Part shown: positions 1-64,000 of the stretch, in pieces
Layout: every line of letters begins with the position of its first letter
How positions within the stretch are numbered: position 1 is the first letter of the stretch
NCBI GenBank assembly: GCA_027623095.1
Contig: JAQBVM010000001.1
Location: 1,745 to 65,744, forward strand
DNA length: 64,000 nt
Direction of reading: 5' to 3'
Source: Verrucomicrobiota bacterium
Lineage (GTDB): Bacteria > Verrucomicrobiota > Verrucomicrobiia > Limisphaerales > SIBE01
The notes under the pieces: generated by a model
The model's input: only the letters and a program-made list of their open reading frames with translations
Told to the model about the DNA's origin: nothing
Database searches by the model: none
Translations under genes and position numbers: made by a program

Positions 1-1730
1 GGGTCGAGGATTTTCAGGGCGTCGATGGCGGCGATGAGGCAGGCGACTTCGGCGGGGGTGAAGGCGTGCGTTTTCTCGGTGTAGGCGAAGAGGTCGTCGA
101 GCTTCTCTTGAATGGCTGAACGTCCGCCCTCACCCCGGCCCTCTCCCCCAGGAGAGGGAGAACCGCCTGCCACTTTCTGGCGGCTCGGAGTCACCGCTTC
201 GAGCTTCGCTTTCAGATGGGCTTTGAGGGACTCGTCCACCATGTAGTCCACGATGGGGCGCGGGGTGTAGAAGGAGCCGGTCTGCTTGCGGGCGGTGGTC
301 TTGGTTTCCTCGTTGTAGGAGGCGAGGAGGTTCTCGAAGACTTTGCCGAGGAGTTCGGGATCGAGCGCAATTTCCTGATCGATGGGGGTGTTCTCCAAGA
401 TGGTGAACTTGTAGCGGTCCAGGATGCGGATGAGGCCGGTGACGTTTTCCTTCCTGCGCTTGGTGTCGTTGTAAGGAGTTGAGAGGTCCACAATTCGCTC
501 AGCACCGAAAAAGAGTTCATTGGGGACAGTGGGCCGCTTCTTAACGTTGCGGGAGAATCCGTCGAGATAACGTTTCTTTTCCGTTTCCTCCTCGGTGCGG
601 TCAAGGCACTCGAAAAGACCGCCATTCAGGAACGGGATGTCGGCGAAGTGGGCGAGCGCGGCTTCGGGCGGCTCCTGAAAGAGAGCTTCGTAGCGGTAGA
701 GGTTGTTGACGTCGTAAGTGCTGCGGTTTTTCTGAAAGCCTTCGTCCTTGGCAAAAACACGGTAGGGCTTGCCGTTGCCGTCTTTGCCCATGCGCTGGTT
801 GAGCGTGGCGAAGAAGAGGTTCTGCAGGATGGCCTGGTAGTAGGTGGAGCTGGTCTCGCTCTCGGGATCGAAGCCCTTGAGAATCTTGGCGAGGTCGGCG
901 GGATGAAAGAGCTTTTCCGGAATGAGATCCTTTTCCTTGAGGAACCAGCAAAAAATGAGGCGCGTGAGCAGGCGAATGAGGCCGGTGGCGCGGCGCTTTT
1001 CGTCGTCGGGATCGAGATCGGCGGGGAACTCGACCTGCGGGAGCGCCCAGAAATACCAGTTGGCAAGTTCCTTATAGAAGCGCTCGTTCAGCAGTTCGAC
1101 GTTGAAGATCTGCTCCCACGCGGCGTGCAACGTGTCGAAATCGGTGATGGGTTTCTTTTGCGGGTGGACGAGATTGGGCAGCGCCAGCGAATCGAGAATA
1201 TCGAGGTGGCCGCGGTGAGTCTGGGTGACATTGATGTCGCGGATCAGGGTGGCTTTTTCGAGAACGTCCTTGTCGGACTCAAGCTTGTTCCGCCGCCGAT
1301 TGATAACAGCGATGGTGAGCCGGCCGTGGTGTTTGAAGAGCGCCATGACGGGCATGGGGAAGAGACGGTTGATCTGCCGGGCGATGGCGGAGAATTTACC
1401 GCGCGCGTAGTCGCTGCCCTTCAGCTCGATGGCGAAGAAGAGGTAGGATTGCAGGAGACCGGCCTGAACCGAGGTGTCGGGGAAGAGACTGGATTCGCGG
1501 CTAAGTTCCTGGTCGGTGAGTTGAAAAAGCAAATCGGCGCTCTTCCACTCGTGGAAGAGCGCTTTGCTCTGGTCAAAGGCATGGCCGGAGCCGAAGAGAT
1601 CGAGGAATGCCGACGGCGAGGAGGCGGCACCGGCGATGAACTTGTCGCTCTTGTAGCCGAGTTTGGCGAGAAGCTGGCGGGCGGCAACTTTGAGAGGCAG
1701 GGTCAGGAAATTCGAGAGGGCGGCTTTCAT
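1..1730 (-). CDS. N6-adenine DNA methyltransferase, Eco57I/type IIG-like (first ~576 codons; continues beyond window start)
   Basis: Absent from the ORF track because it runs off the edge. My translation of the minus strand from ATG at 1730 gives an uninterrupted frame (MKAALSNFLTLPLKV...). It contains LDPELLGKVFENLLASYNEETKTTARKQTGSFYTPRPIVDYMV, the hallmark block of Eco57I/MmeI-type (COG1002-like) gamma N6-adenine MTases. ATGA overlap with the upstream gene at 1727-1730. The AdoMet-binding and NPPY motifs would lie past coordinate 1. Confidence 0.8.
   Translation of the reverse strand, partial: MKAALSNFLTLPLKVAARQLLAKLGYKSDKFIAGAASSPSAFLDLFGSGHAFDQSKALFHEWKSADLLFQLTDQELSRESSLFPDTSVQAGLLQSYLFFAIELKGSDYARGKFSAIARQINRLFPMPVMALFKHHGRLTIAVINRRRNKLESDKDVLEKATLIRDINVTQTHRGHLDILDSLALPNLVHPQKKPITDFDTLHAAWEQIFNVELLNERFYKELANWYFWALPQVEFPADLDPDDEKRRATGLIRLLTRLIFCWFLKEKDLIPEKLFHPADLAKILKGFDPESETSSTYYQAILQNLFFATLNQRMGKDGNGKPYRVFAKDEGFQKNRSTYDVNNLYRYEALFQEPPEAALAHFADIPFLNGGLFECLDRTEEETEKKRYLDGFSRNVKKRPTVPNELFFGAERIVDLSTPYNDTKRRKENVTGLIRILDRYKFTILENTPIDQEIALDPELLGKVFENLLASYNEETKTTARKQTGSFYTPRPIVDYMVDESLKAHLKAKLEAVTPSRQKVAGGSPSPGGEGRGEGGRSAIQEKLDDLFAYTEKTHAFTPAEVACLIAAIDALKILD
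126..165. repeat. GC-rich REP-like hairpin element lying in-frame inside the methyltransferase CDS
   Basis: CCCTCACCCC head followed by a perfect 8-bp stem, CCCTCTCC (139-146), loop CCCA, GGAGAGGG (151-158). On the coding strand it reads GGSPSPGGEGRGEGG. The head and G-rich tail recur in the intergenic element at 47431-47487. Confidence 0.5.
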
Positions 1731-3175
1731 GGTGCTGTTGAAGGATGCCGGGCGAGCCAGGCGCGGCCTTTGGCGGTGAGGCGGTATTTTTGGAGACGGC
1801 TGTTGGGCTTGTCAGGGAGGGTGCGCTCCACCATTCCCTCGGCCAGGGCGGTGTCGATGTAGCGCTCACGAAGGTGGGTTCGGTCGCTAAGCTCCAAATT
1901 TTTAAGGATTTCCGAGTTGCCAAGGGGGCCGGTACCGCCGAGAAGACGAATCAGTACGACCACCGCGACTGGTGGAGTGACTGGTGGGGTGACTGGTGGG
2001 GTGACTGGTGGGGTGACTTGTCTGGTAGGTTCACCTGCGACTGGTGCCGTGGCTTTGACCGCTGCCAAATATTCCGGCCCGAATGGGAACTCGATCCAGA
2101 GATCGTTCGCCTCGTGGCGGAGGCGAGGCTTCGGCGTTCGAGCGTCGCGGCAGGCGGCAAAGATTCGCTGGATTCCACGGCCCCATGTCTCGATCTCGCC
2201 GGAGCGAAAGAAGACGTTGGCAATGGCAGGATTGAAGGGGGCGGAGGCGTGTGCGTCCAAGAGGTTCTTCACGGTCCAGCCGTCGGGGAGCACGCAGGGG
2301 TTCCAGATTTTCAGGCGGTTCTCATAGACTCGGACCTGCACGGGAGCGCCGACGGCGTAGTCACGATGTACGAGCGCATTCAAAATGGCCTCACGCAGCG
2401 CAGGATCCGGAACGGGGTATCGCTCGATGCGCTGGATGCCTTGGTAGGTGATGGCGGCTTTGAGGTATTTGGTGCGGACGAGGTCGATGGTTTTCGCCAC
2501 CTGCGTGAAGAGATCTCCTTGGATCATGTCGTGGTAGGCGAGATCGGATTCGGAGCGGAAGAAGCCGATCTTCACGAAGGCGCCGGTGACATATTTCTCG
2601 GGATCCTCGTGAAATAGCAGCACGGCGGCACGCTTGAGGTATGGGCCTTCGGTGAGCTTGAGTTTTTCGAGGAGGGCGGCCTTGGAAGAACGAAAGTCGG
2701 CAGGATCGAGCCGCCCGCTGGTGCGGGCCAGATCGCGAAACTGGCGGATGGCGGCCGCGGAGAGGTCAGTGGTCTTGACTCCGGGCACCGGCACGCCATC
2801 CCAGGTGCGGCCCTGCCGCCGCAGGAGGAAGCGATCCAGCGCGGCGCCTTTCAGCTCCTGCAAAGTGCTGCCCGTGCGCTGAAAGTAATGGCCGCGGTAA
2901 CTGATGGGGTAAGGGTAAGGCTCGGCGATGATCTCCAGCCAAGTCAGTCCGTTTTCCTCATGGGCATTCACCGACACCAGGATGCCCAGGACATCGCGGA
3001 CTTTGTTGGGAATGTCCTCCAGCAACTTTGCGGCGTCCGGCAGCCCGACGACCTCGCCTTTGTCATTGCGACCGATGTGAAGGACGCCGCCCTCGGCATT
3101 TGCGAAGCCGCAAATCCATCGCAGGAATTCATCCCGCCAGGTTTCCTTCCATTCAAGCTGCTGATGCTCCTTCAT
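1727..3175 (-). CDS. AlbA_2 (Schlafen-like) / HATPase_c_4-like / C-terminal winged-helix protein (COG2865-type, often annotated 'RecG-like')
   Basis: 482 aa. N-terminus EWKETW...FANAEGGVLHIGRNDKGEVVGL (AlbA_2). Middle REAILNALVHRDY...NPAIANVFFRSGEIETWGRGIQRI (HATPase_c_4-like). Tail PDKPNSRLQKYRLTAKG (wHTH). ATGA overlaps at both ends (1727-1730 and 3172-3175). Confidence 0.85.
   Translation of the reverse strand: MKEHQQLEWKETWRDEFLRWICGFANAEGGVLHIGRNDKGEVVGLPDAAKLLEDIPNKVRDVLGILVSVNAHEENGLTWLEIIAEPYPYPISYRGHYFQRTGSTLQELKGAALDRFLLRRQGRTWDGVPVPGVKTTDLSAAAIRQFRDLARTSGRLDPADFRSSKAALLEKLKLTEGPYLKRAAVLLFHEDPEKYVTGAFVKIGFFRSESDLAYHDMIQGDLFTQVAKTIDLVRTKYLKAAITYQGIQRIERYPVPDPALREAILNALVHRDYAVGAPVQVRVYENRLKIWNPCVLPDGWTVKNLLDAHASAPFNPAIANVFFRSGEIETWGRGIQRIFAACRDARTPKPRLRHEANDLWIEFPFGPEYLAAVKATAPVAGEPTRQVTPPVTPPVTPPVTPPVAVVVLIRLLGGTGPLGNSEILKNLELSDRTHLRERYIDTALAEGMVERTLPDKPNSRLQKYRLTAKGRAWLARHPSTAP
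1967..2026. repeat. 12-bp tandem repeat (4 good units plus 1 degenerate) encoding (VTPP)4 linker
   Basis: GACTGGTGGAGT, then GACTGGTGGGGT x3, then degenerate GACTTGTCTGGT. Read directly from the sequence. It lies between the HATPase-like core and the wHTH of the 1727-3175 protein. Confidence 0.9.
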
Positions 3176-6111
3176 GCCTCGTCTTCCTTGATGACGAGCC
3201 AGGTGACGAGTTCGAGGCCGGTCTTTTCGTGAACTTGGTCCCGCGCATCGGGCAGAATGAAGCCGCGACCAGACTGGAGGCCGGAGGCGGCGCGTTTGCG
3301 GAAAGTGGCGGCTAGGGAGTCCGCGGCTTTTTGAAGGAGCGTGTCGTAAGCTTTCATGTTGCTGCCGTGATCGGTCTGTTGGTCGAAAAGACCGCAGAGC
3401 TGGTCACAGACTCCCGCTTTGTAGCGGAGGTCTTCGGAGATGATGTCTTCGATTTCCTCATTCTTGAGCACGTTATCCTCGAAAGTGGCGGAGAGATCCA
3501 CGAGGGCCATGCGGGCTTCAACGCGATTCTTGAGATTGATATATTTATTGAGGTCCTCCGTGGGCCAGAAGTTGACGAGCTGCACGGTATGGCTGGCGCT
3601 GCCGATCCGATCGATACGTCCAAACCGCTGAATGATACGGACCGGATTCCAATGGATGTCGTAGTTGATGAGGAAATCGCAGTCCTGAAGGTTCTGCCCT
3701 TCACTGATGCAGTCGGTGGCTATGAGGAGATCGATCTCGCCCTCCTGCGGCATGGAAGCGATCTTGGCGCGTTGTTTGGCGCGCGGGGAGAAGTTGGTGA
3801 GAATTTGGTCGTAGGCGCTTTCGCCAAACGTGGTGCGGGTGTCCCCGCCGCCGCAGACGAGCGCAATATGGATGCCGAGTTCCTTGCCGCCCCATTCGAG
3901 AAGGGATTCGTAGAGGTAAGTGGCCGTATCCGCAAAGGCGGTGAAGACGAGAACTTTCCGATTCGATTCGCCGAGTTTGTTCGTCGTTGGTTCGGCGACC
4001 TTCGCAGATATAAGTTTCTTCAGGTCAGCCAGCTTGGCATCGGTGGCGGGCGTGACGTCCTGCGCGGCGTTGTAGAGGATGCGGAGTTGGTCTTTGTCGC
4101 GTTTGAGGGCTTTGAGCCACCCGTCGTCGCCGTCGAGCCGGAGGTGATTCAATCGGAATTTCAGCTTGCCGCCCACTTGCGTGGCATCTTCCAGTTCCTC
4201 GTCGTGTCCGGGGTCGTCGAGCTCCAGTTCCAGCTCTTCGGATTCGGGGTTCTGCTTGGGCAAGGCCTGGAAATTTTTGATCTTCTTTTCCAGCCCCTCG
4301 ATCTTGGCGATGGTGCGCTCCATCGTGATCTCGAAAGATTTGACGGAGCTTTCGAGGCGCTTGAGGAAGTTCACCTTCATCATGCCGATGAGGAAAGTCT
4401 CGCGCTGGCCCTGCGTGAACGGAAACGCGCCCTTCCTCTCATACTCGGCCTTGTGAGCCTCCAGGACAAAACGGGACGGGTTGAACAGCGATAGTTTGTA
4501 GGCGGCGATTTCGTCGTTGAGTTTGTCGTAGGAGAGGAATCGCCCCCGCAGGTCGATCTCGGGGTAAATGGAAACGGGCTTCTCGCGCTTCGGGAATCCG
4601 CCGAGCTGGGCAATGGTGGCTTTGTAGTATTTTTGAAGGTGCTTGCGCGAGCGGGCGATCGTTAATTCGTCGAGAAGCTTGAAGAATGCGGCATTGAGCT
4701 TCTCCAAGAGCTCTCCGGTTTTGCGCTCATGGGTTTGCTTCTTAACCCAGATTGAAAAGACCTTTTGCGCACTGGCGAGTGTTTCTTTAAGGCTGCCAAC
4801 GCCGATCGTCTCAGCGAAAGCGTCATCGCGGTTCTCGGTGAGGAAGTAGAGCTGGTTGCGAAGGTCTTTGAGATCGTTGTTGACCGGCGTGGCGGAGAGC
4901 AGCAGTACCTTCGTGCGGACGCCGGATTGGATGATGTCTTCCATGAGCCGCTGGTAGCGACTCTTGCGGATGATGTTCCCTTCCTCGTCGCGCTTGCCAG
5001 GCGTGTTATTCCGGAAGTTGTGCGACTCATCGATGACGATGAGGTCGTAGTTGCCCCAGTTGAGGGTCGCGAGATTGATGTCCCCCGAGTAGCCGGTTTC
5101 CCGGCTGAGGTCGGTGTGGGAAACGACATCGTAGCGGAAGCGGTCCGATACAAACGGATTGAGAAGGCTGTTGGCTTTGTAAACCGTCCAGTTGTCACGC
5201 AGTTTCTTCGGGCAGAGAACGAGCACGCGCTCATTCTTCAGCTCGAAGTATTTCATGACGGCGAGCGCCTCGTAGGTTTTTCCCAAACCGACGCTGTCGG
5301 CGATAATGCAGCCATTGTGGCGGAGGATTTTGTTGATCGCTCCTTTCGCGCCGTCCTTTTGAAATTCGAAAAGGGCTTTCCATATCCCGGTCTCGAAAAG
5401 GCTGGTCTTGCCCAAGTCCGAGTCCGTCTTGCCGACGTCGCCGAGAAATTTCTCGAAGATGTGGAAGAGCGTCTTGTAGTAGATGAATTCCGGGGTGTTA
5501 TTCTCGTAGAGCTGCTTGAGGTAGTTGAGAACGTCCTGCTTCACGTCTTTAACGAGCGTCTCGTTGCTCCAAAGCTCGTCAAACCACTGCTTGAGTTCCT
5601 GGCGGTCGCGGTTGCCGTCCACAATTAAATTCAACTCAATGTTGTTTCCAGCATTGCCGAGCCCGAGGCCGCGCACCGTGAAGTTAGAACTGCCAAGGAT
5701 AGCTTCCTCCATGCCACCAGTGGCTATGTGATACATCTTTCCGTGAAGGAGGTTGGATTGCTTGATTGTCTTGATGTCCACCTTGCGCGTAATCCAGTCG
5801 GCGCACTCTTTGGCAACCCGTTTCTGCCGGAGTTTGTTGGAGAGTTCCAAGCCGTCGGTGTCGATTATGAAGGCTTTTTTCTCGGTCTTGCTCGGGTCAA
5901 GGCGGTTAACGAAGGACGGTTCGCCAAATAGAAAATCGAGGTGGTCGATGGCGTCGAGATGATCTTTGAGCGCGTCGTAGGCGTAGATGGCGAAATACGC
6001 GGAAACGATGGACAGGCGTGAACCGGTCTGGGTCTTCGCTCGCAGGAAGTCGGCGACGGTTCCCCTCGTGTGGTTGTCGCGCACGCCGGAGTTGTTGGTT
6101 GGGGTGGCCAT
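3172..6111 (-). CDS. PLD/HKD nuclease domain fused to SNF2-family helicase/translocase
   Basis: 979 aa. N-terminal HKD-type motif LHGKMYH...ILGSSNFTVRG. SNF2/SF2 motifs ADSVGLGKTYEA (I), VIDESHNFRN (II), LLSATPVNN (III) and QRFGRIDRIG (VI). Confidence 0.9.
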   Translation of the reverse strand: MATPTNNSGVRDNHTRGTVADFLRAKTQTGSRLSIVSAYFAIYAYDALKDHLDAIDHLDFLFGEPSFVNRLDPSKTEKKAFIIDTDGLELSNKLRQKRVAKECADWITRKVDIKTIKQSNLLHGKMYHIATGGMEEAILGSSNFTVRGLGLGNAGNNIELNLIVDGNRDRQELKQWFDELWSNETLVKDVKQDVLNYLKQLYENNTPEFIYYKTLFHIFEKFLGDVGKTDSDLGKTSLFETGIWKALFEFQKDGAKGAINKILRHNGCIIADSVGLGKTYEALAVMKYFELKNERVLVLCPKKLRDNWTVYKANSLLNPFVSDRFRYDVVSHTDLSRETGYSGDINLATLNWGNYDLIVIDESHNFRNNTPGKRDEEGNIIRKSRYQRLMEDIIQSGVRTKVLLLSATPVNNDLKDLRNQLYFLTENRDDAFAETIGVGSLKETLASAQKVFSIWVKKQTHERKTGELLEKLNAAFFKLLDELTIARSRKHLQKYYKATIAQLGGFPKREKPVSIYPEIDLRGRFLSYDKLNDEIAAYKLSLFNPSRFVLEAHKAEYERKGAFPFTQGQRETFLIGMMKVNFLKRLESSVKSFEITMERTIAKIEGLEKKIKNFQALPKQNPESEELELELDDPGHDEELEDATQVGGKLKFRLNHLRLDGDDGWLKALKRDKDQLRILYNAAQDVTPATDAKLADLKKLISAKVAEPTTNKLGESNRKVLVFTAFADTATYLYESLLEWGGKELGIHIALVCGGGDTRTTFGESAYDQILTNFSPRAKQRAKIASMPQEGEIDLLIATDCISEGQNLQDCDFLINYDIHWNPVRIIQRFGRIDRIGSASHTVQLVNFWPTEDLNKYINLKNRVEARMALVDLSATFEDNVLKNEEIEDIISEDLRYKAGVCDQLCGLFDQQTDHGSNMKAYDTLLQKAADSLAATFRKRAASGLQSGRGFILPDARDQVHEKTGLELVTWLVIKEDEA

Positions 6112-6225
6112 TTAGTTGAGGCACAAATTCTTAGCGTTATCCGAATTGACGGAACACTTCCCGCCGTGGGACTCGACCAATTCTTCCGATTGCGCGAACA
6201 TCACGCCTGAACTGCTTTCACCATT

Positions 6226-6300
6226 GTATCCCGAAGCGTCCATGTGCCCGCGCATCGTGTCGGCAGCAACCCAGAGCCGAGCTGCAAAACTATGGGCAGG
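6226..6300 (-). pseudogene. Remnant of a type I R-M HsdM N-terminus
   Basis: Within track ORF 6112..6495(-): SFAARLWVAADTMRGHMDASGY matches the conserved N-terminal LW.AAD.LRG.MDA.EY block of HsdM. Similarity ends immediately after it. The ORF stop abuts the helicase ATG (TAAATG). Confidence 0.4.
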
Positions 6301-6686
6301 GCTGTTTGATTTTGCTTCGGAGTTTCTCGCTTTCGCCACGGGCGCAAGGCTAACGGAGCCGATGCCGGTTGCAAAGCGCTGTTTGATCGCTTTGGAATGA
6401 AGGTTGACAAGCCACCGCGTGATCGAATCACATGGAACGTGCGAAATGCCCGAACCGTTGGCAGATTGTTTGCAACGTGCAATGTCTCTCTTCATATCAG
6501 CCCGCGGCGAATTGCCTGATCATCACGCTCAACGCCTTCGTTTCGGGCGCGAACGATGGAGGACTTCGCCTTGGCCCTCCACAAGCTGAAGGAAAGGGAG
6601 AGCCGAATCACAACGGCGCTGGTTCAAGAGCACCGGAGAGGCGATTCAACTGATAAATGACTTAGGCTATTCCCGAAGCGACTGAA

Positions 6687-7685
6687 ATGTCCGTTGAATT
6701 CAAAGACTATTACGCCACGCTCGGAGTGGCGCGCGAGGCCGGCGAGGAAGAGATCAAGAAAGCCTTCCGAACGCTGGCCCGCAAATACCACCCCGACGTT
6801 GCCAAAGACAAAAAGACAGCCGAGGAAAAGTTCAAAGCGATCAATGAGGCCAATGAAGTGCTAAGTGATCCAGCGAAACGCCGGAAATACGATGATCTGG
6901 GCGCGAATTGGCGGGATGAGGGTCGGTTCCAATCGTCTGCTGACCGGCAAAGCCGCGGATCATCCGGTGGCCCAAATGGTCACAGCCAGGAGTTCCACTT
7001 CGGTGGCACCGGTTTCAGCGACTTCTTCGAGCAGTTTTTCAGTGGCGGCCGCCGCTACGGATTTCCGCAAGATGGGCACGGCTCCGGCGACGGGAATCGC
7101 TCCGATGAAGGCCGGGCTCGGCGGGGCAGCGACATCGAGGGTGATATTCTTGTGACACTGGGGGAAGCCATGCGCGGAGCGACACGGGCGATCTCCATGC
7201 AATTGGCGAACCCGCGGACGGGCCTGGTGGAAACGCGCACTTTCCAGGTTCGCATTCCGCCCGGCGCCACCGATGGGAAGCGCATTCGCGTTCCCGGCCA
7301 GGGCGAGCCGGGGCCGGGCGGGGGCGCGGCGGGCGATCTCTACCTGCGCGTGCGCCACGCCACGCATCCGGACTTCCATACGCGCGAGGCGGATCTCTAC
7401 CACGAACTCGAGGTGGCCCCGTGGGAAGCGGTGCTGGGTGCCGAGCTCGCGGTGCCGACACTCGATGGATCGGTCAAGTTGCGCCTTCCTCCCGGCACCG
7501 GAAACGGCCAGCAACTGCGTGTGCGCGGACGCGGGTTGCCCAAGGGGAAAAGCGGCGAGCGTGGCGACTTCCACGCGATCGTCACCGTCCTTCTGCCGAC
7601 GAAGCTCAGCGATGAAGAACGCGCGCAATGGGAAACACTCCGCGGCATCTCGACCTTCAATCCACGAACCACTCCGTCCGCATGA
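6687..7685 (+). CDS. cbpA: Curved-DNA-binding protein CbpA (DnaJ-class co-chaperone without zinc finger)
   Basis: J domain with HPD (RKYHPDVAKD), a G/F-rich linker, no CxxCxGxG repeats, and DnaJ C-terminal domains. Confidence 0.9.
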   Translation: MSVEFKDYYATLGVAREAGEEEIKKAFRTLARKYHPDVAKDKKTAEEKFKAINEANEVLSDPAKRRKYDDLGANWRDEGRFQSSADRQSRGSSGGPNGHSQEFHFGGTGFSDFFEQFFSGGRRYGFPQDGHGSGDGNRSDEGRARRGSDIEGDILVTLGEAMRGATRAISMQLANPRTGLVETRTFQVRIPPGATDGKRIRVPGQGEPGPGGGAAGDLYLRVRHATHPDFHTREADLYHELEVAPWEAVLGAELAVPTLDGSVKLRLPPGTGNGQQLRVRGRGLPKGKSGERGDFHAIVTVLLPTKLSDEERAQWETLRGISTFNPRTTPSA

Positions 7686-8005
7686 ACACGCCCCCGGAAA
7701 ATGATTCCGCACGCCTACCGATCTTTGAGCCGGACATGGAGGCCACTTACTCGCTGGAGGTCGTCGTTGAGCTGACAGGGGTGAATTCACAGGCGATTCT
7801 TCACTATCGTGAGCAAGGTCTGATCTCCGTGATGACAGATCCCGAATCTGGCGCCCACTATTTCGATGACGCAGCCCTGCGCACACTCCGGCGCATCGAG
7901 CATCTCCGCGCCTATTGCGAGATGAACGACTCCGGGCTCAGACTCGTCCTTCGTCTTTTGGAAGACATGGAACGTTTGGAAGCGGACTTGAATGCACGAC
8001 GATGA
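7682..8005 (+). CDS. cbpM: MerR-type chaperone modulatory protein (CbpM/HspR-like)
   Basis: Internal ATG at 7682 of track ORF 7628..8005 overlaps the cbpA stop (ATGA). MerR-like HTH YSLEVVVELTGVNSQAILHYREQGLI. About 107 aa, the usual partner of cbpA. Confidence 0.65.
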   Translation: MNTPPENDSARLPIFEPDMEATYSLEVVVELTGVNSQAILHYREQGLISVMTDPESGAHYFDDAALRTLRRIEHLRAYCEMNDSGLRLVLRLLEDMERLEADLNARR

Positions 8006-8503
8006 TTTCATCGTGAACTCTTCAGAGGCGTGCGAAACGCACGAACTAGGGGCGGATTTCTTGCAAAGTGCAAAGGCCTCTGCCTTTCCAGCCTGCGACA
8101 GAATTCCTGGAAATCGTTCTAAATTCCTTCGAGGGAACAATCTACGCGGTTAGGCTTAACATTGGCCCTGTGTTTGCTGATCAAAGAGCGGCGAAGCGCT
8201 CCAGCATCGCTGTTTCACGAGCGCTGCGCCTGTGTCCAGACGATGTCCAACTGGAGAACAATATTGCGCGGAGTTTGGGATAAGAGGTTCCTCAAAGCAA
8301 AGGGGTCGGCCCGGAGAGTCTCGCAATGTGGATTTGCCGCATGGGGCTACTCCGAGGAGATTGATTTGGAAAAGCCGTCATCGCAAATTGGGTGGCGGAA
8401 CCCGTATATCCGTGTGTTTCCGCGCACTCTCGCACCTTACGTCGATCCAAAAAAAGATTATGAAAGTAAACGCGGGACAGCGGATTGATCATCCACAGTG
8501 CGT

Positions 8504-8548
8504 GCAAAATGCAATCTGTGTTTGTCGTATTGCCGCAAAATGCAATCT
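8504..8548. repeat. 14-bp direct repeat GCAAAATGCAATCT x2, start-to-start spacing 31 bp
   Basis: Exact copies at 8504-8517 and 8535-8548, in an ~800-bp gene-poor stretch ~270 bp upstream of the mla-like operon. Confidence 0.6.
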
Positions 8549-8820
8549 CATGCGGTTCGGTAGCGAGGAGCGTAGCATCGAGTGTTTCCGTCTAAACGCA
8601 GCTCACGTAACGAGTAACGCATTCCGATTCTGAGTTGGCCCTTCGATAGCTGGAGATTGAGAAGTGCTGAGATCAAGGCCCTTGCCCAAACGCATGCGAC
8701 GCACCGTACCTTGGAGTCGCCGAGGCCATCCTCGTCAAGCTACGGGTGGCAATTCCAATGGTCGGCGTTCGCACCTCGGCTTCACTCGAACGGTGCGTTT
8801 GAGGTAAAGGGATTCTCGCG

Positions 8821-9663
8821 ATGTGTCCATCCTCCGCAGATATTCCTTTCACTCCCGCAGTGGCCGGCCGACCCAGGCAATTCCTGGCGCGCGTGGGCGG
8901 GTGGACCAAGGCGCGGTGGTGCTCGATAAGGTACCTGGCGGCTGTGCTTGGGACGACGCTCATTCTTGGGTCGCAGCCGCGCCGATGGCGGCGGACGGTG
9001 CGGAGTGTCTTCGCACGACAAGTGTTTCTCTCAGGCGTCGAATCGGTGGGATTTGTTTTCATCGTGGCGGTGTTGGTCGGAATTTCGGTGGTGGTACAGC
9101 TGGATGTCTGGACTGCGAAACTCGGGCAGTCGCGGACTCTGGGGCAGTTGCTGGTCATGGTCGTCGCGCGGGAGTTGGGACCTTTGTTCGCCAACTTCGT
9201 GCTGATCGTGCGCGGCGGCAGCGCCATCACCGCCGAACTGGGCATCATGAAAGCTGGCGGCGAAGTGCGTGTTCTGGAAGCGCAAGGCATCGAGCCGCTC
9301 CTTTACCTGGTAATGCCACGCGTGTTAGGGATGGTCGTGTCGGCGTTTTGTCTGACCGTGATTTTCGTGCTTGTGGCGTTCGGCAGCGGCTTCGTGTTCG
9401 GCGCATTCATCGGTCAAACCAATGTGGATCCGTCTTCCTTACTGAACAGCGTGTTCAAAGCCGTTCATCCGTTCGACGGACTCGGTTTCCTTCTAAAATG
9501 CCTCCTTCCCGCCCTGCTCACGGCCGTGATTTGCTGCACGGAAGGGCTCTGCGTCGGCCAGGGAGTGACGGAGGTGCCACGGGCTGTGAAGCGCGCTCTC
9601 GCCAAATCGCTCGGCGCGTTGTTTGCGACGTCCGCCGTTGTATCTGTGCTCTCGTATCTATGA
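8821..9663 (+). CDS. mlaE: MlaE-family ABC transporter permease
   Basis: 280-aa polytopic protein. LGPLFANFVLIVRGGSAITAELGIMKAGGEVRVLEAQGIEP is the MlaE/Ttg2B signature region. Exact start uncertain. Confidence 0.8.
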   Translation: MCPSSADIPFTPAVAGRPRQFLARVGGWTKARWCSIRYLAAVLGTTLILGSQPRRWRRTVRSVFARQVFLSGVESVGFVFIVAVLVGISVVVQLDVWTAKLGQSRTLGQLLVMVVARELGPLFANFVLIVRGGSAITAELGIMKAGGEVRVLEAQGIEPLLYLVMPRVLGMVVSAFCLTVIFVLVAFGSGFVFGAFIGQTNVDPSSLLNSVFKAVHPFDGLGFLLKCLLPALLTAVICCTEGLCVGQGVTEVPRAVKRALAKSLGALFATSAVVSVLSYL

Positions 9664-10361
9664 CCTTGCCGCACTCCGTTCTGAAAATCAGCGGACTGAC
9701 AATCGAGTCGGGTCCGCAATTTGAAACAGGATTGACGGACGTTTCGTTGGAGTTGAACAGGAGTGAACTCCTGTTGGTGCATATCGAACGCGAAAACGAA
9801 CGCCTGCCGCTGGCGGATGCCGCCGAAGGACTCGTGATGCCGCAGCGCGGATGTGTCTTGTTTCTTGGGGAAGATTGGCAGGCCATGTCGGTGGACCACG
9901 CTGCGGCGCAACGCGGAAAAATGGGGCGTTTGTTCGATGACGAAGGCTGGATTGGCGATCTCGAGGTGGACGAGAACGTCATGCTGGCGCAGCGCCACCA
10001 TACGCGGCGGAGCGATGGCGAGATCCTGGAAGAAGCGTTGGGACTCGCGCGCCTGTTCGGGCTGCCCGGTCTGCCGCGCGGACGTCCGGGCAGCGTGCGG
10101 CGTTGGGACTTGCGCAAGGCGGCGTTCCTGCGCGCGTTCCTCGGACAGCCGGCCTTCATCATTCTGGAGCAGCCGGTGCGCGGCGTTTATGCCGATCTCA
10201 TGACCCCTCTCCTTCACGCTGTGCAATCCGCGCGCCAGCGGGGAGCCGCCGTGCTTTGGACCGTTACGGATCCGCAAATCTGGAACAACCCCGCAATTCA
10301 CGCGACCACCCGTGCGAGGATGTTCGGCTCGCAGTTGGAAATTGTGCCGGAGGCATTGTGA
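9660..10361 (+). CDS. MlaF-like ABC ATPase homologue with degenerate catalytic motifs
   Basis: In-frame internal ATG of track ORF 8823..10361, with an ATGA overlap on the mlaE stop. The ABC-ATPase layout is recognisable. Walker A position reads HIERENERL, the LSGG signature position reads VRRWDL, and Walker B reads FIILEQP instead of hhhhDEP. Confidence 0.65.
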   Translation: MTLPHSVLKISGLTIESGPQFETGLTDVSLELNRSELLLVHIERENERLPLADAAEGLVMPQRGCVLFLGEDWQAMSVDHAAAQRGKMGRLFDDEGWIGDLEVDENVMLAQRHHTRRSDGEILEEALGLARLFGLPGLPRGRPGSVRRWDLRKAAFLRAFLGQPAFIILEQPVRGVYADLMTPLLHAVQSARQRGAAVLWTVTDPQIWNNPAIHATTRARMFGSQLEIVPEAL

Positions 10362-11362
10362 CTCAAGAGCGCTTCAAATTCCGCCATGTGAACGAGCTGA
10401 CCGGCTTGTTGGTGCTGGCCGTCTTCGCGCTGGTGGTGGCCGGTGTCCTTTACAGCGGCCAATCTCAGCGGTGGTTCGCGCAGAAATACGCCTTCGACGT
10501 GCTCCTGCCGGAAAGCGGAGCGTTCGGTTTGAGACGCGGCGACGAGGTGTTTATTGCCGGAGTTTCGGTTGGTCTGGTGGACGATATTCGGGTGGGCCAG
10601 GATCGCCGGATGAAGGCGCATGTGAAAGTCCGCGGTGACTTCGAACGGTTCGTGCGCCTCGATTCCACGGCGGCCATCAAAAAAGTTTTTGGCGTGGCGG
10701 GTGATTCCTTTGTTGAAATCACCGTTGGCCACGGCCAGCCGCTACCCGCGCACCACGCCGAAATCACCTGTCTTTCGGTGGAGGAATTGCCGGCCAAAAT
10801 GGAGAGAATGCTGGAAGAACTCCGGGGCGAACTGTTGCCTGTTGTAAAAAAAGCCGGCGCGACGCTCGACGCTTGGACCCAGCTCGGCACTGATCTGCAA
10901 TACACGCAAGGAGAATTAGACCGGCTTCTCGCCAGGCTCGACAACCTCGCCACCGGCGTCGAGCAAGGCAAAGGCACCGCCGGAAAGCTGCTCACGGACA
11001 CCGCTCTGGCGGACGAAGCGCAGCAACTTCTGGCACAAGCGAACGAAGCGATGCGCGGGTGGCAGGATGTGATGACCAACCTCGCCGCCGCGGTCATCAA
11101 TGTCCGGAATGGCACGGCTCGGCTGCCGGACATCTCCGAGGCGATCGCCAGTGAAACAAAGAACTTGCCCGGTCTCATCCAGCAAACCCAGACCGCGATG
11201 CGCGAAGTCGAGCGATTGGCGGAAGCGCTGCAACGACACTGGCTCCTCCGCAAATACGTGGATAAAACCGATCCGCCGCCCGGGTGGCCGCAACCCGCGG
11301 GCCAAAAACCCGAAACAAAGCCCCTCCGGGTGTTCCGTTCACCAAAGGGTTCGATGAGGTGA
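10358..11362 (+). CDS. MlaD/MCE-domain substrate-binding protein with long coiled-coil tail
   Basis: GTG at 10358 (GTGA overlap with the upstream stop) within track ORF 10103..11362. TM helix [21 protein letters not shown] core [21 protein letters not shown]. Confidence 0.75.
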
Positions 11363-11393
11363 GCCCAACAGATTTATCCCCATAGAAACAAAC

Positions 11394-11912
11394 ATGAGCA
11401 TGATAAATGAGTTCAAGGAGTTTGCCACCAAGGGTAACATTGTGGATCTCGCCGCAGGCGTGATCATAGGCGTGGCTTTCGGCAATGTCGTCACTTCCGT
11501 GGTCAATGACATCCTCATGCCCCCGATCGGCAAGCTGTTGGGAGGCGTGAATTTTACCGACCTTTTCCTCAAACTCGATCCATCGAAACTGGCCAAAGAC
11601 GGCTCCGTCATCAAATCCCTCGCTCAAGCGAAGGAAGCCGGAGCCGCTGTCATCGCCTACGGCTCGTTCATCAACACGGTGATCGACTTCACTATCGTTG
11701 CCTTCTGCATTTTCATGATCGTCAAGGCGAAGAATAGACTGGAACCCAAGCCCGCCCCGTCCTTGCCCGCCGCGACACCGGAACCTACCAAGGAAGAAAA
11801 GGTGCTGGAAGAGATTCGCGACATTCTTAAGGCCATTCCTGAGCTTCGTGCCTCGACGGTCAGGCCCGCCGCTGCCGGACAACCGCAGTTTCCCTCAAAC
11901 ACCCAACACTAA
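11394..11912 (+). CDS. mscL: Large-conductance mechanosensitive channel
   Basis: [28 protein letters not shown]... is the canonical MscL N-terminus/TM1. The C-terminal extension is longer than usual. Confidence 0.9.
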
Positions 11913-11920
11913 ATCCAACT

Positions 11921-12223
11921 ATGCATAACGTTTCCTTTTCATTGTTTGTCGGCGCGACGCTTGCGCTGGCATCCCTTTCACATGGCGCTGATCTGCTCGA
12001 ACGTCTCGGCCTCGGCAAAAGCGAATCGAGTACTCCGCTGGCGCCTGCCGGAACTGCCGGCGCGCTCAGCCCGGATCAAATGCTCGGCGGCCTCAAGGAA
12101 GCTCTGGCCAAGGGCGTGCAACATGCCATCACCAACCTTGGCCGGTCGGGCGGCTTTCGCGAGAATCCGGTGGCGAGAACCACCGACCTGCTCCGGAAGG
12201 TCTTCGGCGCTGTCGGCGAATGA
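11921..12223 (+). CDS. DUF4197-like protein, apparently truncated
   Basis: Signal peptide plus LSPDQMLGGLKEALAKGVQHAITNLGRSGGF.ENP resembles the first third of DUF4197. It stops at 100 aa, where I would expect roughly twice that. Confidence 0.45.
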   Translation: MHNVSFSLFVGATLALASLSHGADLLERLGLGKSESSTPLAPAGTAGALSPDQMLGGLKEALAKGVQHAITNLGRSGGFRENPVARTTDLLRKVFGAVGE

Positions 12224-12660
12224 ACGGGAATCGGAATGATCTGGAAATGAACACGTGCGTGACAATGAAAACGACGATTAAAACCGACAAGCAACGCATC
12301 CTGGTTGTGGACGACCAAGCCAGTAATACCCGGCTGCTGAAACTTTGCCTGGAAAGGACTAACGATTACGTGGTCAGGGAGGAAAATGACTCCATAGCCG
12401 CGCTTTCCGCGGCGGAGGAATTTCTGCCTCACTTGATCCTGCTCGATGTAATGATGCCGGGTATGGATGGCGGGGAATTGGCCGCTTGTTTTCAGGCGAA
12501 TCCGAAATTCAAAACCGTGCCAATTGTGTTTCTGACCGCGGCTGTCACGAAAGGAGAAGTTGCAGCCAGTGGCGGGAGCCTCGGGGGGAGAGCCTTTCTC
12601 GCCAAGCCGGTCGTGCTGACGGAAGTGGTCGCCTGTATCAAACGTCACCTGGGAGGATAA
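12220..12660 (+). CDS. Single-domain response regulator (receiver)
   Basis: ILVVDDQ...LILLDVMMPGMDG...FLAKP. Start ambiguous (ATG at 12220, 12247 or 12265). Confidence 0.8.
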   Translation: MNGNRNDLEMNTCVTMKTTIKTDKQRILVVDDQASNTRLLKLCLERTNDYVVREENDSIAALSAAEEFLPHLILLDVMMPGMDGGELAACFQANPKFKTVPIVFLTAAVTKGEVAASGGSLGGRAFLAKPVVLTEVVACIKRHLGG

Positions 12661-12663
12661 TTC

Positions 12664-14214
12664 ATGGAACCAATGACTATTCTCGGCGGTGACCCCGCTG
12701 CGGTGGAGATTGTCACCGAAGTCCGGCGGAAGGAGGTTCTGCTGAAGGCCGGGGCCTTGCAGAATGCGATTTTCAACAGCGCCAATTTCTCGAGTATCGC
12801 CACCGACGCGAATGGCGTCATTCAGATCTTCAACGTCGGCGCGGAACGTGTGCTGGGCTACGCAGCCGCCGACGTGATGAACAAGATCACGCCCGCCGAC
12901 ATTTCGGATCCGCAGGAGTTGATCGCGCGCGCCAAAGCGTTGAGCCTGGAGCTGGAAACCACCATTGCACCAGGGTTCGAGGCCTTGGTGTTCAAAGCCT
13001 CGCGTGGGATCGAAGACATCTACGAATTGACTTACTTTCGCAAGGACGGCAGCCGTTTTCCGGCCGTCGTGTCCGTCACGGCGTTGCGCGATGGTCAGGG
13101 CGGAATCATCGGCTATTTGCTAATCGGCACCGATAATACAGCTCGCAAGCGGGTCGAAGCCGAACAAAAGAAACTCGATCAGCGTCTGCGAGACCAACAA
13201 TTCTACACCCGCTCGCTCATCGAATCGAACATTGACGCGCTGATGACCACCGATCCGTCCGGTATCATCACCGACGTCAACAAACAAATGGAGGCGCTCA
13301 CCGGCTGCACCCGTGACGAGTTGATCGGCGCGCCGTTCAAGAACTATTTCACCGATCCGGAGCGGGCCGAAGCGGGCATCAAACTGGTGCTCAACGGGAG
13401 AAAGGTCACCGATTATGAACTGACCGCGTGCGCCAGGGATGGCAAGACAACATTGGTGTCCTACAACGCCACCACCTTCTACGACCGGGATCGGAAGCTG
13501 CAGGGCGTGTTCGCGGCCGCCCGCGACGTCACGGAGCGCAAACGCTTCGAGCGGGCTCTCCAGGAAACCAACGTCGAGATGGAGAGCGCCAAGTCCGCGG
13601 CCGAAAAAGCCAATCTGGCCAAGTCGGAGTTTCTCTCCAGCATGAGCCACGAGCTGCGCAGCCCGCTCAATGCGATCCTCGGCTTCGCTCAACTCATGGA
13701 GTCCTCTTCCCCGCTGCCGACGCCCTCCCAGTCGGAAAACATCGCGCACATTCTTCAGGCCGGATGGCATCTGTTGAATCTGATCAACGAAATCCTCGAT
13801 CTCGCCGTGATCGAGTCCGGCAAAGTGTCGCTGTCTCCGGAATCGGTGGGGCTGTCCGAAATCATGTCCGAGTGCCAGGCCATGATGGAGCCGTTGGCGC
13901 AAGGGCGGGGCATCGTCATGACCTTTCCCCGGTTCGGCTCCCCCATCTTTGTCCGGGCGGACCGGACCCGTTTGAAGCAGATTGTAATCAACCTGCTTTC
14001 CAACACGATCAAATACAACCGGGAACAGGGCGCCATCGACGTGGACTGCGCGGCGAGTGTCCCGGAACGTATTCGCATCAGCGTCCGGGATACCGGAGCC
14101 GGTTTGCCTTCCGAAAAGCTGGCGCAACTGTTCCAGCCTTTCAACCGGCTCGGACAGGAGGCCGGTGGCGTGGCCGGACCAAATACAGCTACGATGTTTG
14201 GGGAGAGACCGTGA
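12664..14214 (+). CDS. PAS-PAS sensor histidine kinase, C-terminally truncated (no G2 box)
   Basis: Two PAS modules, H-box SHELRSPLN, N-box LLSNTIKYN, G1 VRDTGAGL. The frame ends (…GQEAGGVAGPNTATMFGERP*) where the G2/ATP lid should follow. Confidence 0.8.
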   Translation: MEPMTILGGDPAAVEIVTEVRRKEVLLKAGALQNAIFNSANFSSIATDANGVIQIFNVGAERVLGYAAADVMNKITPADISDPQELIARAKALSLELETTIAPGFEALVFKASRGIEDIYELTYFRKDGSRFPAVVSVTALRDGQGGIIGYLLIGTDNTARKRVEAEQKKLDQRLRDQQFYTRSLIESNIDALMTTDPSGIITDVNKQMEALTGCTRDELIGAPFKNYFTDPERAEAGIKLVLNGRKVTDYELTACARDGKTTLVSYNATTFYDRDRKLQGVFAAARDVTERKRFERALQETNVEMESAKSAAEKANLAKSEFLSSMSHELRSPLNAILGFAQLMESSSPLPTPSQSENIAHILQAGWHLLNLINEILDLAVIESGKVSLSPESVGLSEIMSECQAMMEPLAQGRGIVMTFPRFGSPIFVRADRTRLKQIVINLLSNTIKYNREQGAIDVDCAASVPERIRISVRDTGAGLPSEKLAQLFQPFNRLGQEAGGVAGPNTATMFGERP

Positions 14215-14357
14215 ACAGCGCCTGGCACATGGAAACGTACGGCGCTCCCGGCCACATTCAAGTGAACGAAACCACCTGCGCCAGGCTGCGCGATCGATAC
14301 ATTCTTGAAGAGCGGGGCGAGTTTTTTGGGAAGGACCAAGGCGCGTTGAAAACCTAA
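14176..14357 (+). pseudogene. C-terminal ~60-residue fragment of a class III adenylate/guanylate cyclase domain
   Basis: A different frame from the kinase: GRTKYSYDVWGETVNSAWHMETYGAPGHIQVNETT...ERGEFFGKDQG, compared with the consensus YDVWGDTVNxASRME...G.IQV. ASR is changed to AWH. No upstream cyclase sequence and no start codon. Confidence 0.6.
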
Positions 14358-14419
14358 TTCTTGAAGGGACGCAAACCCGGGCGAACCGATGTCCTCCAGC
14401 GTCTCCCGCAGTCAACCTC

Positions 14420-14878
14420 ATGAAAGTCATTATGCACGATCTATTTCAAAAGCCGGTGCGGCGGTCTGAATCGAAGATTGATAGCCCATTTCAAAAGGGA
14501 ACCTCCGCGACGCTGTTGGTGGTGGATGACGAGCCAATCATGCGGGATATTGAAGTCCAGGCACTTGCCAGAGAGGGTTACCAAGTGCTTTCCGCAGCCG
14601 GTCCTGCCGAGGCGTTGCGGCTGGCCGCCGTCACTTCAACCATTGATCTCTTGTTGACCGATTACTCGATGCCCGAGGTCAATGGCGTTGAGCTGGTCCG
14701 CCGGTTCCGCAGGGTGCATCCGAAGACACCCGTGCTGATGGTTTCCGGCTCAATGGAGATGTTGAACGGCGCCGCCGCCAATCTAGAGCGGTTCGAGACT
14801 TTGGCCAAGCCATTCACAGCCAAAGAACTGGTTCAGAAGGTCCGCACTTTGCTAAATGGCGTGCTGCGTTCGCAGTGA
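14420..14878 (+). CDS. Single-domain response regulator (receiver)
   Basis: LLVVDDEP...LLLTDYSMPEVNG...VLMVSG...LAKPF. Confidence 0.85.
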   Translation: MKVIMHDLFQKPVRRSESKIDSPFQKGTSATLLVVDDEPIMRDIEVQALAREGYQVLSAAGPAEALRLAAVTSTIDLLLTDYSMPEVNGVELVRRFRRVHPKTPVLMVSGSMEMLNGAAANLERFETLAKPFTAKELVQKVRTLLNGVLRSQ

Positions 14879-15443
14879 TGAAAGCTTTGGCGACCCGCAT
14901 TTGTCCGGGATTTCCAACGGAATTCGCCTCGCGGCAAGCGAGAATTGTATGATAGGCTGCGATACGGCTGCGAAGCCTTGTTTACGGGCCACGCGCCCCC
15001 GCGAACAGCAAGAAAGCGTTTGACGAACTATTTTTCTCACCGGGGAATGATGATTGGAAGATGCTGAAGAACTTTCAATTCACTGCCGGACTCTTGCTGG
15101 CGTATCGCGGCCTCGCGCTTCGCCGAAATCTCGGAAGAAACAAGTGAGCGCCTGGAGAGGATTCCTTGAAGGCTGGAGCGACGCGGCGGCGGCGCTTCGG
15201 ATGTCTCGGGCTGCTCAAGCCAAAGCGGGGTCGTGCTGCGCGTGCCCCCGCGCTCCACACATACACGTCAGAGAGTCTTCCGGTTTATGGAGAGTCCCGA
15301 CCCTAAAGGAATTAGCGCGCTTTATTCCCGTGAACCGGTTGTGGAGGGACGAGGTCCCCCGAGTCCGGGAAACAGAGTCCGCGAAACGCTCTTTTGGCCT
15401 CCGGGACGTCGGCCCTCCAGATGGTGCCGGCTACCCCGAAAAT

Positions 15444-15512
15444 GGGAGGGTGAGGCTCTGCCGAACCCTGATTTCCATCGAAGAATGGGTTCGACGGGAG
15501 TCTCACCCTCCC
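15444..15512. repeat. Imperfect 15-bp inverted repeat (GGGAGGGTGAGGCTC ... GAGTCTCACCCTCCC), 39-nt spacer
   Basis: Read directly from the sequence, 14/15 complementary. It lies in a ~750-bp stretch (14879-15626) whose ORFs look non-coding. Confidence 0.65.
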
Positions 15513-15626
15513 CGCAATACCCGAACCTTGCTCGAATCTGCATTTTCATCCGAAGCGGTGTTCCAAATAGGAGGGGGGATTCATGGGTAGTTGAAGGGGG
15601 AAGTGGCGAACGAAGGAAGCCTCAGG

Positions 15627-16106
15627 CTACTTTTTTGGTGAGAACCTGGAGATTCGGCGCTTTGCCTCGGCAACCTGGTCATCCGTCATTCGCTGTTCGA
15701 TTTTTGCGAGATTTTTCATGGCGCGCTCGTCTCCGCTGGCTGCTGCGAGGCTTAACCACTTGAACCCTTCGATGTCGTCTCGATCCACCCCCCGCCCCAA
15801 AGCGCACATCATTCCAAGATTCGTTTGAGCCTGGGCATGGCCGTTTTCTGCGGCGCGTCCGAACCAAAAAGCGGCTTCGGAGTAGTCTTGAGCCACGCCC
15901 AGACCGTCATAGAATCGATCGCCGAGATCGTATTGCGCATTCGCGTTCCCGTTTTCCGCTTTCTCAATCGTCCCTCGAATATAGGCGATCTCGTACGTGT
16001 GAAGCTTTTTATTCACATTCTTGACGGTACTTGCTGTGCTCGAAACTTTGGAACGAACGGCTCGCGCGGAGGAGATGAGGGAAAATAGTCGCACGAACAG
16101 ATTCAT
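15627..16106 (-). CDS. Sel1-repeat (SLR/TPR-like) protein
   Basis: Repeated A.Y.LG..Y..G.GV..D...A..W...AA..G...A units (NANAQYDLGDRFYDGLGVAQDYSEAAFWFGRAAENGHAQAQ...). Confidence 0.8.
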   Translation of the reverse strand: MNLFVRLFSLISSARAVRSKVSSTASTVKNVNKKLHTYEIAYIRGTIEKAENGNANAQYDLGDRFYDGLGVAQDYSEAAFWFGRAAENGHAQAQTNLGMMCALGRGVDRDDIEGFKWLSLAAASGDERAMKNLAKIEQRMTDDQVAEAKRRISRFSPKK

Positions 16107-16130
16107 AATGCTTAAAGAATGGGTGCTGTT

Positions 16131-17327
16131 TCAATTGGGATCCGGAGAGTAGCTGAGGGGCAGGGGACCGTAGATGTGAACTGCGTAGGGCTCGAACTCA
16201 TCTTCAATCCAAGTATTTAGGATGGCAATAAGCCGGTCCTCACCGAGGACAGAGACCGCGCTAAGACTTAGATGCGGAACTGTGAAACTGTACACATGAC
16301 TCTGATCAGTGGTGTTCACTCCGAGCACGTAGTCTCCAGGGATTACGAACGGATTCCCCTTTTCAACCCGAAGCAACGAGACCGAAATGCTGGCGTCCAG
16401 AGCTGAGTTGAATCGCTTCGACGAATCTCCGTAGTGAGAGTGCGACGGCCACCAAATGTGTTCGGCCTCGAAAAGCGGCAGGTAGTGTCTTACCTCAGAA
16501 ACTACCTTCTTGAGGTCTTCCCATACTTCCGGATGTTCTTGGATTTTCCAGTCTCCGCCTTCGAATGCATAGAAGAAAAGTCCGTTTGCCCGCTGCGCAA
16601 GAGCGCAGTAGGCCATGCAGCGCATTTCCGCGTGAGTGGGCGGTCGAAGATTGGTTTCTCCTGGAAGCTGTTCCGGATACGCACTCCAGTCAAAAGCCTG
16701 CAGAACCGCGATCATTGGCTTTTTCTTTCCAAGCGAGAGGCGCGTCATTCGAAGGTGTTGCGGAAAATTGGCAAGTGGCAGCCATGGAATGGGATAGTGG
16801 TCGATCATCGTAATGTCTGTGATGTTGGCGTAATCGATACTCGTGTAACCGTGATAAATGACCAGTGTGGTGGGCTTCCGTGCGGGAAGATTCTTGATGA
16901 ACCGGTTGGCATTGGTCACTTGTTCTGGAGGAACCCTGTTCATATCGGGTTCGTCCACAAGATACCAGGCCCAAAGCGCCGGATGGGAATCGAATTGATG
17001 CACGACCGAACGAGCGGTCATCGAGTTGAACACTGGTCCTGCAGAAGTGCCTGGAGACGCCATAACACCCAGACCGAGGCTGGCAGCGGCATCCAGGTAA
17101 TCCTCGCGGGCCGGTCCTGAAACCAGATTGAATCCAGCTTTCCGCACCGTCACAAGGTCGTTCGTGGATGGTACCCCATAGATGCCGATTGGATAAAACC
17201 GGAGTGGTTTAGTCCGGCACGCGGTTGATAAAAGCAGCAGCAGTAGTGGGATCACGGCATTGAAAATGAAGCGATCGAGAAAGGTTCGCCTCGAATTCGC
17301 AGCCAACCGCCGTGGGCCGCGGCTCAT
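16131..17327 (-). CDS. Putative lipoprotein, glycoside-hydrolase-like TIM-barrel protein of a polysaccharide locus (weak call)
   Basis: The track ORF starts at 17546, inside the upstream gene. I prefer ATG 17327 (ATGA overlap with the upstream stop), giving MSRGPRRL...LLLLLSTAC, a signal/lipobox-like leader. Family assignment is tentative. Confidence 0.55.
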   Translation of the reverse strand: MSRGPRRLAANSRRTFLDRFIFNAVIPLLLLLLSTACRTKPLRFYPIGIYGVPSTNDLVTVRKAGFNLVSGPAREDYLDAAASLGLGVMASPGTSAGPVFNSMTARSVVHQFDSHPALWAWYLVDEPDMNRVPPEQVTNANRFIKNLPARKPTTLVIYHGYTSIDYANITDITMIDHYPIPWLPLANFPQHLRMTRLSLGKKKPMIAVLQAFDWSAYPEQLPGETNLRPPTHAEMRCMAYCALAQRANGLFFYAFEGGDWKIQEHPEVWEDLKKVVSEVRHYLPLFEAEHIWWPSHSHYGDSSKRFNSALDASISVSLLRVEKGNPFVIPGDYVLGVNTTDQSHVYSFTVPHLSLSAVSVLGEDRLIAILNTWIEDEFEPYAVHIYGPLPLSYSPDPN

Positions 17328-18997
17328 TTCCGTGAAAGGCATGAAGAGACGGAACATAAGAGCAGGAAGGCGAAGTGAATGGAGTAAACTTGAAACGGGA
17401 AATCGTACTTTGCATGCAGGAAGCATCCGGCCATGGCTAGCCAAATGAACGTTACGAATTCCCAGGGGCTCCCAATGGCGCCCGGCCAGAGCCAGCGCGT
17501 TGCGGCGATCCACACCATCAGCAGAATGACGGACAGTCCGATCCAACCGAAGGTAATTCTAGTCTCCAGGAAATCGTCGTGAAGATACGCCGCCCAAGTC
17601 TGCTGCGGTTCTTTGTATAACAGGTAGATCGGTCCGAATGTTCCGGGTCCTGTTCCTAAAAGAGAGAATTCACGAGCAATCGGGAGCGCGTTGTCATAGA
17701 TCTCCGGACGATCGCTCATATTATCCACAAAAATGTTCGATATCCGGTCCTGAAGATTCTTCCATCCGAGGTATCCGGAAAAACTGAGGATTACGATAAA
17801 GAGCGAAAGCATCCCCGCGCGGACGGCGACCACCTCCCGCCGAGAAGCGAAGAACATAAGCACCGTCGCGGCAAGCAAGTTCGCCAGAGCGACGAACGCG
17901 CCGCCTCGGCTGATCGAAAAAATCGGAGCCGCCGCCATCAGCACGGCGCAAGGCAGGAGCATCACATAACTCCCGCGCCCAACCCGCTCTCCGAGCTGCG
18001 TCTTGCAACTCGACGCCTTGCGCAGTGCCAGCCAAAATCCAATGCAAACCGGCCAAATCAGATTTAAGTACGTCGCAGCGTTCGAGCGATAGGCGTAGGG
18101 TCCGAATTGGGCTTCGGCCGAATTGTTAAAGCGGGGGACGATCATCCAGAGCAGCTTGTTCGTCCCGTCGAGCCTTTGCAGAATGCCTTCCAGCGCCAGC
18201 AGAGCTCCGTTGACGCACAGGACCCAGAGCAATCGTTGGACTCGTTTCGGAACGAGGAAACCGGGATGCCGGGGTTTCGAGGATTCCCCCGGCGAACGCG
18301 AATGGCGTTCACCGAAAGAATCATTGGCTTGGACCAAACTTTGTTCGGAACCTTTTCGTCGTTCTCGGTGGCTTGCCTGGGAACCTTCGGCTTCCGTTTT
18401 GCTTTTGGCGAGCAACCAGTCACGTGCCGCCCAAAAAAAGAGCGCCAAACCCAGATAGTTCCAAAACGCCTGCCAAGTGCTCCGGCTGTCGTAACTATGT
18501 GGCAACCATCGGATGTAATCCCGGTATTCGAACCGAACTTGATCCGCCAGGAAGGTGGCCCTCGCATTTAATGCGCTCACAAAAGTGAAAATAACTACCA
18601 AAACGGTAAGTGTCGCAAGAAAGGCTGTTAGCAATCGTGGAATGCGCGCTCCTTTCTCTTCGATGATAATCTTGTCGGGTTCCTGGGGTTCTCCCCATCG
18701 AGAGGGGCGATATCCTGATTTCCATCGAATGAGCCATTTCGCCGCGAGCAGACCGCCGAGGAGGTAACCCGCAATGTTCATAGTCCACACCGACCAAGTC
18801 TGCGTTGTGCCGAATGCCCACGGGGCAAAAATAATCATCCCAAGGAGAAGCGCCTCGGTGATCCAATCGCAAACCAAGTGGGTGAGTGGAGTGCGGATGC
18901 GCTCGCGACGCGATTGTCGGGAACGGACCGAACTGGGAAGCAAAACGCCGCCTTCCGAGCGGTTGGTATCGGCCTCACTAGGTTCGAAAGCATCCAT
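17324..18997 (-). CDS. O-antigen ligase/polymerase family (Wzy_C-like) membrane protein
   Basis: 557 aa with many TM segments. Wzy_C-like region PIFSISRGGAFVALANLLAATVLMFF. Confidence 0.7.
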   Translation of the reverse strand: MDAFEPSEADTNRSEGGVLLPSSVRSRQSRRERIRTPLTHLVCDWITEALLLGMIIFAPWAFGTTQTWSVWTMNIAGYLLGGLLAAKWLIRWKSGYRPSRWGEPQEPDKIIIEEKGARIPRLLTAFLATLTVLVVIFTFVSALNARATFLADQVRFEYRDYIRWLPHSYDSRSTWQAFWNYLGLALFFWAARDWLLAKSKTEAEGSQASHRERRKGSEQSLVQANDSFGERHSRSPGESSKPRHPGFLVPKRVQRLLWVLCVNGALLALEGILQRLDGTNKLLWMIVPRFNNSAEAQFGPYAYRSNAATYLNLIWPVCIGFWLALRKASSCKTQLGERVGRGSYVMLLPCAVLMAAAPIFSISRGGAFVALANLLAATVLMFFASRREVVAVRAGMLSLFIVILSFSGYLGWKNLQDRISNIFVDNMSDRPEIYDNALPIAREFSLLGTGPGTFGPIYLLYKEPQQTWAAYLHDDFLETRITFGWIGLSVILLMVWIAATRWLWPGAIGSPWEFVTFIWLAMAGCFLHAKYDFPFQVYSIHFAFLLLCSVSSCLSRK

Positions 18998-19122
18998 TGT
19001 CAGTCGGATTCAAGCTGAATCGCAGTCCTTTCCACAAGCGCGAAATCTGGCAAGCCCTCGGCGAGAATACGATTGCGTCGTTCGGTAGGGCGGTTAAACA
19101 GAGTCTGAAAGTGTGATATAAT

Positions 19123-20175
19123 ATGAACTTACTCGTGACAGGCGGCGCTGGGTTTATCGGGGCCAATCTCATTCAACATGTGATACATCGGCCAGAGGTG
19201 GCAAGGCTTGTCAACTTGGATTGCCTCACTTACGCCGGACACCTTATCAACCTGGCGGGCGCGGTCGAAAGCCCGAAGTATGTGTTCGAAAAGGTCGATA
19301 TCCGGGATAAATCGTCCGTTCGCGAACTCGTGCGGTCTCATCAGATTACTCATGTGATGCACTTGGCGGCGGAGTCGCACGTGGATCGCTCGATCGCGGG
19401 TCCGGACGACTTCATCCATACAAATGTGACCGGGACCTTTCACTTGCTGGAAGCTTGTCGCGACGCGTGGCAAGACCGGACAGGCGCGACTTCCGAAGAT
19501 GGCACTCGAGGCGCTTTTCGTTTTCATCATATTTCCACGGATGAAGTCTATGGGAGCCTTGGGCCATCCGGTTACTTCACCGAAACAACCCCGTATGCGC
19601 CGAATTCACCCTACTCCGCGAGCAAAGCGGCCAGCGATATGCTGGTTCGGGCATACCATCACACGTACGGACTGCCGATTGTGATCACCAACTGCTCGAA
19701 TAATTACGGACCATTTCAGTTTCCCGAGAAACTGATTCCAGTCGTCATCGGCAGCGTGTTGGAACGGCGGCCGATTCCCGTCTATGGAGACGGCATGAAC
19801 GTTCGCGACTGGCTGTATGTGCGAGATCACGTGGAGGCATTGTGGAAGGTGCTCACAGGTGGTGCGAACGGAGAAACCTATAACATTGGCGGCAGCAACG
19901 AATGGCCGAACCTGAGAATTGTGGAATTGATTTGCGATTTGGTGGACGAAATGGCGCCCCAGCTCGGCGGACGGTCCCGCGATCTGATTTCGTTCGTCAA
20001 AGACCGGCCTGGACATGACCGCCGTTATGCGATCGATGCGACAAAAATCCGGGAGAAACTGGGATGGAGTCCGGAATTCACTTTTGAGCGTGGTATCCGC
20101 GAGACGGTGCGTTGGTACGTGGATAATGAAGATTGGGTTCGGAATGTATTGAAGGAAGCGAAGGCCGATGAATAG
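19123..20175 (+). CDS. rfbB: dTDP-glucose 4,6-dehydratase
   Basis: MNLLVTGGAGFIGAN..., catalytic YSASKAASD, full-length RfbB-like sequence. Confidence 0.9.
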   Translation: MNLLVTGGAGFIGANLIQHVIHRPEVARLVNLDCLTYAGHLINLAGAVESPKYVFEKVDIRDKSSVRELVRSHQITHVMHLAAESHVDRSIAGPDDFIHTNVTGTFHLLEACRDAWQDRTGATSEDGTRGAFRFHHISTDEVYGSLGPSGYFTETTPYAPNSPYSASKAASDMLVRAYHHTYGLPIVITNCSNNYGPFQFPEKLIPVVIGSVLERRPIPVYGDGMNVRDWLYVRDHVEALWKVLTGGANGETYNIGGSNEWPNLRIVELICDLVDEMAPQLGGRSRDLISFVKDRPGHDRRYAIDATKIREKLGWSPEFTFERGIRETVRWYVDNEDWVRNVLKEAKADE

Positions 20176-20779
20176 CACAGAATGGGAAGGCCGGTATGCG
20201 GCCAATGACACACCTTGGGAAAAGGGTGAACCTTCTCCCGGATTGGTCGATTTTCTGCGTGAACGGACGGATCTCAGTTCTGGCAAAGTATGTGTTCCAG
20301 GTTGCGGAACCGGGCATGATGTTCGTGCCTGGGTGCGTGCTGGTTTCTCCGCATTTGGGTTTGATTTCGCGCCTTCGGCGATCCGGTTGGCTCGAGAGCG
20401 CACGTTTTCAGAAGGGTTAAGTGCCGAGTTCTCTTGTTTGGATTTTCTCACGGATCCTCCCCCGCGACAGTTTGACTGGGTGTTCGAACACACTCTCTTT
20501 TGCGCAATCGAACCGAGCCGGCGCGAGGACTACGTCCGGAGTGTGCTGCGCTGGCTCAAAGTGGGGGGACGATTCTTGGCCGTGCATTACTTCATTCCAG
20601 ATCGAGACGGCCCGCCATTCGGAACAGACCGCGAGGAGGTATTGGGATTATTTTCGCCGTATTTTGAGCTGTTTGAGGAGTGGACGCCCAGGTCATACCC
20701 GAATCGAACAGGGCTCGAGAGAATGTTTCTATGGGAACCCCGAGAATTGTGCGCCGACGAGAGCTCGAAGAAATGTTGA
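20168..20779 (+). CDS. SAM-dependent methyltransferase (TPMT-like)
   Basis: W..RY....PW N-terminus. Motif I VCVPGCGTGHDV. 8-nt overlap with rfbB. Confidence 0.75.
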   Translation: MNSTEWEGRYAANDTPWEKGEPSPGLVDFLRERTDLSSGKVCVPGCGTGHDVRAWVRAGFSAFGFDFAPSAIRLARERTFSEGLSAEFSCLDFLTDPPPRQFDWVFEHTLFCAIEPSRREDYVRSVLRWLKVGGRFLAVHYFIPDRDGPPFGTDREEVLGLFSPYFELFEEWTPRSYPNRTGLERMFLWEPRELCADESSKKC

Positions 20780-20800
20780 AATCTCGGAAGAACTCGGCCA

Positions 20801-22375
20801 TTGTCCACGCCTATGAATGAACAGGATTCGTTGGATGAGCTTATCACTTGCCGCGTTAAGGAGGGGAAAAAAATCGTTGAGCCATCTACAATCGTAATCT
20901 TTGGAGCGAGCGGAGATTTAACGGCGCGGAAACTGATTCCCGCTTTGTACCATCTATTCAGTGCGGAGCAATTGCCCGCTCCCTTTCGCATTGTAGGCTT
21001 TGCGCGCCGCGAGAAGAACGACGCCGAGTGGCGGGCTGAGCTGAAGACCGCGTTGGATCAGTTTTCCAGAACCAAACCGGTTAATGAAAAGGTGTGGGAG
21101 GAATTCAGTGCGAACGTTTATTATTGCCAGGGTGATTTTTCGGATTCCAAGGCTTACGAAAAACTTGAGAAACTGTTGTCCTCGTTCGGCAACGATTCTT
21201 TGCGCCGAAATCTGTTGTTTTACCTAGCCACTTCGCCCAGCCAATTTGCGGAGGTGGTTGAGGAACTTCACGGTGCCGGTTTGCTTCGGCTTGACGCTCC
21301 CGCCGGGTCGTGGCAGCGAATTGTCGTCGAAAAACCGTTCGGGCACGATCTTCCGTCCGCGAAACAGCTGAACACGGATTTGACGCGATTTGCTCACGAA
21401 CGCCAAGTTTTCCGGATCGATCATTACTTGGGAAAAGAGACAGTTCAGAACATTTTGATGTTCCGATTTTCGAACTCGATCTTTGAGCAGTTGTGGAACC
21501 GGCAGACGATCGATCACGTTCAGATAACTGTAAGCGAACGCCTCGGGGTGGGAGGACGCGGTGGTTACTACGAGGAAGCGGGAGCAATCCGGGATATGGT
21601 CCAGAACCATCTACTTCAGGTTCTTTCGTTGATTGCGATGGAGCCTCCGGTCTCGCTTGACGCAGAGGCGGTTCGCGATGAAAAGGTGAAAGTCCTCAAG
21701 TCGATCCGAGCTCTCAGGCCCGAGGATGTTTCCAAACAGATCGTTCGTGGACAGTACTTTGCTGGAATGCTGGACGGACAACTTCGTCCGGGATATCGCC
21801 AAGAAGCGAAGGTGAAGACAGATTCCAACGTTGAGACATACGTAGCGCTAAAGCTGTTCCTTGACAACTGGCGCTGGTCGGGTGTCCCGTTCTATCTCCG
21901 GACTGGAAAGTATCTTCCGCTTAGCGCAAGCGAGGTGCGCATTGAATTTCGGAAAGCGCCATACGTTCTTTTTGCGGCAAAAAGCGGCACCACATTGGAT
22001 GCGAATGCGTTGACTCTCCGTTTGCAGCCCAATGAGGGAATTTCGCTGCGCTTCAACGGAAAGGTCCCAGGAACCAGTCTTCAACTGCGGCCGGTGAAGA
22101 TGCATTTCAGCTATGATACCGAGTTTGGAGCCTATACACCGGAAGCCTATGAACGCCTCTTGCTCGAGGCGATGGCGGGCGACGCGACACTTTTCATACG
22201 GCGCGACGAGGTTGAAACAGCTTGGGGAATCGTGGATTCCATTCGTAGCGGATGGGAAGGCAAGTCGCTTTCGAATCGCGAATTCTACTCGGCTGGCACC
22301 TGGGGGCCCGTTGCCGCAGAGGATTTGCTCGCCCAATCCGGGCATCGATGGCGTGATCCTCAACCGATTCAGTGA
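20801..22375 (+). CDS. zwf: Glucose-6-phosphate 1-dehydrogenase
   Basis: IFGASGDLTARKLIPALY, EKPFG, RIDHYLGKE. The start may be the ATG at 20813. Confidence 0.9.
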   Translation: MSTPMNEQDSLDELITCRVKEGKKIVEPSTIVIFGASGDLTARKLIPALYHLFSAEQLPAPFRIVGFARREKNDAEWRAELKTALDQFSRTKPVNEKVWEEFSANVYYCQGDFSDSKAYEKLEKLLSSFGNDSLRRNLLFYLATSPSQFAEVVEELHGAGLLRLDAPAGSWQRIVVEKPFGHDLPSAKQLNTDLTRFAHERQVFRIDHYLGKETVQNILMFRFSNSIFEQLWNRQTIDHVQITVSERLGVGGRGGYYEEAGAIRDMVQNHLLQVLSLIAMEPPVSLDAEAVRDEKVKVLKSIRALRPEDVSKQIVRGQYFAGMLDGQLRPGYRQEAKVKTDSNVETYVALKLFLDNWRWSGVPFYLRTGKYLPLSASEVRIEFRKAPYVLFAAKSGTTLDANALTLRLQPNEGISLRFNGKVPGTSLQLRPVKMHFSYDTEFGAYTPEAYERLLLEAMAGDATLFIRRDEVETAWGIVDSIRSGWEGKSLSNREFYSAGTWGPVAAEDLLAQSGHRWRDPQPIQ

Positions 22376-23133
22376 GCTCTCTCGAAGTCAATCGATTTGC
22401 CACCGATCGAGAATTGGCTTGGGCTGTCGCTGATCGGTGGATTTCCGACCTGTGCCGCCTCGGCTCGAGTCAGCCTTATTCCGTCGCACTTTCCGGAGGC
22501 CGTATAACGGAGCAATTCTTCTTTGCAGTGGTTGAACAGTGCAAAACGCGTTCGTATTCTCCAGAGCAAATCCATTTCTTTTGGGCTGATGAACGATGTG
22601 TGCCCCCTGAAGATCCAGCGAGCAGTTTCGGAGTCGCCCAGCGATTGCTTTTCGAACCGTTGAACGTCCGCGCCGAGTGGATCCACAGGATTCGGGGAGA
22701 AACCGAAAAGGAGTCGGCGGTGGCGGGCGCTAATGAGGATATCAGGCGCATCGTCCCGCTCAATGGAGATCAACAGCCAACGTTCGACATGGTTTTTCTT
22801 GGAATGGGAGAGGATGGTCACGTAGCTTCGCTCTTTCCTGGTGAGCCCGAGCAGGTGGCTTCCGGTCCGGAAATCTATCGAGCAGTCTGTGCGGTGAAGC
22901 CACCTCCCATTCGGATAACTTTGGGTTACAAGGCGATCGCGGCGGCTAAGCGTGTCTGGGTGCTTGCCTCGGGGAAAGGAAAAGAGGAAGCTCTGCATAA
23001 ATCGCTGCAGCAGAACGGACAAACTCCCTTGGGACGCATTTTAGGAATGCGGGATCAAACTGTCATTTTCACCGATATTCCAGAAACGATTTTGCCGATA
23101 AATCGTCCGAAACTCTGCATTTCTTCGGCTTGA
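22372..23133 (+). CDS. pgl: 6-phosphogluconolactonase
   Basis: LSGGRIT, FFWADERCVP, LGMGEDGHVASLFPG. ATGA overlap with zwf. Confidence 0.85.
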   Translation: MSSLEVNRFATDRELAWAVADRWISDLCRLGSSQPYSVALSGGRITEQFFFAVVEQCKTRSYSPEQIHFFWADERCVPPEDPASSFGVAQRLLFEPLNVRAEWIHRIRGETEKESAVAGANEDIRRIVPLNGDQQPTFDMVFLGMGEDGHVASLFPGEPEQVASGPEIYRAVCAVKPPPIRITLGYKAIAAAKRVWVLASGKGKEEALHKSLQQNGQTPLGRILGMRDQTVIFTDIPETILPINRPKLCISSA

Positions 23134-23362
23134 ACAATCCTAAGTGCTTTTAAGCGAATGGGTTCAGATGTAATCCGTAACTGCGGACTTTTTTTTGAAC
23201 GAAACGGGGGCGTCTCGTCTCAAACACCGTATGCAGTTACGTCGCTATCCGCTAAGGGTTGGCAGAGTAATCATGCTTGTGATGAGGTTCGGATAGTGAA
23301 TTGAAAGTTGGCCTTATCACTCTTCTGAGCGCCTAGGTGAAGGCGTGAAAGATCTCGTCACC

Positions 23363-23392
23363 AAAGAGCCAGTTCCGACTGGCTCTTTTTTT
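23363..23392 (+). terminator. Rho-independent terminator hairpin (possibly bidirectional)
   Basis: GAGCCAGT-TCCG-ACTGGCTC (23366-23385) followed by T7 (23386-23392). An AAA precedes the stem. It lies 230 nt after the pgl stop. Confidence 0.6.
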
Positions 23393-23514
23393 ATGAGATT
23401 TAGTCTGAGTAACAGGGGCGTGGGCTCTCATTGGAAATCATCTCGGAACTTTCCTTAATTCGCGTTGCGTCTCTGAGATCGGAGTTCTAAAGTCTAGAAC
23501 CTCAGGCTGCCTGC

Positions 23515-24501
23515 TTGGAAGATATGAAGAACTACCTTGATTTTGAGAAACCGATTGCTGAGTTGCAGAGGAAGCTTGATGACCTTCGAAAACATCGTGA
23601 ATCGCATGGCCTTGAAATCAGTCTGGACAAAGAGATTCGCCAAATTGAAAAAAAGATCGAAGACGAGCGAAAACGTATCTTTTCCGACCTCACGCCTTGG
23701 CAGCGAGTTCAATTAGCTCGCCATCCAAAACGTCCCTTCACTTTGGATTATGTTCGAACGGTGTTTACCGGATTCACCGAATTGCACGGTGACCGGTTGT
23801 TTGGAGACGATCAGGCGATGGTTGGAGGATTTGCCCAGCTTGAGGGGCATAAAGTGGTTCTGATCGGGACTCAAAAAGGACGGGATACCAAGGAGAACAT
23901 TCGTCGGAATTTCGGCTCGGCTCACCCGGAAGGATATCGAAAAGCGCTCCGGTTGATGCGGATCGCCGACAAGTTTTCGCTGCCCATTATCACGGTGATT
24001 GACACGGCAGGAGCTTACCCTGGAATTGGCGCCGAGGAACGGCACATCGCGGAGGCTATCGCGGTGAATCTTCGGGAAATGATTCTGATGGAGGTTCCAA
24101 TCATCGCTGTGGTGATTGGCGAGGGGGGATCAGGCGGCGCACTTGGAATTGGCGTCGCGGACCGGGTTCTCATTTTGGAGAATGCCTATTATTCGGTAAT
24201 CAGCCCCGAGGGTTGCGCGGCGATTTTGTGGAAAGATCGGTCGGCTGCTCCAAAAGCGGCCGAGGCCCTCAAGATTACAGCAAAAGACCTTCTGGAGCTG
24301 GGGCTTGTGGACGACGTGGTTCCCGAGCCAATTGGAGGCGCCCACAATGATCTCGGAGTGACTGCCGCGGCTCTGAAAGAAAAACTGATGTTTCATTTGG
24401 ATCATCTTTGCAAGTTATCTCCGGGAGCCCGGCTCAAATCCCGATACTCAAAATATCGGGCACATGGACGATTTGTGGAAGTGCAGTTAGCGGCTGAATG
24501 A
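23515..24501 (+). CDS. accA: Acetyl-CoA carboxylase carboxyltransferase subunit alpha
   Basis: LDFEKPIAEL..., GDDQAMVGGFA, VIDTAGAYPGIGAEERH. The start may be the ATG at 23524. Confidence 0.9.
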   Translation: MEDMKNYLDFEKPIAELQRKLDDLRKHRESHGLEISLDKEIRQIEKKIEDERKRIFSDLTPWQRVQLARHPKRPFTLDYVRTVFTGFTELHGDRLFGDDQAMVGGFAQLEGHKVVLIGTQKGRDTKENIRRNFGSAHPEGYRKALRLMRIADKFSLPIITVIDTAGAYPGIGAEERHIAEAIAVNLREMILMEVPIIAVVIGEGGSGGALGIGVADRVLILENAYYSVISPEGCAAILWKDRSAAPKAAEALKITAKDLLELGLVDDVVPEPIGGAHNDLGVTAAALKEKLMFHLDHLCKLSPGARLKSRYSKYRAHGRFVEVQLAAE

Positions 24502-25469
24502 TGCTGTATCCGCTCACTTTTCAACCGATCTTCAAGGAACGCATTTGGGGAGGAAGGAATCTTGCGCGGCTCTTCACCAAATCGATCGCATCCAATCAAT
24601 TGATCGGCGAGTCGTGGGAGATAACCGATCGTCCCGAAGCAGTGAGCGTGGTTCGGGATGGGTTCCTGGCAGGAAAGGATCTTCGGTGGCTGATGATGCA
24701 TCACTCTTCGGACGTGCTCGGCTCGTCTCGATGCGAGAATGGCCGTTTTCCGTTGTTAATTAAAATCCTGGATGCTCGGCAAACCCTCTCCGTGCAGGTC
24801 CATCCGCCAGTCTCCGCAGCCCGCCGCCTTAACGGCGAGCCAAAGACGGAGTTATGGCATATCGTTGATGCGGCGCCCGGAGCTCGCCTTTATGCGGGCT
24901 TGCGGAGCGGGGTTTCGCGTGCTGCGTTCGAAACCGCAATTCAAGAGGGCAGTGTCGCCGATTGCCTCCATTCCACTGAGGTGCGCGCTGGCGACTCTTT
25001 GTTACTTCCCAGCGGGAGGGTTCACGCGATTGGAGCGGGTATCGTCATCTTCGAGATCCAGCAGAACTCGGACACAACTTATCGTGTCTTCGATTGGAAC
25101 CGGCTGGATTCTACGGGCAAACCAAGGGATCTCCACATTCCCGAATCACTGGAAGCGATTGATTTTAGTGATTTCGAACCGGCCTTGATCCAACCCAGTT
25201 TTTCAAGCGGCTCGGTACAGAAGAGACAGCTTGCCTCGTGTCCCCACTTTGGTGTTCGCGAGTATTGCATTCCAGCGGGAGTCGCGTTCAGCGAGAAGTT
25301 TGACCATGCTTCGATTGTTGGCGTAGTCTCAGGAAGTTTGGAGGTTCTCCATAAAGACACTCGCATCGGTTTAGAACCTGGGCAATTCTGTCTGCTCCCG
25401 GGCTCGCTTGGCGAGGTTCGATTTGAAGCTGTTTTCCCTATCCGGTTCCTGATCGCCACCGCGGCGTGA
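24498..25469 (+). CDS. manA: Mannose-6-phosphate isomerase, type I (cupin)
   Basis: ERIWGG, IGESWEI, LLIKILDARQTLSVQVHP. ATGA overlap with accA. Confidence 0.8.
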   Translation: MMLYPLTFQPIFKERIWGGRNLARLFTKSIASNQLIGESWEITDRPEAVSVVRDGFLAGKDLRWLMMHHSSDVLGSSRCENGRFPLLIKILDARQTLSVQVHPPVSAARRLNGEPKTELWHIVDAAPGARLYAGLRSGVSRAAFETAIQEGSVADCLHSTEVRAGDSLLLPSGRVHAIGAGIVIFEIQQNSDTTYRVFDWNRLDSTGKPRDLHIPESLEAIDFSDFEPALIQPSFSSGSVQKRQLASCPHFGVREYCIPAGVAFSEKFDHASIVGVVSGSLEVLHKDTRIGLEPGQFCLLPGSLGEVRFEAVFPIRFLIATAA

Positions 25470-26004
25470 GTTCGGCATGCCCGGCGGACGAGGTCGCAGC
25501 GAGTGAAAATGGCATGACCACGACGACTGGCGACGGTACCGTGTTCACGATTTGATCGGGCAAACTTGCCAGGGTCGCTGCGTGACCTATGAGAGACCGA
25601 ACATTCTGGCCTAAAAAATGCGTTTGATCCGGACCGATGTGGTCGGCTGTGGTTTTGAACAAGACCCGGGCTCGATCAGCGTGTCGTACAACACCGGCGG
25701 GCCGGCCCTCGCGCGCCTTCACGCCCGCCGCGGCGAGTCGAATCAAACCTTTGAGAAACTCCGCAATCGGACCGCTCCGGCCGGCGAGATGCCAAAGTGC
25801 CTCCCAAGCTTCATGAGCTTCCCAATAGTATCCGTGATTGAAAAGTGCGATCCCCAGCCTGTAGGTTTCGTTGCCTTCCCAGCTCGACGGTTGAAGGGGC
25901 GTTTCCTTCGGATTGGTGGATTGGAAGTGATGCCCGTTCGGATCGCGCGTCGGATGGCGAAACATTCTCGGAACGTACGAGTATGGAGGGAGTGCTTGTT
26001 CCAA
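25438..26004 (-). CDS. DUF309-domain protein
   Basis: GIALFNHGYYWEAHEAWEALW...FLKGLIRLAAAGVKAREG. Confidence 0.7.
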   Translation of the reverse strand: MEQALPPYSYVPRMFRHPTRDPNGHHFQSTNPKETPLQPSSWEGNETYRLGIALFNHGYYWEAHEAWEALWHLAGRSGPIAEFLKGLIRLAAAGVKAREGRPAGVVRHADRARVLFKTTADHIGPDQTHFLGQNVRSLIGHAATLASLPDQIVNTVPSPVVVVMPFSLAATSSAGHAELTPRWRSGTG

Positions 26005-26087
26005 ATTTCAGGACTTTCTTGTCATTGCAAAAGGCGATCTATAGACTGTCGGGACCGTTACAGACATTCAAATGAATTAAGACATTT

Positions 26088-27401
26088 ATGCCACAAGCTT
26101 TTTCAAAAATCCCCAAGATCTCCTATGACGGTCCGAGCTCCAGGAAAGACCTGTCCTTCAAGCAGTACAACCCAGACGAGCTTGTCGAAGGCAAAACGAT
26201 GAAGGACCATTTTCGGTTTTCGGTCACTTATTGGCACACGTTTCGCGGGCAGTTATCGGACATGTTTGGCGTTGGAACCGCCGTGCGCCCTTGGGAAGAC
26301 GGAAGCAATTCCGTGGGAATGGCGCAAAAACGGGCGCGGGTCGCATTCGAGTTTATGGAAAAGCTCGGTGTTCCCTATTACGCGTTTCATGATCGCGACG
26401 TGGCGCCGGAAGGACGGAACCTCAAGGAGAGCAATCGGAATCTGGACTCGGTCGTCAAAGTGCTGAAACAGGAGCAGAAACGCACGGGAATCAAATTGCT
26501 GTGGGGCACCGCCTGTCTTTTTGCGCACCCCCGGTATGTTCACGGTGCTTCCACAAGCTGCAACGCCGACGCGTTCGCATACGCCGCGGCCCAGGTCAAA
26601 AAGGCGATGGAGGTCACGCACGAATTGGGTGGCGAGGGATATGTCTTTTGGGGAGGACGCGAAGGATACTCCACACTGCTGAACACCAATCTCAAGCGGG
26701 AAATGGATCACCTGGCCGCGTTCCTCCATATGGCGGTGGATTACAAGAAAAAGATTGGGTTCAAGGGGCAGTTTTATATCGAACCCAAGCCGAAGGAACC
26801 GACAAAACACCAATATGACTCGGACGCCGCCGCGTGCCTGAATTTTTTGCGTGAATACGATTTGCTGAAACATTTCAAACTGAACCTGGAGACAAACCAC
26901 GCCACGCTTGCGGGGCATACGATGCAGCACGAATTGGAAGTGGCAATCGCCGCCGACGCATTGGGTTCGATTGACGCAAACATGGGAGATATTCTCCTGG
27001 GTTGGGATACGGACCAATTCCCCACCGACATCTACCTGGCCGCGCAAGTCATGCTGAGCATTCTGAGGATGGGTGGTTTCACGACCGGCGGAACAAACTT
27101 TGATGCAAAGGTTCGCCGAGAGAGTTTCGAACCGGAGGATCTATTCCACGGGCATATTGCAGGCATGGATACCTTCGCGCGCGGGCTCAAGATTGCCGCT
27201 GCGATTCGAAAGGACGGACGCATTGGTGACTTCTTGAAACAGCGGTATGCGTCTTGGGATTCGGGCATTGGCGAGAAGATCGAGAAACGGAAAGTCGGTT
27301 TCAAAGAACTCGAAACCTACGCGCTCAAATTGGGCGAGGTGCGCACCAACAAGAGCGGGCGGCAGGAATGGCTTGAGAGTCTGTTTAATCAATTCGTCTA
27401 A
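26088..27401 (+). CDS. xylA: Xylose isomerase
   Basis: [40 protein letters not shown]. Confidence 0.92.
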
Positions 27402-28084
27402 CGAGGCGGGGCATCACCCAGTTCCACGCGAAGCTCCTGTTTGTAGTCGCGCGTGGGTTCGCCGTAGCCCTCGCGGCGTTTCTTGAGAGCGGGGGCGATG
27501 ATCTCGGTTCTCGGGTCGATCTCGCGTCCGTAGATCAGGGGCCAGAGTCGGCGGCAGTTGTTCGCCATGTCGTGCCCTTGCTCTTCTTCGAAGCTTGGGC
27601 GAAACAGGTCCACCGCCATCTGAAGTTCGTGGATCAACTCCGCCTCGGTCGGGTGCCCGGTCTTGCGCAGGACAACCCGAAACGCTTCGAGATCCTTTTC
27701 GTAAAGCCGGTTCAGCTTGGCAATCAAGATATCGACGGGGTGCGGGAAATGAAGTATGCAATTGTCAATCCGAACGGACTTCGCACGCGCGCGCCATAGT
27801 GGACTGGCGCGGAAGTTCAGTTGACTGCTAACTTGTATATAGAACTCGGACCGATCTTGACCCAGCCCAAATCGGTCAACGAATTCCCGGAGATCTTCTG
27901 AATCCGAGAAGACGTCCACATCCGCGCTCGTCAGCGCGGAATCCACGCAAATCTGAATCGGCGCGGAGCCGAAGACAGTGATCTCAAACTCTCGTTCCTT
28001 TGGCAGCGCGGCTATAAGCTTTTTCAGCAGCCGCCCGGCGGGCGTGTCGAGTTCAATTGAACCAGCCCAGGATTCCAGGTCCAT
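27398..28084 (-). CDS. Pol-beta-superfamily nucleotidyltransferase-domain protein with extra C-terminal domain
   Basis: [23 protein letters not shown] fits the hG[GS]x9-13[DE]h[DE]h NTase motif. 228 aa. Stop codons overlap convergently with xylA. Confidence 0.6.
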
Positions 28085-28307
28085 ATAGTCTCCTTGCTCG
28101 GATCGACCACCATGCCTGGTCGATCAGCCGGTTATCGACACCGGGATCTTCGGCGAGCAGGCGGGCGAGTTGCCGGTCGCGGGCGCTCCAGGGCTTGCCC
28201 GCCTCGCGTTTGTGAATCAGCCGCGCCGCGATGCGCGCCTTGCGCCACCACGGATCGATAAGGGGTTCGCGTGCGATGTTCTGCAATGCCGCCATGTCCG
28301 AGTTCAT
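28053..28307 (-). CDS. Small basic hypothetical protein overlapping the NTase gene start
   Basis: 84-aa ORF with a 32-nt overlap on the NTase ORF. No family recognised. Confidence 0.4.
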   Translation of the reverse strand: MNSDMAALQNIAREPLIDPWWRKARIAARLIHKREAGKPWSARDRQLARLLAEDPGVDNRLIDQAWWSIRARRLYGPGILGWFN

Positions 28308-28355
28308 CCGAATTGGACTTCAGCTTACCCGGAGTTTTCAGAGAATTCAATGTGT

Positions 28356-28373
28356 GTCGCGAATGTTCGCGAC
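28356..28373. promoter_or_regulatory. Perfect 8-bp-arm palindrome GTCGCGAA-TG-TTCGCGAC (candidate operator)
   Basis: Read directly from the sequence. Located 49 nt upstream of the small ORF start at 28307. Confidence 0.45.
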
Positions 28374-28490
28374 TGGCCGGGTTGCGCGTTGAGCTCTTGC
28401 AATCCGTAAATTAATCTGAACCTTTCCCGTTCGATCAGCGATTTGCAGTCAAGCGGCCGCGCAATCTCAATTTTGAACAATTATTAAACG

Positions 28491-28742
28491 ATGAAATCGG
28501 TTCTTGCTCTCTTGATTCTCCTGATTCTCCTGATCATCGCGCTCGGAATTACACGCTCTGCCGTTGCTGAGCGCTTCCGCACCGACATCAATCCGGCCTT
28601 GCTCGACTGGCAAGGGTTCGGCGAGTGGCCATCGCTCTCCGAAGAAGACTCCGCCTACCTAAACTCAAACGATTGGAGGACGCGGCCACAGGACGAGCGA
28701 TTCGGCCGGCTTATGGCCATCTACGACAACTCGTTCATCTGA
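28491..28742 (+). CDS. Hypothetical secreted/membrane-anchored protein, possibly a truncated gene
   Basis: N-terminal hydrophobic leader (LALLILLILLIIALG). An ORF in another frame continues to 28942. Confidence 0.35.
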   Translation: MKSVLALLILLILLIIALGITRSAVAERFRTDINPALLDWQGFGEWPSLSEEDSAYLNSNDWRTRPQDERFGRLMAIYDNSFI

Positions 28743-29025
28743 AGGATTTTCGGGCGAGTTCCGACAGCGAGGAAATAATTCTGAGCCGCTTCCGCGGGCT
28801 GGTTCTTGCATCACTGTTCGACGAAAACAACGGAGCTGGCAATTTGCTCCACGAGAAAGTGATTAAGGCGTCGGGCGGGCTGCTAATGCCAATTCGACCA
28901 CCAAAGGGAGATCAATTCTATGATCGCAAGTTGAGGCGATAGGGCGCGATGCTGAAACCGTAAAAGAGTCGCTGTAGCGACAAACCGTGACGATTCGGTT
29001 CTCGATAGGTGACTCTTCGCGGACG

Positions 29026-30378
29026 CTAGTCTTCCGGAAGCGCCTTGCCTTTTGTCTCCGGAGCCCAAAACAGTGCGACGGCACCGATCAAATAGACGGA
29101 AGACATGACGATCGCCGCAGTCCGAAACGGCTCTGCCGAACCACTAAAGACATGAGTCGCGAGGTAGCCCATTAAGATTGGAAACGGAGCGGCCAGGTAG
29201 CGAACCGTATTGTAACAAAAGCCGACTCCCGTACCTCGCAGGCGCGTTGGAAAGAGTTCCGGGAAATAGATCGAATACCCCGCGAACACAGCCAATTGGG
29301 CGAAACCCATCATCGGGAGCATCCAATAGGCGTCGGACGCGGACCGCAGCGAATTAAAGACGAACATCGTCGTCAGCAGGCAGATAATGAATGATCCCAA
29401 GAATGCGATCCGCCGGTTCAGAAATGATGCAACGAACGTAAACGCCATCATTCCGAAGAAAGCTCCCACATTTTGAAGCGCGAAACCGTTGCTTCGAACG
29501 CGATCGACGACCTCTTGAGGTTCTCCCTTTAAGGCGTTCGACACGAGCTCAGGCGAGAAGAATCCGATTCCCCAGAGTCCAATCATGCCGGATACACCCA
29601 GCAGGAGGCCAATGATGGCGTGATGACGCCAGCGCGGATGGGTGAACAGTGCCGACAAAGATCCCACTTTGGCCTGGCTACCGCTGCTGGAAACTTGCGC
29701 CCTGGCTTTCAACCACGGCTCCGGCTCCTTGAGAAATACGATCATGGGCACAACCATGATTGCCGGGAGCACTCCCACGAAGAACAAGATCCGCCAACCG
29801 GAAAACGAGCCCCAATAATTTTCTTGGCCGGGTTGTACGAGGTGGCCCGCAATCAACGCGCCGAGGATGTTTCCGGTGGCCGAAAGGGCTTGGAGTGATC
29901 CCAAGGCCAAAGATCGGAATCCTGCCGGAACACTCTCCGCAACGAGCGTCGTCGCCGCTCCGAACATGCCACCAACGCCAAGCCCCACCAGAAATCGGTA
30001 AATGATGAAATCTGTCATTCCCTGAGAAATGCCCGACAACCCGGTGAATCCGGAGTACACCAGAAGTGTCGCGACCATCGTCTTGACGCGCCCCAGTTTA
30101 TCGCTCATCACGCCGAAAATGATGCCGCCCGTAGCCCAACCGAGGATCATCGAAGTCGTCGCGTAACCGCGATAATCCGCCGCTTTCTTGAGCGCTTCCT
30201 CGCTGCCGCGCAGGAGTTCGTTGACCGCGGATTCTCGAGCCAATGAAAAAATGGCTTGATCCATGCAATCGAATAACCAGCCGCAGGAGGCAATAATCAC
30301 TACCAGCCAGTGATAACCTGTGACGCCCTCAAAGACGCTTGTTTTTCGAACACTTGTTTGGTCTTCAGGATTCGCCAT
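29026..30378 (-). CDS. MFS transporter
   Basis: 450 aa, ~12 TM segments. MFS loop motif GVMSDKLGRVKT between TM2 and TM3. Confidence 0.85.
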   Translation of the reverse strand: MANPEDQTSVRKTSVFEGVTGYHWLVVIIASCGWLFDCMDQAIFSLARESAVNELLRGSEEALKKAADYRGYATTSMILGWATGGIIFGVMSDKLGRVKTMVATLLVYSGFTGLSGISQGMTDFIIYRFLVGLGVGGMFGAATTLVAESVPAGFRSLALGSLQALSATGNILGALIAGHLVQPGQENYWGSFSGWRILFFVGVLPAIMVVPMIVFLKEPEPWLKARAQVSSSGSQAKVGSLSALFTHPRWRHHAIIGLLLGVSGMIGLWGIGFFSPELVSNALKGEPQEVVDRVRSNGFALQNVGAFFGMMAFTFVASFLNRRIAFLGSFIICLLTTMFVFNSLRSASDAYWMLPMMGFAQLAVFAGYSIYFPELFPTRLRGTGVGFCYNTVRYLAAPFPILMGYLATHVFSGSAEPFRTAAIVMSSVYLIGAVALFWAPETKGKALPED

Positions 30379-30568
30379 GAGAATAAACGGGGAGTTGCAG
30401 GTTTTAGAGAATTGAAATTGTCGGATGGAACTGGGTCACGCCGCGCATTCTCAGAACGAAATGGCGGCACTGTCAAGCCGTGTGTTCAGTTTTTCCTTTC
30501 GTGAAATAGTTCGGAACGGGCCGCGCAAGCGCACGATTTTATAGGATCATCATGTCCAAATATCGCTG

Positions 30569-32017
30569 CTATCGCATCGCAAAGTCGATGCTCACGAGCC
30601 TGTCTTCACCTCGAAGATAAAGCCGTTTTTCCGAAAGGACAGGCGCTGCCCAGCATGGATAATGGAGGCCCGGCACCTGAAATCGGCAGATCTCTTCGGG
30701 CTTCTCTGGGTTGGGTTTAAACAAGCCCAGCAGTCCTCCTTCGCCCAGAGCAATCAACTTTCCGTCCGCCAGGATGCAAGAGCCGCGCCCGTAAACAGAA
30801 GGAGTCATTGAGCTGTGCGGGGGCCAGCTTTCGTCCCTGTCCCACATGAGCTTGCCCGTCTTGAACTCCACGCATCGGAACCGCGCGTCCGGTTCATTCC
30901 TGCCACTGAAAGCGTAGAGATAGCCATCATGATAAATGGGTGTGCTCCAGTGCATTTCCAACACGGGCGCTGTGGGCTGCCCAGTCTGCGGATCTCTTTC
31001 GCGAAGATCCCTTGGGCTCCGCCATGATTCGTTAAAACCGCGCCCGTCCGGATTCACTTGGAGAAGGACTGAACCGACGCGATAATAGGCGGCGGAAATA
31101 AAAACCAAATCATCGACCACGACAGGCCGCATCGCGTTGACCGAATCGTTCAAGGCGGACCGGAACCAACGGCTGAAATTGACTTCGCCCTTAGCCGGGT
31201 CCAGGGAGACCAAGCCTTGCCGCATTAAACAAAAGACGTGCCTTTTTCCATGAATTGTAACGGCAAACGGAGTCGAGTAACTGGCCTGCTTCTCTGAGCG
31301 CTGCCAGGTAACGGTGCGTTCTCCCGGCCACCCGAGCATCGGCTGGCCGGTCCAGTTTCGCTCTCCCACGCTTTCCCAGGCGGTTTTTCCAGTTTCAGGA
31401 TCGAGCGCCACCATGCCTGCGTTTGGCTGCCCGCCGACCATCACCAGCAGAAAACCTCCTTCCAAAATCGGAGTGCTGCCAACACCGAAGAATGCCGGTG
31501 GAATCTCCCATTCCTTGGCGGTGTTCCGCTCCCAAACGAGCTTGCCGGTTTGCAGATTCAGGCAAACGAGTTTGCCCTCCGCCCCAAAAGTGTAGCACCG
31601 TGTCGGCGTGAGAACGGGGGAGCAGCGTGGTCCGTTGTTGTAACCATACGGATCGACATAACGGCTCTCGTACGCGAAGCGCCAGACACGTTCGCCGGTC
31701 GCAGCATCCAGGCACTCCACGATCTCTTCGTTTTTTAAGCGGTGATGCAACACCAGCCTCCCTCCGAGGATGGATGGCGCGCTGTACCCGGTGCCAACAG
31801 CTTTGCTCCATAATACAGGAGGGCCGCTCTCGGCCCATCGATCTAGCAAACCCGTTTCCGACGAAACTCCGGTGCCGAGCGGTCCCAAGAATTGGGTCCA
31901 GTCTTCGCTCTTGGAGGGCTTTTCAGTCGCAACAATGAAAGAATACGCGAGACTGAGAACAACGAGCCTTCGGATGCATCGGGACGCTCGGTGTACTATT
32001 CGGCCTGTTATTTTCAT
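30569..32017 (-). CDS. PQQ-like beta-propeller repeat protein (BamB-like fold)
   Basis: Signal peptide. Repeated G.l.alD..TGk..W motifs (CLDAATGERVW, CLNLQTGKLVW, ALDPETGKTAW). Confidence 0.8.
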   Translation of the reverse strand: MKITGRIVHRASRCIRRLVVLSLAYSFIVATEKPSKSEDWTQFLGPLGTGVSSETGLLDRWAESGPPVLWSKAVGTGYSAPSILGGRLVLHHRLKNEEIVECLDAATGERVWRFAYESRYVDPYGYNNGPRCSPVLTPTRCYTFGAEGKLVCLNLQTGKLVWERNTAKEWEIPPAFFGVGSTPILEGGFLLVMVGGQPNAGMVALDPETGKTAWESVGERNWTGQPMLGWPGERTVTWQRSEKQASYSTPFAVTIHGKRHVFCLMRQGLVSLDPAKGEVNFSRWFRSALNDSVNAMRPVVVDDLVFISAAYYRVGSVLLQVNPDGRGFNESWRSPRDLRERDPQTGQPTAPVLEMHWSTPIYHDGYLYAFSGRNEPDARFRCVEFKTGKLMWDRDESWPPHSSMTPSVYGRGSCILADGKLIALGEGGLLGLFKPNPEKPEEICRFQVPGLHYPCWAAPVLSEKRLYLRGEDRLVSIDFAMR

Positions 32018-32020
32018 CGT

Positions 32021-33394
32021 TTACAGAGGTTTTGAGCGGATGCAGTAGAGATGATTCATCGTGCGTATGATCAGGCTGTCGCCGAGCACAGCAGGCGTTG
32101 CCATTGACATCTCCGCAAGCGAGTTCTTGCGATGCAGCTTATACGCAGGTCCGGCCTCTACCACGAACGTGTCCCCGTCTTCGCTCAGGCAGAAGAGCTT
32201 TCCGCCGTAGGCCCAGGGGGACGACGTGAACGCGGAAACACCTTCTGTATTGAGTCGCTCCCGGTCATAAACGAGCCTGCCGGTCTTCGCCTCGTAACAA
32301 CTGAGCAAACCCCGATCGTAGAGCACGTAAAGGTAATCCCCATACACGAGGGGTGACGGGTTGTATGGGCCGCCTTTAGCCTGATACCAGGCAACGTGGC
32401 TGTTGGATGTCTCTCCTTCTTTCAAAGAAATGTCTCCGGACGCTCCGGGCCGGATCGCGAACAACGGTCGAATATTGTCACCCACGTAGCCCGAGCTGAC
32501 ATAGAGAAGGCCGAATTCTGAGAAAGGCGTGGGAATCGCGATTGATGACATTCCTCCCAGTTCCCATAACGGCTCACCCTTCAAGTTGTACGATCGCACC
32601 TTGTTTCGTCCCGGAGTGACAATCTCTGTCCGTTCATGGTTCTCCCAAATATATGGAGTCGCCCAATTGCTGGGTTCGTCGCGATTCACACGCCAGATTT
32701 CATTACCCGTGCTTGGGTCCAGTGCCACGAGAAACGACTGCTTGTCGTTGTCGTTTACAATGTAGAGACGGTTGTTGTGAAGGACCGGCGACGCTGCCGT
32801 GCCCCAGCCGTAGCGCGTTGGAAAAACTTCGAAGTTTTTGGACCAAATCCCATTTCCCTCCATATCCAGGCAAAACAGACCTAAATTCCCAAAATACGCG
32901 TAAACGCGCGTGCCGTCCGTTACCGGAGTCTCGGACGCGTAACTGTTCTTGAGATGGACCGAACTTGACGGGCGTCCGCTGTGCACGTCCCGTTCCCAGA
33001 GCTTGCGTCCTGTTTCCAGGTCGAATCCGAACACTTTGTAAATGTGAAGATCTTTGGAAGGAACTGGCCGTTCGCCGTTAAAATAGAGACCTTTTTTCGG
33101 AGTCTCGAGTTCGCCCTCTTTCAGAACAGAAGTTACGAAGATTCTATTGCCCCATCCTATCGGTGACGACCAACCGACACCCGGAACCTGGGCTTTCCAG
33201 GCAATGTTTTGGCTCTCGCCCCATTGCAAGGGAAGGTGATCACCATCCGCGACCCCTTTGGAGTTGAATCCGCGAAACTGGGGCCAGGCGGAAGCTGCGA
33301 TCGAACCTGTCGGTGCGATCATCAGAAAATTCCCGCAGGCGGTTATGAGTGTTAGTGAGACTCGAAAGGAGTGAATGGCATAACGGGTGCGCAT
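32021..33394 (-). CDS. PQQ-like beta-propeller repeat protein
   Basis: Same repeat type (FDLETGRKLW, ALDPSTGNEIW, CYEAKTGRLVY). I place the start at the internal ATG 33394 (MRTRYAIHSF... signal), because the 5' extension of the track ORF runs through a repeat element. Confidence 0.8.
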   Translation of the reverse strand: MRTRYAIHSFRVSLTLITACGNFLMIAPTGSIAASAWPQFRGFNSKGVADGDHLPLQWGESQNIAWKAQVPGVGWSSPIGWGNRIFVTSVLKEGELETPKKGLYFNGERPVPSKDLHIYKVFGFDLETGRKLWERDVHSGRPSSSVHLKNSYASETPVTDGTRVYAYFGNLGLFCLDMEGNGIWSKNFEVFPTRYGWGTAASPVLHNNRLYIVNDNDKQSFLVALDPSTGNEIWRVNRDEPSNWATPYIWENHERTEIVTPGRNKVRSYNLKGEPLWELGGMSSIAIPTPFSEFGLLYVSSGYVGDNIRPLFAIRPGASGDISLKEGETSNSHVAWYQAKGGPYNPSPLVYGDYLYVLYDRGLLSCYEAKTGRLVYDRERLNTEGVSAFTSSPWAYGGKLFCLSEDGDTFVVEAGPAYKLHRKNSLAEMSMATPAVLGDSLIIRTMNHLYCIRSKPL

Positions 33395-33488
33395 CAAACC
33401 AGAACAAGCCGTCGCTCGCGCGTTGTCAAGCGAATGTCTGCGAACAGGTAGTGCTGGGGCGCATCTCCGACTCGTTGGAACAGTCGCC

Positions 33489-33599
33489 GGACCGCGGGCT
33501 GTCCCAGCCCGCAGCGCTCGAAAAATATTCCTCGCATCGGAAACAAGCTGATGCGTCAATTTGTTCGGGATCGCTGCGGCTTGGTACAAGCCGCGGTCC
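33489..33599. repeat. Interspersed repeat element: 26-nt imperfect inverted arms (GGACCGCGGGCTGTCCCAGCCCGCAG ...) around a ~59-nt core
   Basis: Left arm 33489-33514, right arm 33574-33599 (21/26 complementary). The left arm plus ~45 nt of core recur at 53631-53700. Confidence 0.6.
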
Positions 33600-33691
33600 G
33601 AGTGCACGAGTCAACTCCACCAACAACATCGGAGATGCGTCCGGAGCGATGGATCGGCTAGATTTTTCGACGACCTCTCCGTCAACGGGTT

Positions 33692-34642
33692 TTAATAAAC
33701 CTTTGGCACGAGTGTCTGCTCTTTGAATGGCGGTCGAATGTAACCCGTGTCAGCCTGTCGAGGTGGAAGTTTGATGGGATCTGGCGTGAGATCTTTGTAG
33801 GAAATCATTCCGAGCAGATGATGAATGCAATTCAAGCGCGCGCACTTTTTGTTGTCGGCGTTCACCACATACCATGGGCACTGTTTGATGTCGGTGTAAG
33901 CCATCATCTCGTCCTTGGCTCGCGAATAGTCCTGCCACCGCCGACGGGATTCCAAGTCCATGGGACTGAGTTTCCAACGTTTGGTTGGATCCTTGATCCG
34001 GTCTTTGAATCGCCTCTCCTGCTCTTCGTCGCCCACGGAGAACCAGTATTTGATCACGATGATCCCCGACCTCACCAACATCCGCTCAAACTCCGGACAC
34101 GAATGGAGAAACTCTTGATGCTCCGCCTCCGTGCAAAATCCCATGACCCTTTCCACACCCGCTCTATTGTACCAACTCCGGTCAAACAGCACCATTTCCC
34201 CTCCGGCCGGGAGGTGTGGGGCGTACCGCTGAAAATACCACTGCGTTTTCTCTTTTTCTGTGGGAGTGCCCAACGCGACAACTTTGCAAACGCGGGGATT
34301 CATCCGTTGCGAAATCCGTTTGATGACGCCGCCTTTTCCCGCCGCGTCGCGCCCCTCGAAAATAACGACAACTTTTAGGCGCTCTTTCCTGATCCATTCC
34401 TGAAGCTTCACCAATTCGACTTGAAGCTTCGTAAGTTCCTTCAGATACCGTTTGTTCTTCAATTTCTTGTTTTTATCGGATTTATCCGCTTTCTTGTCCT
34501 GCAATGGAATCTCGCCGTTTTTCGCTTCGTTCCTTGGTTTTTTCGACTTGGAGGCTGACGGTATCTCCGGGCCTTTTTTCTGGTCGCCGGCTTCGGAGGA
34601 AATCAAATCGGATCTGACAGGCGTTTTGTTTTTAGGTTTCAT
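33692..34642 (-). CDS. ppk2: Polyphosphate kinase 2
   Basis: VVVIFEGRDAAGKGG (Walker A), FDRSWYNR, WYVVNADNK. Lys-rich N-terminal extension. Confidence 0.9.
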   Translation of the reverse strand: MKPKNKTPVRSDLISSEAGDQKKGPEIPSASKSKKPRNEAKNGEIPLQDKKADKSDKNKKLKNKRYLKELTKLQVELVKLQEWIRKERLKVVVIFEGRDAAGKGGVIKRISQRMNPRVCKVVALGTPTEKEKTQWYFQRYAPHLPAGGEMVLFDRSWYNRAGVERVMGFCTEAEHQEFLHSCPEFERMLVRSGIIVIKYWFSVGDEEQERRFKDRIKDPTKRWKLSPMDLESRRRWQDYSRAKDEMMAYTDIKQCPWYVVNADNKKCARLNCIHHLLGMISYKDLTPDPIKLPPRQADTGYIRPPFKEQTLVPKVY

Positions 34643-34755
34643 AGTTTATGACGGTTCAGCGGAATTCGTCCGAAAGTAAATTGGATCCTCAACGCTACGG
34701 GATAGAATAGACACGGATTCCGCGTTGAAACTATCCAGAAATTGGCAAGCGCTTA

Positions 34756-36102
34756 TCATTCCTTGACCTTATTCTGCCGGGCACAGCCCGAATTCGACAA
34801 TGCCGCAGCGCCAGCGCCGTCTTCAGATGCGAGCCTGACGATTGCCAGTGTATTGAGCAGTGCTTTTGGAACAAACGAAGTCACATCGACATACTCAGGC
34901 AGTTTTGAACCATCGGCGCTTCGTTCGGAACAGTGATCGTTATCGCCCCACGGTCCCAGTCCGTCAAGGGTCGGAACGATGTCCCATAAGAGGTTGCCAT
35001 CGCTGAGCCCGCCGCGCTCTTCGATGTTCACTTTCATTCCTAAGATCCGGCCTGTTTCTTGCCAAACGCATACCAGGCGCTCGGAATCTGAGTTTCGTGG
35101 CCAAGGACAGCTTTCATCGAGGATTTCGATTGCGACTTTGCATGGAGAACGATCTGCGATGCTTCGTATTTCTCCCTCTCCGCCTAGAGCCATCAATTGA
35201 GCCATTCCCTTTCGATAAACCTCGGGGTTAAAGGCTCGGAACTCGCCTTCGGCAAAGGCCTCATGCGGAACACGGTTGAACGAGTTGCCTCCAGAGATCT
35301 TCCCCACGTTAAAGGTCAGTTCATTTCGATAATCGGTCAGCGCGGCAACTCTCTGAATCGTATTTGCCAGTTGGATTGTAGCATTGGCGCCATATCGATG
35401 CTTGCCTCCCGCGTGCGCACCGCGTCCGGTAACCGTGATCCGCCATGTAGCTCGACCCTTGCGGGCGGTTACAAGCAGGTGTTCATCTCCCAGGCGGCCC
35501 TCGGCCTCGAATACCAGCGCCGCCAGCGTCTTCGAATCCAAATGATTGCGGCAGATTTCTCCAAAATCTTTTGACAAGGTTTCCTCGGACGAATTCCAGA
35601 ACAGGCGCCAGGAGATACCCTCAAATACATCCGGAGCGTATTTGTGAAGAGTTCCGAGGACGAGCCACATCATTACCGTGCCGCCTTTGATATCGTGCGT
35701 TCCAGGCCCGAAAATCTGATCGCCGTTTCGTTCCCAGCGGAAGTTGTTTCGAATCTCTTCTTCCGGAGGAAAAACTGTGTCAAGGTGGGAGATCATCGCG
35801 AGAGAGCGGTCCGACCGGCCTTGGCGGGTCATCACAAGATGTTTTCCCCATCCTCGGTGCGAGGACGGAAAAAACTCGGCTGTGAATCCGAGCGGAGCGA
35901 AGCATCTGGCGGTGAATTCTCCTAGCCGGTCCACTCCAACCGGGTTTTCGGTATAGCTGTTGATACCGACCATCTCTCGGAGCATCTCCAACGCAGCCGG
36001 CATTTGGCTCTTAAGGAACTCCTCAAGTTGTGAGCGTTCTTGCATGAATCCGATGCTGAGCTGCTCCCCGACGGGCGTCAACAAACCGTGAACCGCCTTC
36101 AA
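34756..36102 (-). CDS. M20-family metallopeptidase (carboxypeptidase G2/deacylase-like)
   Basis: ISHLDTV, GPGTHDIKGG, WNSSEE, GRGAHAGG motifs in M20 order. Confidence 0.8.
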   Translation of the reverse strand: MKAVHGLLTPVGEQLSIGFMQERSQLEEFLKSQMPAALEMLREMVGINSYTENPVGVDRLGEFTARCFAPLGFTAEFFPSSHRGWGKHLVMTRQGRSDRSLAMISHLDTVFPPEEEIRNNFRWERNGDQIFGPGTHDIKGGTVMMWLVLGTLHKYAPDVFEGISWRLFWNSSEETLSKDFGEICRNHLDSKTLAALVFEAEGRLGDEHLLVTARKGRATWRITVTGRGAHAGGKHRYGANATIQLANTIQRVAALTDYRNELTFNVGKISGGNSFNRVPHEAFAEGEFRAFNPEVYRKGMAQLMALGGEGEIRSIADRSPCKVAIEILDESCPWPRNSDSERLVCVWQETGRILGMKVNIEERGGLSDGNLLWDIVPTLDGLGPWGDNDHCSERSADGSKLPEYVDVTSFVPKALLNTLAIVRLASEDGAGAAALSNSGCARQNKVKE

Positions 36103-36274
36103 GCGGGCTTTCAGCCCTATTATGGCAGCTCATTTGTAATTGATGAGCTTTGGGGCGGGTATGCTCCGGACTTTCAGGAAAATGGATACTGCGCCCAAAT
36201 CCGAAGGCCAAAGCGCTTATTCATTTCAGTATCAATTAGGGGGAATTCTGGATGGCGAGCGCCTTAGAAAAGTC

Positions 36275-36490
36275 CTACCGCAGGCGCCAAACGATGCGCG
36301 CTTTGTTCAGATCGTAAGGCGACATTTCCATTTTGACGCGATCGCCGACTGTCAGGCGAACCCATCGCTTGCGCATTTTTCCGCAGATCGTCGCTAAAAC
36401 AAGGTGTTTATTGTTCAGCTCCACTCGAAACATCGTTCCCGGCAACACGGTTTCGACTCTTCCTTCGACTTCAATTGGTTGTTCTTTCAT
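36275..36490 (-). CDS. infA: Translation initiation factor IF-1
   Basis: [41 protein letters not shown]..., full-length S1-like IF-1. Confidence 0.95.
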
Positions 36491-36561
36491 CTAGCGATTT
36501 GGAATCCGACAGGATCGCCCCGCTAGCAAATCCACGAAGGAACCCGTGAGGGGCAGTACCG

Positions 36562-36594
36562 AAAAAAAGTGAGGCCCGGTTTAAACCGGACCCC
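36562..36594 (-). terminator. Rho-independent terminator downstream of the RRM gene
   Basis: Minus strand reads GGGGTCCGGTTTAAACCGGGCCTC followed by ACTTTTTTTC, a palindromic CCGG stem plus T7. Confidence 0.55.
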
Positions 36595-36616
36595 TTCAAG
36601 TTATTACTGATTCGAA

Positions 36617-36988
36617 TTAATGGCGGTTTCGTCCACCACCGCCGCCGCCGCCATACCCACCACCGCCGCCGCCATACCCACCGCCACCGCCACCGCCACC
36701 ACCACGCCGGGGGCCGCCACCGCCGCCTGGAGGGCGATCTTCTCGGGGCCGCGCAATGTTCACCGTGAGATTCCTGCCTCCCACCGAGGCGCCATTCATT
36801 GCCTCAATCGCCTTTTCAGCCTCTTCTGGAGAACTCATTGTGACGAACCCGAAGCCTCTCGGGCGTCCGCTCATGCGATCGATCATTAAGTTGGCTTCAA
36901 TCACCGTGCCGTGAGCGGCAAACGCGTCTTGAAGATCGTTTTCAGTTGTATCAAAGGAGATGTTCCCGACAAATAATTTTGTACTCAT
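36617..36988 (-). CDS. RRM-type RNA-binding protein with Gly-rich tail
   Basis: RNP2 LFVGNI and RNP1 RGFGFVTM. C-terminal [19 protein letters not shown]. Confidence 0.9.
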
Positions 36989-37346
36989 TCAATTCTACAC
37001 TGTCTAAGACTAACCATTTCTTTCTTCAGACTGTTCCCGACCGCCGGGTTTAAAATCATCACTGAACCGTGTTCACCTGAAGATTCACCATGCCTCGAAA
37101 GTGATCAGCCAATTGACAGGGCATCTGACTGTGTGCGTTTCTAACGGAATTGCAAAGCCAATTCTTGATTTTTTTCGAGGAATGTGAGGGTTCTCCTTCG
37201 ATTCCTGGCAATACCCCCTATTCGCGGACGGTTCAACACAGCGTGGCTTCACAATGGCATGGTTGATTGTCGAATGCTTTCGAAAGTCGTTCGAGCGGTT
37301 CGGAATTGCCGCCAAGCACAGTTGACGCTTAAGGTGATGTCCCATT

Positions 37347-38411
37347 ATGAAACGACGCACATTCCTTCGGGCAAGTTTGGTCACCGGCGCGCTTGCCGCT
37401 ATTTCCAAACCAAATCTCCTGGAAGTAAACAGCCAAAGCTCCCAGAACAAACGCCGGATTAAAGTTGGATTCCTTGGAATGAGTCATTCCCATGCGTCCG
37501 GGAAGTTAAAAGTGGTGTTGGAATCTCCTGAGTATGAATTGGTTGGTCTTTGTGAACCAGAAAGCGCAGTTCGGGACCGGAACCGCCAACCTGGTATTCG
37601 CTGGATTTCGGAAGATAAGCTGCTATCGGACGCGGAAGTCATCGTCGTCGAATCCGAGGTTTCGGATCACGCGAAGCATGCGAGAATAGCGCTCGAAGCT
37701 GGGGCTCATGTGCATTTGGAAAAGGCGCCCACAGACTCGATGGCGTCATTTCGTGCGCTGGTGGATCTGGCTCGAAAGGGAAACAGGATTCTCCAGATGG
37801 GGTATATGTGGCGATAACACCCCGGCATCAACGCTGCGATCGAGGCGGCGCGAAATGGTTGGTTGGGCCGCGTTTACATGATCCGCGCAACGATCAATAC
37901 CCACATTGGAGCCGGCCAGCGGATTGATCTTGCCAAGTACCGTGGCGGAATGATGTTCGAGCTCGGAGCTCATTTGATCGATCCTGTGGTCAGGCTGCTA
38001 GGCCGGCCGAATAACGTCACACCCTATCTGGGCAGGTCTGGCGCGCACGCGGATGGTTTGGCGGATAACACGGTGGCTATATTCGAGTACGCCAACGCGA
38101 TGGCGGTTGTCTCAAGCTCGACACCGCAACCCAACGCCTCGTCCCACAGATCTTTTGAAGTTCTAGGAACAAATGGAACGGCTCTGGTGAATCCTATCGA
38201 ACCACCGCGTCTTCAGATTGACTTGGCCGATGCGTCCGGTCCCTACCTGTCGGGCCGCCATGAAGTGCCGATGCCCAATTACCGGCGTTACGCACCTGAG
38301 TTCGCGGACTTGGCGGATGCCATCCAGAGTAGCCGCACCCTGGCCTTTGAGCCGGACGGCGACCTGCTAGTTCACGAAACGCTTATGCGCGCCTGCGATA
38401 TGGATATCTAA
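37347..38411 (+). pseudogene. TAT-signal Gfo/Idh/MocA oxidoreductase interrupted by one in-frame TAA (37815-37817)
   Basis: Track ORFs 37347..37817 and 37863..38411 are in the same frame. The read-through sequence is ...LQMGYMWR*HPGINAAIEAARNGWLGRVYMIRA..., contiguous Gfo/Idh/MocA sequence. RRTFLRASL twin-arginine leader. Confidence 0.8.
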
Positions 38412-38430
38412 TGTTGCCGTCGCTGTTTCG

Positions 38431-41400
38431 TCATGGTGCGCTTCCGACCAGTGGCTGAGTGCTGCGGAGGTAAGCAAACAGATCTCGAGTGTCTTGTTCG
38501 TCCATCGAACTGAGAAGCGCCTCAGGCATCAGGGACATTCCCGCCGCTTTCATTTCCACAAGTTCCGATCGATTCAATAGAATATTCTGCCCGTCCAAGC
38601 CTCGTAGCACGATCACACGATTGTCTTTCTCCGCCAGAAAACCTGCGAAGGAACGGTCATCCTTCGTTTCCACAAGATAGTTCTCATATCCTTCGCGAAT
38701 CTCGGCGCTCGGGTTGACGATGCTGAGAAGCATGTTCTCGAGGTCATCCCGTTTGAACGCGGTCAGGTCAGGGCCGATCCTGCCGCCTTGCGTGAAGAGA
38801 GTGTGACACTGCGCGCAGCTATTCCCGAACAACGTCCGCCCCTTGTAAGGATCTCCAATCCCGGCGCGCACGACCTCCGCCAGCCGCTTGATTTCCTGAT
38901 CCATTTCCGCCGATGTCGGCGTGCCTGTGTTTCCCCAGGCGTGTTCCGCCAATGCCACGAGCTGGGGATCCTTGTGAAGCTTGATTTTGCGAACGGTATT
39001 CAGAGAAACCGTGTCTTGCGGGATCATTCCGGAATTGACGGCTTCGACGAACATCGTTGACCAGTTCGCGCGGCTTGCCAGAAGGGTCTGCGCCGCTGTC
39101 CGCGTTTCTTTATCCAGTTGGTTGTAGAGCGCTACGACGCTTTCTCCAATCGTCAGATCGCTAAATTGTGAGAGCGCTGTTAGCGCAGCTTTTCGAATGG
39201 AAGCGGGGCCGGGCGTCCGAGCAATTTCCAGAAGCACCGGTCGGCTCTCTGGCAGGTTTACCTCGCTGAGAATGGCAAGGTATTCCAGTCGCTCCGTCAG
39301 CGCAGCCGTCGAGCTTCCAATTACTTCGAGCGCCTTGCTAACCGAGGTTTTGTCGCCTCGACGCAAGCCGAAGCCGACAGAACCGAGACTGTGCCGTGCC
39401 AATGCCCGCGATAGCTCCTCGGGCAGTCCGTTCGAGGTTCGCCCCTTGAATCCTTCCTCGAAACCTGCAAACAAGATTCGACTGTGCTCGATACTGGGTG
39501 AAAGATCGAACAGCTCCGCGCACGTCAGCAGGTCTTTCCGCGAACCGGCCTGAGCGTAGCGGCGAGTTAGTTTTTCGAGGATCTGTTTCTTGACGATCGT
39601 AAGATCCCAGACTGTGCGATCCTTCAAAAGAGCCAGTATCGGTTTCCGGTCGATATCGGCCTTGGACTCTATGGCCCACCAGAGGAGGAGGGGAATGCGC
39701 TTGTCTTCGTTGTCCTCGTTCCATGTGAGCAGATTTCGAACGATCGATAGGCATTCACTCGCGGGTAACCTGCGAGCGGAACAGGCTAATTGAGATCGGG
39801 TTTCCAGATGGCTTTCAGTACGGGCCAATTGAATCAGTTTTGCCGCGACGCGCGAGGATACCGTCTTTTCATCACTCAAGAGTCGAACCGTCCAAAGCCG
39901 AACGAATGGATCGGGATGATCGAGCGAATTCAGCGCGATTTCCTCCGTCAGCCCGCCACTCAGGTACAACGCCCAAAGCGATTCAATGGCCGCTTGCCCG
40001 TCGCTCTCCTGAATCAACCGTGCCAAGGCAGGAACGATCGAGATGTCTTTCCGATCGGCGAACAACCGAAGGGCTGTTTGGCGGTGCCATTTGTTCTTGT
40101 GCGTGAGCAAAGCGACGAGCTGCTGGGTGGAACTGTTGCCTAAGTCCGCGGGTTTTTGCGGCTTCGATCCTTTCGCTTTGATTCGGTATATTCGTCCGTT
40201 CCGCGGGTCGATCTTCCCTTCGTGGTTTCTGTAGTGGTTCACCTGCTGGTCATACCAATCGCAGAAATATATCGCTCCATCAGGTCCTGCCTTTATATCG
40301 ACCGGGCGAAACCATCGATCGCCGCTGATCACGGGATGCCCACGATCTTTGGTTTTGAACGTCGATTGATCCGGGGTTATTTCGCTAAGCACAATCCGGC
40401 CCTGGATGGGTTCAATGCCAAATAGCCGGCCGTTGTATCGTTCCGGCAACGCCCCGCCATCATAGATCACGAAATTGTGAGTGAACCGTTCCACTTTGTG
40501 ATGGCTCATTTCCGGGAAAAATCCGAACGCGTAAGGGTTGGAAAGGGGGCCGTGCTTTTCAAATCCCTTCCGCAGATACCCGCCTTGAACATAATGAAAA
40601 CCCCGCGTGTCGCCTCCGTTGTGACCCGAGAAGATGCGGCCCTGCGCGTCGATCTCGACACCGAACGTATTGCCTCCGCCCTCGGCAAAAAACTCATAGC
40701 GTTTTGTCTCCGGGTGGTATCTCCAGATCCCTTGGCCTTGAGAGTAAACGGGCGGTTCATCGACGTTGGGCCTAATTATCTGCGCGGTAACCGTGCTGCC
40801 TTGCGCTCCGTAAAGCCATCCGTCTGGACCCCATCGCAGACTGTTCACTACGGAATGAGTATCTTCCAAACCAAAACCCGAGAGATGCACAACCGGATCG
40901 GCATCCGGAATGTCATCATTGTTTGCGTCCGGATAGAACAGAAGATAAGGCGGATTCAATACCCAGACGCCGCCTCTTCCGCGCTCGACTGACGTGACGA
41001 TGTTGAGCCCATCCAGGAACGTCTTGTGGTTTTCAAATACGCCATCGCCATCGGTGTCTTCGTGGATCGTGATTCGATCCAAACCGCGATCCTGGCCGGG
41101 CGGTGGAGGCGGGACTTTGTCGTAAACCGCCCGCCATACACTGTCCCGGCTCACCATTTTAAGGCCGGCCGGATCAGGGTACTGCCGGTACTCGACCACC
41201 CACATGCGTCCGCGTTCATCAAAATTGAGGAATACCGGTTGCTCGATCACAGGTTCGGCCAAGACCTGATCGAGCTCCAGATCGTCCCAAACTCGAAAGT
41301 GCTTCATCGATACTTCGGGCGACTGGGGGCCCGATCCGATTGGAGCGTCTTGAGGCACGTTTGTGGTTTCGACGGCGTTCCCTCTTGCCAACCGGGTATC

Positions 41401-42264
41401 CGGGCTCTCAATGTTCGCGCGGGTTTTCTGCGGGTCAGACTGGGCCGGTCTATTCAAGGCCCATCCGATTGCGTTAAGCAGAAGCCGCCTGAACTGCCCG
41501 TCTTGGAAGTCCAGAGGATGTCCGAATGAGGTGTAGAAGATGCGCGCGGCCTTGGGGCCGAACCGGTGCGTCCAGGCAATGGGTTCCGGCGGTTTGCCCG
41601 GAATTGAACCGATCAGAAGAGGTCGCGCCGAATCGACGAGAGGACTCGCTTGATAAAGCGATCCGTTCCCTCTGAGCTTTTCGAGATCCACTCCCTCTAG
41701 GATCGGATCCTTCTCAGCTCCCGGGGCTGCTTTAACAACAACGTTCGGCCCGGATCCGTGGTGGCCCCTGTAATGACCGCCGAGCACATCGGGATCGAAC
41801 TCCGGCCAAAGAGAACGACCTGGTGCGAGCGCCTCGCCTCGAGTGGCAAAGGCATGGCTTGATGTACGAATCCCAATCAGCGGCTTTCCGTCCATGAGAT
41901 GTTTGCGGACCGCCGCCAGTTGTGACGTGTGGGGACTCCGGCGGCGAACGCTAACGAAAAGGAGATCCGCCTGTGCAAGAGCGTCCTCCAATCCCGCGAA
42001 ATTATTTTTGTCGTCCTTGTCCGCGTGAATGATCGTGACCCAAAAACCGTTCGGTTCCAAATCGGCTTTCGCGAATTCGGGGAGGGTTTTCCACGTCTCG
42101 TATTCGTCCTCACCGATCATGAATACGAGATGCGGCGCAGGCGCGGGCGCCGCAGTCAGACTCAATAAAGTGCAGGCGCAGGTAAAGGCGGTTAAGAATG
42201 GTCGGTTTCTCATAATTCTCATAGAGCTTGTCTGAAATGTAGGAGCCGGCGTCAGTAGGCTCAC
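38431..42264 (-). CDS. Giant ThuA-like / membrane-bound-dehydrogenase-domain / HEAT-repeat / c-type cytochrome protein (PVC type)
   Basis: 1277 aa. N-terminal ThuA-like region (HLVFMIGEDEYETWKTLPEF). Dehydrogenase/propeller-like middle. HEAT-like repeats. C-terminal CxxCH haem site (NSCAQCHTLF). Confidence 0.85.
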   Translation of the reverse strand: MSLLTPAPTFQTSSMRIMRNRPFLTAFTCACTLLSLTAAPAPAPHLVFMIGEDEYETWKTLPEFAKADLEPNGFWVTIIHADKDDKNNFAGLEDALAQADLLFVSVRRRSPHTSQLAAVRKHLMDGKPLIGIRTSSHAFATRGEALAPGRSLWPEFDPDVLGGHYRGHHGSGPNVVVKAAPGAEKDPILEGVDLEKLRGNGSLYQASPLVDSARPLLIGSIPGKPPEPIAWTHRFGPKAARIFYTSFGHPLDFQDGQFRRLLLNAIGWALNRPAQSDPQKTRANIESPDTRLARGNAVETTNVPQDAPIGSGPQSPEVSMKHFRVWDDLELDQVLAEPVIEQPVFLNFDERGRMWVVEYRQYPDPAGLKMVSRDSVWRAVYDKVPPPPPGQDRGLDRITIHEDTDGDGVFENHKTFLDGLNIVTSVERGRGGVWVLNPPYLLFYPDANNDDIPDADPVVHLSGFGLEDTHSVVNSLRWGPDGWLYGAQGSTVTAQIIRPNVDEPPVYSQGQGIWRYHPETKRYEFFAEGGGNTFGVEIDAQGRIFSGHNGGDTRGFHYVQGGYLRKGFEKHGPLSNPYAFGFFPEMSHHKVERFTHNFVIYDGGALPERYNGRLFGIEPIQGRIVLSEITPDQSTFKTKDRGHPVISGDRWFRPVDIKAGPDGAIYFCDWYDQQVNHYRNHEGKIDPRNGRIYRIKAKGSKPQKPADLGNSSTQQLVALLTHKNKWHRQTALRLFADRKDISIVPALARLIQESDGQAAIESLWALYLSGGLTEEIALNSLDHPDPFVRLWTVRLLSDEKTVSSRVAAKLIQLARTESHLETRSQLACSARRLPASECLSIVRNLLTWNEDNEDKRIPLLLWWAIESKADIDRKPILALLKDRTVWDLTIVKKQILEKLTRRYAQAGSRKDLLTCAELFDLSPSIEHSRILFAGFEEGFKGRTSNGLPEELSRALARHSLGSVGFGLRRGDKTSVSKALEVIGSSTAALTERLEYLAILSEVNLPESRPVLLEIARTPGPASIRKAALTALSQFSDLTIGESVVALYNQLDKETRTAAQTLLASRANWSTMFVEAVNSGMIPQDTVSLNTVRKIKLHKDPQLVALAEHAWGNTGTPTSAEMDQEIKRLAEVVRAGIGDPYKGRTLFGNSCAQCHTLFTQGGRIGPDLTAFKRDDLENMLLSIVNPSAEIREGYENYLVETKDDRSFAGFLAEKDNRVIVLRGLDGQNILLNRSELVEMKAAGMSLMPEALLSSMDEQDTRDLFAYLRSTQPLVGSAP

Positions 42265-42429
42265 TTTCTCACAACCCGAACTTGCCGGATTTCACGCGAC
42301 GCAGAGTCTCGCTTCCCCGACTCCCCCAGGGGAATCGATTTCTAAAAACGGTCCCGACGGTGAAGCGCGTGACTCTATTGAAGCGGGTTCGACTCGAAAT
42401 CTCGATGGAAATCTTTTCGGATTTTTTTT

Positions 42430-42642
42430 CGTGGATTATCCGCCAGCCCGGATTCGAATCTCGACTTTGCCAGTCCGCTGGCGGAAGCGGCGTTGTCGGG
42501 CAGCGTCGCGCAACGCGTGCAATTGCGCGAGGAGTTGACCGGCTAGAAACGGCTTTGGGATTCCGCCGGGCTGCGCTTCGCCAACTCCGATGAAGCAAAC
42601 AAGTTCCTGCGGCGCGAGTATCGATCCGGCCGGATGTTGTAA
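42430..42642 (+). pseudogene. C-terminal remnant of a Gfo/Idh/MocA-type oxidoreductase with in-frame TAG
   Basis: My translation: ...SPDSNLDFASPLAEAALSGSVAQRVQLREELTG*KRLWDSAGLRFANSDEANKFLRREYRSGRML*. It matches the family tail ..NFDYAGPLTE..LLGNVA.R...KLEWD...NSDEANK.LRREYRKGW.L. No N-terminal part is present. Confidence 0.5.
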
Positions 42643-42693
42643 AGCCTCCACCTTGGCCTTTGCAACCGCCGCGCGCTCCGGTACGCTCGCCGC

Positions 42694-43146
42694 ATGCCGG
42701 AAAATTCCGACAAATCTCTCGAATTCTGGATTTGGGATGCAGCAAGTTCCATTCTCTGCGCAAAGGACGCGCCGAAATTCAAGGAGTTCATTCTCCCGCT
42801 CATCTTTACCAAGCGACTCTGCGACGTGTTCGATGACGAGATCAATCGCATCGCGCAGGAGGTCGGCACCCGGGGCATGGCGAACATGAACGTGATCATC
42901 CACGACATGGAGGGCGAGAATCAGATTGGCGACACGTTTCGCAATCCGAAATTCCGCCAGGGCAATCGCCTCCAAACCTTCGATCGCGTCGTGGCCAACC
43001 CCGTTTGGAACCAGACCGAGTTCAAGGAAAAGGATTACGAAGCCGACGAATACCGCCCGCTCGCCGAGATCCTTGAGGAGTTGGAGGAGATCAAGGAAGA
43101 GCCTGCCCAGACGGATGCGGTGTTGAAAAAGGTGTTGGAACGTATC
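42694..43146 (+). pseudogene. hsdM: Type I R-M methyltransferase HsdM, internally deleted
   Basis: N-domain LEFWIWDAASSILCAKDAPKFKEFILPLIFTKRLCDVFDDE joins directly to ANMNVIIHDMEGENQIGDTFRNPKF...FDRVVANPVWNQ (NPPW degraded to NPVW). The AdoMet-binding core between them is missing. The track ORF tail is read-through into a REP. Confidence 0.7.
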
Positions 43147-43217
43147 GGAGCGCGGACAGCTTTGTCAGCGCGAATCGAGAACGGCTCCCGACTCGCGGAC
43201 AAGGCTGTCCGCGCTCC
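43147..43217. repeat. REP doublet (REPIN-like) upstream of RAYT
   Basis: GGAGCGCGGACAGCTTTGTCAGCGCG (43147-43172) and GCGGACAAGGCTGTCCGCGCTCC (43195-43217). Each unit is itself an imperfect palindrome, and the outer 14 nt (GGAGCGCGGACAGC / GCTGTCCGCGCTCC) are perfectly complementary. Confidence 0.8.
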
Positions 43218-43232
43218 TCTCTCACGCACACC

Positions 43233-43970
43233 ATGAACACGAAACCCGCTCTTCAGGTTGTAGCCGAGAAACGCCAGTGGCATCATCAGCCCACGGCGGA
43301 AGAAAAAGCGCGGGGTTTTATGGGCTGGTATTCGCGCGGTTACCTGCCGCACTTTGACGCTCCCGGCACGTGGCAGTTCATCACCTACCGTCTCGCGGAT
43401 TCCATCCCCGCGGAACGGCGCCACGAATGGGCGGAAGCGATGAGGCTGGAAGATGACCGCGAGAAGTTTCGGCGGATGGAACTGGTGCTCGATCGCGGCT
43501 TCGGCACATGTTCTCTTCGTGAGCCGCGCATGGCGCAAATGGTGCAGGAAAACTTGTGGTTTCACGACGTCAAAGCGTATCGGTTGATGGCGTGGGTTAT
43601 CATGCCGAATCATTTGCACATTCTCGCCGAGATGTGGAAGCCGTTAGGCGTGGTGCTGAAGAATTGGAAATCCTACACGGGCACCGAGGCGAACAAGATT
43701 CTCGGTCATGTCGGCGACACGTTTTGGCAGGCCGATTACTTCGACCGCTACATTCGCGACCAGAAACTTTACCGAAAGGTGGTCCGTTACATTGAAAATA
43801 ATCCGGGCAAGGCTGGGCTGGTGCGCGAGCCGGCGCAGTGTCCGTGGAGCAGCGCGCCGTATCGCGGTCCCTACGGCTCGGACGAGTTGCCAAAGATCCC
43901 GAAGCATCGCGCGGAGGAGAGCGGACAGCCTTGTCCGCCCGAAACGAATGCGAAAAAGCCGTACGAATGA
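43233..43970 (+). CDS. REP-associated tyrosine transposase (RAYT; IS200/IS605-like Y1 HUH enzyme)
   Basis: 245 aa. YLPHFD, HUH motif VIMPNHLHIL, C-terminal YIRDQ...VRYIENNPGKAGLV with the catalytic-Tyr region. Flanked by REP hairpins, and the last ~15 codons are themselves a REP copy. Confidence 0.8.
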   Translation: MNTKPALQVVAEKRQWHHQPTAEEKARGFMGWYSRGYLPHFDAPGTWQFITYRLADSIPAERRHEWAEAMRLEDDREKFRRMELVLDRGFGTCSLREPRMAQMVQENLWFHDVKAYRLMAWVIMPNHLHILAEMWKPLGVVLKNWKSYTGTEANKILGHVGDTFWQADYFDRYIRDQKLYRKVVRYIENNPGKAGLVREPAQCPWSSAPYRGPYGSDELPKIPKHRAEESGQPCPPETNAKKPYE

Positions 43971-44070
43971 AGAAGGAGAAGGCCATCGCCCGCGCAACCG
44001 GAGCGCGGACAGCTCTGCCCGCGCATTTGGAAGAGGCGTCGCGTCGTGCGGACAAGGCTGTCCGCGCTCC
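43926..44070. repeat. Three REP units downstream of / overlapping the RAYT 3' end
   Basis: GGAGAGCGGACAGCCTTGTCCGCCC (43926-43950), GGAGCGCGGACAGCTCTGCCCGCGC (44000-44024), GCGGACAAGGCTGTCCGCGCTCC (44048-44070). The last is identical to 43195-43217. Confidence 0.8.
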
Positions 44071-44078
44071 GATAAACG

Positions 44079-44342
44079 ATGCCCGCACCCGGCGAACACA
44101 AAACCGTCCAGGCTCGCATCCTGAAATATGCGCATGAGATCCGCTGGACTTGCGTGCCGCGAGCCGAAGCTGAGGCGCGACGTGGCTTTGACCCGGACGG
44201 CGCGACGCTCGAGGATCGCGCGCGGACGGCGTCGCTTTACTTCGGGGATCTACTTCACGAGCGCGTTCTTGCCTTTAACCCGAAATACAAGGAAGCCGAA
44301 GGCGCGCTCGTTGGCGAACTCCAGCGGTTCAACGCGGACATC
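44079..44342 (+). pseudogene. hsdR: Type I restriction enzyme HsdR, N-terminal stub only
   Basis: EHKTVQARILKYAHEIRWTCVPRAEAEARRGFD...SLYFGDLLHERVLAFNPKY resembles the HsdR N-terminal region. No helicase motifs follow, and the frame stops at 44444. Confidence 0.6.
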
Positions 44343-44410
44343 GCCCTCAATCTCGAAGCCAAGGTGAAGGGCTTTTGCGCGGCGCCGTGGGTGCTGCGCT
44401 TACTCAAGGA

Positions 44411-44578
44411 TTTCATCCGGTTCGCGTTCCATTCCAGTTTCTGATCCGGCACACGAATCGCCACTGTGCCGAGCAGGATGGCTTCGGTCATCGGGCGGCT
44501 CTGGGAAAAGTGCGACGCGGTCTTTTCGCTGCCGAAGCAGGGTCCGCAAAGACGTGGTAATGGTTTCGGCCCGAAAGT
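44411..44578 (-). pseudogene. Second Gfo/Idh/MocA-type oxidoreductase C-terminal remnant, opposite strand
   Basis: My minus-strand translation: ...CFGSEKTASHFSQSRPMTEAILLGTVAIRVPDQKLEWNANRMK..., the same family block as 42430-42642. Low nucleotide identity to that copy, so a paralogue rather than a recent duplicate. Confidence 0.45.
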
Positions 44579-44778
44579 TTAGGGTGCGGATAATCGTTAA
44601 GGTTCAAGCGCTTCGGTCTTTGCTCGTGTTCAGCGCAGATCCTTCTTCGGAAACTTCCACGGAGCACGGTGGTGAGGAGTTCTGAATGCCGCTTGATTAG
44701 ATCGATTTGCTGCTCTTGCGCCAAGCGACCTCCCTCCTACGATTCGCATGGACAGGCCATGAAACGTGGAAATAGGCT

Positions 44779-45702
44779 TTGAGGATGAAGAAGCTGACCG
44801 GCATTTTCGTTTTCATCGTTTCATTCGCGGCTGGGTTGAACTTCGTGACCGCCGACGATACGAACCCCAGCCCGAGTGTGAACCTACCGCCACTTGGCAA
44901 AACAGGCAGTCAGGCCTGGTATCGAATTGAAAAGGCGGGCGAGCTGCCTGGCTCCGTCGTCAAGGAGTTTCGACTCACTCTTGGAGCGGTTGAATACACG
45001 AAGAACAAACCCTGTCAGTGGATTCGTTTGGATGCCACCAAAGCGGATGGGAAACATTTCCGAGTTTGGCTTTTGTCGGCTGAGCATCCGTCACGAAACG
45101 TTGCCGAAGCCAGTCACGCCAGTTCACGGTATATCCTGCAAGAGGGAGAGCGCATGCCACTGGAGTTTCGACATCGGTACACTGGAACGGCGGTTCTCCC
45201 TTCGATCGGCGGGTGGGAGCATCTTTTTCCAAGGCCCCTCCGCGATCCGGCGGACGCCTCTGCCTTTGCGACGAGAACCGAATATCTCGGACACGACTAT
45301 CGACTTGAAGAATTGGCGAATTCAGAGGCGTTCCAGATTCCGGCTATCATCGATTTGCTCGATCTGCTTCCGGACGTGCTGGTGGGAGTTCCAAGTAACA
45401 CCCGCCAGAAAGATGAAACCCGCCGGTATGACGATTCCGATTACGAGATGATCCCGCTCACTCGAGAGGATTTCAGCACAAGTTTTCGAACCGCCTGGCC
45501 GGGTCGGAACGCGACGAACCCTTCCGGAGTTCAACATGACTTACGGGTGTCAAATACCAGCCGATTCTCCGAAGAATCTGACCAGCATCATTTACGGGTT
45601 TTTGCGAGGCGCTGCGAGGCTGTCGGACAAAAGCTGGGGCGTGAGCATTTACGGCCCGGTGGACCGGACGGATGCATTCTGGTTTCTGACGCATGCGTAT
45701 GA
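44779..45702 (+). CDS. Hypothetical secreted protein; the 3' third of the ORF looks non-coding (possible frameshift into the next ORF)
   Basis: Signal peptide MKKLTGIFVFIVSFAAG. Plausible protein sequence up to ~...DYEMIPLTREDF (about 45475). After that it turns Arg/Ser-rich and implausible. Confidence 0.5.
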   Translation: MRMKKLTGIFVFIVSFAAGLNFVTADDTNPSPSVNLPPLGKTGSQAWYRIEKAGELPGSVVKEFRLTLGAVEYTKNKPCQWIRLDATKADGKHFRVWLLSAEHPSRNVAEASHASSRYILQEGERMPLEFRHRYTGTAVLPSIGGWEHLFPRPLRDPADASAFATRTEYLGHDYRLEELANSEAFQIPAIIDLLDLLPDVLVGVPSNTRQKDETRRYDDSDYEMIPLTREDFSTSFRTAWPGRNATNPSGVQHDLRVSNTSRFSEESDQHHLRVFARRCEAVGQKLGREHLRPGGPDGCILVSDACV

Positions 45703-46231
45703 TTTGGGAGCGCGCCACTTTTTCTTCTGGGATACGTATCGCCTCGCATCCGTGCCATTCGATGAATGCTTGGCACTGTCGAAAAATCTACGGCGGCACG
45801 TTGAGAATTTTCCCGATCGCAATCTGGAAAAACTCAAGAAAGCCGCCGAAGTGGTCATCCTGCTGCCTCCCGGATACAACCTCGGGCACGTCCAACTGGG
45901 AAAAGGCAGCCTATGGGGGGTGGGGGAACTCAACCTCGAACGCGTCAATCGTAAAGGAGTGACCTATCGAGTCGTGATGAATCAGTTTTTCACCGAGATT
46001 GAGCGCTGCATCCGGCTGGGAGTCGCTTTTGATCTTTTGTGGGATCTGTCCGAAAAACCTCCCGCGGGCTATCGAGAAGTGGTTCGCATCCGGGAGGACG
46101 CCAAGGTAGAAATCATTGGGGGTGATCAAAAATTTCCGTTACAGAGTGAACGGTCTTCCCGGTTTCCTGTGACCTGTCCCGGAGCTCGACAAGTTGTGGG
46201 TCTCAGAGGAAACTCTCGGGCATCGCTATGA
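45536..46231 (+). CDS. Hypothetical protein (possibly the C-terminal part of the 44779 gene)
   Basis: Good-looking sequence (IYGFLRGAARLSDKSWGVSIYGPVDRTDAFWFLTHAYDLGARHFFFWDTY...). The frame is open back to 45452. ATGA overlap with the downstream amidohydrolase. Confidence 0.55.
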   Translation: MTYGCQIPADSPKNLTSIIYGFLRGAARLSDKSWGVSIYGPVDRTDAFWFLTHAYDLGARHFFFWDTYRLASVPFDECLALSKNLRRHVENFPDRNLEKLKKAAEVVILLPPGYNLGHVQLGKGSLWGVGELNLERVNRKGVTYRVVMNQFFTEIERCIRLGVAFDLLWDLSEKPPAGYREVVRIREDAKVEIIGGDQKFPLQSERSSRFPVTCPGARQVVGLRGNSRASL

Positions 46232-47391
46232 AACCACTTACTCTATTGACTCTGCTGTGGCTTGCCGTTTTTCCACATGCGGATGTGATGCCCATCGCCG
46301 CCGCGCCGGGCGAAACGGAAAATGTTCAACGGGAGGCTTCCGAGTGGAGGGCGGAGCGGCGCCTGATCGATTTGCATCAGCACGTCAATTATACCGAGGT
46401 GCATCTCGCCCATGCTACCCGGATCATGGACGCGGTTGGCATCGGCGTGGGCGTCAACCTAAGCGGAGGCACCGTAACGCGAAAAGGGAGCCTGCTATCC
46501 GAGTTCGAGCGCAACAAAGCGCTGGCCGACCGGCTTTTCGAAAACCGGTTCTTGAACTACATGAATCTGGATTACTCGGCTTGGGATGAACCCGATTTTT
46601 CGGCTCAGGCGGTGAAGCAGGTTGAGGAGGGTTTTCGTCTGGGCGCCGCCGGTTTGAAGGAATTCAAACGGCTCGGACTTTACCTAAGGGACAAGAACGA
46701 AGTTCTTATTAAAGTGGATGATCCGAAACTGGACCCGGTTTGGAGGCGGTGCGGCGAACTCGGCATGCCGGTGTCGATTCATGTGGCAGACCCGAAGGCG
46801 TTTTGGCTTCCGTACGATGAATCCAACGAACGATGGACGGAGCTGAAGGATCATCGCAGTTGGTGGTTTGGGGATTCCGAGGAGTTCCCGCCGCATGCGG
46901 AATTGCTTGCCGCGTTGAACCGCGTTATCCAGCGGCATCGGGAAACAACGTTTGTATGCGTCCATTTTGCGAACAACGCCGAGGATCTCGATTGGGTGGA
47001 ACAAGCGCTGGATCGTTATCCAAACATGATGGCCGATCTGGCGGCTCGTATTCCTGAGATAGGGCGGCATGATCCGGAGCGAGTTCGACGACTCTTCATC
47101 AAGCACCAAGACCGAATCTTTTTTGCGACGGATTTTCAGGTTTATCAGAGGCTCACGCTCGGGTCCGGGGGTAGTGGGCGTTCGCCGACGGATCAGGATG
47201 CAAAACTCTTCTTCGCCAAGCACTGGCGCTGGCTGGAAACAAACGATCGCGATTTTGAGCACATGACGCCAATTCAGGGCGATTGGAAAATCAGCGCGAT
47301 CGGATTGCCTGCTTCAGTCCTGCGAAAAATCTATTTCGAAAACGCGCGAAAGCTTTTGGCTCGATCGCTTCCCTCGCCGCCGAACCGGTGA
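46228..47391 (+). CDS. Amidohydrolase-family (TIM-barrel metal-dependent hydrolase) protein, secreted
   Basis: Signal peptide, then the metal-binding start IDLHQHV, and later HVADP, VHFAN, FATDF. Confidence 0.75.
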   Translation: MKPLTLLTLLWLAVFPHADVMPIAAAPGETENVQREASEWRAERRLIDLHQHVNYTEVHLAHATRIMDAVGIGVGVNLSGGTVTRKGSLLSEFERNKALADRLFENRFLNYMNLDYSAWDEPDFSAQAVKQVEEGFRLGAAGLKEFKRLGLYLRDKNEVLIKVDDPKLDPVWRRCGELGMPVSIHVADPKAFWLPYDESNERWTELKDHRSWWFGDSEEFPPHAELLAALNRVIQRHRETTFVCVHFANNAEDLDWVEQALDRYPNMMADLAARIPEIGRHDPERVRRLFIKHQDRIFFATDFQVYQRLTLGSGGSGRSPTDQDAKLFFAKHWRWLETNDRDFEHMTPIQGDWKISAIGLPASVLRKIYFENARKLLARSLPSPPNR

Positions 47392-47430
47392 AAAACAATA
47401 TATTTCCAGACGCTTTCACAATGAGACGAA

Positions 47431-47487
47431 TTCCCCTCACCCCATCCGATGGGCAGAGGGTGTCTTTAGCCGGGAGAGGGGCTTTTT
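47431..47487 (+). repeat. REP-like GC-rich element ending in a T-run (may double as terminator of the amidohydrolase gene)
   Basis: TTCCCCTCACCCCATCCGATGGGCAGAGGGTGTCTTTAGCCGGGAGAGGGGCTTTTTT. The CCCCTC...GAGGGG ends can pair. It shares the CCCTCACCCC head with the element at 126-165. Confidence 0.45.
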
Positions 47488-47529
47488 TAACGCCGCTTTC
47501 AAAGGAGACACTCTCCACTTGATCGATCA

Positions 47530-48894
47530 ATGGAAAAAGAAATCGTTATGACAAAGACTGGCTATGCGCGATTTGTTCTGACGCTCTTGTTCGCCGCGCT
47601 GTCGTTCCACGATCCCCTGCGCGCCGCTGAATCAACGGAAACTCTTGCGTCGTCTCCCGATTCCGATTGGCCAATGTTCAAGCATGATTTGAAGCGGACC
47701 GGATTTAGCCCTTCGACAGCCCCAAATTCTCCTGCGTTGGTTTGGAAAACCGATATCGGCCGCTGGGGAAAGTTTTGGTCCTCCGCGTGTGTTGCGGATG
47801 GCAAGCTATACATCGGTGGTAATGATGGGAATTTGTACTGTTTGGACGCCGGCACAGGCGAACATTTGTGGACCTATTTTACGGACACGGGACAACCAAT
47901 TTTCTCCTCTCCGGTTTTCGCTAAGAACAGGGTCTATTTCGCCGGTTATGAGCGGCTTTATGCAATTCCTGCCACCGGTCCCTCGGGTGATTCCGGAGAA
48001 CCGGATGATAGAGTCTGGACCTTTCGGTTCGGCAAGAGCACCGGCGGTGTCAATGACGTGGTTGCCGGCTCGCCTGCGATCCGTGATGGAAGGCTTTTCA
48101 TCGGGGCTGTGGATCAATTCTTCTATTGCTTCGATGCCGGGAAAGGCGGCAGTCCGTTGTGGGAGACACGCACGCCATATCGAGGTCAACACGCCTTTGC
48201 TTCATCACCGGCACTGGACCGTGGCAAAGTGTTTGCGGCGACCGGAAATCAGTCCGGCAGCGGAAGGCTCTATTGCTTCGACGAGGCGAAAGGGACGATT
48301 CTCTGGGAATTCGACATTGACGACATCACCTATTCCTCTCCAGTAATCGATGGAGATCGCGTGTTCATCGCCAACAGTGGCGACTGGATCGGCGGCAATC
48401 ATCGTTACCGGCTCTATTGTCTCGATGTGAACGGATTCCTAGATGGTGTGGATTCGGGCGTGGCTGATGATCACATGGGGAATGCCGATTTGATCTGGTC
48501 TCATGACACCACCGACTACGTCTATTCGTCGCCGTCTGTCCACGACGGCAGACTTTTTTTTGGCTGCGCGAACGGCACGTTAACTTGTCTGGACGCCGAG
48601 GAGGGAAATCCAGTTTGGACTTATCGCAGCAGCGCGAGAAGACGATTCGCGCAACCCCGAGGCATCCTCAGTTCGCCGGCCCTGGCCGATGGAAAGGTAT
48701 TTGTGACTGTCGAAGGAGACTTGCTCGCGCTTCCGGAGACGGATCCCAATGGCGATGGCGCGATTTCTCCGAACGAGGTTCTCTGGTCGTACGAAATCGG
48801 TGGCGACGGAGTGTGTTCTCCGGTGGTCGCCAATGGTTTCGTTTATGTGGGGAACCACCGGGGCACTGTCTATTGCTTTGGACCGAAGCATTAG
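47530..48894 (+). CDS. PQQ-like beta-propeller repeat protein
   Basis: Signal peptide. Repeats CLDAGTGEHLW, CFDEAKGTILW, CLDAEEGNPVW. The start may be the ATG at 47548. Confidence 0.8.
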   Translation: MEKEIVMTKTGYARFVLTLLFAALSFHDPLRAAESTETLASSPDSDWPMFKHDLKRTGFSPSTAPNSPALVWKTDIGRWGKFWSSACVADGKLYIGGNDGNLYCLDAGTGEHLWTYFTDTGQPIFSSPVFAKNRVYFAGYERLYAIPATGPSGDSGEPDDRVWTFRFGKSTGGVNDVVAGSPAIRDGRLFIGAVDQFFYCFDAGKGGSPLWETRTPYRGQHAFASSPALDRGKVFAATGNQSGSGRLYCFDEAKGTILWEFDIDDITYSSPVIDGDRVFIANSGDWIGGNHRYRLYCLDVNGFLDGVDSGVADDHMGNADLIWSHDTTDYVYSSPSVHDGRLFFGCANGTLTCLDAEEGNPVWTYRSSARRRFAQPRGILSSPALADGKVFVTVEGDLLALPETDPNGDGAISPNEVLWSYEIGGDGVCSPVVANGFVYVGNHRGTVYCFGPKH

Positions 48895-48955
48895 ACCGTT
48901 CCCCGAATCGATATTCCCTTGACGCCGGGGCCGGGTCTGCAAGTCTTATCAGACT

Positions 48956-49654
48956 ATGAATTCTATCTCTTTGCATTGGCGATTCGCGCGTGGTTATACG
49001 GTTTTGGCCGCATTAGGCCTGTTTGGCTGCGGGTTTTCCTGGAGCCAGGCTGCTGATTCGAAAATACATCCCGACACGTCGGGCTGGAAAAATCTGTTTG
49101 CGGCGGATCTCTCCAATGCCATTGTTGGAGCCAACGCCTGGCACGTCGAAGACGGCGTTCTTTCCGCCAAGGATCACAGTACAATTTGGACCAAGGATTC
49201 ATATTCCGATTTCGTGCTCGATCTCGAATTCAAAGTCGCGAAGGAGTCGAATAGCGGAGTGTTTTTCAGGGCGGGGAATATAAAAGATGTTCTTTCCGCG
49301 TTCGAGATACAGGTGCATGAAACGACGGATGGAGGAAGGATCGGAATGGTCGGGGCTCTTTACGATGCCAAAGCACCCAGCAAAAGCCTCGCGAAACCCG
49401 TTGGTGAATGGAATCGCTACACGATTACCTGCAAGGGCAGCCTGATGACTTTGGTTTTTAACGGAGAAGTCGCGCTCGACCTCGACCTTGATGATTGGAA
49501 ACAGGCCGGACGCAATCCGGATGGAACGCGGAATAAATTTTCAAAAGCGCTGAAGGATTATTCACGCAAAGGCCCGATTGGATTCCAAGGATTGCACGGC
49601 GCCGCCGAAGCTCCCGTTTGGTATCGAAACCTTAAGATCAAATCGCTGGAGTAA
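48956..49654 (+). CDS. DUF1080 (3-keto-disaccharide hydrolase-like) protein
   Basis: W....G.L........T...Y.DF.L..EFK......NSGVFFR...EIQV...., ending GPIGFQGLHG...VWYRNLKIK. Confidence 0.85.
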   Translation: MNSISLHWRFARGYTVLAALGLFGCGFSWSQAADSKIHPDTSGWKNLFAADLSNAIVGANAWHVEDGVLSAKDHSTIWTKDSYSDFVLDLEFKVAKESNSGVFFRAGNIKDVLSAFEIQVHETTDGGRIGMVGALYDAKAPSKSLAKPVGEWNRYTITCKGSLMTLVFNGEVALDLDLDDWKQAGRNPDGTRNKFSKALKDYSRKGPIGFQGLHGAAEAPVWYRNLKIKSLE

Positions 49655-49736
49655 AATCCGGATTTGACGGCCGATTTGCTCGAAGTCGCGCAAGGCCCAT
49701 TCATACTCTATTCGGTCCCGGATCAGGCTGTTTGTT

Positions 49737-51356
49737 ATGAAACGTCGAGAGTTTTTGCAGTTGGCGTTCCTGGCGTCTGCTACGCAGTGGACAGACGTGT
49801 CCGGGGATGAGGTTTTCGGAGGGCCGCGTCTGAATTCGGTCCGGGTCAGAGTCAAACCGTTCCCGTGGGAGGAAGCGACTATCGCCGAAGTCCAGGCGCA
49901 GGCCGGCGCTGGTACCGTTTCTTCCGTGTCTCTGACGAGGGCTTTTCTGCGACGAATTGATCGACTCAACCGGCGCGGTCCCGCGTTGAATGCGGTTATC
50001 GAGATAAATCCGGATGCAACCGCTATTGCCCGGGAATTGGATCGAGAACGAAGGCGGCAGGGTCCACGCGGTTCACTTCACGGGATTCCAATATTAATCA
50101 AAGACAATTTGGATACGCACGATCGGATGATGACCACCGCCGGCTCATTGGCGTTGCTCGGATCCATTCCGTCGGAGGATTCTTTTGTCGTCCGAAAGCT
50201 GCGCGGCGCGGGAGCCGTGCTGCTGGGGAAGACCAACCTCAGCGAGTGGGCGAATTTTCGTTCGAGCCGATCGACAAGCGGTTGGAGTGGGCGGGGAGGG
50301 CAGACGAAGAATCCGTATGTCCTCGACCGGAATCCGTCCGGTTCCAGCTCTGGATCGGCAGTGGCGGTTGCCGCAAACCTTTGCATGGCCGCCATCGGCA
50401 CGGAAACGGATGGGTCCATCATTTCCCCCTCGTCGCTGTGTGGCATTGTTGGAATCAAACCGACGGTGGGTTTGGTGAGCCGCGCTGGGATTATTCCGAT
50501 TTCGCAAAGTCAAGACACGGCGGGTCCGATGGCTCGCACGGTGACGGATGCTGCGATTCTGTTGGGAGCGATTGTTGGCGTTGATTCCAATGATCCCGCG
50601 ACCGAGGCAAGCGCTGGCAAGGCGCACGGCGATTACACTCAGTTTCTCGATGGGGACGGATTGCGCGGAGCCCGAATTGGTGTGGCGCGCCGATTTTTTC
50701 GGCCGGGTACGCCGTCTGAGCTGGTTTTGGAAAATGCGATTGAGGCGATCAAGAATGCCGGTGCGACGGTTGTGGATCCGGCAGATCTGCCGACGCACGG
50801 GAAATTTGGCGATTCGGAATACAAGGTTTTCCTGTATGAATTCAAGGCGGGATTGAACGCTTATCTCGCGCGTCTCAGTCCTGAGGTGGCGGTGCATTCG
50901 CTCGAAGAATTGATTGAGTTTAACAAGCGTAACGCCAATCAAGAAATGCCGTACTTTGGCCAGGAAACGTTTGTGTCGGCTCAATCAAAGGGTCCGCTCA
51001 CAGAGCGAGAGTACTTGGACGCATTGACGGAGTGCCGCCGATTGTCGAGAGAGGAGGGGATCGACGCCGTGATGAACGAGCACAAACTCGATGCGATTGT
51101 CGCTCCGTCCGGAGGTCCTGCGGACAGGGTCGATCTATTGTATGGGAGCCGGGGAGTCGGTGGGAGCTCGTCGCCCGCGGCGGTCGCTGGTTACCCGAAC
51201 ATTTCAGTTCCGGCTGGGCACGTGTTTGGCCTTCCGGTTGGGATCTCATTCTTCGGGCGCGCTTGGAGCGAACCGGTGTTGCTCAAGATTGCGTTCGCTT
51301 TCGAGCAAGTCACGCGCGCCCGGAGAGCGCCGGAGTTCTTCGAAAGCGTGCCTTAG
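49737..51356 (+). CDS. Amidase (amidase-signature family) with TAT-like leader
   Basis: MKRREFLQLAFLASA leader. LHGIPILIKDN. GGSSSGSAVAVAA (AS signature). Confidence 0.85.
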   Translation: MKRREFLQLAFLASATQWTDVSGDEVFGGPRLNSVRVRVKPFPWEEATIAEVQAQAGAGTVSSVSLTRAFLRRIDRLNRRGPALNAVIEINPDATAIARELDRERRRQGPRGSLHGIPILIKDNLDTHDRMMTTAGSLALLGSIPSEDSFVVRKLRGAGAVLLGKTNLSEWANFRSSRSTSGWSGRGGQTKNPYVLDRNPSGSSSGSAVAVAANLCMAAIGTETDGSIISPSSLCGIVGIKPTVGLVSRAGIIPISQSQDTAGPMARTVTDAAILLGAIVGVDSNDPATEASAGKAHGDYTQFLDGDGLRGARIGVARRFFRPGTPSELVLENAIEAIKNAGATVVDPADLPTHGKFGDSEYKVFLYEFKAGLNAYLARLSPEVAVHSLEELIEFNKRNANQEMPYFGQETFVSAQSKGPLTEREYLDALTECRRLSREEGIDAVMNEHKLDAIVAPSGGPADRVDLLYGSRGVGGSSSPAAVAGYPNISVPAGHVFGLPVGISFFGRAWSEPVLLKIAFAFEQVTRARRAPEFFESVP

Positions 51357-51400
51357 TCCGCTGAGTGTAGAGAGGATTCTGAAACCGAAGTGGCGTTGTT

Positions 51401-52171
51401 GTGCGCGGTGAGATTCTGCGATTCCACTTTCGGCGAGTGTATCGTAGTCTTTCTGGCATGCGCCACACTGCCGCCGTTCTTATGATTGCCTTCACGTCAG
51501 TTATTCACGCCGACGTTGTGCCAATCGAACCCGTCCGCTTTGATCCGATCGCGCGTGACATCGAGGGGTGGACAGTTCACGTGGAACCGGCGTTGATCGA
51601 AAGTGATCACGCGGACGAAGGAGCCAAGGCACTGACGATGCTGGCGAATCATCTGCAGCGCATCAAAATCCTCGTGCCGGAAAAACCGCTGGCGAGGCTG
51701 CAAACGATCGAGATTTGGATTGAACGCGATCACCCGCGGCTTAGGTCGATGCAGTATCACCCCAGCAAAGGCTGGCTTGTCGCAAATGGCCACGACCCTC
51801 GCCTAACGAAGAAAGTTCACATTACGCAGGCCCGCGAGTTGTTGTCCCGGAGTCAGATGCTGAAACATCCCGCGGTGATCCTCCATGAACTGGCGCACGG
51901 TTATCACGATCAAATCTTGAACTTCGATAATGCGGAGATCATCGCTGCCTACAACCAAGCGAAGGGGGCGGGCACTTACGAGAATGTCCTGCTTTACACA
52001 GGAACGACGGTCAAGCACTACGGCTTGAGCAATCACAAGGAGTATTTTGCCGAGGGCACGGAGGCGTATTTCTACCGGAACGATTTCTATCCCTTCGTCC
52101 GCGCGGAGCTGAAGGTACATGATCCAACCCTGCACGACGTGCTTGAAAAAATATGGGGCCCGTCGAGTTAA
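51401..52171 (+). CDS. Putative zinc metallopeptidase (HExxH ... EYFAEGTEAYF)
   Basis: ILHELAHGYHD plus a downstream NHKEYFAEGTEAYF glutamate region. Family uncertain. Likely start at the internal ATG 51458 (MRHTAAVLMIAF signal). Confidence 0.55.
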   Translation: MRGEILRFHFRRVYRSLSGMRHTAAVLMIAFTSVIHADVVPIEPVRFDPIARDIEGWTVHVEPALIESDHADEGAKALTMLANHLQRIKILVPEKPLARLQTIEIWIERDHPRLRSMQYHPSKGWLVANGHDPRLTKKVHITQARELLSRSQMLKHPAVILHELAHGYHDQILNFDNAEIIAAYNQAKGAGTYENVLLYTGTTVKHYGLSNHKEYFAEGTEAYFYRNDFYPFVRAELKVHDPTLHDVLEKIWGPSS

Positions 52172-52338
52172 GAGGTCGAAACGCATTCGAACGTACAATC
52201 CGCTGCCGGGCGTTCTTGTGCGGAGTGTGGTGAAGGTTGAAGCGCGACCGCAACGTTGCGGATACGAAATCGAACAATTCGGGGAACAGGATGCGTTGAT
52301 GAGTGCTCTAACTCCTGAACTCTTGAAGTGCAGTTTTT

Positions 52339-53580
52339 ATGAAAGACTTTCGCGGCCAGTTAATGGTTTGGTGCAACGCTGGTGTCCCGAGCGGTCGATC
52401 GTGGGCTCGACCGCTCGAAACTGGGTTGATGCTAATGCTGGCCGCGTTTTTTACGAACGCGGAAACGATCACGTTGCGACCGGTGGCGGACACCTCCATG
52501 CACGAGATTGCGCCGACATTCAATATGGGCGGGCACACGCACGTGGCCTCGGGAACCACTCAAAAACGGACAAAAAGCAGGGGATTCTTTCGATTTGATC
52601 TTGAGGGTCAGATTCCCCCGAATGCGACCATCAGCTCGGTTTCCTTGGTCTTGACGGTGACCGGGACGCCTCCGGGTGGTGGTGCGCCTTCGACATTCGG
52701 ATTGCACCGTGTCTCAAAGGAATGGGGTGAGGGCGCAAAAAGTGGCAATACCGGTTCACCCGCGGGTACGGGGGAAGCGACTTGGACGGCGCGCATGAGT
52801 CCGTCCACGCCCTGGAGCGCGCCTGGCGGGGCTCCGCCGGAGGATTTCGTTGGGAACGCTAGCGCGTCGGCAATGGTGAGCAACGTTGGAAAATACACGT
52901 TTGGACCTTCCACAGAACTATTGGCGGATGTCGAGTTTTGGAGAGGGAATGGAGGCTCCAATTTCGGATGGATTCTAATGAGCCAGGCGGAGGGGATTCA
53001 GATGACCGCGCGTAAATTCGGTTCGCGCGAGTCGGGCGATTCCGCGGCATCGCTTGTTATTGATTTCACGGCTCCGGCCGTGGTTGAACCACCTTCGATC
53101 AGCGAACAACCGCAGTCTCAGACAGTTTCGGCTGGCTCGCTGGTCACGTTGCGAGTGGTTGCCGCAGGCGCTGAACCATTGACATACCAGTGGCGGTTCA
53201 ACGGCGTGGATATCCCTGGAGCAATCGGTGCCACATTCAGTCTGAACAATGTCCAGCCCGTCGCGGCTGGCAACTACACGGTTGTGGTGGGCAATGTCGT
53301 GGGATCTTTGATGAGCGCTGATGCTGCGCTTGTTGTTCAGACAGTGCCCCTCGAACCTCCTCGAATTGATCGCATTGAATTTGACGGGGAAATGCTCGCG
53401 CTGGTGTTCACGGCACCGCCAAGTACTCGAATCACCGTCGAATTCACGGAGGTGTTGGGGAACGGTGTTTGGATGAGCCTAACAACAACCGATCCTGGTC
53501 TCGACTCTGTTCCGGTGCGTATCACAGATTCAATATCGGCTGGAAAGCAGCGGTTTTACCGCCTGCGAATAGCCGAGTGA
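52339..53580 (+). CDS. Secreted protein with DNRLRE-like N-domain and Ig (I-set-like) domain
   Basis: ITLRPVADTSMHE...SRGFFRFDL...ATISSVSLVLTV (DNRLRE-like). PPSISEQPQSQTVSAGSLVTLRVVAAGAEPLTYQWRFNG...AGNYTVVVGN (Ig-like). Confidence 0.6.
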   Translation: MKDFRGQLMVWCNAGVPSGRSWARPLETGLMLMLAAFFTNAETITLRPVADTSMHEIAPTFNMGGHTHVASGTTQKRTKSRGFFRFDLEGQIPPNATISSVSLVLTVTGTPPGGGAPSTFGLHRVSKEWGEGAKSGNTGSPAGTGEATWTARMSPSTPWSAPGGAPPEDFVGNASASAMVSNVGKYTFGPSTELLADVEFWRGNGGSNFGWILMSQAEGIQMTARKFGSRESGDSAASLVIDFTAPAVVEPPSISEQPQSQTVSAGSLVTLRVVAAGAEPLTYQWRFNGVDIPGAIGATFSLNNVQPVAAGNYTVVVGNVVGSLMSADAALVVQTVPLEPPRIDRIEFDGEMLALVFTAPPSTRITVEFTEVLGNGVWMSLTTTDPGLDSVPVRITDSISAGKQRFYRLRIAE

Positions 53581-53630
53581 CAGCATCCGCGCCCCGCATC
53601 TCCGAGTTGTTGGACGAGGAGCGCGGGGTT

Positions 53631-53700
53631 GGACCGCGGGCTGTCCCAGCCCACAGCACTTGCAATACACCCCTCGCATCAGACACGAGTTCGTGCATAG
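53631..53700. repeat. Second copy of the GGACCGCGGGCTGTCCCAGCCC repeat family (single arm plus core)
   Basis: GGACCGCGGGCTGTCCCAGCCCACAG, then 15 nt, then CCTCGCATC..., collinear with 33489-33555. I did not find a matching right arm. Confidence 0.55.
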
Positions 53701-53865
53701 CACTACAGCGACACTGCTGAAACCGGCGAGTGGCCTTCCAGGCCGCAGCACACAAAAACATGGAAAAACCGCAGACCAGGTCGAGCGTGCCGGATCAACA
53801 AACGTGCTGAGGCCTCGAAGACCGCGCGCGAATACCGAAGTGTCGTTGCAATGCACAGAGCGGAT

Positions 53866-54000
53866 CGTTGCCGGAATTTGCGCAGCCCGGTTTGTGTATG
53901 CAAACCGATCCGAGCGGACTCTCTGGACCCAGGGGTTTGGAACGAAGTAGTACGGTTGGTCAGTTCGCCGGAGCTGGTGAGAAATGAGATTGAGCGGCGA
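53866..54000 (+). pseudogene. Fragment of a large serine recombinase (region after the zinc-ribbon domain)
   Basis: ...CRNLRSPVCVCKPIRADSLDPGVWNEVVRLVSSPELVRNEIERR resembles the C.N..vR.d.Ld.aVW.ev..ll.dP..l..Ey.rR block of large serine recombinases. No catalytic domain present. Confidence 0.45.
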
Positions 54001-54083
54001 GTCCTACCAGTCGGAACTGCGGAGAGTGGGCCTACCCTCATTCGAAGATACGCCCACATCGGGCTGGTGTTGAGCTGCAAAAA

Positions 54084-54800
54084 TTACGGCGTTGACGGCC
54101 TCCGCGATTCGATTTGCATATTGCGGAGGAAGAGATGTTCGTTCCCGCCGCTCCAGGGCTTGGTGCAGATGTCGATGTCCCCGTCGCCGTCGATATCCCC
54201 GACAGCTTTGGGTGCGACGCCGCCGTGAACTTTGTGCGATTGGATCGTGTCGATCATGTGCGCGTACCAGACGGCGCGCGGATCGGGAGGAATCTCGTAC
54301 CAATAAAGTCCGGTTTTGTCGGAGTTGGCAATGAGGTCCATTTTGCCGTCGCCGTTTACATCCGCGAATTCTGTGTCGTGAGAATGAATTGCGCCGATGT
54401 CAAAAACCTGAAACGGCACCGCCTTGGGTTCGCGGGAGTTCAAGAGCAGTTTCGAGCCAGCGACAAAATCAACCCAACCGTCGCCATTGACATCAAATGC
54501 CGCGCCGCCAACGTCCGTGTTTCCTACCCCTATCGGATGACGCACCCATTTGTCCGGTCCCTGGAATTCCCACCAGCAGATTTCAGCCGTGTTCTGTCGA
54601 GCGTGGCTGGCGTTACCGGCAATCCAATCCAAATCGCCATCCCGATCCACATCCGCCAAAGCGGTCTGCCCAATGTTTTGCCCCCAGTGATCGATAGTGT
54701 GAACAGTAAAGGAAGGGAATTGCCCTGCGCCCTGAATCGAGATGACAGAAAACAGGAATGAGCAATACAGCAGGTATTTGACGGGTGCGGTTCTATTCAT
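54084..54800 (-). CDS. FG-GAP/VCBS-repeat secreted protein
   Basis: Signal peptide. Repeated DVDRDGDLDW, FDVNGDGWVDF, ADVNGDGKMDL, GDIDGDGDIDI calcium-binding-type repeats. Confidence 0.8.
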   Translation of the reverse strand: MNRTAPVKYLLYCSFLFSVISIQGAGQFPSFTVHTIDHWGQNIGQTALADVDRDGDLDWIAGNASHARQNTAEICWWEFQGPDKWVRHPIGVGNTDVGGAAFDVNGDGWVDFVAGSKLLLNSREPKAVPFQVFDIGAIHSHDTEFADVNGDGKMDLIANSDKTGLYWYEIPPDPRAVWYAHMIDTIQSHKVHGGVAPKAVGDIDGDGDIDICTKPWSGGNEHLFLRNMQIESRRPSTP

Positions 54801-55318
54801 GGGAGTTTCGAGGCGACGTACAGATTTCAGAGCGGTTTGACCGTGTAGTGTTCTGTGTAAATCGCCACAAGCGACGGTTCCCCATTCTTGCCAAAGCTAT
54901 CAATGTTTTTCAACAGGATATCACCCGCGCAAGCGACCCGATCATTGCCTCATCCGCCAATAGTCCCGCGGCCGAAGGTGTCGCCAATGCCATCGACAAT
55001 CAGTCGGCCACCAAGTATTTGAATTTCGATTCAAAGGATGGGGCTGAAATCTCAGGTTTTGTGGTTTCTCCCACGGCAGGCGCCTCGGTTGTGACGGGTA
55101 TGACGATTCAATCGGCCAACGACGCGCCCGAGCGGGATCCGTGGTCTGTTATTCTTGAAGGTTCAAACGATGCCTCCATCGCCGACTTCAATTCGGGAGA
55201 ATGGGTGGAGATTGTCTATATCGAGATGATTCTGCACACTGCGGGCGGTCGCCGGATCGTTGAGGTACGAATTGCCCACGATCTGCACACCCGACGAATT
55301 AATGGTGGATCCCAATGA
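54785..55318 (+). CDS. Fragmentary discoidin/galactose-binding-like module (probably a truncated surface-protein gene)
   Basis: SSANSPAAEGVANAIDNQSATKYLNF...ANDAPERDPWSVILEGSND is a module I associate with PVC surface proteins. The N- and C-terminal parts of the ORF look non-homologous. Confidence 0.4.
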   Translation: MRFYSWEFRGDVQISERFDRVVFCVNRHKRRFPILAKAINVFQQDITRASDPIIASSANSPAAEGVANAIDNQSATKYLNFDSKDGAEISGFVVSPTAGASVVTGMTIQSANDAPERDPWSVILEGSNDASIADFNSGEWVEIVYIEMILHTAGGRRIVEVRIAHDLHTRRINGGSQ

Positions 55319-55554
55319 TTGACGATCCGATTGTATCTGAGGTGCGACGGAACCGGGCGACCATCCTGGATTCGCATGGAAGGAATCTACGCCGGTACCA
55401 CGCCGCTCTCCAGCAGACTCAAGCCGGTCGATTTGCGGGACAGCTTGTCACGATGGAACCACGGACGCGGGTCGAACCAAGCGATGCACCGAATGACGGC
55501 CCCGCGACGTCAGTTGGTAATTCGGATGCGTCTGCGGAGGGCCGTCATCGGTGA
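55315..55554 (+). CDS. Small conserved hypothetical protein
   Basis: MIDDPIVSEVRRNRATILDSHG.NLRRYHAALQ resembles a small-protein family common in PVC and cyanobacterial genomes. Function unknown. Confidence 0.45.
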   Translation: MIDDPIVSEVRRNRATILDSHGRNLRRYHAALQQTQAGRFAGQLVTMEPRTRVEPSDAPNDGPATSVGNSDASAEGRHR

Positions 55555-55575
55555 TCTGGATCGTTGAGCCCGGAT

Positions 55576-56139
55576 ATGGAATCGCTCATCCTACGCCAGT
55601 GGGACGACTCCGATCTGGAACTTTACACTGCGATGAATTCGGATTCGGAGGTTATGCGCCACTTTCCTTCCATCCTCAGTTCTGAGGAATCGTTGGCATC
55701 GTTTCAGAAGTTGCGTCGCGCGATTGACGAGCGCGGTTGGGGCCTTTGGGCAGTCGATGTGGACGGAGTGTTTGCCGGATTCACCGGATTGAATATCCCG
55801 ACGTTTTCGGCCCCGTTTACTCCCTGCACAGAGATCGGTTGGCGGTTTCGTCGAGAGTATTGGGGTCGCGGCTTGGCTACACGGGCAGCGCGGAAGGCTT
55901 TGGATTTCGGATTTGAGACACTGAAGCTCCACGAGATCGTTTCTTTCACCGCTGCGACCAATGTACGATCGCGCAGGCTTATGGAGCGCCTTGGGCTGGA
56001 GTGGGATACTGAGGGAGACTTTCAGCATCCGGCAATACCTGACGGTCATGTACTTCGTCCTCACGTCCTATACCGAGGAAGGGCTAACAAAGCGGATGCG
56101 CACGAACCGCCGCCCCGCGCTTCCGTTTGGACGCACTAG
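55576..56139 (+). CDS. GNAT-family N-acetyltransferase (RimJ/RimL-like)
   Basis: LILRQW...EVMRHF..., EIGWRFRREYWGRGLATRAARKALDFGF..L.L.EIVSFT...N..S.RLMERLG. ATG at 55576 preferred over the TTG at 55564. Confidence 0.8.
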   Translation: MESLILRQWDDSDLELYTAMNSDSEVMRHFPSILSSEESLASFQKLRRAIDERGWGLWAVDVDGVFAGFTGLNIPTFSAPFTPCTEIGWRFRREYWGRGLATRAARKALDFGFETLKLHEIVSFTAATNVRSRRLMERLGLEWDTEGDFQHPAIPDGHVLRPHVLYRGRANKADAHEPPPRASVWTH

Positions 56140-56228
56140 GTTCTTTGGACGCTGGATTCGCAGCCAGCGCCCGTTCCCGTCGGCGGTCGGTGATCCGTGT
56201 CGGCGAGAGACATTGATGCTCTTCAGAG

Positions 56229-56621
56229 ATGTGGTTTCGAATACTCAGCTTCGTGATCGCCATGGCCTTGCTAAGCAAGGCAATCGTCGCGCTGACGTCA
56301 CCCCGACGTTTCTACGCGGCGCGGAAGGAGCAGTATGCCTCGGGCACCTTGCCATCCAGGCTCCTTGTTCCCCCGGCTTTGGTTCTCGCGCTTACGCTGG
56401 TGGCGTGGTACGCGACGATCTTCCACTACCAGCCTTGGGGTTGGCTCGTCACGGGGCTGCTTTCCCTGATTTCTTGCATGGCGCTTCACCACCTGCTCCG
56501 TTGGGCGAGCCATCGCCAAGCGATGCTTAAGGTGGTCACGAACCCAAAGGTGAGGCAGTTTGATTGTCTATTGCTGGCAGTGGGTTTGGCATTCCTGGCG
56601 TTGGCTCTGTTCGTTTACTGA
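56229..56621 (+). CDS. Hypothetical 4-TM membrane protein
   Basis: 130 aa with four hydrophobic segments. No family recognised. Confidence 0.5.
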   Translation: MWFRILSFVIAMALLSKAIVALTSPRRFYAARKEQYASGTLPSRLLVPPALVLALTLVAWYATIFHYQPWGWLVTGLLSLISCMALHHLLRWASHRQAMLKVVTNPKVRQFDCLLLAVGLAFLALALFVY

Positions 56622-57129
56622 GGACTTTTGACCAAATGCGAATGGAGCCGAACATCACTGGACCGAACGCGGGCGGGACGCGTCAGTTTCCAATTCGGAC
56701 GTCACTGGCCGCCCGCGTCGGTCAGTTTGGCCGTTGACCGGATTTGCACGTCATGACAACCCTCCGTCATCACGTCAGCCTTCAAGGGAAGATCGCGCTT
56801 CCGTTGATCATGTTAGCAGCGCTTTGTTTTCTCGATTCGTGCTTGAACGCCGTAGATTACGAGCGGATCTCCTGGCTCGTCTGTCTCGTGTTGTCGGTTC
56901 CATTACCGCAGGGACGGGGACCGGAAGGTTTCTGGACTGGAAGCGTGGGGAACCGAGGCCCAAGAGATCCACGATAGGAGCAGGAAAGCGGCGGGAAGGC
57001 GAAGCCGGGCATCGCTGAGTTTTGGCGTTCGGTTACTCCAATAGATTGCCTACCGGCCGGCTTTGGTGCAATTCGATCATGGTTGAAGTGCTTGCTTGGG
57101 CTGGAGCGTTAGCGTAGTTTCGTTCAGTT

Positions 57130-57306
57130 ATGACAGGCGACATCCGAAAGCACTTGGAGATTTCCCCGTTTGTTCCGTTTGGTGTCCGGACTGCCGCCGG
57201 ACGCGAGTATGCTGTGCCGACTATCGACCATATTTACCTTCCGCCAACCGGCGGACGGGTCGTGATCTCTGATGACGAGGGTGTCGTCGTAGTACTGCCG
57301 GGATGA
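57130..57306 (+). CDS. Small conserved hypothetical protein (58 aa, below the ORF-track cutoff)
   Basis: My translation: MTGDIRKHLEISPFVPFGVRTAAGREYAVPTIDHIYLPPTGGRVVISDDEGVVVVLPG*. It resembles a small-protein family (…PF.PFrl...G..y.v.hpe.i...) seen in cyanobacterial and PVC genomes. Confidence 0.45.
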   Translation: MTGDIRKHLEISPFVPFGVRTAAGREYAVPTIDHIYLPPTGGRVVISDDEGVVVVLPG

Positions 57307-57309
57307 GTT

Positions 57310-57759
57310 GGGGTTTTGACTGAGCGGAGGACCGCGCTTTCTCCACGGACTTTGGATTCGGCGGATGAACGTCATGGGGCTGCCGCATTTCGGGCAGGTC
57401 TGGCAGGAGTCGGCATCGGAAGTGTTGGCGGAGGCTGTCGCGCCGAATGGCACGGGGATGCCGGACTGAAACTGCGCACGCATCCTGTTGGCTTTGGCCG
57501 CGGGATGACAGAAGCCGTAGTAACGGACAGAGCGCAATCCTCTGGGCAGGACATGCCGCAAATAACGTCGCACGAATTCGATTCCTGGCAGTGTCAATGT
57601 TTCCGAGCGGTTTTGGTTGGAGCGGTCTTTCCAGCGGAAGGTGGCGGAGTTATGGCTGAGATCGAGGATGCGTGCGTCGGTGACGGCCATGAAAGGCGTC
57701 AATCCCAACCGCGCTACGACGGAAGACAAGCGGAGTCCGATCGAGCTGCTGGATTTCAT
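57310..57759 (-). mobile_element. IS91-family (Y2/HUH rolling-circle) transposase, C-terminal fragment only
   Basis: ...ATFRWKDRSNQNRSETLTLPGIEFVRRYLRHVLPRGLRSVRYYGFCHP...CQTCPKCGSPM matches the C-terminal half of IS91 transposases. The catalytic N-terminal half is absent. The rest of track ORF 57124..57759 is antisense to the small gene. Confidence 0.6.
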
Positions 57760-58005
57760 TTCCGCGAAAGATCAAGAATCTGACAAAGCTCTATACCGAT
57801 TGCGGCAACTCGTCTCCCCAGGCGATCGAATCGCGACCAAGAGAATCTGCTGCTCGATCTTCATCTTTCATCACGAATAGACGTTTTTCATTGTTCGGCG
57901 AATGATCCCCCCGTACTCTTCCGGCATCTCAACCGATGCGCGCTTGCCAACCTGTGCCGTTTCAAAGCGCGTTGCTGAAACCGAATGGCTGAACCAGACT
58001 TGACA

Positions 58006-58899
58006 ATGATGATCAAAACTCAACTCGGCTCCCGAACGGAAATCCGCTCTGCCATTGTTCCGGCGTTTACCCTGATCGAACTTCTGGTCGTCATCGCGAT
58101 CATCGCGATTCTCGCGGGGATGCTTCTGCCGGCGTTGGGCAAGGCCAAGGCCAAGGCCCAAGGAATGGCCTGTATGAACAACCATCGCCAGCTTGCGCTC
58201 GCCTGGAGGTTGTACTCGGACGACAACAAAGACAAATTGGTGGGATCGTGGGCAGGCGCGCCAGGGGCGCCGTCATCCGTTCCAGATTGGACTGGCGGAA
58301 GCTGGTTGACATTGAATAATCCGCGCGACCCCAGCAATTGGGATCATGAACGATATACGAAGCGCAGCGCCCTTTGGCCGTATTGCGGAGAATCCATTGA
58401 TATCTGGAAATGCCCCGCCGACAAATCGCATGGTATTACGCGCGAGGGACGACGAGTGCCCCGGATTCGAAGCATGGCGATTAACAATTGGGTCGGTGGA
58501 GCCGGTTGGTCTCCTTCTGGGAATTGGGTTCCTCAAAATCCGACTGGTTGGGTCGCATACCGGACGGTGTCCGACTTCGTCGATCCAGGTCCTGCAATGA
58601 CATGGGTTTTCCTGGACGAACGCGAAGACAGCATCAACAACGGCTTCTTTGTGGTGGATATGAACGGATTCTCGGACGCTCCGACGCGTACGCGGCTCGT
58701 TAACGTCCCAGCCAGCTACCACAATAAATCCGGTAGTCTTTCATTCGCGGATGGTCACTCGGAGTTTAAGAAATGGCTCGATCCCCGAACCACGCCGGCG
58801 ATTCAAACTCGGGATCGCCCGCTTAACGTGGCCTCACCCAACAACCCGGATGTCGTTTGGCTTCAGGAGCACACCACACGAAGGCGGGCTGTGCCGTGA
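58006..58899 (+). CDS. Prepilin-type N-terminal cleavage/methylation protein with DUF1559 / H-X9-DG C-terminal motif
   Basis: [25 protein letters not shown]...C.NN.RQL..A. C-terminal [15 protein letters not shown] (H-x9-DG). Confidence 0.85.
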
Positions 58900-58940
58900 C
58901 ACGATTACTCGACTTGGAATCGGTGCGCGGCCTTCCTTTC

Positions 58941-61900
58941 TCACAAGATCGCCTCTGAGCGAGGGCGCCAAAGTCCCCGAAAATCCTCGAGAATCAGGTA
59001 ACAAGCCGGAACGAGGATTAAAGAGATACCGGTTGCGAACATGACGCCAAATCCTAGGGAGACGGCCATTGGAATCAGGAATTGGGCCTGGAGACTTTTT
59101 TCCAGGAGCAGGGGAGTCAGGCCGGCAAATGTTGTGAGGGAAGTCAGTAGGATGGCACGGAATCTGGAAACGCCAACTTCACGAATCGCCTTTGCAAGGG
59201 GTGTGCCGGATTCCAGGGTGCGATTGATAAAATCCACCATGACAAGACTGTCGTTCACCACGACGCCTGCAAGCGCGACAATTCCGAACATGGAGAGGAT
59301 GGTTAGATCCAATCCGAGAATGATGTGTCCCCAAACCGCGCCGACCAGACTGAATGGAATCGCAAGCATCACAATCAACGGCTGGAGATACGAGCCAAAC
59401 GGTATGGCCAGGAGCGCGTAGATGATAAGCATGGCAAGAATAAACCCACTGAAAACGCCGCCTAACGTCTCACTCTGCTCCCGTCGCTCTCCTTCGAATG
59501 TGTACGTGATGCGAGGATGCTCCGCCACGAGTTGAGGCAGGAAGGCTTTTTGAAGATCCGCCACAATCTCGCTGGGATCGCTCTCGGTGGTATCGATTTC
59601 CGCGGTCACGTTGATGGCGCGATGCCGATTCACACGCTTGATGCTGGCGTAGCCGCGTCCGAATTCGGCGCGCGCTACATCGCTAAACGGGACCTCCGCG
59701 CCGTCGGGAGTTCGAATGCGCATCTCTTCCAGATCGGCCAGGGATCTGCGTTCGTCAGAAGGGAACCGGACCATTACCTTCACTTCGTCCCTTCCGCGTT
59801 GAATTCGTTGAACCTCTTCTCCGTAAAACGCCTGCCGGACTTGTCTGGCGAGATTTTGGAGTGAAAGTCCAAGGGTTTCGGCCGCGGGTTGAATGCCGAG
59901 CTTGATCTCTTTCTTTCCGGACCGGAACGAATCGGCGATATCATAGACCCCCGGGTATTCGGCAAGTTTTGCTTTTATTTTCGCGGCGACGGTTTGGAGC
60001 TCTTCAACGTCCGGACCGGCGACCTGCAAGTTCACCGCTTCGCCCGCGGAGAAGACCGATGCGGTGAACGTCAGTTCCACAGCATCGGGAATCGGGCCGG
60101 TTAGTTCGCGCCAGCGATTGACAACCTCCGCGCTGGACATGGTTCGTTCTTCGCTGGGGGACAGTTCGATGGTCACTTCACCCAAGTGTGAACCCGTGAT
60201 CAAACTGACGGCATTGCCGACACCTTGCCGTTGCGCGGTCAGAAAAGGTTGTTCACCGACTGAGGCGAGCATGTGGCGAAATGCGCTTGTGCCGCCGTTC
60301 TCTCGATTGGCGTCGAGTTGAGTTCGCAGTTGAAGCCCGATCGTCTCGAGTTTTTGCACGGCTTCTGCAGTCACTTCGGCGGGTGTGCCTTGCGGCATGG
60401 TAAGGAACGCGGCAACCACGTCGCCTTCGACTGGAGGAAAGAATAGGAATTTGATTTGACCGCCTCCAACAAGGCCGGCCGTGAGCAGCAGTGCGAATAG
60501 CGCCGAGCTAAACGTGAGATACCGCCATTCCAGGCATTTCTCCAAGAAAGGACGATAGATCTTGAGAACGAAACGATTGAGGAGCTCCGAAAACGCGTTC
60601 TGGAACGTGCGCCAGTAGAAAGGGATTCCCCGCCGCACTTGGTCCCGATGCGGTCGAATGTGACTCAGGTGCGACGGAAGAACTGCCAATGATTCAATCA
60701 GAGAAAAAAGCAGCGTTGGGATGACGATCAAGGGAATGACCTTCATGACCTTTCCTGTGTTTCCAGGAACCAGCACGAGCGGCGCAAAGGCGGCCACTGT
60801 GGTTAGAACGCCAAAGATGACTGGCTTGACAACTTCCTGGGTGCCTTCGACCGCGCCGCGGATGCCGTCGTGATGGCGCTGTTGATGGGTGTACACATTT
60901 TCACTCACCACGATCGCGTCATCGACGACGATTCCCAGAACGAGCACGAACGCGAACAGAGAGATCATGTTGATCGAAACTCCCAGGATCGGCATGACCC
61001 AGAGGGTTCCCAAGAACGACACAAGAATCCCGAACGTCACCCAGGCAGCGAGTCGAAAGCGGAGAAAAAGCGCCAGCGTGAGGAAAACAAGGACAAGACC
61101 TACGCGGCCGTTTCTCACCAGTAGATCGAGTCGGCTTTTGAGAAATTCCGCGTCATTTTGCCAAATCGTCAGTGAGATACCCTTGGGTAAGCGAGTTTGG
61201 GTGGATTCGATATACTGCGTTACTTTGTCTGAGATTTCCAAAGCGCTTTGTTGCCCGACTCGAAAGACCTGCACCAGAACCGACCGTTCGGCATCGAATG
61301 TGGCAAATTGGTCTGTCTCCGCGAAACCGTCCACAACGTTCGCGACGTCGCGCAAAAGAAGGCGGGTGCCGTCGGGCCGGCTGCGAAGCACAATCTCCTC
61401 GAACTCGGGTCCCCGATAGGCTTGGCCTTTGGAACGAATCAGTATTTCGCCGCCGCGGGTGCGGATGGAACCGCCAGGAAGGTCGAGCGATGAGAGACGC
61501 ACGGCGCGGGCGACTTCGTCAAAGGTCATGCCGTAGCGCCGCAGCGCTTGTTCGGATACTTCAATGGAGATCTCATACGGACGCGCGTTGGCGAGTTCGA
61601 CCTGAGTGATTCCGGGAACGCCGGCGAGTTCGTCGCGGATCTGTTCTCCTAGTTTCTTTAGCGTCCGTTCGTTCACCGCACCTGAAACGGCAACACTTAG
61701 AACACGCCTTCGCAAGACGACTTCCGTGATGACCGGCTTCTCCGCCTCTTCCGGGAAGGTGTCGATCGCATCGACACGCGCTTTGATATCGTCCAGCATT
61801 TTCCGGGGATCGGTGCCTGGAAGGAGCTCAATCGTGACGGCGCCCACGCCTTCATTCGCGGTGGATGTAATCTTTTTGATTCCATCAAGGTTTTGTACCG

Positions 61901-62111
61901 CTTCTTCAACGCGAACACAGATTCCTTCTTCAACCTCCTCCGGAGCGGCACCCAAGTAAGGCACCGCCACACTGATCATTTCCGAGGAGAACTCGGGAAA
62001 AACCTCCTGCTTGATCTGCGTCGCCGCCATCAGTCCCGCGGCGAGAATGATAACGACCAAGACGTTTGCGGCGACTCCGTTGCGGGCAAACCACGCGATG
62101 ATCTGTTTCAC
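58941..62111 (-). CDS. RND efflux transporter permease (AcrB/CzcA superfamily)
   Basis: 1056 aa with 12-TM RND topology. N-terminus FARNGVAANVLVVIILAAG. Conserved VVDDAIVVSENV and VVNDSLVMVDF segments. Confidence 0.92.
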   Translation of the reverse strand: MKQIIAWFARNGVAANVLVVIILAAGLMAATQIKQEVFPEFSSEMISVAVPYLGAAPEEVEEGICVRVEEAVQNLDGIKKITSTANEGVGAVTIELLPGTDPRKMLDDIKARVDAIDTFPEEAEKPVITEVVLRRRVLSVAVSGAVNERTLKKLGEQIRDELAGVPGITQVELANARPYEISIEVSEQALRRYGMTFDEVARAVRLSSLDLPGGSIRTRGGEILIRSKGQAYRGPEFEEIVLRSRPDGTRLLLRDVANVVDGFAETDQFATFDAERSVLVQVFRVGQQSALEISDKVTQYIESTQTRLPKGISLTIWQNDAEFLKSRLDLLVRNGRVGLVLVFLTLALFLRFRLAAWVTFGILVSFLGTLWVMPILGVSINMISLFAFVLVLGIVVDDAIVVSENVYTHQQRHHDGIRGAVEGTQEVVKPVIFGVLTTVAAFAPLVLVPGNTGKVMKVIPLIVIPTLLFSLIESLAVLPSHLSHIRPHRDQVRRGIPFYWRTFQNAFSELLNRFVLKIYRPFLEKCLEWRYLTFSSALFALLLTAGLVGGGQIKFLFFPPVEGDVVAAFLTMPQGTPAEVTAEAVQKLETIGLQLRTQLDANRENGGTSAFRHMLASVGEQPFLTAQRQGVGNAVSLITGSHLGEVTIELSPSEERTMSSAEVVNRWRELTGPIPDAVELTFTASVFSAGEAVNLQVAGPDVEELQTVAAKIKAKLAEYPGVYDIADSFRSGKKEIKLGIQPAAETLGLSLQNLARQVRQAFYGEEVQRIQRGRDEVKVMVRFPSDERRSLADLEEMRIRTPDGAEVPFSDVARAEFGRGYASIKRVNRHRAINVTAEIDTTESDPSEIVADLQKAFLPQLVAEHPRITYTFEGERREQSETLGGVFSGFILAMLIIYALLAIPFGSYLQPLIVMLAIPFSLVGAVWGHIILGLDLTILSMFGIVALAGVVVNDSLVMVDFINRTLESGTPLAKAIREVGVSRFRAILLTSLTTFAGLTPLLLEKSLQAQFLIPMAVSLGFGVMFATGISLILVPACYLILEDFRGLWRPRSEAIL

Positions 62112-63316
62112 GGTTGTCCCCCTCGCGAATCAGGCGGTTGGTCGGCGGTTGAATCGAGCCCAACGCGAACCTTCATTCCTTCTACCGGAGTATCCAACGG
62201 GGAAATGCAAACGCGGTCTCCAGATTGTATCCCCGAGTCGAAGATGACCGATTCGCGGTCGGTTCGGATGAGCCGAATTTGCCGAAAGTGAAGGGCGCTT
62301 TCATCATCGACAAGGAGTAATTTGTCTCCCTCGCGAAGTGAGGCTCTCGGAAGACTGAAGACGTTCGAAAGGCTTTGCCCGAAAATCTCCGCTTCCACGA
62401 ACATGCCAACAGATAGTGGCGGACGATCCGTTTCCAAAGCGCGCCCGTAGGGATCCGGCAGACTCGCCACGAGAGTGACCATTCTTGACCTTGGATCGAT
62501 CTCGCCTTCGGTCCGGATAATCTGCCCCTCCCAGGCATGCGATTTTCCGGCGTATTGTCCTCGAACAACGACTCTTGGGCTTTCACGGAGAGCAGGGTCC
62601 CCGCGGTAGTGGATTGGCAGTTCGATAAATGCGAGTTCGCTCGCTGGAACCGGCAGGCGAACTTCCGCGAAATCGACCGCGTAGAGCCGGGCAACGGTGG
62701 TTCCTCGATTAACAAACTGTCCGACGTCCACCCGTTTTTCCCACACTCTTCCGGCGAATGGAGCCCGGACTTTGCTTTTCTCAACGTCGCGTTCCGCCTG
62801 TTCGAGAGCAGCTTGAGCGGAGGCAAGCGCCGCTCGCGCTTCGTCAAGTTGCGGTTGCCGAAGAGCGAGCGGTGAGGGGGGGGCACCAGATCCCAGAGCC
62901 TTCCACTCCTTTCGAGCGACTTCGGCCTCTGCCTCTTCTCTTGCGACTCGAGCGGTCGCCTCGGATACCTGGGCATTCGTCCGGATGACGGCTAGTTCAA
63001 AATCGCGCTGTTCGATCGTCAGGAGGACCTCGCCCTTCTCGAAGAAACCACCCGCCGCCATGGAAGGTGATATGGAAACGACACGTCCTGAGACTTCGGG
63101 CGCCAGCGTGATCTCAGATCTGGGTGCGACCGTGCCCTGGCTGCGAACTTTGAACTGAATGTTGGTCGGCTGTGCTAGCACCACACGTACGAGCGGAGGC
63201 AGTATTGCGACTGGTGTGGCCTGAATCATCTTGCGGTTCTTAATGAGGAGGAATGCTGTCGCGAGGCCTGCCAGCAGGATCACGATGGGCAATAGAATCT
63301 TGAGTCGCTTTCTCAT
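62108..63316 (-). CDS. RND efflux periplasmic adaptor (membrane fusion protein)
   Basis: N-terminal anchor, coiled-coil hairpin (AEAEVARKEW...QLDEARAALASAQAALEQAERDVEKSKVRAPFAGRV), beta-barrel domain. 4-nt overlaps with both neighbours. Confidence 0.88.
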   Translation of the reverse strand: MRKRLKILLPIVILLAGLATAFLLIKNRKMIQATPVAILPPLVRVVLAQPTNIQFKVRSQGTVAPRSEITLAPEVSGRVVSISPSMAAGGFFEKGEVLLTIEQRDFELAVIRTNAQVSEATARVAREEAEAEVARKEWKALGSGAPPSPLALRQPQLDEARAALASAQAALEQAERDVEKSKVRAPFAGRVWEKRVDVGQFVNRGTTVARLYAVDFAEVRLPVPASELAFIELPIHYRGDPALRESPRVVVRGQYAGKSHAWEGQIIRTEGEIDPRSRMVTLVASLPDPYGRALETDRPPLSVGMFVEAEIFGQSLSNVFSLPRASLREGDKLLLVDDESALHFRQIRLIRTDRESVIFDSGIQSGDRVCISPLDTPVEGMKVRVGLDSTADQPPDSRGGQP

Positions 63317-64000
63317 AGAGGGGGTTCTGTGCCAGAAGTGGATTTCGTTTCGCTATTGCTGGCGCCGGGGGCAGGATGGAAACCACCGCCCAGGGCAACA
63401 TGCAGTTCGACTCGGTTTTCAATTCGCTGGCGGCGGACAGCGATCAGGAGGCCCTCCGCTTCGAAGGCCCGGCGCTCGGACTCGAGCACGACCAAAAACG
63501 GTTCCACCCCGGCCGTGTATCGTTCGTGGGAAAGGCGCAGAGCTGCTTGCGCTTGATTTGTGGCGCTCACCAAAGTTTTTTCCCGGTTCGAAAGGTAGTT
63601 TTCGGCTGCCAAGGCGGTCTCTACTTCGGCGAAAGCGGTCAGCGCCGTCTTTCGGTAATTCGCCAGCGCCTGGCGAGTCCTCGCCACGGCGAGATTCACG
63701 CCGGCTCGAAGCCTGCCGCCTTGCAGCAATGGTTGGGAGAGATTTCCGGCTAGCGCCCAGACACCGAAATCACTGGAGATTAAATCCGCCAAGTCGGCCG
63801 TGCTCGTACCGCCGCTTGCTGTGAGGCTGATTCGCGGAAGCAGTGATGCTTTTGCCTGAAACAGGCGGGCGTCTGCCGCCGCAAGGCGCTGTTCCGCCGC
63901 CACGAGGTCGGGACGTCTGTTGAGAAGGTCCGATGGCAGGCCGGCCGGAACAGAGCTTATCACTTCTGGAAAGAGATCCTCCTGTTGAGTGGTGCCGGAT
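63313..64000 (-). CDS. Outer-membrane efflux protein (TolC/NodT family), C-terminal part; continues beyond window end
   Basis: GLPSDLLNRRPDLVAAEQRLAAADARLFQAKASLLPRISLTASGG...ALGGGF. The frame is open to the window edge. Confidence 0.85.
   Translation of the reverse strand, partial: SGTTQQEDLFPEVISSVPAGLPSDLLNRRPDLVAAEQRLAAADARLFQAKASLLPRISLTASGGTSTADLADLISSDFGVWALAGNLSQPLLQGGRLRAGVNLAVARTRQALANYRKTALTAFAEVETALAAENYLSNREKTLVSATNQAQAALRLSHERYTAGVEPFLVVLESERRAFEAEGLLIAVRRQRIENRVELHVALGGGFHPAPGASNSETKSTSGTEPPL

Follow-up and report, generated by a model that had tools for sequence, protein, structure and literature searches.

In the SLFN–pAgo protein RzAgo, ATP-driven tetramerisation turns on tRNA cleavage and abortive infection, and most proteins of this "Schlatpase" kind are small, some carrying a C-terminal HTH and others lacking it (Kuzmenko et al., bioRxiv 10.64898/2026.05.29.728809). 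In the available parts of three surveys, Slfn-HisKinase-HTH proteins make up 19.2% of prokaryotic Schlafens (Taboada et al., 10.1101/2025.07.24.666596), Schlafen–ATPase–DNA-binding proteins are tightly associated with restriction–modification (R-M), BREX and type I CRISPR systems (Weickert et al., clusters 2 and 7, PMC13462974), and Schlafen-minimal HK-wHTH is counted among the backup endoRNase effectors of BREX and BREX-related loci, which span at least 1017 taxa (Rakesh and Krishnan, PMC12839542). [quoted passage not shown] With tens of thousands of sequences, R-M-linked Schlafen–ATPase proteins rank among the commonest prokaryotic Schlafens. The family and its link to R-M systems are thus already catalogued in papers of 2025–2026, and our locus does not represent a system of a new type; in the literature, we found no experiment on any R-M-embedded Schlafen–GHKL–wHTH protein.

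Nuclease genes inside type I operons have a precedent in PrrC (PMC3874165), the model of a latent suicide nuclease guarded by an R-M complex. Moreover, a gene pair of a PLD–SNF2 protein and a Cj0031-like type IIG methyltransferase has been noted before, as has a DUF1016 gene that directly precedes another methyltransferase gene of this kind (Milman et al., PMC9881135). That pair is uncharacterised, and a Schlafen insert is absent from its description.

Here we describe a Schlafen–GHKL–wHTH gene located inside such a pair in a window of 64,000 nucleotides, the whole stretch of DNA analysed, from a Verrucomicrobiota bacterium. Its architecture and R-M-like context are those of the surveyed Schlafens. 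The hosts given in the available parts of the three surveys are BREX, DUF499-centred BREX-related systems and R-M in general, whereas the host in the window is a two-gene PLD–SNF2 plus Eco57I-like pair without a DUF499 or DUF3780 gene, which we did not find named as a Schlafen host in those parts. The gene is, on balance, probably an accessory cassette at a variable junction of a two-gene R-M-like system, encoding an ATP-gated Schlafen RNase that would serve as a second-line, PrrC-like effector.

The Schlafen–GHKL–winged helix protein

Table 1. Positions in the window of the Schlafen gene, its domains and its operon partners.
Feature	Position	Strand	Evidence
Schlafen(AlbA_2)–GHKL ATPase–wHTH gene ("Schlatpase-HTH", COG2865 type)	1727..3175	-	ORF with ATG start, 482 aa; Pfam; AlphaFold2 (AF2); fold matches
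Schlafen/AlbA_2 nuclease domain, aa 3-108, E3-x4-E8-x-K10 + D38	2852..3169	-	Pfam, conservation, profile alignment
GHKL-type ATP-binding domain core (PF13749), aa 276-361	2093..2350	-	Pfam, invariant residues, Foldseek
N-box E262/N266, just upstream of the PF13749 core	~2378-2392	-	Conservation, RzAgo spacing
12-nt tandem repeat x4.3, encoding a (PPVT)4 flexible linker ahead of the winged helix	1967..2018	-	TRF, translation, pLDDT
C-terminal winged helix-turn-helix (Fic-like_C), aa 405-467	1775..1963	-	Pfam; PDB profile match
Upstream partner: PLD (HKD) nuclease fused to SNF2 helicase, 979 aa	3172..6111	-	Pfam, PADLOC, NCBIfam
Downstream partner: Eco57I-like (type IIG-like) N6-adenine methyltransferase, N-terminal 576 aa	1..1730	-	Translation, Pfam, PADLOC
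ATGA: PLD–SNF2 stop overlaps Schlafen gene start	3172..3175	-	Sequence
ATGA: Schlafen gene stop overlaps methyltransferase start	1727..1730	-	Sequence

The placement of the gene between the PLD–SNF2 and methyltransferase genes with an ATGA overlap on each side, as given in the original prediction, is borne out by the ORF, the Pfam matches and the junction sequence, since the plus strand reads tcat, which is ATGA on the coding strand, at both junctions. The Schlafen domain (SLFN_AlbA_2, PF04326, E 1.6e-10) and the ATPase domain (HATPase_c_4, PF13749, E 8e-21) score above the Pfam gathering score and follow each other from N to C in one chain, the arrangement that defines Schlatpases of the COG2865 type; the Fic-like_C winged helix (E 8e-20) is above its curated cut-off. 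The AF2 model has a mean pLDDT of 82.9, falling below 50 in the linker (aa 378-400), and its fold is matched along the whole chain by the structural-genomics protein 3LMM (Foldseek, E 2e-23). The GHKL domain matches the ATP domains of histidine kinases (ThkA, CpxA) and PDK, and the C-terminal domain matches MarR-type winged helices as well as, by PDB profile, the C-terminus of the Fic protein 4RGL (E 4e-14). The model also matches the N-domains of eukaryotic SLFN12, 11, 13, 14 and 5 which, together with the motif alignment to SLFN11 given below, agrees with the earlier statement that the AlbA_2 domain is shared with eukaryotic Schlafens. SLFN11/12/13/14 have a homologous nuclease lobe and catalytic motif at marginal sequence similarity (E about 1e-4); they differ in carrying two lobes per chain and an SF1 helicase, where our protein has a GHKL ATPase.

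Among 23–25 aligned homologues, E3, E8 and K10 are invariant and D38 is conserved in at least 90%. In the profile alignment, E3/E8 align with "ESQSIEFK" of the pig SLFN11 N-domain (PDB 7fex) and D37/D38 with GVDD, the alignment of the third acidic residue being uncertain by one position. The sequence therefore carries the Schlafen nuclease motif, Ex4(E/D)xK plus a third acidic residue, and the conservation of this motif favours an RNase effector over a recognition module. In the GHKL domain, E262, N266, D272, G332 and G334 are invariant among the aligned homologues; the N-box Glu/Asn and the glycine-rich lid are thus present in residues and fold, and ATP binding is predicted. Furthermore, E262/N266 have the E-x3-N spacing of the ATP/Mg ligands E314/N318 of RzAgo, whose Schlatpase our protein resembles in the Schlafen_AlbA_2–PF13749 unit, the Ex4ExK and E-x3-N motifs and a SAFAN-like "GFAN". 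Unlike RzAgo, it has no Argonaute core, so that its sensor must differ, and its gene lies inside an R-M operon.

The protein has no dedicated model in PADLOC or NCBIfam; its PADLOC matches are confined to the Schlafen–GHKL parts of pAgo and Aga models (aa 14-342). We rejected two identities suggested by database names. The label "ATP-dependent DNA helicase RecG" goes back to the way PF13749 is described; the protein lacks an SF2 helicase core, as neither the Pfam nor the fold matches include a helicase family. The Fic/DOC catalytic domain PF02661 is absent, the Fic-like_C winged helix alone giving a match, and homologues called "Fic family protein" in RefSeq have only the C-terminal domain in common with our protein. 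An adaptor module, (VTxx)n–wHTH, common to Fic proteins of the same slot is likewise without support in these loci: outside the family, an HMM of the module matched only two short fragments (L119 and L076), and the Fic gene of another locus (L118) lacks it, which leaves the 4RGL match.

Controller proteins are often carried by R-M systems, and names such as "transcriptional regulator" or "RecG-like", together with the MarR-like fold matches of the C-terminal wHTH, would fit a protein that regulates transcription of the R-M operon through its winged helix. However, the gene lies mid-operon and not upstream, the conserved nuclease and ATPase unit with its invariant catalytic residues takes up 375 of the 482 residues, and close homologues keep this N-terminal unit but differ in the type of wHTH (Fic-like_C or HTH_24). 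We therefore consider such a regulator highly improbable.

The operon and its host system

The PLD–SNF2 protein combines a PLDc_2/NgoFVII-type PLD domain with SNF2/Helicase_C (Pfam) and matches the PADLOC model "HKD+Snf2" (PDLC01075) at E 5e-109. Compared with its relatives, here the protein of locus L081, it has lost about 136 aa in frame near the C-terminus, so that this particular operon may be partly decayed. A locus that is a decaying remnant, in which the Schlafen gene is now without function, would account for this deletion and for closest homologues that lie among R-M fragments; against it, the ORF is intact and of full length, 77% identical to its closest homologues and with all catalytic residues kept, and both neighbouring ORFs are open, which makes this reading extremely unlikely.

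The 576 residues of the methyltransferase in the window comprise a DUF4391-like N-terminal region and the beginning of the N6 methyltransferase, the rest lying beyond the window start. Its full-length relatives have 1200–1600 aa with Eco57I and TaqI_C domains; since the methyltransferase thus brings its own specificity domain, an extra target-recognition subunit is not required. Together with the Schlafen catalytic motif, which favours an RNase effector, this speaks against the target-recognition role suggested originally. The host has both genes of the described pair, in the same adjacency. Upstream of the operon lie DnaJ/CbpA-like, MerR, MlaD, MscL and two-component genes, and consensus scans for internal promoters or terminators inside the operon gave no more than chance.

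Two known systems were rejected as hosts. Type-2 BREX-related (Hma-like) systems comprise a DUF499 ATPase, an N6-methyltransferase, an HKD–SNF2 helicase and DUF3780; the DUF499 and DUF3780 partners are missing here within a scope that ends at the methyltransferase, and the HmaA model matches the PLD–SNF2 protein at E 4e-24 versus 5e-109 for "HKD+Snf2". Class 1 DISARM comprises a DrmD SNF2 protein with DrmMI and DrmA/DrmB(DUF1998)/DrmC; the DrmD NCBIfam model gave 161.8 bits against a cut-off of 610, and there is no conserved DrmA- or DrmB-like neighbour.

Genomic contexts and the cargo slot

We surveyed the contexts in which the 80 closest homologues from species-representative genomes occur. 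Type I R-M genes adjoin 39 of them, typically in the order hsdM-hsdS-[gene]-hsdR-ygjP, and PLD–SNF2 and/or Eco57I-like methyltransferase genes adjoin five. Among the 37 well-flanked loci (at least 3 kb on both sides), 24 are type I, two are PLD–SNF2/methyltransferase and 11 are neither, so that about 30% lack a recognisable R-M neighbour. The 36 loci that have neither type I nor PLD–SNF2 neighbours hold GmrSD (three), RhuM (two), AAA_15/21 and HNH genes along with housekeeping genes such as GATase, MutL and LysR, and no third dominant context emerged from typing them. In the family as a whole, genes overlap by 4 nt at 24 of the 50 upstream junctions and at 32 of the 74 downstream ones, the partner being in most cases hsdS or hsdR. 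In a neighbour-joining tree, the PLD–SNF2-linked copies do not form a single clade, as a type I copy falls among them. On annotated plasmids the order is that of the type I loci; a copy on a Runella plasmid stands solitary.

A second survey covered 43 PLD–SNF2 plus methyltransferase pairs from metagenomes. The two genes are directly adjacent without an insert in 31 pairs, enclose the Schlafen gene in two and have another gap in ten, eight of which were typed: DUF1016/YhcG, ORF6N, PIN, a toxin–antitoxin-like pair, an HTH protein, KilA-N and Fic. Gp49+HTH and 23S-IVP genes are among the slot contents. The DUF1016 cargo recalls the gene reported by Milman et al. Over 49 loci, the two core genes are the only widely conserved gene clusters.

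According to the original prediction, the overlaps indicate stoichiometric co-production, and the protein would be an integral subunit of the PLD–SNF2/methyltransferase machine with a role in nucleic-acid sensing or target recognition. The ATGA overlaps at both ends, the DNA/RNA-binding-type domains and the recurrence of the three-gene order in four loci (L001, L002, L114 and L121), with two-gene parts in three others (L004, L005 and L016), are in line with such a subunit. However, the overlaps lose their force as a sign of stoichiometry, as equal ones are frequent with hsdS and hsdR; most pairs are insert-free and unrelated genes occupy the slot of others; a core subunit would co-occur in most instances, not in two of 43 pairs; and the strict conservation of nuclease and ATPase residues would not be needed by a pure recognition module, nor would such a module by a methyltransferase with TaqI_C. 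The proposed profiling of homologues came out in favour of type I parts (39 of 80, versus five with SNF2–PLD/Eco57I neighbours), and an integral subunit is very unlikely. What holds is the tight embedding in an R-M-like operon and the R-M link of the family; what falls is specificity to, or need by, the SNF2–PLD/Eco57I pair. The "stand-alone" regulator label, in turn, reflects a naming habit of databases and not the true location of these genes. Because of the context counts, the insert-free pairs and the family-wide ATGA overlaps, we conclude that the gene is an optional accessory cassette across many kinds of R-M operon rather than one encoding a core subunit.

The three closest database homologues (75–77% identity) lie beside R-M fragments and other defence genes, GmrSD or Gabija-like, and not in intact R-M operons, so that the protein may work alone. 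An autonomous sensor–effector Schlafen that uses R-M operons only as a vehicle for its expression and horizontal transfer, without functional coupling, would also fit the 11 well-flanked loci with mixed, non-R-M neighbours, the Runella copy and, in the available part of the Schlafen literature, other single-gene Schlafens that defend unaided. It would fit less well with the strong, position-specific bias of the type I loci, where the gene typically lies between hsdS and hsdR, with the frequent start/stop overlaps and with recruitment at the equivalent junction of a second, unrelated translocating R-M architecture. We regard full autonomy as rather unlikely.

Proposed role as an accessory effector

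An accessory cassette coupled to its host thus remains our preferred reading. By analogy with characterised relatives, we predict RNase activity, ATP gating, coupling to the R-M genes and a trigger; tRNA or rRNA endoribonuclease activity is known for RzAgo, Cash and RorSlfn5. The host would consist of the PLD–SNF2 motor-nuclease and the Eco57I-like methyltransferase with its own specificity domain, and the cassette would add a putative prokaryotic Schlafen RNase with a single AlbA_2 lobe (Ex4ExK and Asp intact), a GHKL ATPase and a C-terminal winged helix. [quoted passage not shown] Co-transcription and translational coupling with the R-M genes may let the protein serve ATP-dependent translocating R-M systems as a second line, in a backup or abortive-infection role. 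Candidate triggers are loss or inhibition of the R-M complex, as in a guard model, and DNA ends or single-stranded DNA from restriction, which might be sensed via the winged helix.

PrrC of the type IC system EcoprrI offers the nearest functional parallel in its slot, which the type I homologues of our protein share inside the operon next to hsdR, and in its NTPase-regulated RNase design, which is predicted for our protein. Embedding of the PrrC type is seen here in the start/stop overlaps and, in most type I cases, in the position between hsdS and hsdR. There is no sequence or fold relationship to the Schlafen–GHKL–wHTH protein, and its Pfam matches include no PrrC-related family; the likeness would therefore be one of working alike only. 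A tentative and rather unlikely extension is that the protein is a portable guard that docks on unrelated SF2 translocase-nucleases (HsdR or PLD–SNF2) or on their stalled DNA complexes and, once R-M has been put out of action by a phage anti-restriction protein, is set free to cleave tRNA. If true, it would be a general, transferable PrrC-like layer, which would explain why the same gene occurs with 4-nt overlaps in two R-M architectures.

The Schlafen gene and its two partners form a compact operon that is translationally coupled at either junction, and two-gene systems without an insert or with other cargo provide natural controls; the wiring of a Schlafen RNase to a restriction enzyme is therefore directly testable. 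Moreover, this R-M-like system takes up cargo at its motor-nuclease/methyltransferase junction, as type I operons also do, and the slot should be useful for finding more accessory defence genes. Matches in a phage collection came from unannotated faecal "Bacteriophage sp." contigs alone, at 23–62% identity.

The Schlafen protein and its operon

The gene under study encodes a Schlafen(AlbA_2)-GHKL ATPase-wHTH protein (the Schlafen protein) and lies between a PLD-SNF2 gene, coding for an HKD nuclease fused to an SNF2 helicase, and an Eco57I-like methyltransferase gene that is cut by the window start. ORF, Pfam and sequence analyses bore out the original prediction in its description of the gene, its neighbours and the ATGA junctions.

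Features of the operon, with window coordinates or, where marked aa, residues of the Schlafen protein
Feature	Position	Strand	Description
Schlafen-GHKL-wHTH gene	1727..3175	-	ORF, 482 aa
SLFN_AlbA_2	aa 3-108	-	Pfam E 1.6e-10, over curated cut-off
HATPase_c_4 (PF13749)	aa 276-361	-	Pfam E 8e-21, over curated cut-off
Fic-like_C winged helix	aa 405-467	-	Pfam E 8e-20, over curated cut-off
12-nt tandem repeat	1967-2018		4.3 copies (97% matches) coding for the linker (PPVT)4 from GHKL domain to winged helix
PLD-SNF2 gene	3172..6111		979 aa, upstream in the operon; Pfam: PLD/NgoFVII-type nuclease, then SNF2 and Helicase_C
Methyltransferase gene	start 1730		downstream; 576 aa visible before the window edge; DUF4391-like N-terminal region and start of N6 methyltransferase
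ATGA junctions	3172-3175 and 1727-1730	coding strand	from sequence

An AlphaFold2 model based on an alignment of 25 homologues reached a mean pLDDT of 82.9, and its sole long disordered stretch (aa 378-400) corresponds to the (PPVT)4 linker. Slippage could change the copy number of the repeat that encodes it. A Foldseek search against the PDB revealed a whole-chain match to 3LMM, an uncharacterised structural-genomics protein (E 2e-23); the fold matches also included the N-domains of SLFN12, SLFN11, SLFN13, SLFN14 and SLFN5 and the SAMD9 tRNase, the ATP-binding domains of histidine kinase, PDK and BCKDK, and MarR/ScpB-type winged helices. Consistent with these matches, profile searches of PDB sequences retrieved SLFN12, SLFN11, SLFN14 and SLFN5 with the N-domain (E 1.6e-4 to 1.7e-3) and the Fic protein 4RGL with the C-terminus (E 4e-14). 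Neither a helicase domain nor a Fic catalytic domain was found in the protein by Pfam, and the names ‘RecG’, ‘Fic family protein’ and ‘ATP-binding protein’ under which homologues appear in databases are misleading. Two RefSeq entries named ‘Fic family protein’ (L161, NZ_CP143861.1; L162, NZ_CP086384.1) are full-length Schlafen homologues that lack the Fic catalytic domain and have only the Fic-like_C winged helix in common with Fic proteins; this naming suggests that the mis-annotation is systematic.

In homologues with 57-85% identity, E3, E8 and K10 never vary, and conservation of D38 is at least 90%. The resulting E3-x4-E8-x-K10 corresponds to Ex4ExK, which Taboada et al. (10.1101/2025.07.24.666596) treat as the defining feature of Schlafen nucleases. 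It aligns with ‘ESQSIEFK’ in the N-domain of pig SLFN11 (PDB 7fex), and positions 37/38 align with ‘GVDD’ of the same structure, the exact Asp being uncertain by one residue. In the GHKL ATPase part, E262, N266, D272, G332 and G334 are invariant in the homologue alignment. The E-x3-N pair of the Schlafen protein has the same spacing as E314/N318 of RzAgo, the residues that a cryo-EM structure shows bound to the gamma-phosphate and Mg2+ (Kuzmenko et al., bioRxiv 10.64898/2026.05.29.728809). Judged by sequence, both the active-site motif and the GHKL ATP/Mg ligands are intact.

The best PADLOC model for the PLD-SNF2 protein was PDLC01075 ‘HKD+Snf2’ (E 5e-109), with the DrmD, BrxH, HmaA and DpdE models far behind. 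Compared with its closest relatives, the window's copy lacks about 136 aa through an in-frame loss in the C-terminal domain (junction near 3400-3420). The missing part corresponds to residues ~907-1040 of the 1119-aa protein of the homologous locus L081, which is 91% identical elsewhere, and the loss may impair the motor-nuclease of this operon. The methyltransferase has full-length relatives of 1200-1600 aa, in which Eco57I and TaqI_C specificity domains are present. The N-terminal half of the window's methyltransferase contains a low-complexity, Gly/Ser/Pro/Glu-rich stretch, GGSPSPGGEGRGEGGRS, at aa ~521-540 (window ~110-170). Housekeeping genes on the opposite strand from 6.7 kb on (DnaJ/CbpA-like, MerR, MlaD, MscL and two-component proteins) place the operon start at ~6111, and the intergenic region 6112-6686 separates it from the divergent dnaJ/cbpA-like and merR pair. 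Consensus promoter scans of this region detected no promoter-like site, and an ORF at 6112..6495 (127 aa) had no family match in Pfam and is probably not a gene. All three operon genes have their best matches in Verrucomicrobiota and Kiritimatiellales assemblies and in metagenomes, so that the DNA probably derives from a PVC-group bacterium.

A variable cargo slot between PLD-SNF2 and methyltransferase genes

A metagenome scan with a PLD-SNF2 alignment returned 80 loci, 43 of which carry a window-type methyltransferase downstream. In 31 of these pairs the methyltransferase gene follows PLD-SNF2 directly, and in 12 an insert or gap separates them; in two of the latter (L114, L121) the insert is the Schlafen gene. 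We typed eight of the other ten, which hold a DUF1016/YhcG PD-(D/E)XK nuclease (L081, L094), ORF6N (L085), a Gp49-like and HTH pair (L086), PIN (L105), HTH (L107), KilA-N (L117) or Fic (L118). Furthermore, a 23S-rRNA-IVP gene lies between the PLD-SNF2 and Schlafen genes of L002. This junction is a slot for variable cargo, and several alternatives, the Schlafen gene among them, occupy it. These cargo families commonly occur within type I R-M operons too.

Clustering of all ORFs from the 49 closer loci yielded only two widely conserved clusters, PLD-SNF2 in all 49 and the methyltransferase in 40, so that the core system consists of these two genes. This pair has already been noted in the literature (PMC9881135). 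An AAA_23/SMC_N/AAA_15-type ATPase gene (~520 aa) follows the methyltransferase gene, abutting or slightly overlapping its end, in 9 of the 49 loci (L088, L093, L097, L099, L100, L102, L105, L106 and L112) and may represent an optional third component. A Type-2 BREX-related host was rejected, as DUF499, DUF3780 and conserved extra genes are lacking, and class 1 DISARM was rejected as well. One methyltransferase homologue (L087:11336-15967, 1543 aa) carries a C-terminal DUF3800. A stand-alone ORF just upstream of a PLD-SNF2 gene (L119:2471-2890) matches solely the winged-helix module at the C-terminus of the Schlafen protein (E 1e-21); it is a remnant or else a small wHTH gene in its own right.

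The Schlafen-ATPase-wHTH architecture itself is already catalogued in three recent papers. According to Taboada et al. (10.1101/2025.07.24.666596), Slfn-HisKinase-HTH proteins account for 19.2% of prokaryotic Schlafens. Weickert et al. (PMC13462974) describe homologues with ATPase and DNA-binding domains as ‘tightly associated’ with BREX, R-M and type I CRISPR systems and leave their activation mechanism open. Rakesh & Krishnan (PMC12839542) list Schlafen-minimal histidine kinase-wHTH proteins among ‘backup suicidal effectors’; the taxa concerned, which have BREX and BREX-related loci, number at least 1017. Kuzmenko et al. named the Schlafen and GHKL unit ‘Schlatpase’ and counted 60,692 of them, mostly small and with or without a C-terminal HTH (bioRxiv 10.64898/2026.05.29.728809). 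What we add is modest: PLD-SNF2 plus methyltransferase is a further architecture that hosts this already known accessory family, and their junction is shown to be a cargo slot.

Genomic contexts of the Schlafen family

The family is very large, with at least 6926 proteins at E <=1e-10 among 8000 candidates scored, and its cross-phylum conservation is unusually high (57-77% identity among the best 120 homologues). With one genome scanned for each GTDB species, we took the best 80 loci and typed the adjoining genes by tblastn, using as queries the neighbours from the window and Pfam-verified type I subunits. The original prediction had taken the ATGA overlaps to argue for stoichiometric co-production of the Schlafen protein with its two neighbours rather than for a passenger gene. 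Phylogenetic profiling speaks against a core subunit of the PLD-SNF2/methyltransferase system: PLD-SNF2 and/or the methyltransferase adjoins the gene in 5 of the 80 loci (L001, L002, L004, L005 and L016; Verrucomicrobiota) versus 39 with type I R-M parts, usually in the order hsdM-hsdS-[gene]-hsdR-ygjP, and the pair carries the gene in 2/43 cases. Neither context was seen in 36 loci; among those flanked by 3 kb or more on each side (n=37), the numbers were 24 type I, 2 PLD-SNF2 and 11 neither. The last class has mixed neighbours, including defence genes (GmrSD, RhuM, AAA_15/21, HNH) in some loci and housekeeping genes in others. The Schlafen gene is operon-embedded and accessory, and its family prefers ATP-dependent translocating R-M systems.

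Annotated plasmids independently confirm the type I embedding. On Synechococcus elongatus pIITB7_2, the order is subunit S, homologue (‘Fic family protein’), subunit R and a SprT/YgjP-type protease, and on Deinococcus radiophilus pRadio3, methyltransferase, subunit S, DUF262 and RelE/HigA precede the homologue. On a Runella plasmid, the homologue is solitary.

When the 80 loci were examined for 4-nt start/stop overlaps with neighbouring ORFs of at least 80 codons, such overlaps were present at 24 of the 50 upstream junctions that could be assessed and at 32 of the 74 downstream ones, mostly with hsdS and hsdR. Tight coupling is therefore a common trait of the cassette in any host operon, and the ATGA overlaps no longer speak for a dedicated SNF2/methyltransferase partnership. 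A neighbour-joining tree (no bootstrap) built from residues 1-375 splits the PLD-linked copies into at least two places, with L121 remote from the others and the type I copy L003 falling among PLD-linked copies. This branching is suggestive of repeated movement of the cassette between R-M types.

The three closest database homologues (P0001, P0004 and P0007; 75-77% identity) have as neighbours R-M fragments (HsdM_N, 103 aa; N6_Mtase, 87 aa; a BsuBI piece) and split RhuM genes, together with GmrSD and a Gabija-like OLD and UvrD pair. DUF3323/DUF2399 and SbcC_Walker_B matches nearby represent what we take to be Wadjet-like genes. At these loci (L164, L166, L167) the Schlafen gene seems to have persisted beyond its R-M host. 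Such decayed R-M genes beside the closest homologues, and the ~30% of homologue contexts that are non-R-M, favour the main rival explanation, an autonomous defence gene merely riding in R-M operons.

A putative second-line RNase

The best-supported reading is that of a second-line Schlafen RNase co-expressed with R-M enzymes. Its activity could be triggered by guard-type release upon R-M inhibition, or the winged helix might sense restriction-generated DNA. A precedent for the Schlafen gene inside R-M operons is PrrC, a latent RNase encoded within a type I operon and restrained by the R-M complex (PMC3874165). In RzAgo, ATP on the equivalent GHKL domain induces tetramerisation, by which single Schlafen lobes are paired into a mammalian-like nuclease, and tRNA cleavage leads to abortive infection (bioRxiv 10.64898/2026.05.29.728809). 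Cash and RorSlfn5 are tRNases too, activated by phage or a signal (PMC13462974, among others).

In two loci, a giant DUF4011-AAA_11/AAA_12-MTES_1575 SF1 helicase-nuclease of 1805-2084 aa is encoded downstream of the Schlafen gene, as the next gene in L008 (11644-17061) and after a 107-aa ORF in L016 (12126-18380), where it occupies the position of the window's methyltransferase. Since eukaryotic group III Schlafens contain an SF1 helicase within the same chain (bioRxiv 10.64898/2026.05.29.728809), bacteria may, by analogy, hold a split version of the Schlafen and SF1 helicase pairing.

Follow-up and report, generated by a model that had tools for sequence, protein, structure and literature searches.

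Why does a gene with the hallmarks of a tyrosine transposase lie amid five copies of one small hairpin in the genome of a Verrucomicrobiota bacterium, and are those hairpins the gene's own? Almost all experimental knowledge of REP-associated tyrosine transposases (RAYTs) and their repeats (REPs) comes from the Gammaproteobacteria. The original prediction, made from the DNA letters alone, read this locus as a RAYT gene flanked by its own REP hairpins. Here we follow up that reading in the window, by which we mean the whole stretch of 64,000 nt that was analysed, and in homologous loci and repeat-bearing contigs of other assemblies. We consider it quite probable that we are dealing with a REPtron, in which a RAYT gene fixed in the chromosome is bracketed by putative cognate REP copies.

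Repeat units and doublets around the gene

The features of the locus, in window coordinates, are as follows.

42694-43236, plus strand: hsdM remnant (collapsed type I methylase gene), 180 codons
43146-43217, no strand assigned: upstream REP doublet (A and B), 72 nt, REPIN-like, tail to tail, spacer 25 nt
43147-43169, plus strand: REP unit A, 2 mismatches
43195-43217, reverse complement: REP unit B, 0 mismatches
43233-43970, plus strand: gene for the RAYT, a TnpA-REP-type Y1 HUH nuclease, 245 aa, with VIMPNHLHIL and YIENNP
43916-43938, plus strand: REP unit C, 1 mismatch, inside the 3' end of the RAYT open reading frame (ORF)
43999-44070, no strand assigned: downstream REP doublet (D and E), 72 nt, inverted
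44000-44022, plus strand: REP unit D, 3 mismatches, the most degenerate of the five
44048-44070, reverse complement: REP unit E, 0 mismatches
44079-44444, plus strand: hsdR remnant (N-terminal fragment of a type I restriction R subunit), 121 codons

The 23-nt REP unit is GGAG-CGCGGACA-GCYT-TGTCCGCG. A segment of 924 nt that includes the 245-aa ORF contains five copies, which is the bracketing originally described, and units B and E are identical in sequence, as had been claimed. The third unit had been placed at 43926-43950, about 10 nt from its actual position at 43916-43938. That one REP forms the end of the ORF holds for unit C, which codes for residues 228-236 (EESGQPCPP) and is followed by 9 more codons; the unit and its 3' flank make up the last 18 codons of the ORF, not the last 15 or so. 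The hairpin GCGGACA-N4-TGTCCGC, at up to 2 mismatches, has 7 matches in the 64 kb, where 0.48 are expected by chance and where none of 100 shuffles gave 7 or more; 5 of them fall at 43152-44065, and the remaining two, at 11090 and 49787, have 2 mismatches each. The window's other 63 kb hold 0 copies of the 23-nt unit, with about 0.5 expected by chance.

Both doublets are inverted, with their GGAG heads pointing outward. A gap of 15 nt separates the upstream doublet from the RAYT start codon, and one of 8 nt separates the downstream doublet from the start codon of the hsdR remnant. The two doublets are direct repeats of one another at 78% identity, their spacers have no similarity to each other, and unit C is complementary to unit E over 32 nt (88%). 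Computed as single-stranded DNA, each doublet folds into a single long hairpin, at -32.0 kcal/mol (z = -6.8) upstream and -27.8 kcal/mol (z = -3.3) downstream, so that both have the form of a REPIN, an inverted pair folding into one long hairpin. Rfam gave only far-sub-threshold matches, to eukaryotic miRNA-precursor models, which amount to generic long hairpins.

The RAYT protein

The predicted 245-aa ORF with Y1/HUH hallmarks is indeed present, with both VIMPNHLHIL and YIENNP. The HUH motif is H127-L-H129 and the catalytic tyrosine is Y186, which opens the class-2 motif Y186-x3-N190-P191 (Y186-I-E-N-N190-P191). H127, H129, Y186 and N190 are invariant in both of our alignments (19 and 63 sequences), and P191 is invariant among the 19 and at least 90% conserved among the 63. 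Y-x3-NP is the class-2 TnpA-Y1 signature, as opposed to the Y-x3-Q of IS200-type proteins (PMC6006769).

Profile searches agree with this assignment to differing degrees. Pfam Y1_Tnp matches at 24.4 bits, with a cut-off of 23, and covers profile positions 39-121 only. The NCBIfam equivalog NF047646 (REP_Tyr_transpos) gives the window protein 71.4 bits, under its 80-bit cut-off, and gives the close homologs P0002, P0009, P0050 and P0083 81-84 bits; this RAYT family is at the edge of the model. The IS200 model NF033573 has no match to the window protein at E <= 0.01. The sole match in a PDB sequence search is 4ER8, Escherichia coli TnpA-REP (E = 2.7e-6), and the predicted structure (pLDDT 83) also has 4ER8 as its best Foldseek match (E = 2.2e-8, TM 0.66 on target), as against E = 1.6e-4 for IS608 TnpA. 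Residues F164-W165-Q166...D171-R172...R175 align to the E. coli TnpA-REP stretch IWQPRFWEHAIR, within which W94, Q95, E100, H101 and R104 are placed near head (GTAG) recognition. Sequence comparison and the structure model thus support a class-2 (TnpA-REP-type) Y1 HUH enzyme rather than an ordinary IS200 TnpA, as the RAYT identification required.

The conserved core of the protein ends at about residue 225, and the tail beyond it is REP-encoded and modelled at low confidence. The window protein departs from 2 of 82 conserved columns, which is the family median, and the gene's dN/dS is 0.09-0.15 at dS 0.7-2.5; judged by its sequence, the gene is evidently intact and kept by purifying selection. 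There is one RAYT copy in the 64-kb window.

Homologous loci and variation of the hairpin

On contigs that reach the flank in question, the start codon of every homolog at 64% identity or more is preceded, at a distance of 6-16 nt, by the end of a doublet, and a plus-orientation unit lies at or just after the 3' end; this shared layout bears out the prediction of a RAYT flanked by its own REPs. At 10 orthologous loci the doublet sits at the same upstream position, its units nearly invariant and its spacer and flanks variable, and dozens of species in the window's clade, saturated for synonymous change, share an essentially identical 23-nt unit. In homologs P0002, P0007, P0010, P0020, P0022 and P0023 the C-terminus is the REP-encoded peptide ERGQPCPRE. 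Homologs P0060 and P0083 have no flanking hairpin or just one; the identical protein P0060 lies in one fixed context in the 4 places shown (16 contigs read).

Most homologs at 35-56% identity have hairpins of their own on both flanks, with GGAGC or GGGGC heads and other stems (GCGGGCG/CGCCCGC, GCGGCCA/TGGCCGC and GAGGGCG/CGCCCTC). Among twelve 22-nt units, 3 of the 7 stem pairs have compensatory changes on both sides and 0 pairs are broken; the set was built from perfect-stem matches, which makes its 100% pairing partly a product of construction. The count was confined to these 22-nt units because MAFFT misplaced the loop gap in the mixed set of 3-nt and 4-nt loops.

Dispersal of the hairpin in other genomes

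A scan of contigs for the window's hairpin returned at least 120 stretches, with per-genome counts that are lower bounds and with the window's own contig absent among the matches listed. Among these listed matches, to which every count in this section refers, the window's REP is present in 119 of 120 stretches, from at least 56 species-level assemblies (MAGs), and a RAYT homolog in only 1 of the 120. The richest assemblies have at least 8 stretches and at least 15 units. Doublets make up 86 of 130 sites; 89 of the 90 pairs of neighbouring units are inverted and point their heads outward, at a modal spacing of 44-52 nt. Some of the REP-bearing MAGs are labelled as phyla other than Verrucomicrobia.

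The density in relatives is estimated at about 1 site per 77 kb among the matches listed, with which the 0 copies in the window's other 63 kb are compatible, and the REP population per genome appears to number in the tens and may reach 100-150 units. At each of its 4 positions the head agrees with GGAG in 214-217 of 219 listed units; this REP has GGAG in place of the canonical GT[AG]G. Doublet spacers among the matches listed are constrained in length, at about 22-29 nt, and mostly unrelated in sequence, related spacers within a genome being found only in JAYVJN, DASUGI, DASTLJ and JAHCLO. A literature search for the unit sequence found no papers.

A decayed restriction-modification operon

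The neighbours of the RAYT gene are remnants, of hsdM upstream and of hsdR downstream; no ORF beside it is both long and intact. The reading frame of the hsdM remnant, in which HsdM_N (35 bits) and N6_Mtase (43 bits) match as fragments only, continues across the upstream doublet as far as an ATGA, where its stop codon overlaps the start codon of the RAYT gene. At loci L121, L124-126 and L131 the RAYT gene is preceded by sequence homologous to the 5' end of this remnant, and L131 retains about 250 codons of hsdM. The downstream 121-aa ORF had no match in Pfam, the PDB sequence search or plasmid tblastn; its identity as hsdR came from a large-database homolog search, where the longer of its 567 homologs contain the HSDR_N domain (PF04313) and bear the name type I restriction enzyme R subunit. 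Its first 90 nt or so are conserved downstream of the REPtron at L126, L137 and L132. The closest homolog, P0002 (82% identity), lies directly after hsdM-rhuM-hsdS, intact on its contig, with an ATGA start/stop overlap.

These homologies place the REPtron of the window's sub-clade in the hsdS-hsdR slot of a type I restriction-modification (R-M) operon that has since decayed through surrounding deletions. At least five lineages have lost type I R-M genes by deletion or retain them only truncated, and the RAYT gene in them is still under purifying selection. Some of the deletion end-points abut REP doublets, which hints that the deletions may be REP- or RAYT-associated. We reject a general link between RAYTs and R-M systems, since homologs at 54-59% identity have no R-M neighbours. 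The Y1_Tnp gene found upstream of hsdR at L183-185 is an unrelated IS200-type gene with Y-x3-Q and no tblastn similarity. We also make no claim of translational coupling: the ATGA frame is often open far upstream and is antisense to a called gene at L121, its signal being confounded because open frames here are G+C-rich.

Alternative explanations

Could the locus instead be an autonomous IS200/IS605-like insertion sequence, with gene and subterminal hairpins moving together and the dispersed doublets being deletion derivatives (MITEs)? A Y1 HUH fold and hairpins on both ends would suit such an element, internal deletion could in principle yield doublets, and the gene does stand in unrelated neighbourhoods in different lineages, L123, L135, L146 and L176 as against the R-M context. 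However, the motif, the best match to TnpA-REP and the want of an NF033573 match speak for another class of enzyme, what adjoins the gene is remnants of hsdM and hsdR rather than a long intact ORF, plasmids gave no close homolog of the protein, and the listed REP-bearing stretches almost never contain the gene. The window, L121, L124-126, L131 and L137 share hsdM 5' and hsdR 5' flanks that are conserved across lineages even though the gene's dS is about 0.8, which means that the gene has stayed in place since they diverged. We regard an autonomous element as very improbable.

Another possible reading is that the RAYT serves the type I R-M operon as functional cargo or as an accessory, for instance in defence-related DNA processing, and that the hairpins are immobile regulatory or terminator structures within it. 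The position of P0002, the hsdM remnants upstream (window, L121, L124-126, L131), the hsdR remnants downstream (window, L126, L132, L137) and the other cargo that the hsdS-hsdR slot holds elsewhere (AbiEi, DUF3800, a HepT/MNT pair) all point this way; yet selection on the RAYT gene has outlived the R-M genes, some homologs at 54-83% identity are in contexts without them, and the hairpins are dispersed far from such operons, have no T tract and had neither a promoter nor a terminator-like site called on them in a scan for both. This makes the cargo explanation very improbable. We give still less credence to host elements, such as mRNA-stabilising or protein-binding palindromes, that would be independent of a RAYT gene merely sitting in or attracting them. 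REPs have documented host roles in other bacteria (PMC6006769), and the depletion of units from long open frames (41% as against 76% of random positions, among the matches listed) fits an extragenic regulatory element, but the stem sequence shifts with the protein clade as the head and the head-recognition segment stay constant, and the placement relative to start and stop codons is fixed across a dS of about 1, which is unexpected by chance. A REPtron is the reading that we keep.

Proposed mechanism and significance

In the REPtron, the GGAG hairpin is most likely the DNA element that the RAYT would recognise. The REP consists of a 5' GGAG(C) head, a G+C-rich stem of 7-9 bp and a 4-nt loop, and as a rule two units are joined tail to tail, in inverted orientation, in a REPIN-like doublet of about 68-75 nt. 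From homology with E. coli TnpA-REP and IS608 TnpA we infer hairpin binding, cleavage chemistry and mobilisation by this RAYT, along a likely mechanism in which the enzyme binds the folded hairpin on transiently single-stranded DNA and recognises the unpaired head by means of the conserved FWQ..YFDRYIR segment. Cleavage would use Y186, with a metal held by H127 and H129, and the strand would then be rejoined, so that REP units or doublets may be excised, inserted or copied elsewhere and the RAYT gene stays in place. Because doublet spacers mostly differ, the replicating entity may be the single unit as well as the whole doublet.

A wider reading, for which we would put the chances a little short of even, takes GGAG(C)-headed hairpins as a third, hitherto uncatalogued REP super-family beside the GTAG and CGTC tags, co-diversifying with a RAYT clade of about 233 aa that would be widespread in Verrucomicrobiota and in further phyla of soil and fresh water. 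Both the head and the protein segment that reads it would be fixed, with stems shifting by compensatory substitutions between protein clades, and the REPtron would be a long-lived resident of the R-M operon that outlasted the operon.

Our results leave the current picture of what RAYTs are unchanged. They do provide a well-defined pair from a poorly studied phylum, a protein and its exact 23-nt hairpin with the head GGAG, and the related proteins whose stems differ in a compensatory manner form a natural series for testing how head and stem are read. That the unit stays nearly identical between species saturated for synonymous divergence makes it a clean example of a constraint that a protein imposes on a non-coding repeat. 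In more practical terms, the repeat accounts for contig breaks and for spurious C-terminal peptides (ERGQPCPRE, ADKAVRAP) in the annotations of these MAGs.

Comparison with known systems

The REPtron is real and of an already known kind, with a hairpin tag that is non-standard. REPtrons, REPs that overlap the 3' end of the gene and verrucomicrobial REPs have all been published (PMC3733652). New features of the present REPtron are a head of GGAG in place of GT[AG]G, a unit that is deeply conserved and a location inside a decaying type I R-M operon.

The reference case is the E. coli REPtron, which pairs TnpA-REP (RAYT, YafM; PDB 4ER8) with REP/BIME elements (Messing et al. 2012, PMC3479197; Ton-Hoang et al. 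2012, as cited in PMC6006769). Both systems have a Y1 HUH enzyme with Y-x3-NP and a conserved W-Q...R head-recognition segment, a gene between inverted REP pairs, REPs made of an unpaired 4-nt head and an imperfect G+C-rich hairpin, two loop subtypes able to form heterodimers, and far more REP copies than gene copies. The window protein differs from E. coli TnpA-REP in being about 70 residues longer, with an N-terminal extension of about 45 residues that has an invariant PHxD motif and with longer helices before the HUH strand, and identity over the aligned fold is just 20%. The head here is GGAG(C) and that of E. coli is GTAG; the stem here is short and perfect, at 7-9 bp, unlike the long, bulged stem of E. 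coli; and the estimated density of about 1 site per 77 kb is lower than in E. coli. E. coli has about 1 REP per 8 kb.

Closer in taxonomy are the GTAG-tagged REP families and REPtrons of Opitutus terrae (Verrucomicrobia) and of Planctomycetes (Di Nocera et al. 2013, PMC3733652), publication of which in 2013 means that the novelty implied by the original prediction for PVC genomes was overstated. In Opitutus terrae, a member of the same phylum, REP monomers and dimers likewise flank the RAYT gene, including the '3'ov' overlap of its 3' end, intragenic REPs add short peptides, and tail-to-tail dimers tend to have variable spacers. Its units, however, are headed by GTAG or GTGG and code for peptides such as VGPALAAG, and a GGAGCG-headed unit is absent from Di Nocera et al. 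2013 and its supplements (PMC3733652).

The protein also resembles TIRYT or TnpA-Y1 subclass 2.1 (Di Nocera 2013; Quentin et al. 2018, PMC6006769) in being a long class-2 Y1 protein with flanking repeats of moderate abundance, a type that is frequent outside the Gammaproteobacteria. We do not assign it there: subclass 2.1 proteins have a C-terminal HTH/DnaA_C-like extension, whereas Pfam found no HTH match in the window protein, and their TIRs carry GGGG[AT][CG]A[CG], whereas the repeats here are GGAGCGCGG-headed hairpins of a kind that was not found beside subclass 2.1 genes (PMC6006769). Nor is it a class-1 IS200/IS605 TnpA, given its Y-x3-NP motif, the lack of an NF033573 match and a Y1_Tnp match that is partial.

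In organisation, the locus resembles the REPIN-RAYT systems of Pseudomonas and Enterobacteria (Bertels and Rainey 2011, PMC3116915; Bertels et al. 2017, PMC5581495), where inverted REP doublets can form one long hairpin and the RAYT is under purifying selection and flanked by its REPINs. The RAYT of those systems is single and vertically inherited, and the 1 copy in 64 kb and the flanks conserved at a dS of about 0.8 may reflect a similar condition here. Spacers here, unlike theirs, are mostly not conserved between copies, and replication of whole doublets is not evident except in genome-specific sub-families. Counts of flanking 16-mers are 12-31 in RAYT Groups 1/4/5 and 57-140 in Groups 2/3 (PMC5581495), and the population described here is apparently nearer to Groups 1/4/5.

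Hairpin units around the RAYT gene

The 245-aa open reading frame (ORF) of the original prediction exists as described (43233..43970, + strand), and it is surrounded by five copies of a 23-nt hairpin unit with the consensus GGAGCGCGGACAGCCTTGTCCGC. The number of copies and the rest of their description were also correct, apart from the third unit, whose coordinates had been set about 10 nt too far to the right and are corrected here to 43916-43938.

REP units at the RAYT locus (window coordinates, strand, mismatches to the consensus)
43147-43169, +, unit A, 2 mismatches
43195-43217, reverse complement, unit B, 0 mismatches
43916-43938, +, unit C, 1 mismatch
44000-44022, +, unit D, 3 mismatches
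44048-44070, reverse complement, unit E, 0 mismatches

A relaxed palindrome search of the 64 kb returned seven matches, namely the five units and two 2-mismatch sites elsewhere, against 0.48 expected by chance, and none of 100 shuffles reached seven. Units A and B, like D and E, form a 72-nt inverted doublet with its GGAG heads facing outward. The two doublets are direct repeats of one another with 78% identity, a similarity for which the units, not the spacers, are responsible, and in single-stranded form each gives a single long hairpin (A+B, -32.0 kcal/mol, z = -6.8; D+E, -27.8 kcal/mol, z = -3.3). Unit C lies within the ORF, where it codes for residues 228-236, and its pairing with unit E spans 32 nt.

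A second family of hairpin doublets in the window carries the head GGACCGCGG in place of GGAGCGCGG, and neither copy has a RAYT-like gene beside it in the window. There is also a 12-nt tandem repeat at 1967-2026 (GACTGGTGGGGT, about five copies) that, if coding, would repeat a 4-residue unit.

Second hairpin-doublet family in the window
33489-33599, copy 1, 111-nt head-outward doublet, GGACCGCGGGCTGTCCCAGCCCGC ... GCGGCTTGGTACAAGCCGCGGTCC
53631-53696, copy 2, partial, 79% identical to copy 1, with a stray GGAGCGCGG ahead of it at 53618

The transposase

The protein, whose identical counterpart in NCBI is annotated 'MAG: transposase [Verrucomicrobia bacterium]', matches Pfam Y1_Tnp partially (24.4 bits, cut-off 23) and reaches 71.4 bits against NCBIfam REP_Tyr_transpos, under the 80-bit cut-off; its close homologs reach 81-84 bits, which makes the family a borderline case for that model. 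The alternative of an ordinary IS200 TnpA is contradicted on three counts: there is no NCBIfam match to an IS200 model, the protein carries the Y-x3-NP motif that marks class 2 (TnpA-REP), where IS200 has Y-x3-Q (PMC6006769), and its best match in both sequence and structure is 4ER8, E. coli TnpA-REP in complex with a REP hairpin. This entry was the only sequence match in the PDB and the best structural match (E = 2.2e-8) of an AlphaFold model (pLDDT 83, pTM 0.76), with the IS608 and ISDra2 transposases ranking behind.

H127, H129, Y186 and N190, together with P39-H40-x-D42 and R175, do not vary in either of two alignments (19 and 63 sequences); P191 is invariant in the smaller and reaches at least 90% conservation in the larger. 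In the alignment to 4ER8, the segment FWQADYFDRYIR falls opposite IWQPRFWEHAIR. Residues W94, Q95, E100, H101 and R104 of 4ER8 belong to the region implicated in recognising GTAG, and the D/R replacement present in the window protein is the variant that subclasses 2.5 and 2.7 are reported to have (PMC6006769). Purifying selection acts on the gene (dN/dS = 0.09-0.15 against nine homologs, at dS 0.7-2.5), and the window copy deviates at 2 of 82 highly conserved columns, the family median.

Pairing of gene and hairpin across homologs

Exact look-ups and a scan of metagenomes supplied the loci encoding homologs, and layout was scored in homologs of at least 64% identity whose contig holds the flank concerned. 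In all of these, a head-outward doublet ends 6-16 nt upstream of the start codon and a + unit stands at, or just past, the 3′ end of the gene, with at least one reverse-complement unit or doublet downstream; the REP-encoded peptide ERGQPCPRE forms the C-terminus of many. When the orthologous upstream doublets of ten lineages were aligned, the units were near-invariant and the spacers and flanks variable, with the synonymous divergence of the adjoining RAYT gene near saturation.

Homologs of 35-56% identity mostly lack the window unit but have hairpins of their own on both flanks, first detected as the longest sequence common to the upstream and downstream flanks. These share a GGAGC (sometimes GGGGC) head and a 7-bp stem beginning GCGG, and are told apart by their inner stems (ACA/TGT, ACG/CGT, GCG/CGC, CCA/TGG, CCG/CGG, GCT/AGC; also GAGGGCG/CGCCCTC). 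Among twelve units, collected with a perfect-stem filter, three of the seven stem pairs have changed on both sides and none is broken. Two distant RAYT homologs (L145:5850-6700 and L155:900-2600) are flanked by same-orientation arrays of GGGGC-/GGAGC-headed hairpins, 3-4 units with a 30-42 nt period, and not by inverted doublets.

Dispersal in other genomes

A scan of species-representative genomes with GGAGMGCGGACAGCYYTGYC matched at least 120 stretches in at least 57 assemblies, the matches listed coming mostly from Verrucomicrobia MAGs. The 120 stretches listed hold 219 units with at most 4 mismatches, whose conservation begins sharply at the first G of GGAG. In these stretches adjacent pairs face heads outward in 89 of 90 cases, their starts being most often 44-52 nt apart; doublets make up 86 of 130 independent sites, and their spacers are constrained in length and mostly unrelated in sequence, with a few genome-specific spacer families. 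Among the stretches listed, L044 alone has a RAYT homolog. Beyond the site through which a stretch was sampled, additional sites occur about once per 77 kb, so finding none in the remaining 63 kb of the window is uninformative. By a crude ORF-based test, 41% of units lie in long open frames versus 76% of random positions. The clustering of five units, a TnpA-REP-type protein, the same layout in homologs of at least 64% identity and a hairpin dispersed in relatives support the proposed reading of a RAYT gene with its own REPs.

A minority subtype with the loop CGCCGA (GGAGCGCGGACCGCCGAGTCCGC; L036, L042, L044, L074, L023, L100, L120, L082) always forms heterodimers with the main subtype, in 9 of 79 doublets of a sample selected on the latter, an arrangement reminiscent of the Y/Z heterodimers in E. 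coli BIMEs. Of the 57 REP-bearing assemblies listed, about 15 have record titles outside Verrucomicrobia (L008, L012, L023, L025, L029, L031-L033, L035, L038, L054, L056, L060, L061, L063, L064, L067, L076, L077, L088, L093, L094, L110, L117), including 'binchicken' Bifidobacteriaceae bins, Anaerolineae and Bradymonadales; one Acidobacteriota-titled MAG has 15 units, with a 93-nt spacer family of its own. Either mis-binning or mislabelling, or else horizontal spread, could account for these titles. One such stretch also holds a 1312-aa gyrA ORF (L067:1403-5338) in which LAGLIDADG and Hom_end domains separate the topoisomerase segments, probably an intein.

A decaying restriction-modification operon

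The RAYT gene lies within the remnants of a type I restriction-modification (R-M) operon: the upstream ORF (42694-43236) matches HsdM_N and N6_Mtase as fragments only, and 44079-44444, downstream, is an HsdR N-terminus. For P0002, the closest homolog with context (82% identity), the gene comes after an intact hsdM-rhuM-hsdS. Elsewhere about 250 hsdM codons are left, leading directly into the doublet (L131, 2849-3661), or just ~75-115 nt of the hsdM 5′ region (L124-126, L121), and the first ~90 nt of hsdR are retained in L126, L137 and L132. These remnants and the context of P0002 place the REPtron (the RAYT gene with its bracketing REPs) between hsdS and hsdR already in the ancestor of the sub-clade, in which it has outlived the R-M operon. 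The link is not general, because homologs at 54-83% identity stand in other contexts.

The decay is graded, from the intact genes through ~250 hsdM codons and the 180-codon patchwork of the window to the short 5′ remnant. Some of the deletions end right at the outer edge of a doublet, and REPs or the RAYT may promote them. The ORF upstream of RAYT (an hsdM remnant, hsdS or truncated hsdM) runs through the doublet to a stop in an ATGA overlapping the RAYT start (window 43233-43236; L122:602; L131:3658), possibly a translational coupling, a signal confounded by G+C-rich open frames. The hsdR fragment has only short proteins (90-212 aa) among its 120 best homologs, several of them on long contigs. 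L183-185 have a split hsdR (128 aa + 851 aa) whose first ORF corresponds to the fragment, and in L186 the fragment is a remnant next to a HepT/MNT pair. It seems common in these communities for hsdR to be split or truncated. A 150-aa Y1 transposase in the cargo slot upstream of hsdR (L183:3326-3778), next to AbiEi and DUF3800 genes, proved to be an unrelated IS200-type protein with Y-x3-Q.

Proposed mechanism and comparison with known systems

Judging from homology and the comparative patterns, the RAYT protein would bind the REP hairpin on single-stranded DNA and read its head, Y186 would mediate cleavage and rejoining of the strand, and units or doublets may be mobilised in this way.

REPtrons, REP dimers, REPs overlapping RAYT 3′ ends and intragenic REP peptides have already been described, and GTAG-type REPs are known in the verrucomicrobium Opitutus terrae (PMC3733652); RAYT groups and the abundances of their flanking 16-mers have been surveyed as well (PMC5581495). 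With no C-terminal HTH and no GGGGWSAS TIR, the protein falls outside TIRYT/subclass 2.1. We found no paper with the unit sequence in a literature search, and it is absent from the supplements of PMC3733652. The REP heads of RAYT classes have been catalogued as GT[AG]G (PMC6006769), and the variants published so far (GYAG, GYRG, GTRG, GTMG and GTGG; PMC3733652) do not include the GGAG head. What is new here is this non-canonical head and the unusually deep conservation of the unit.
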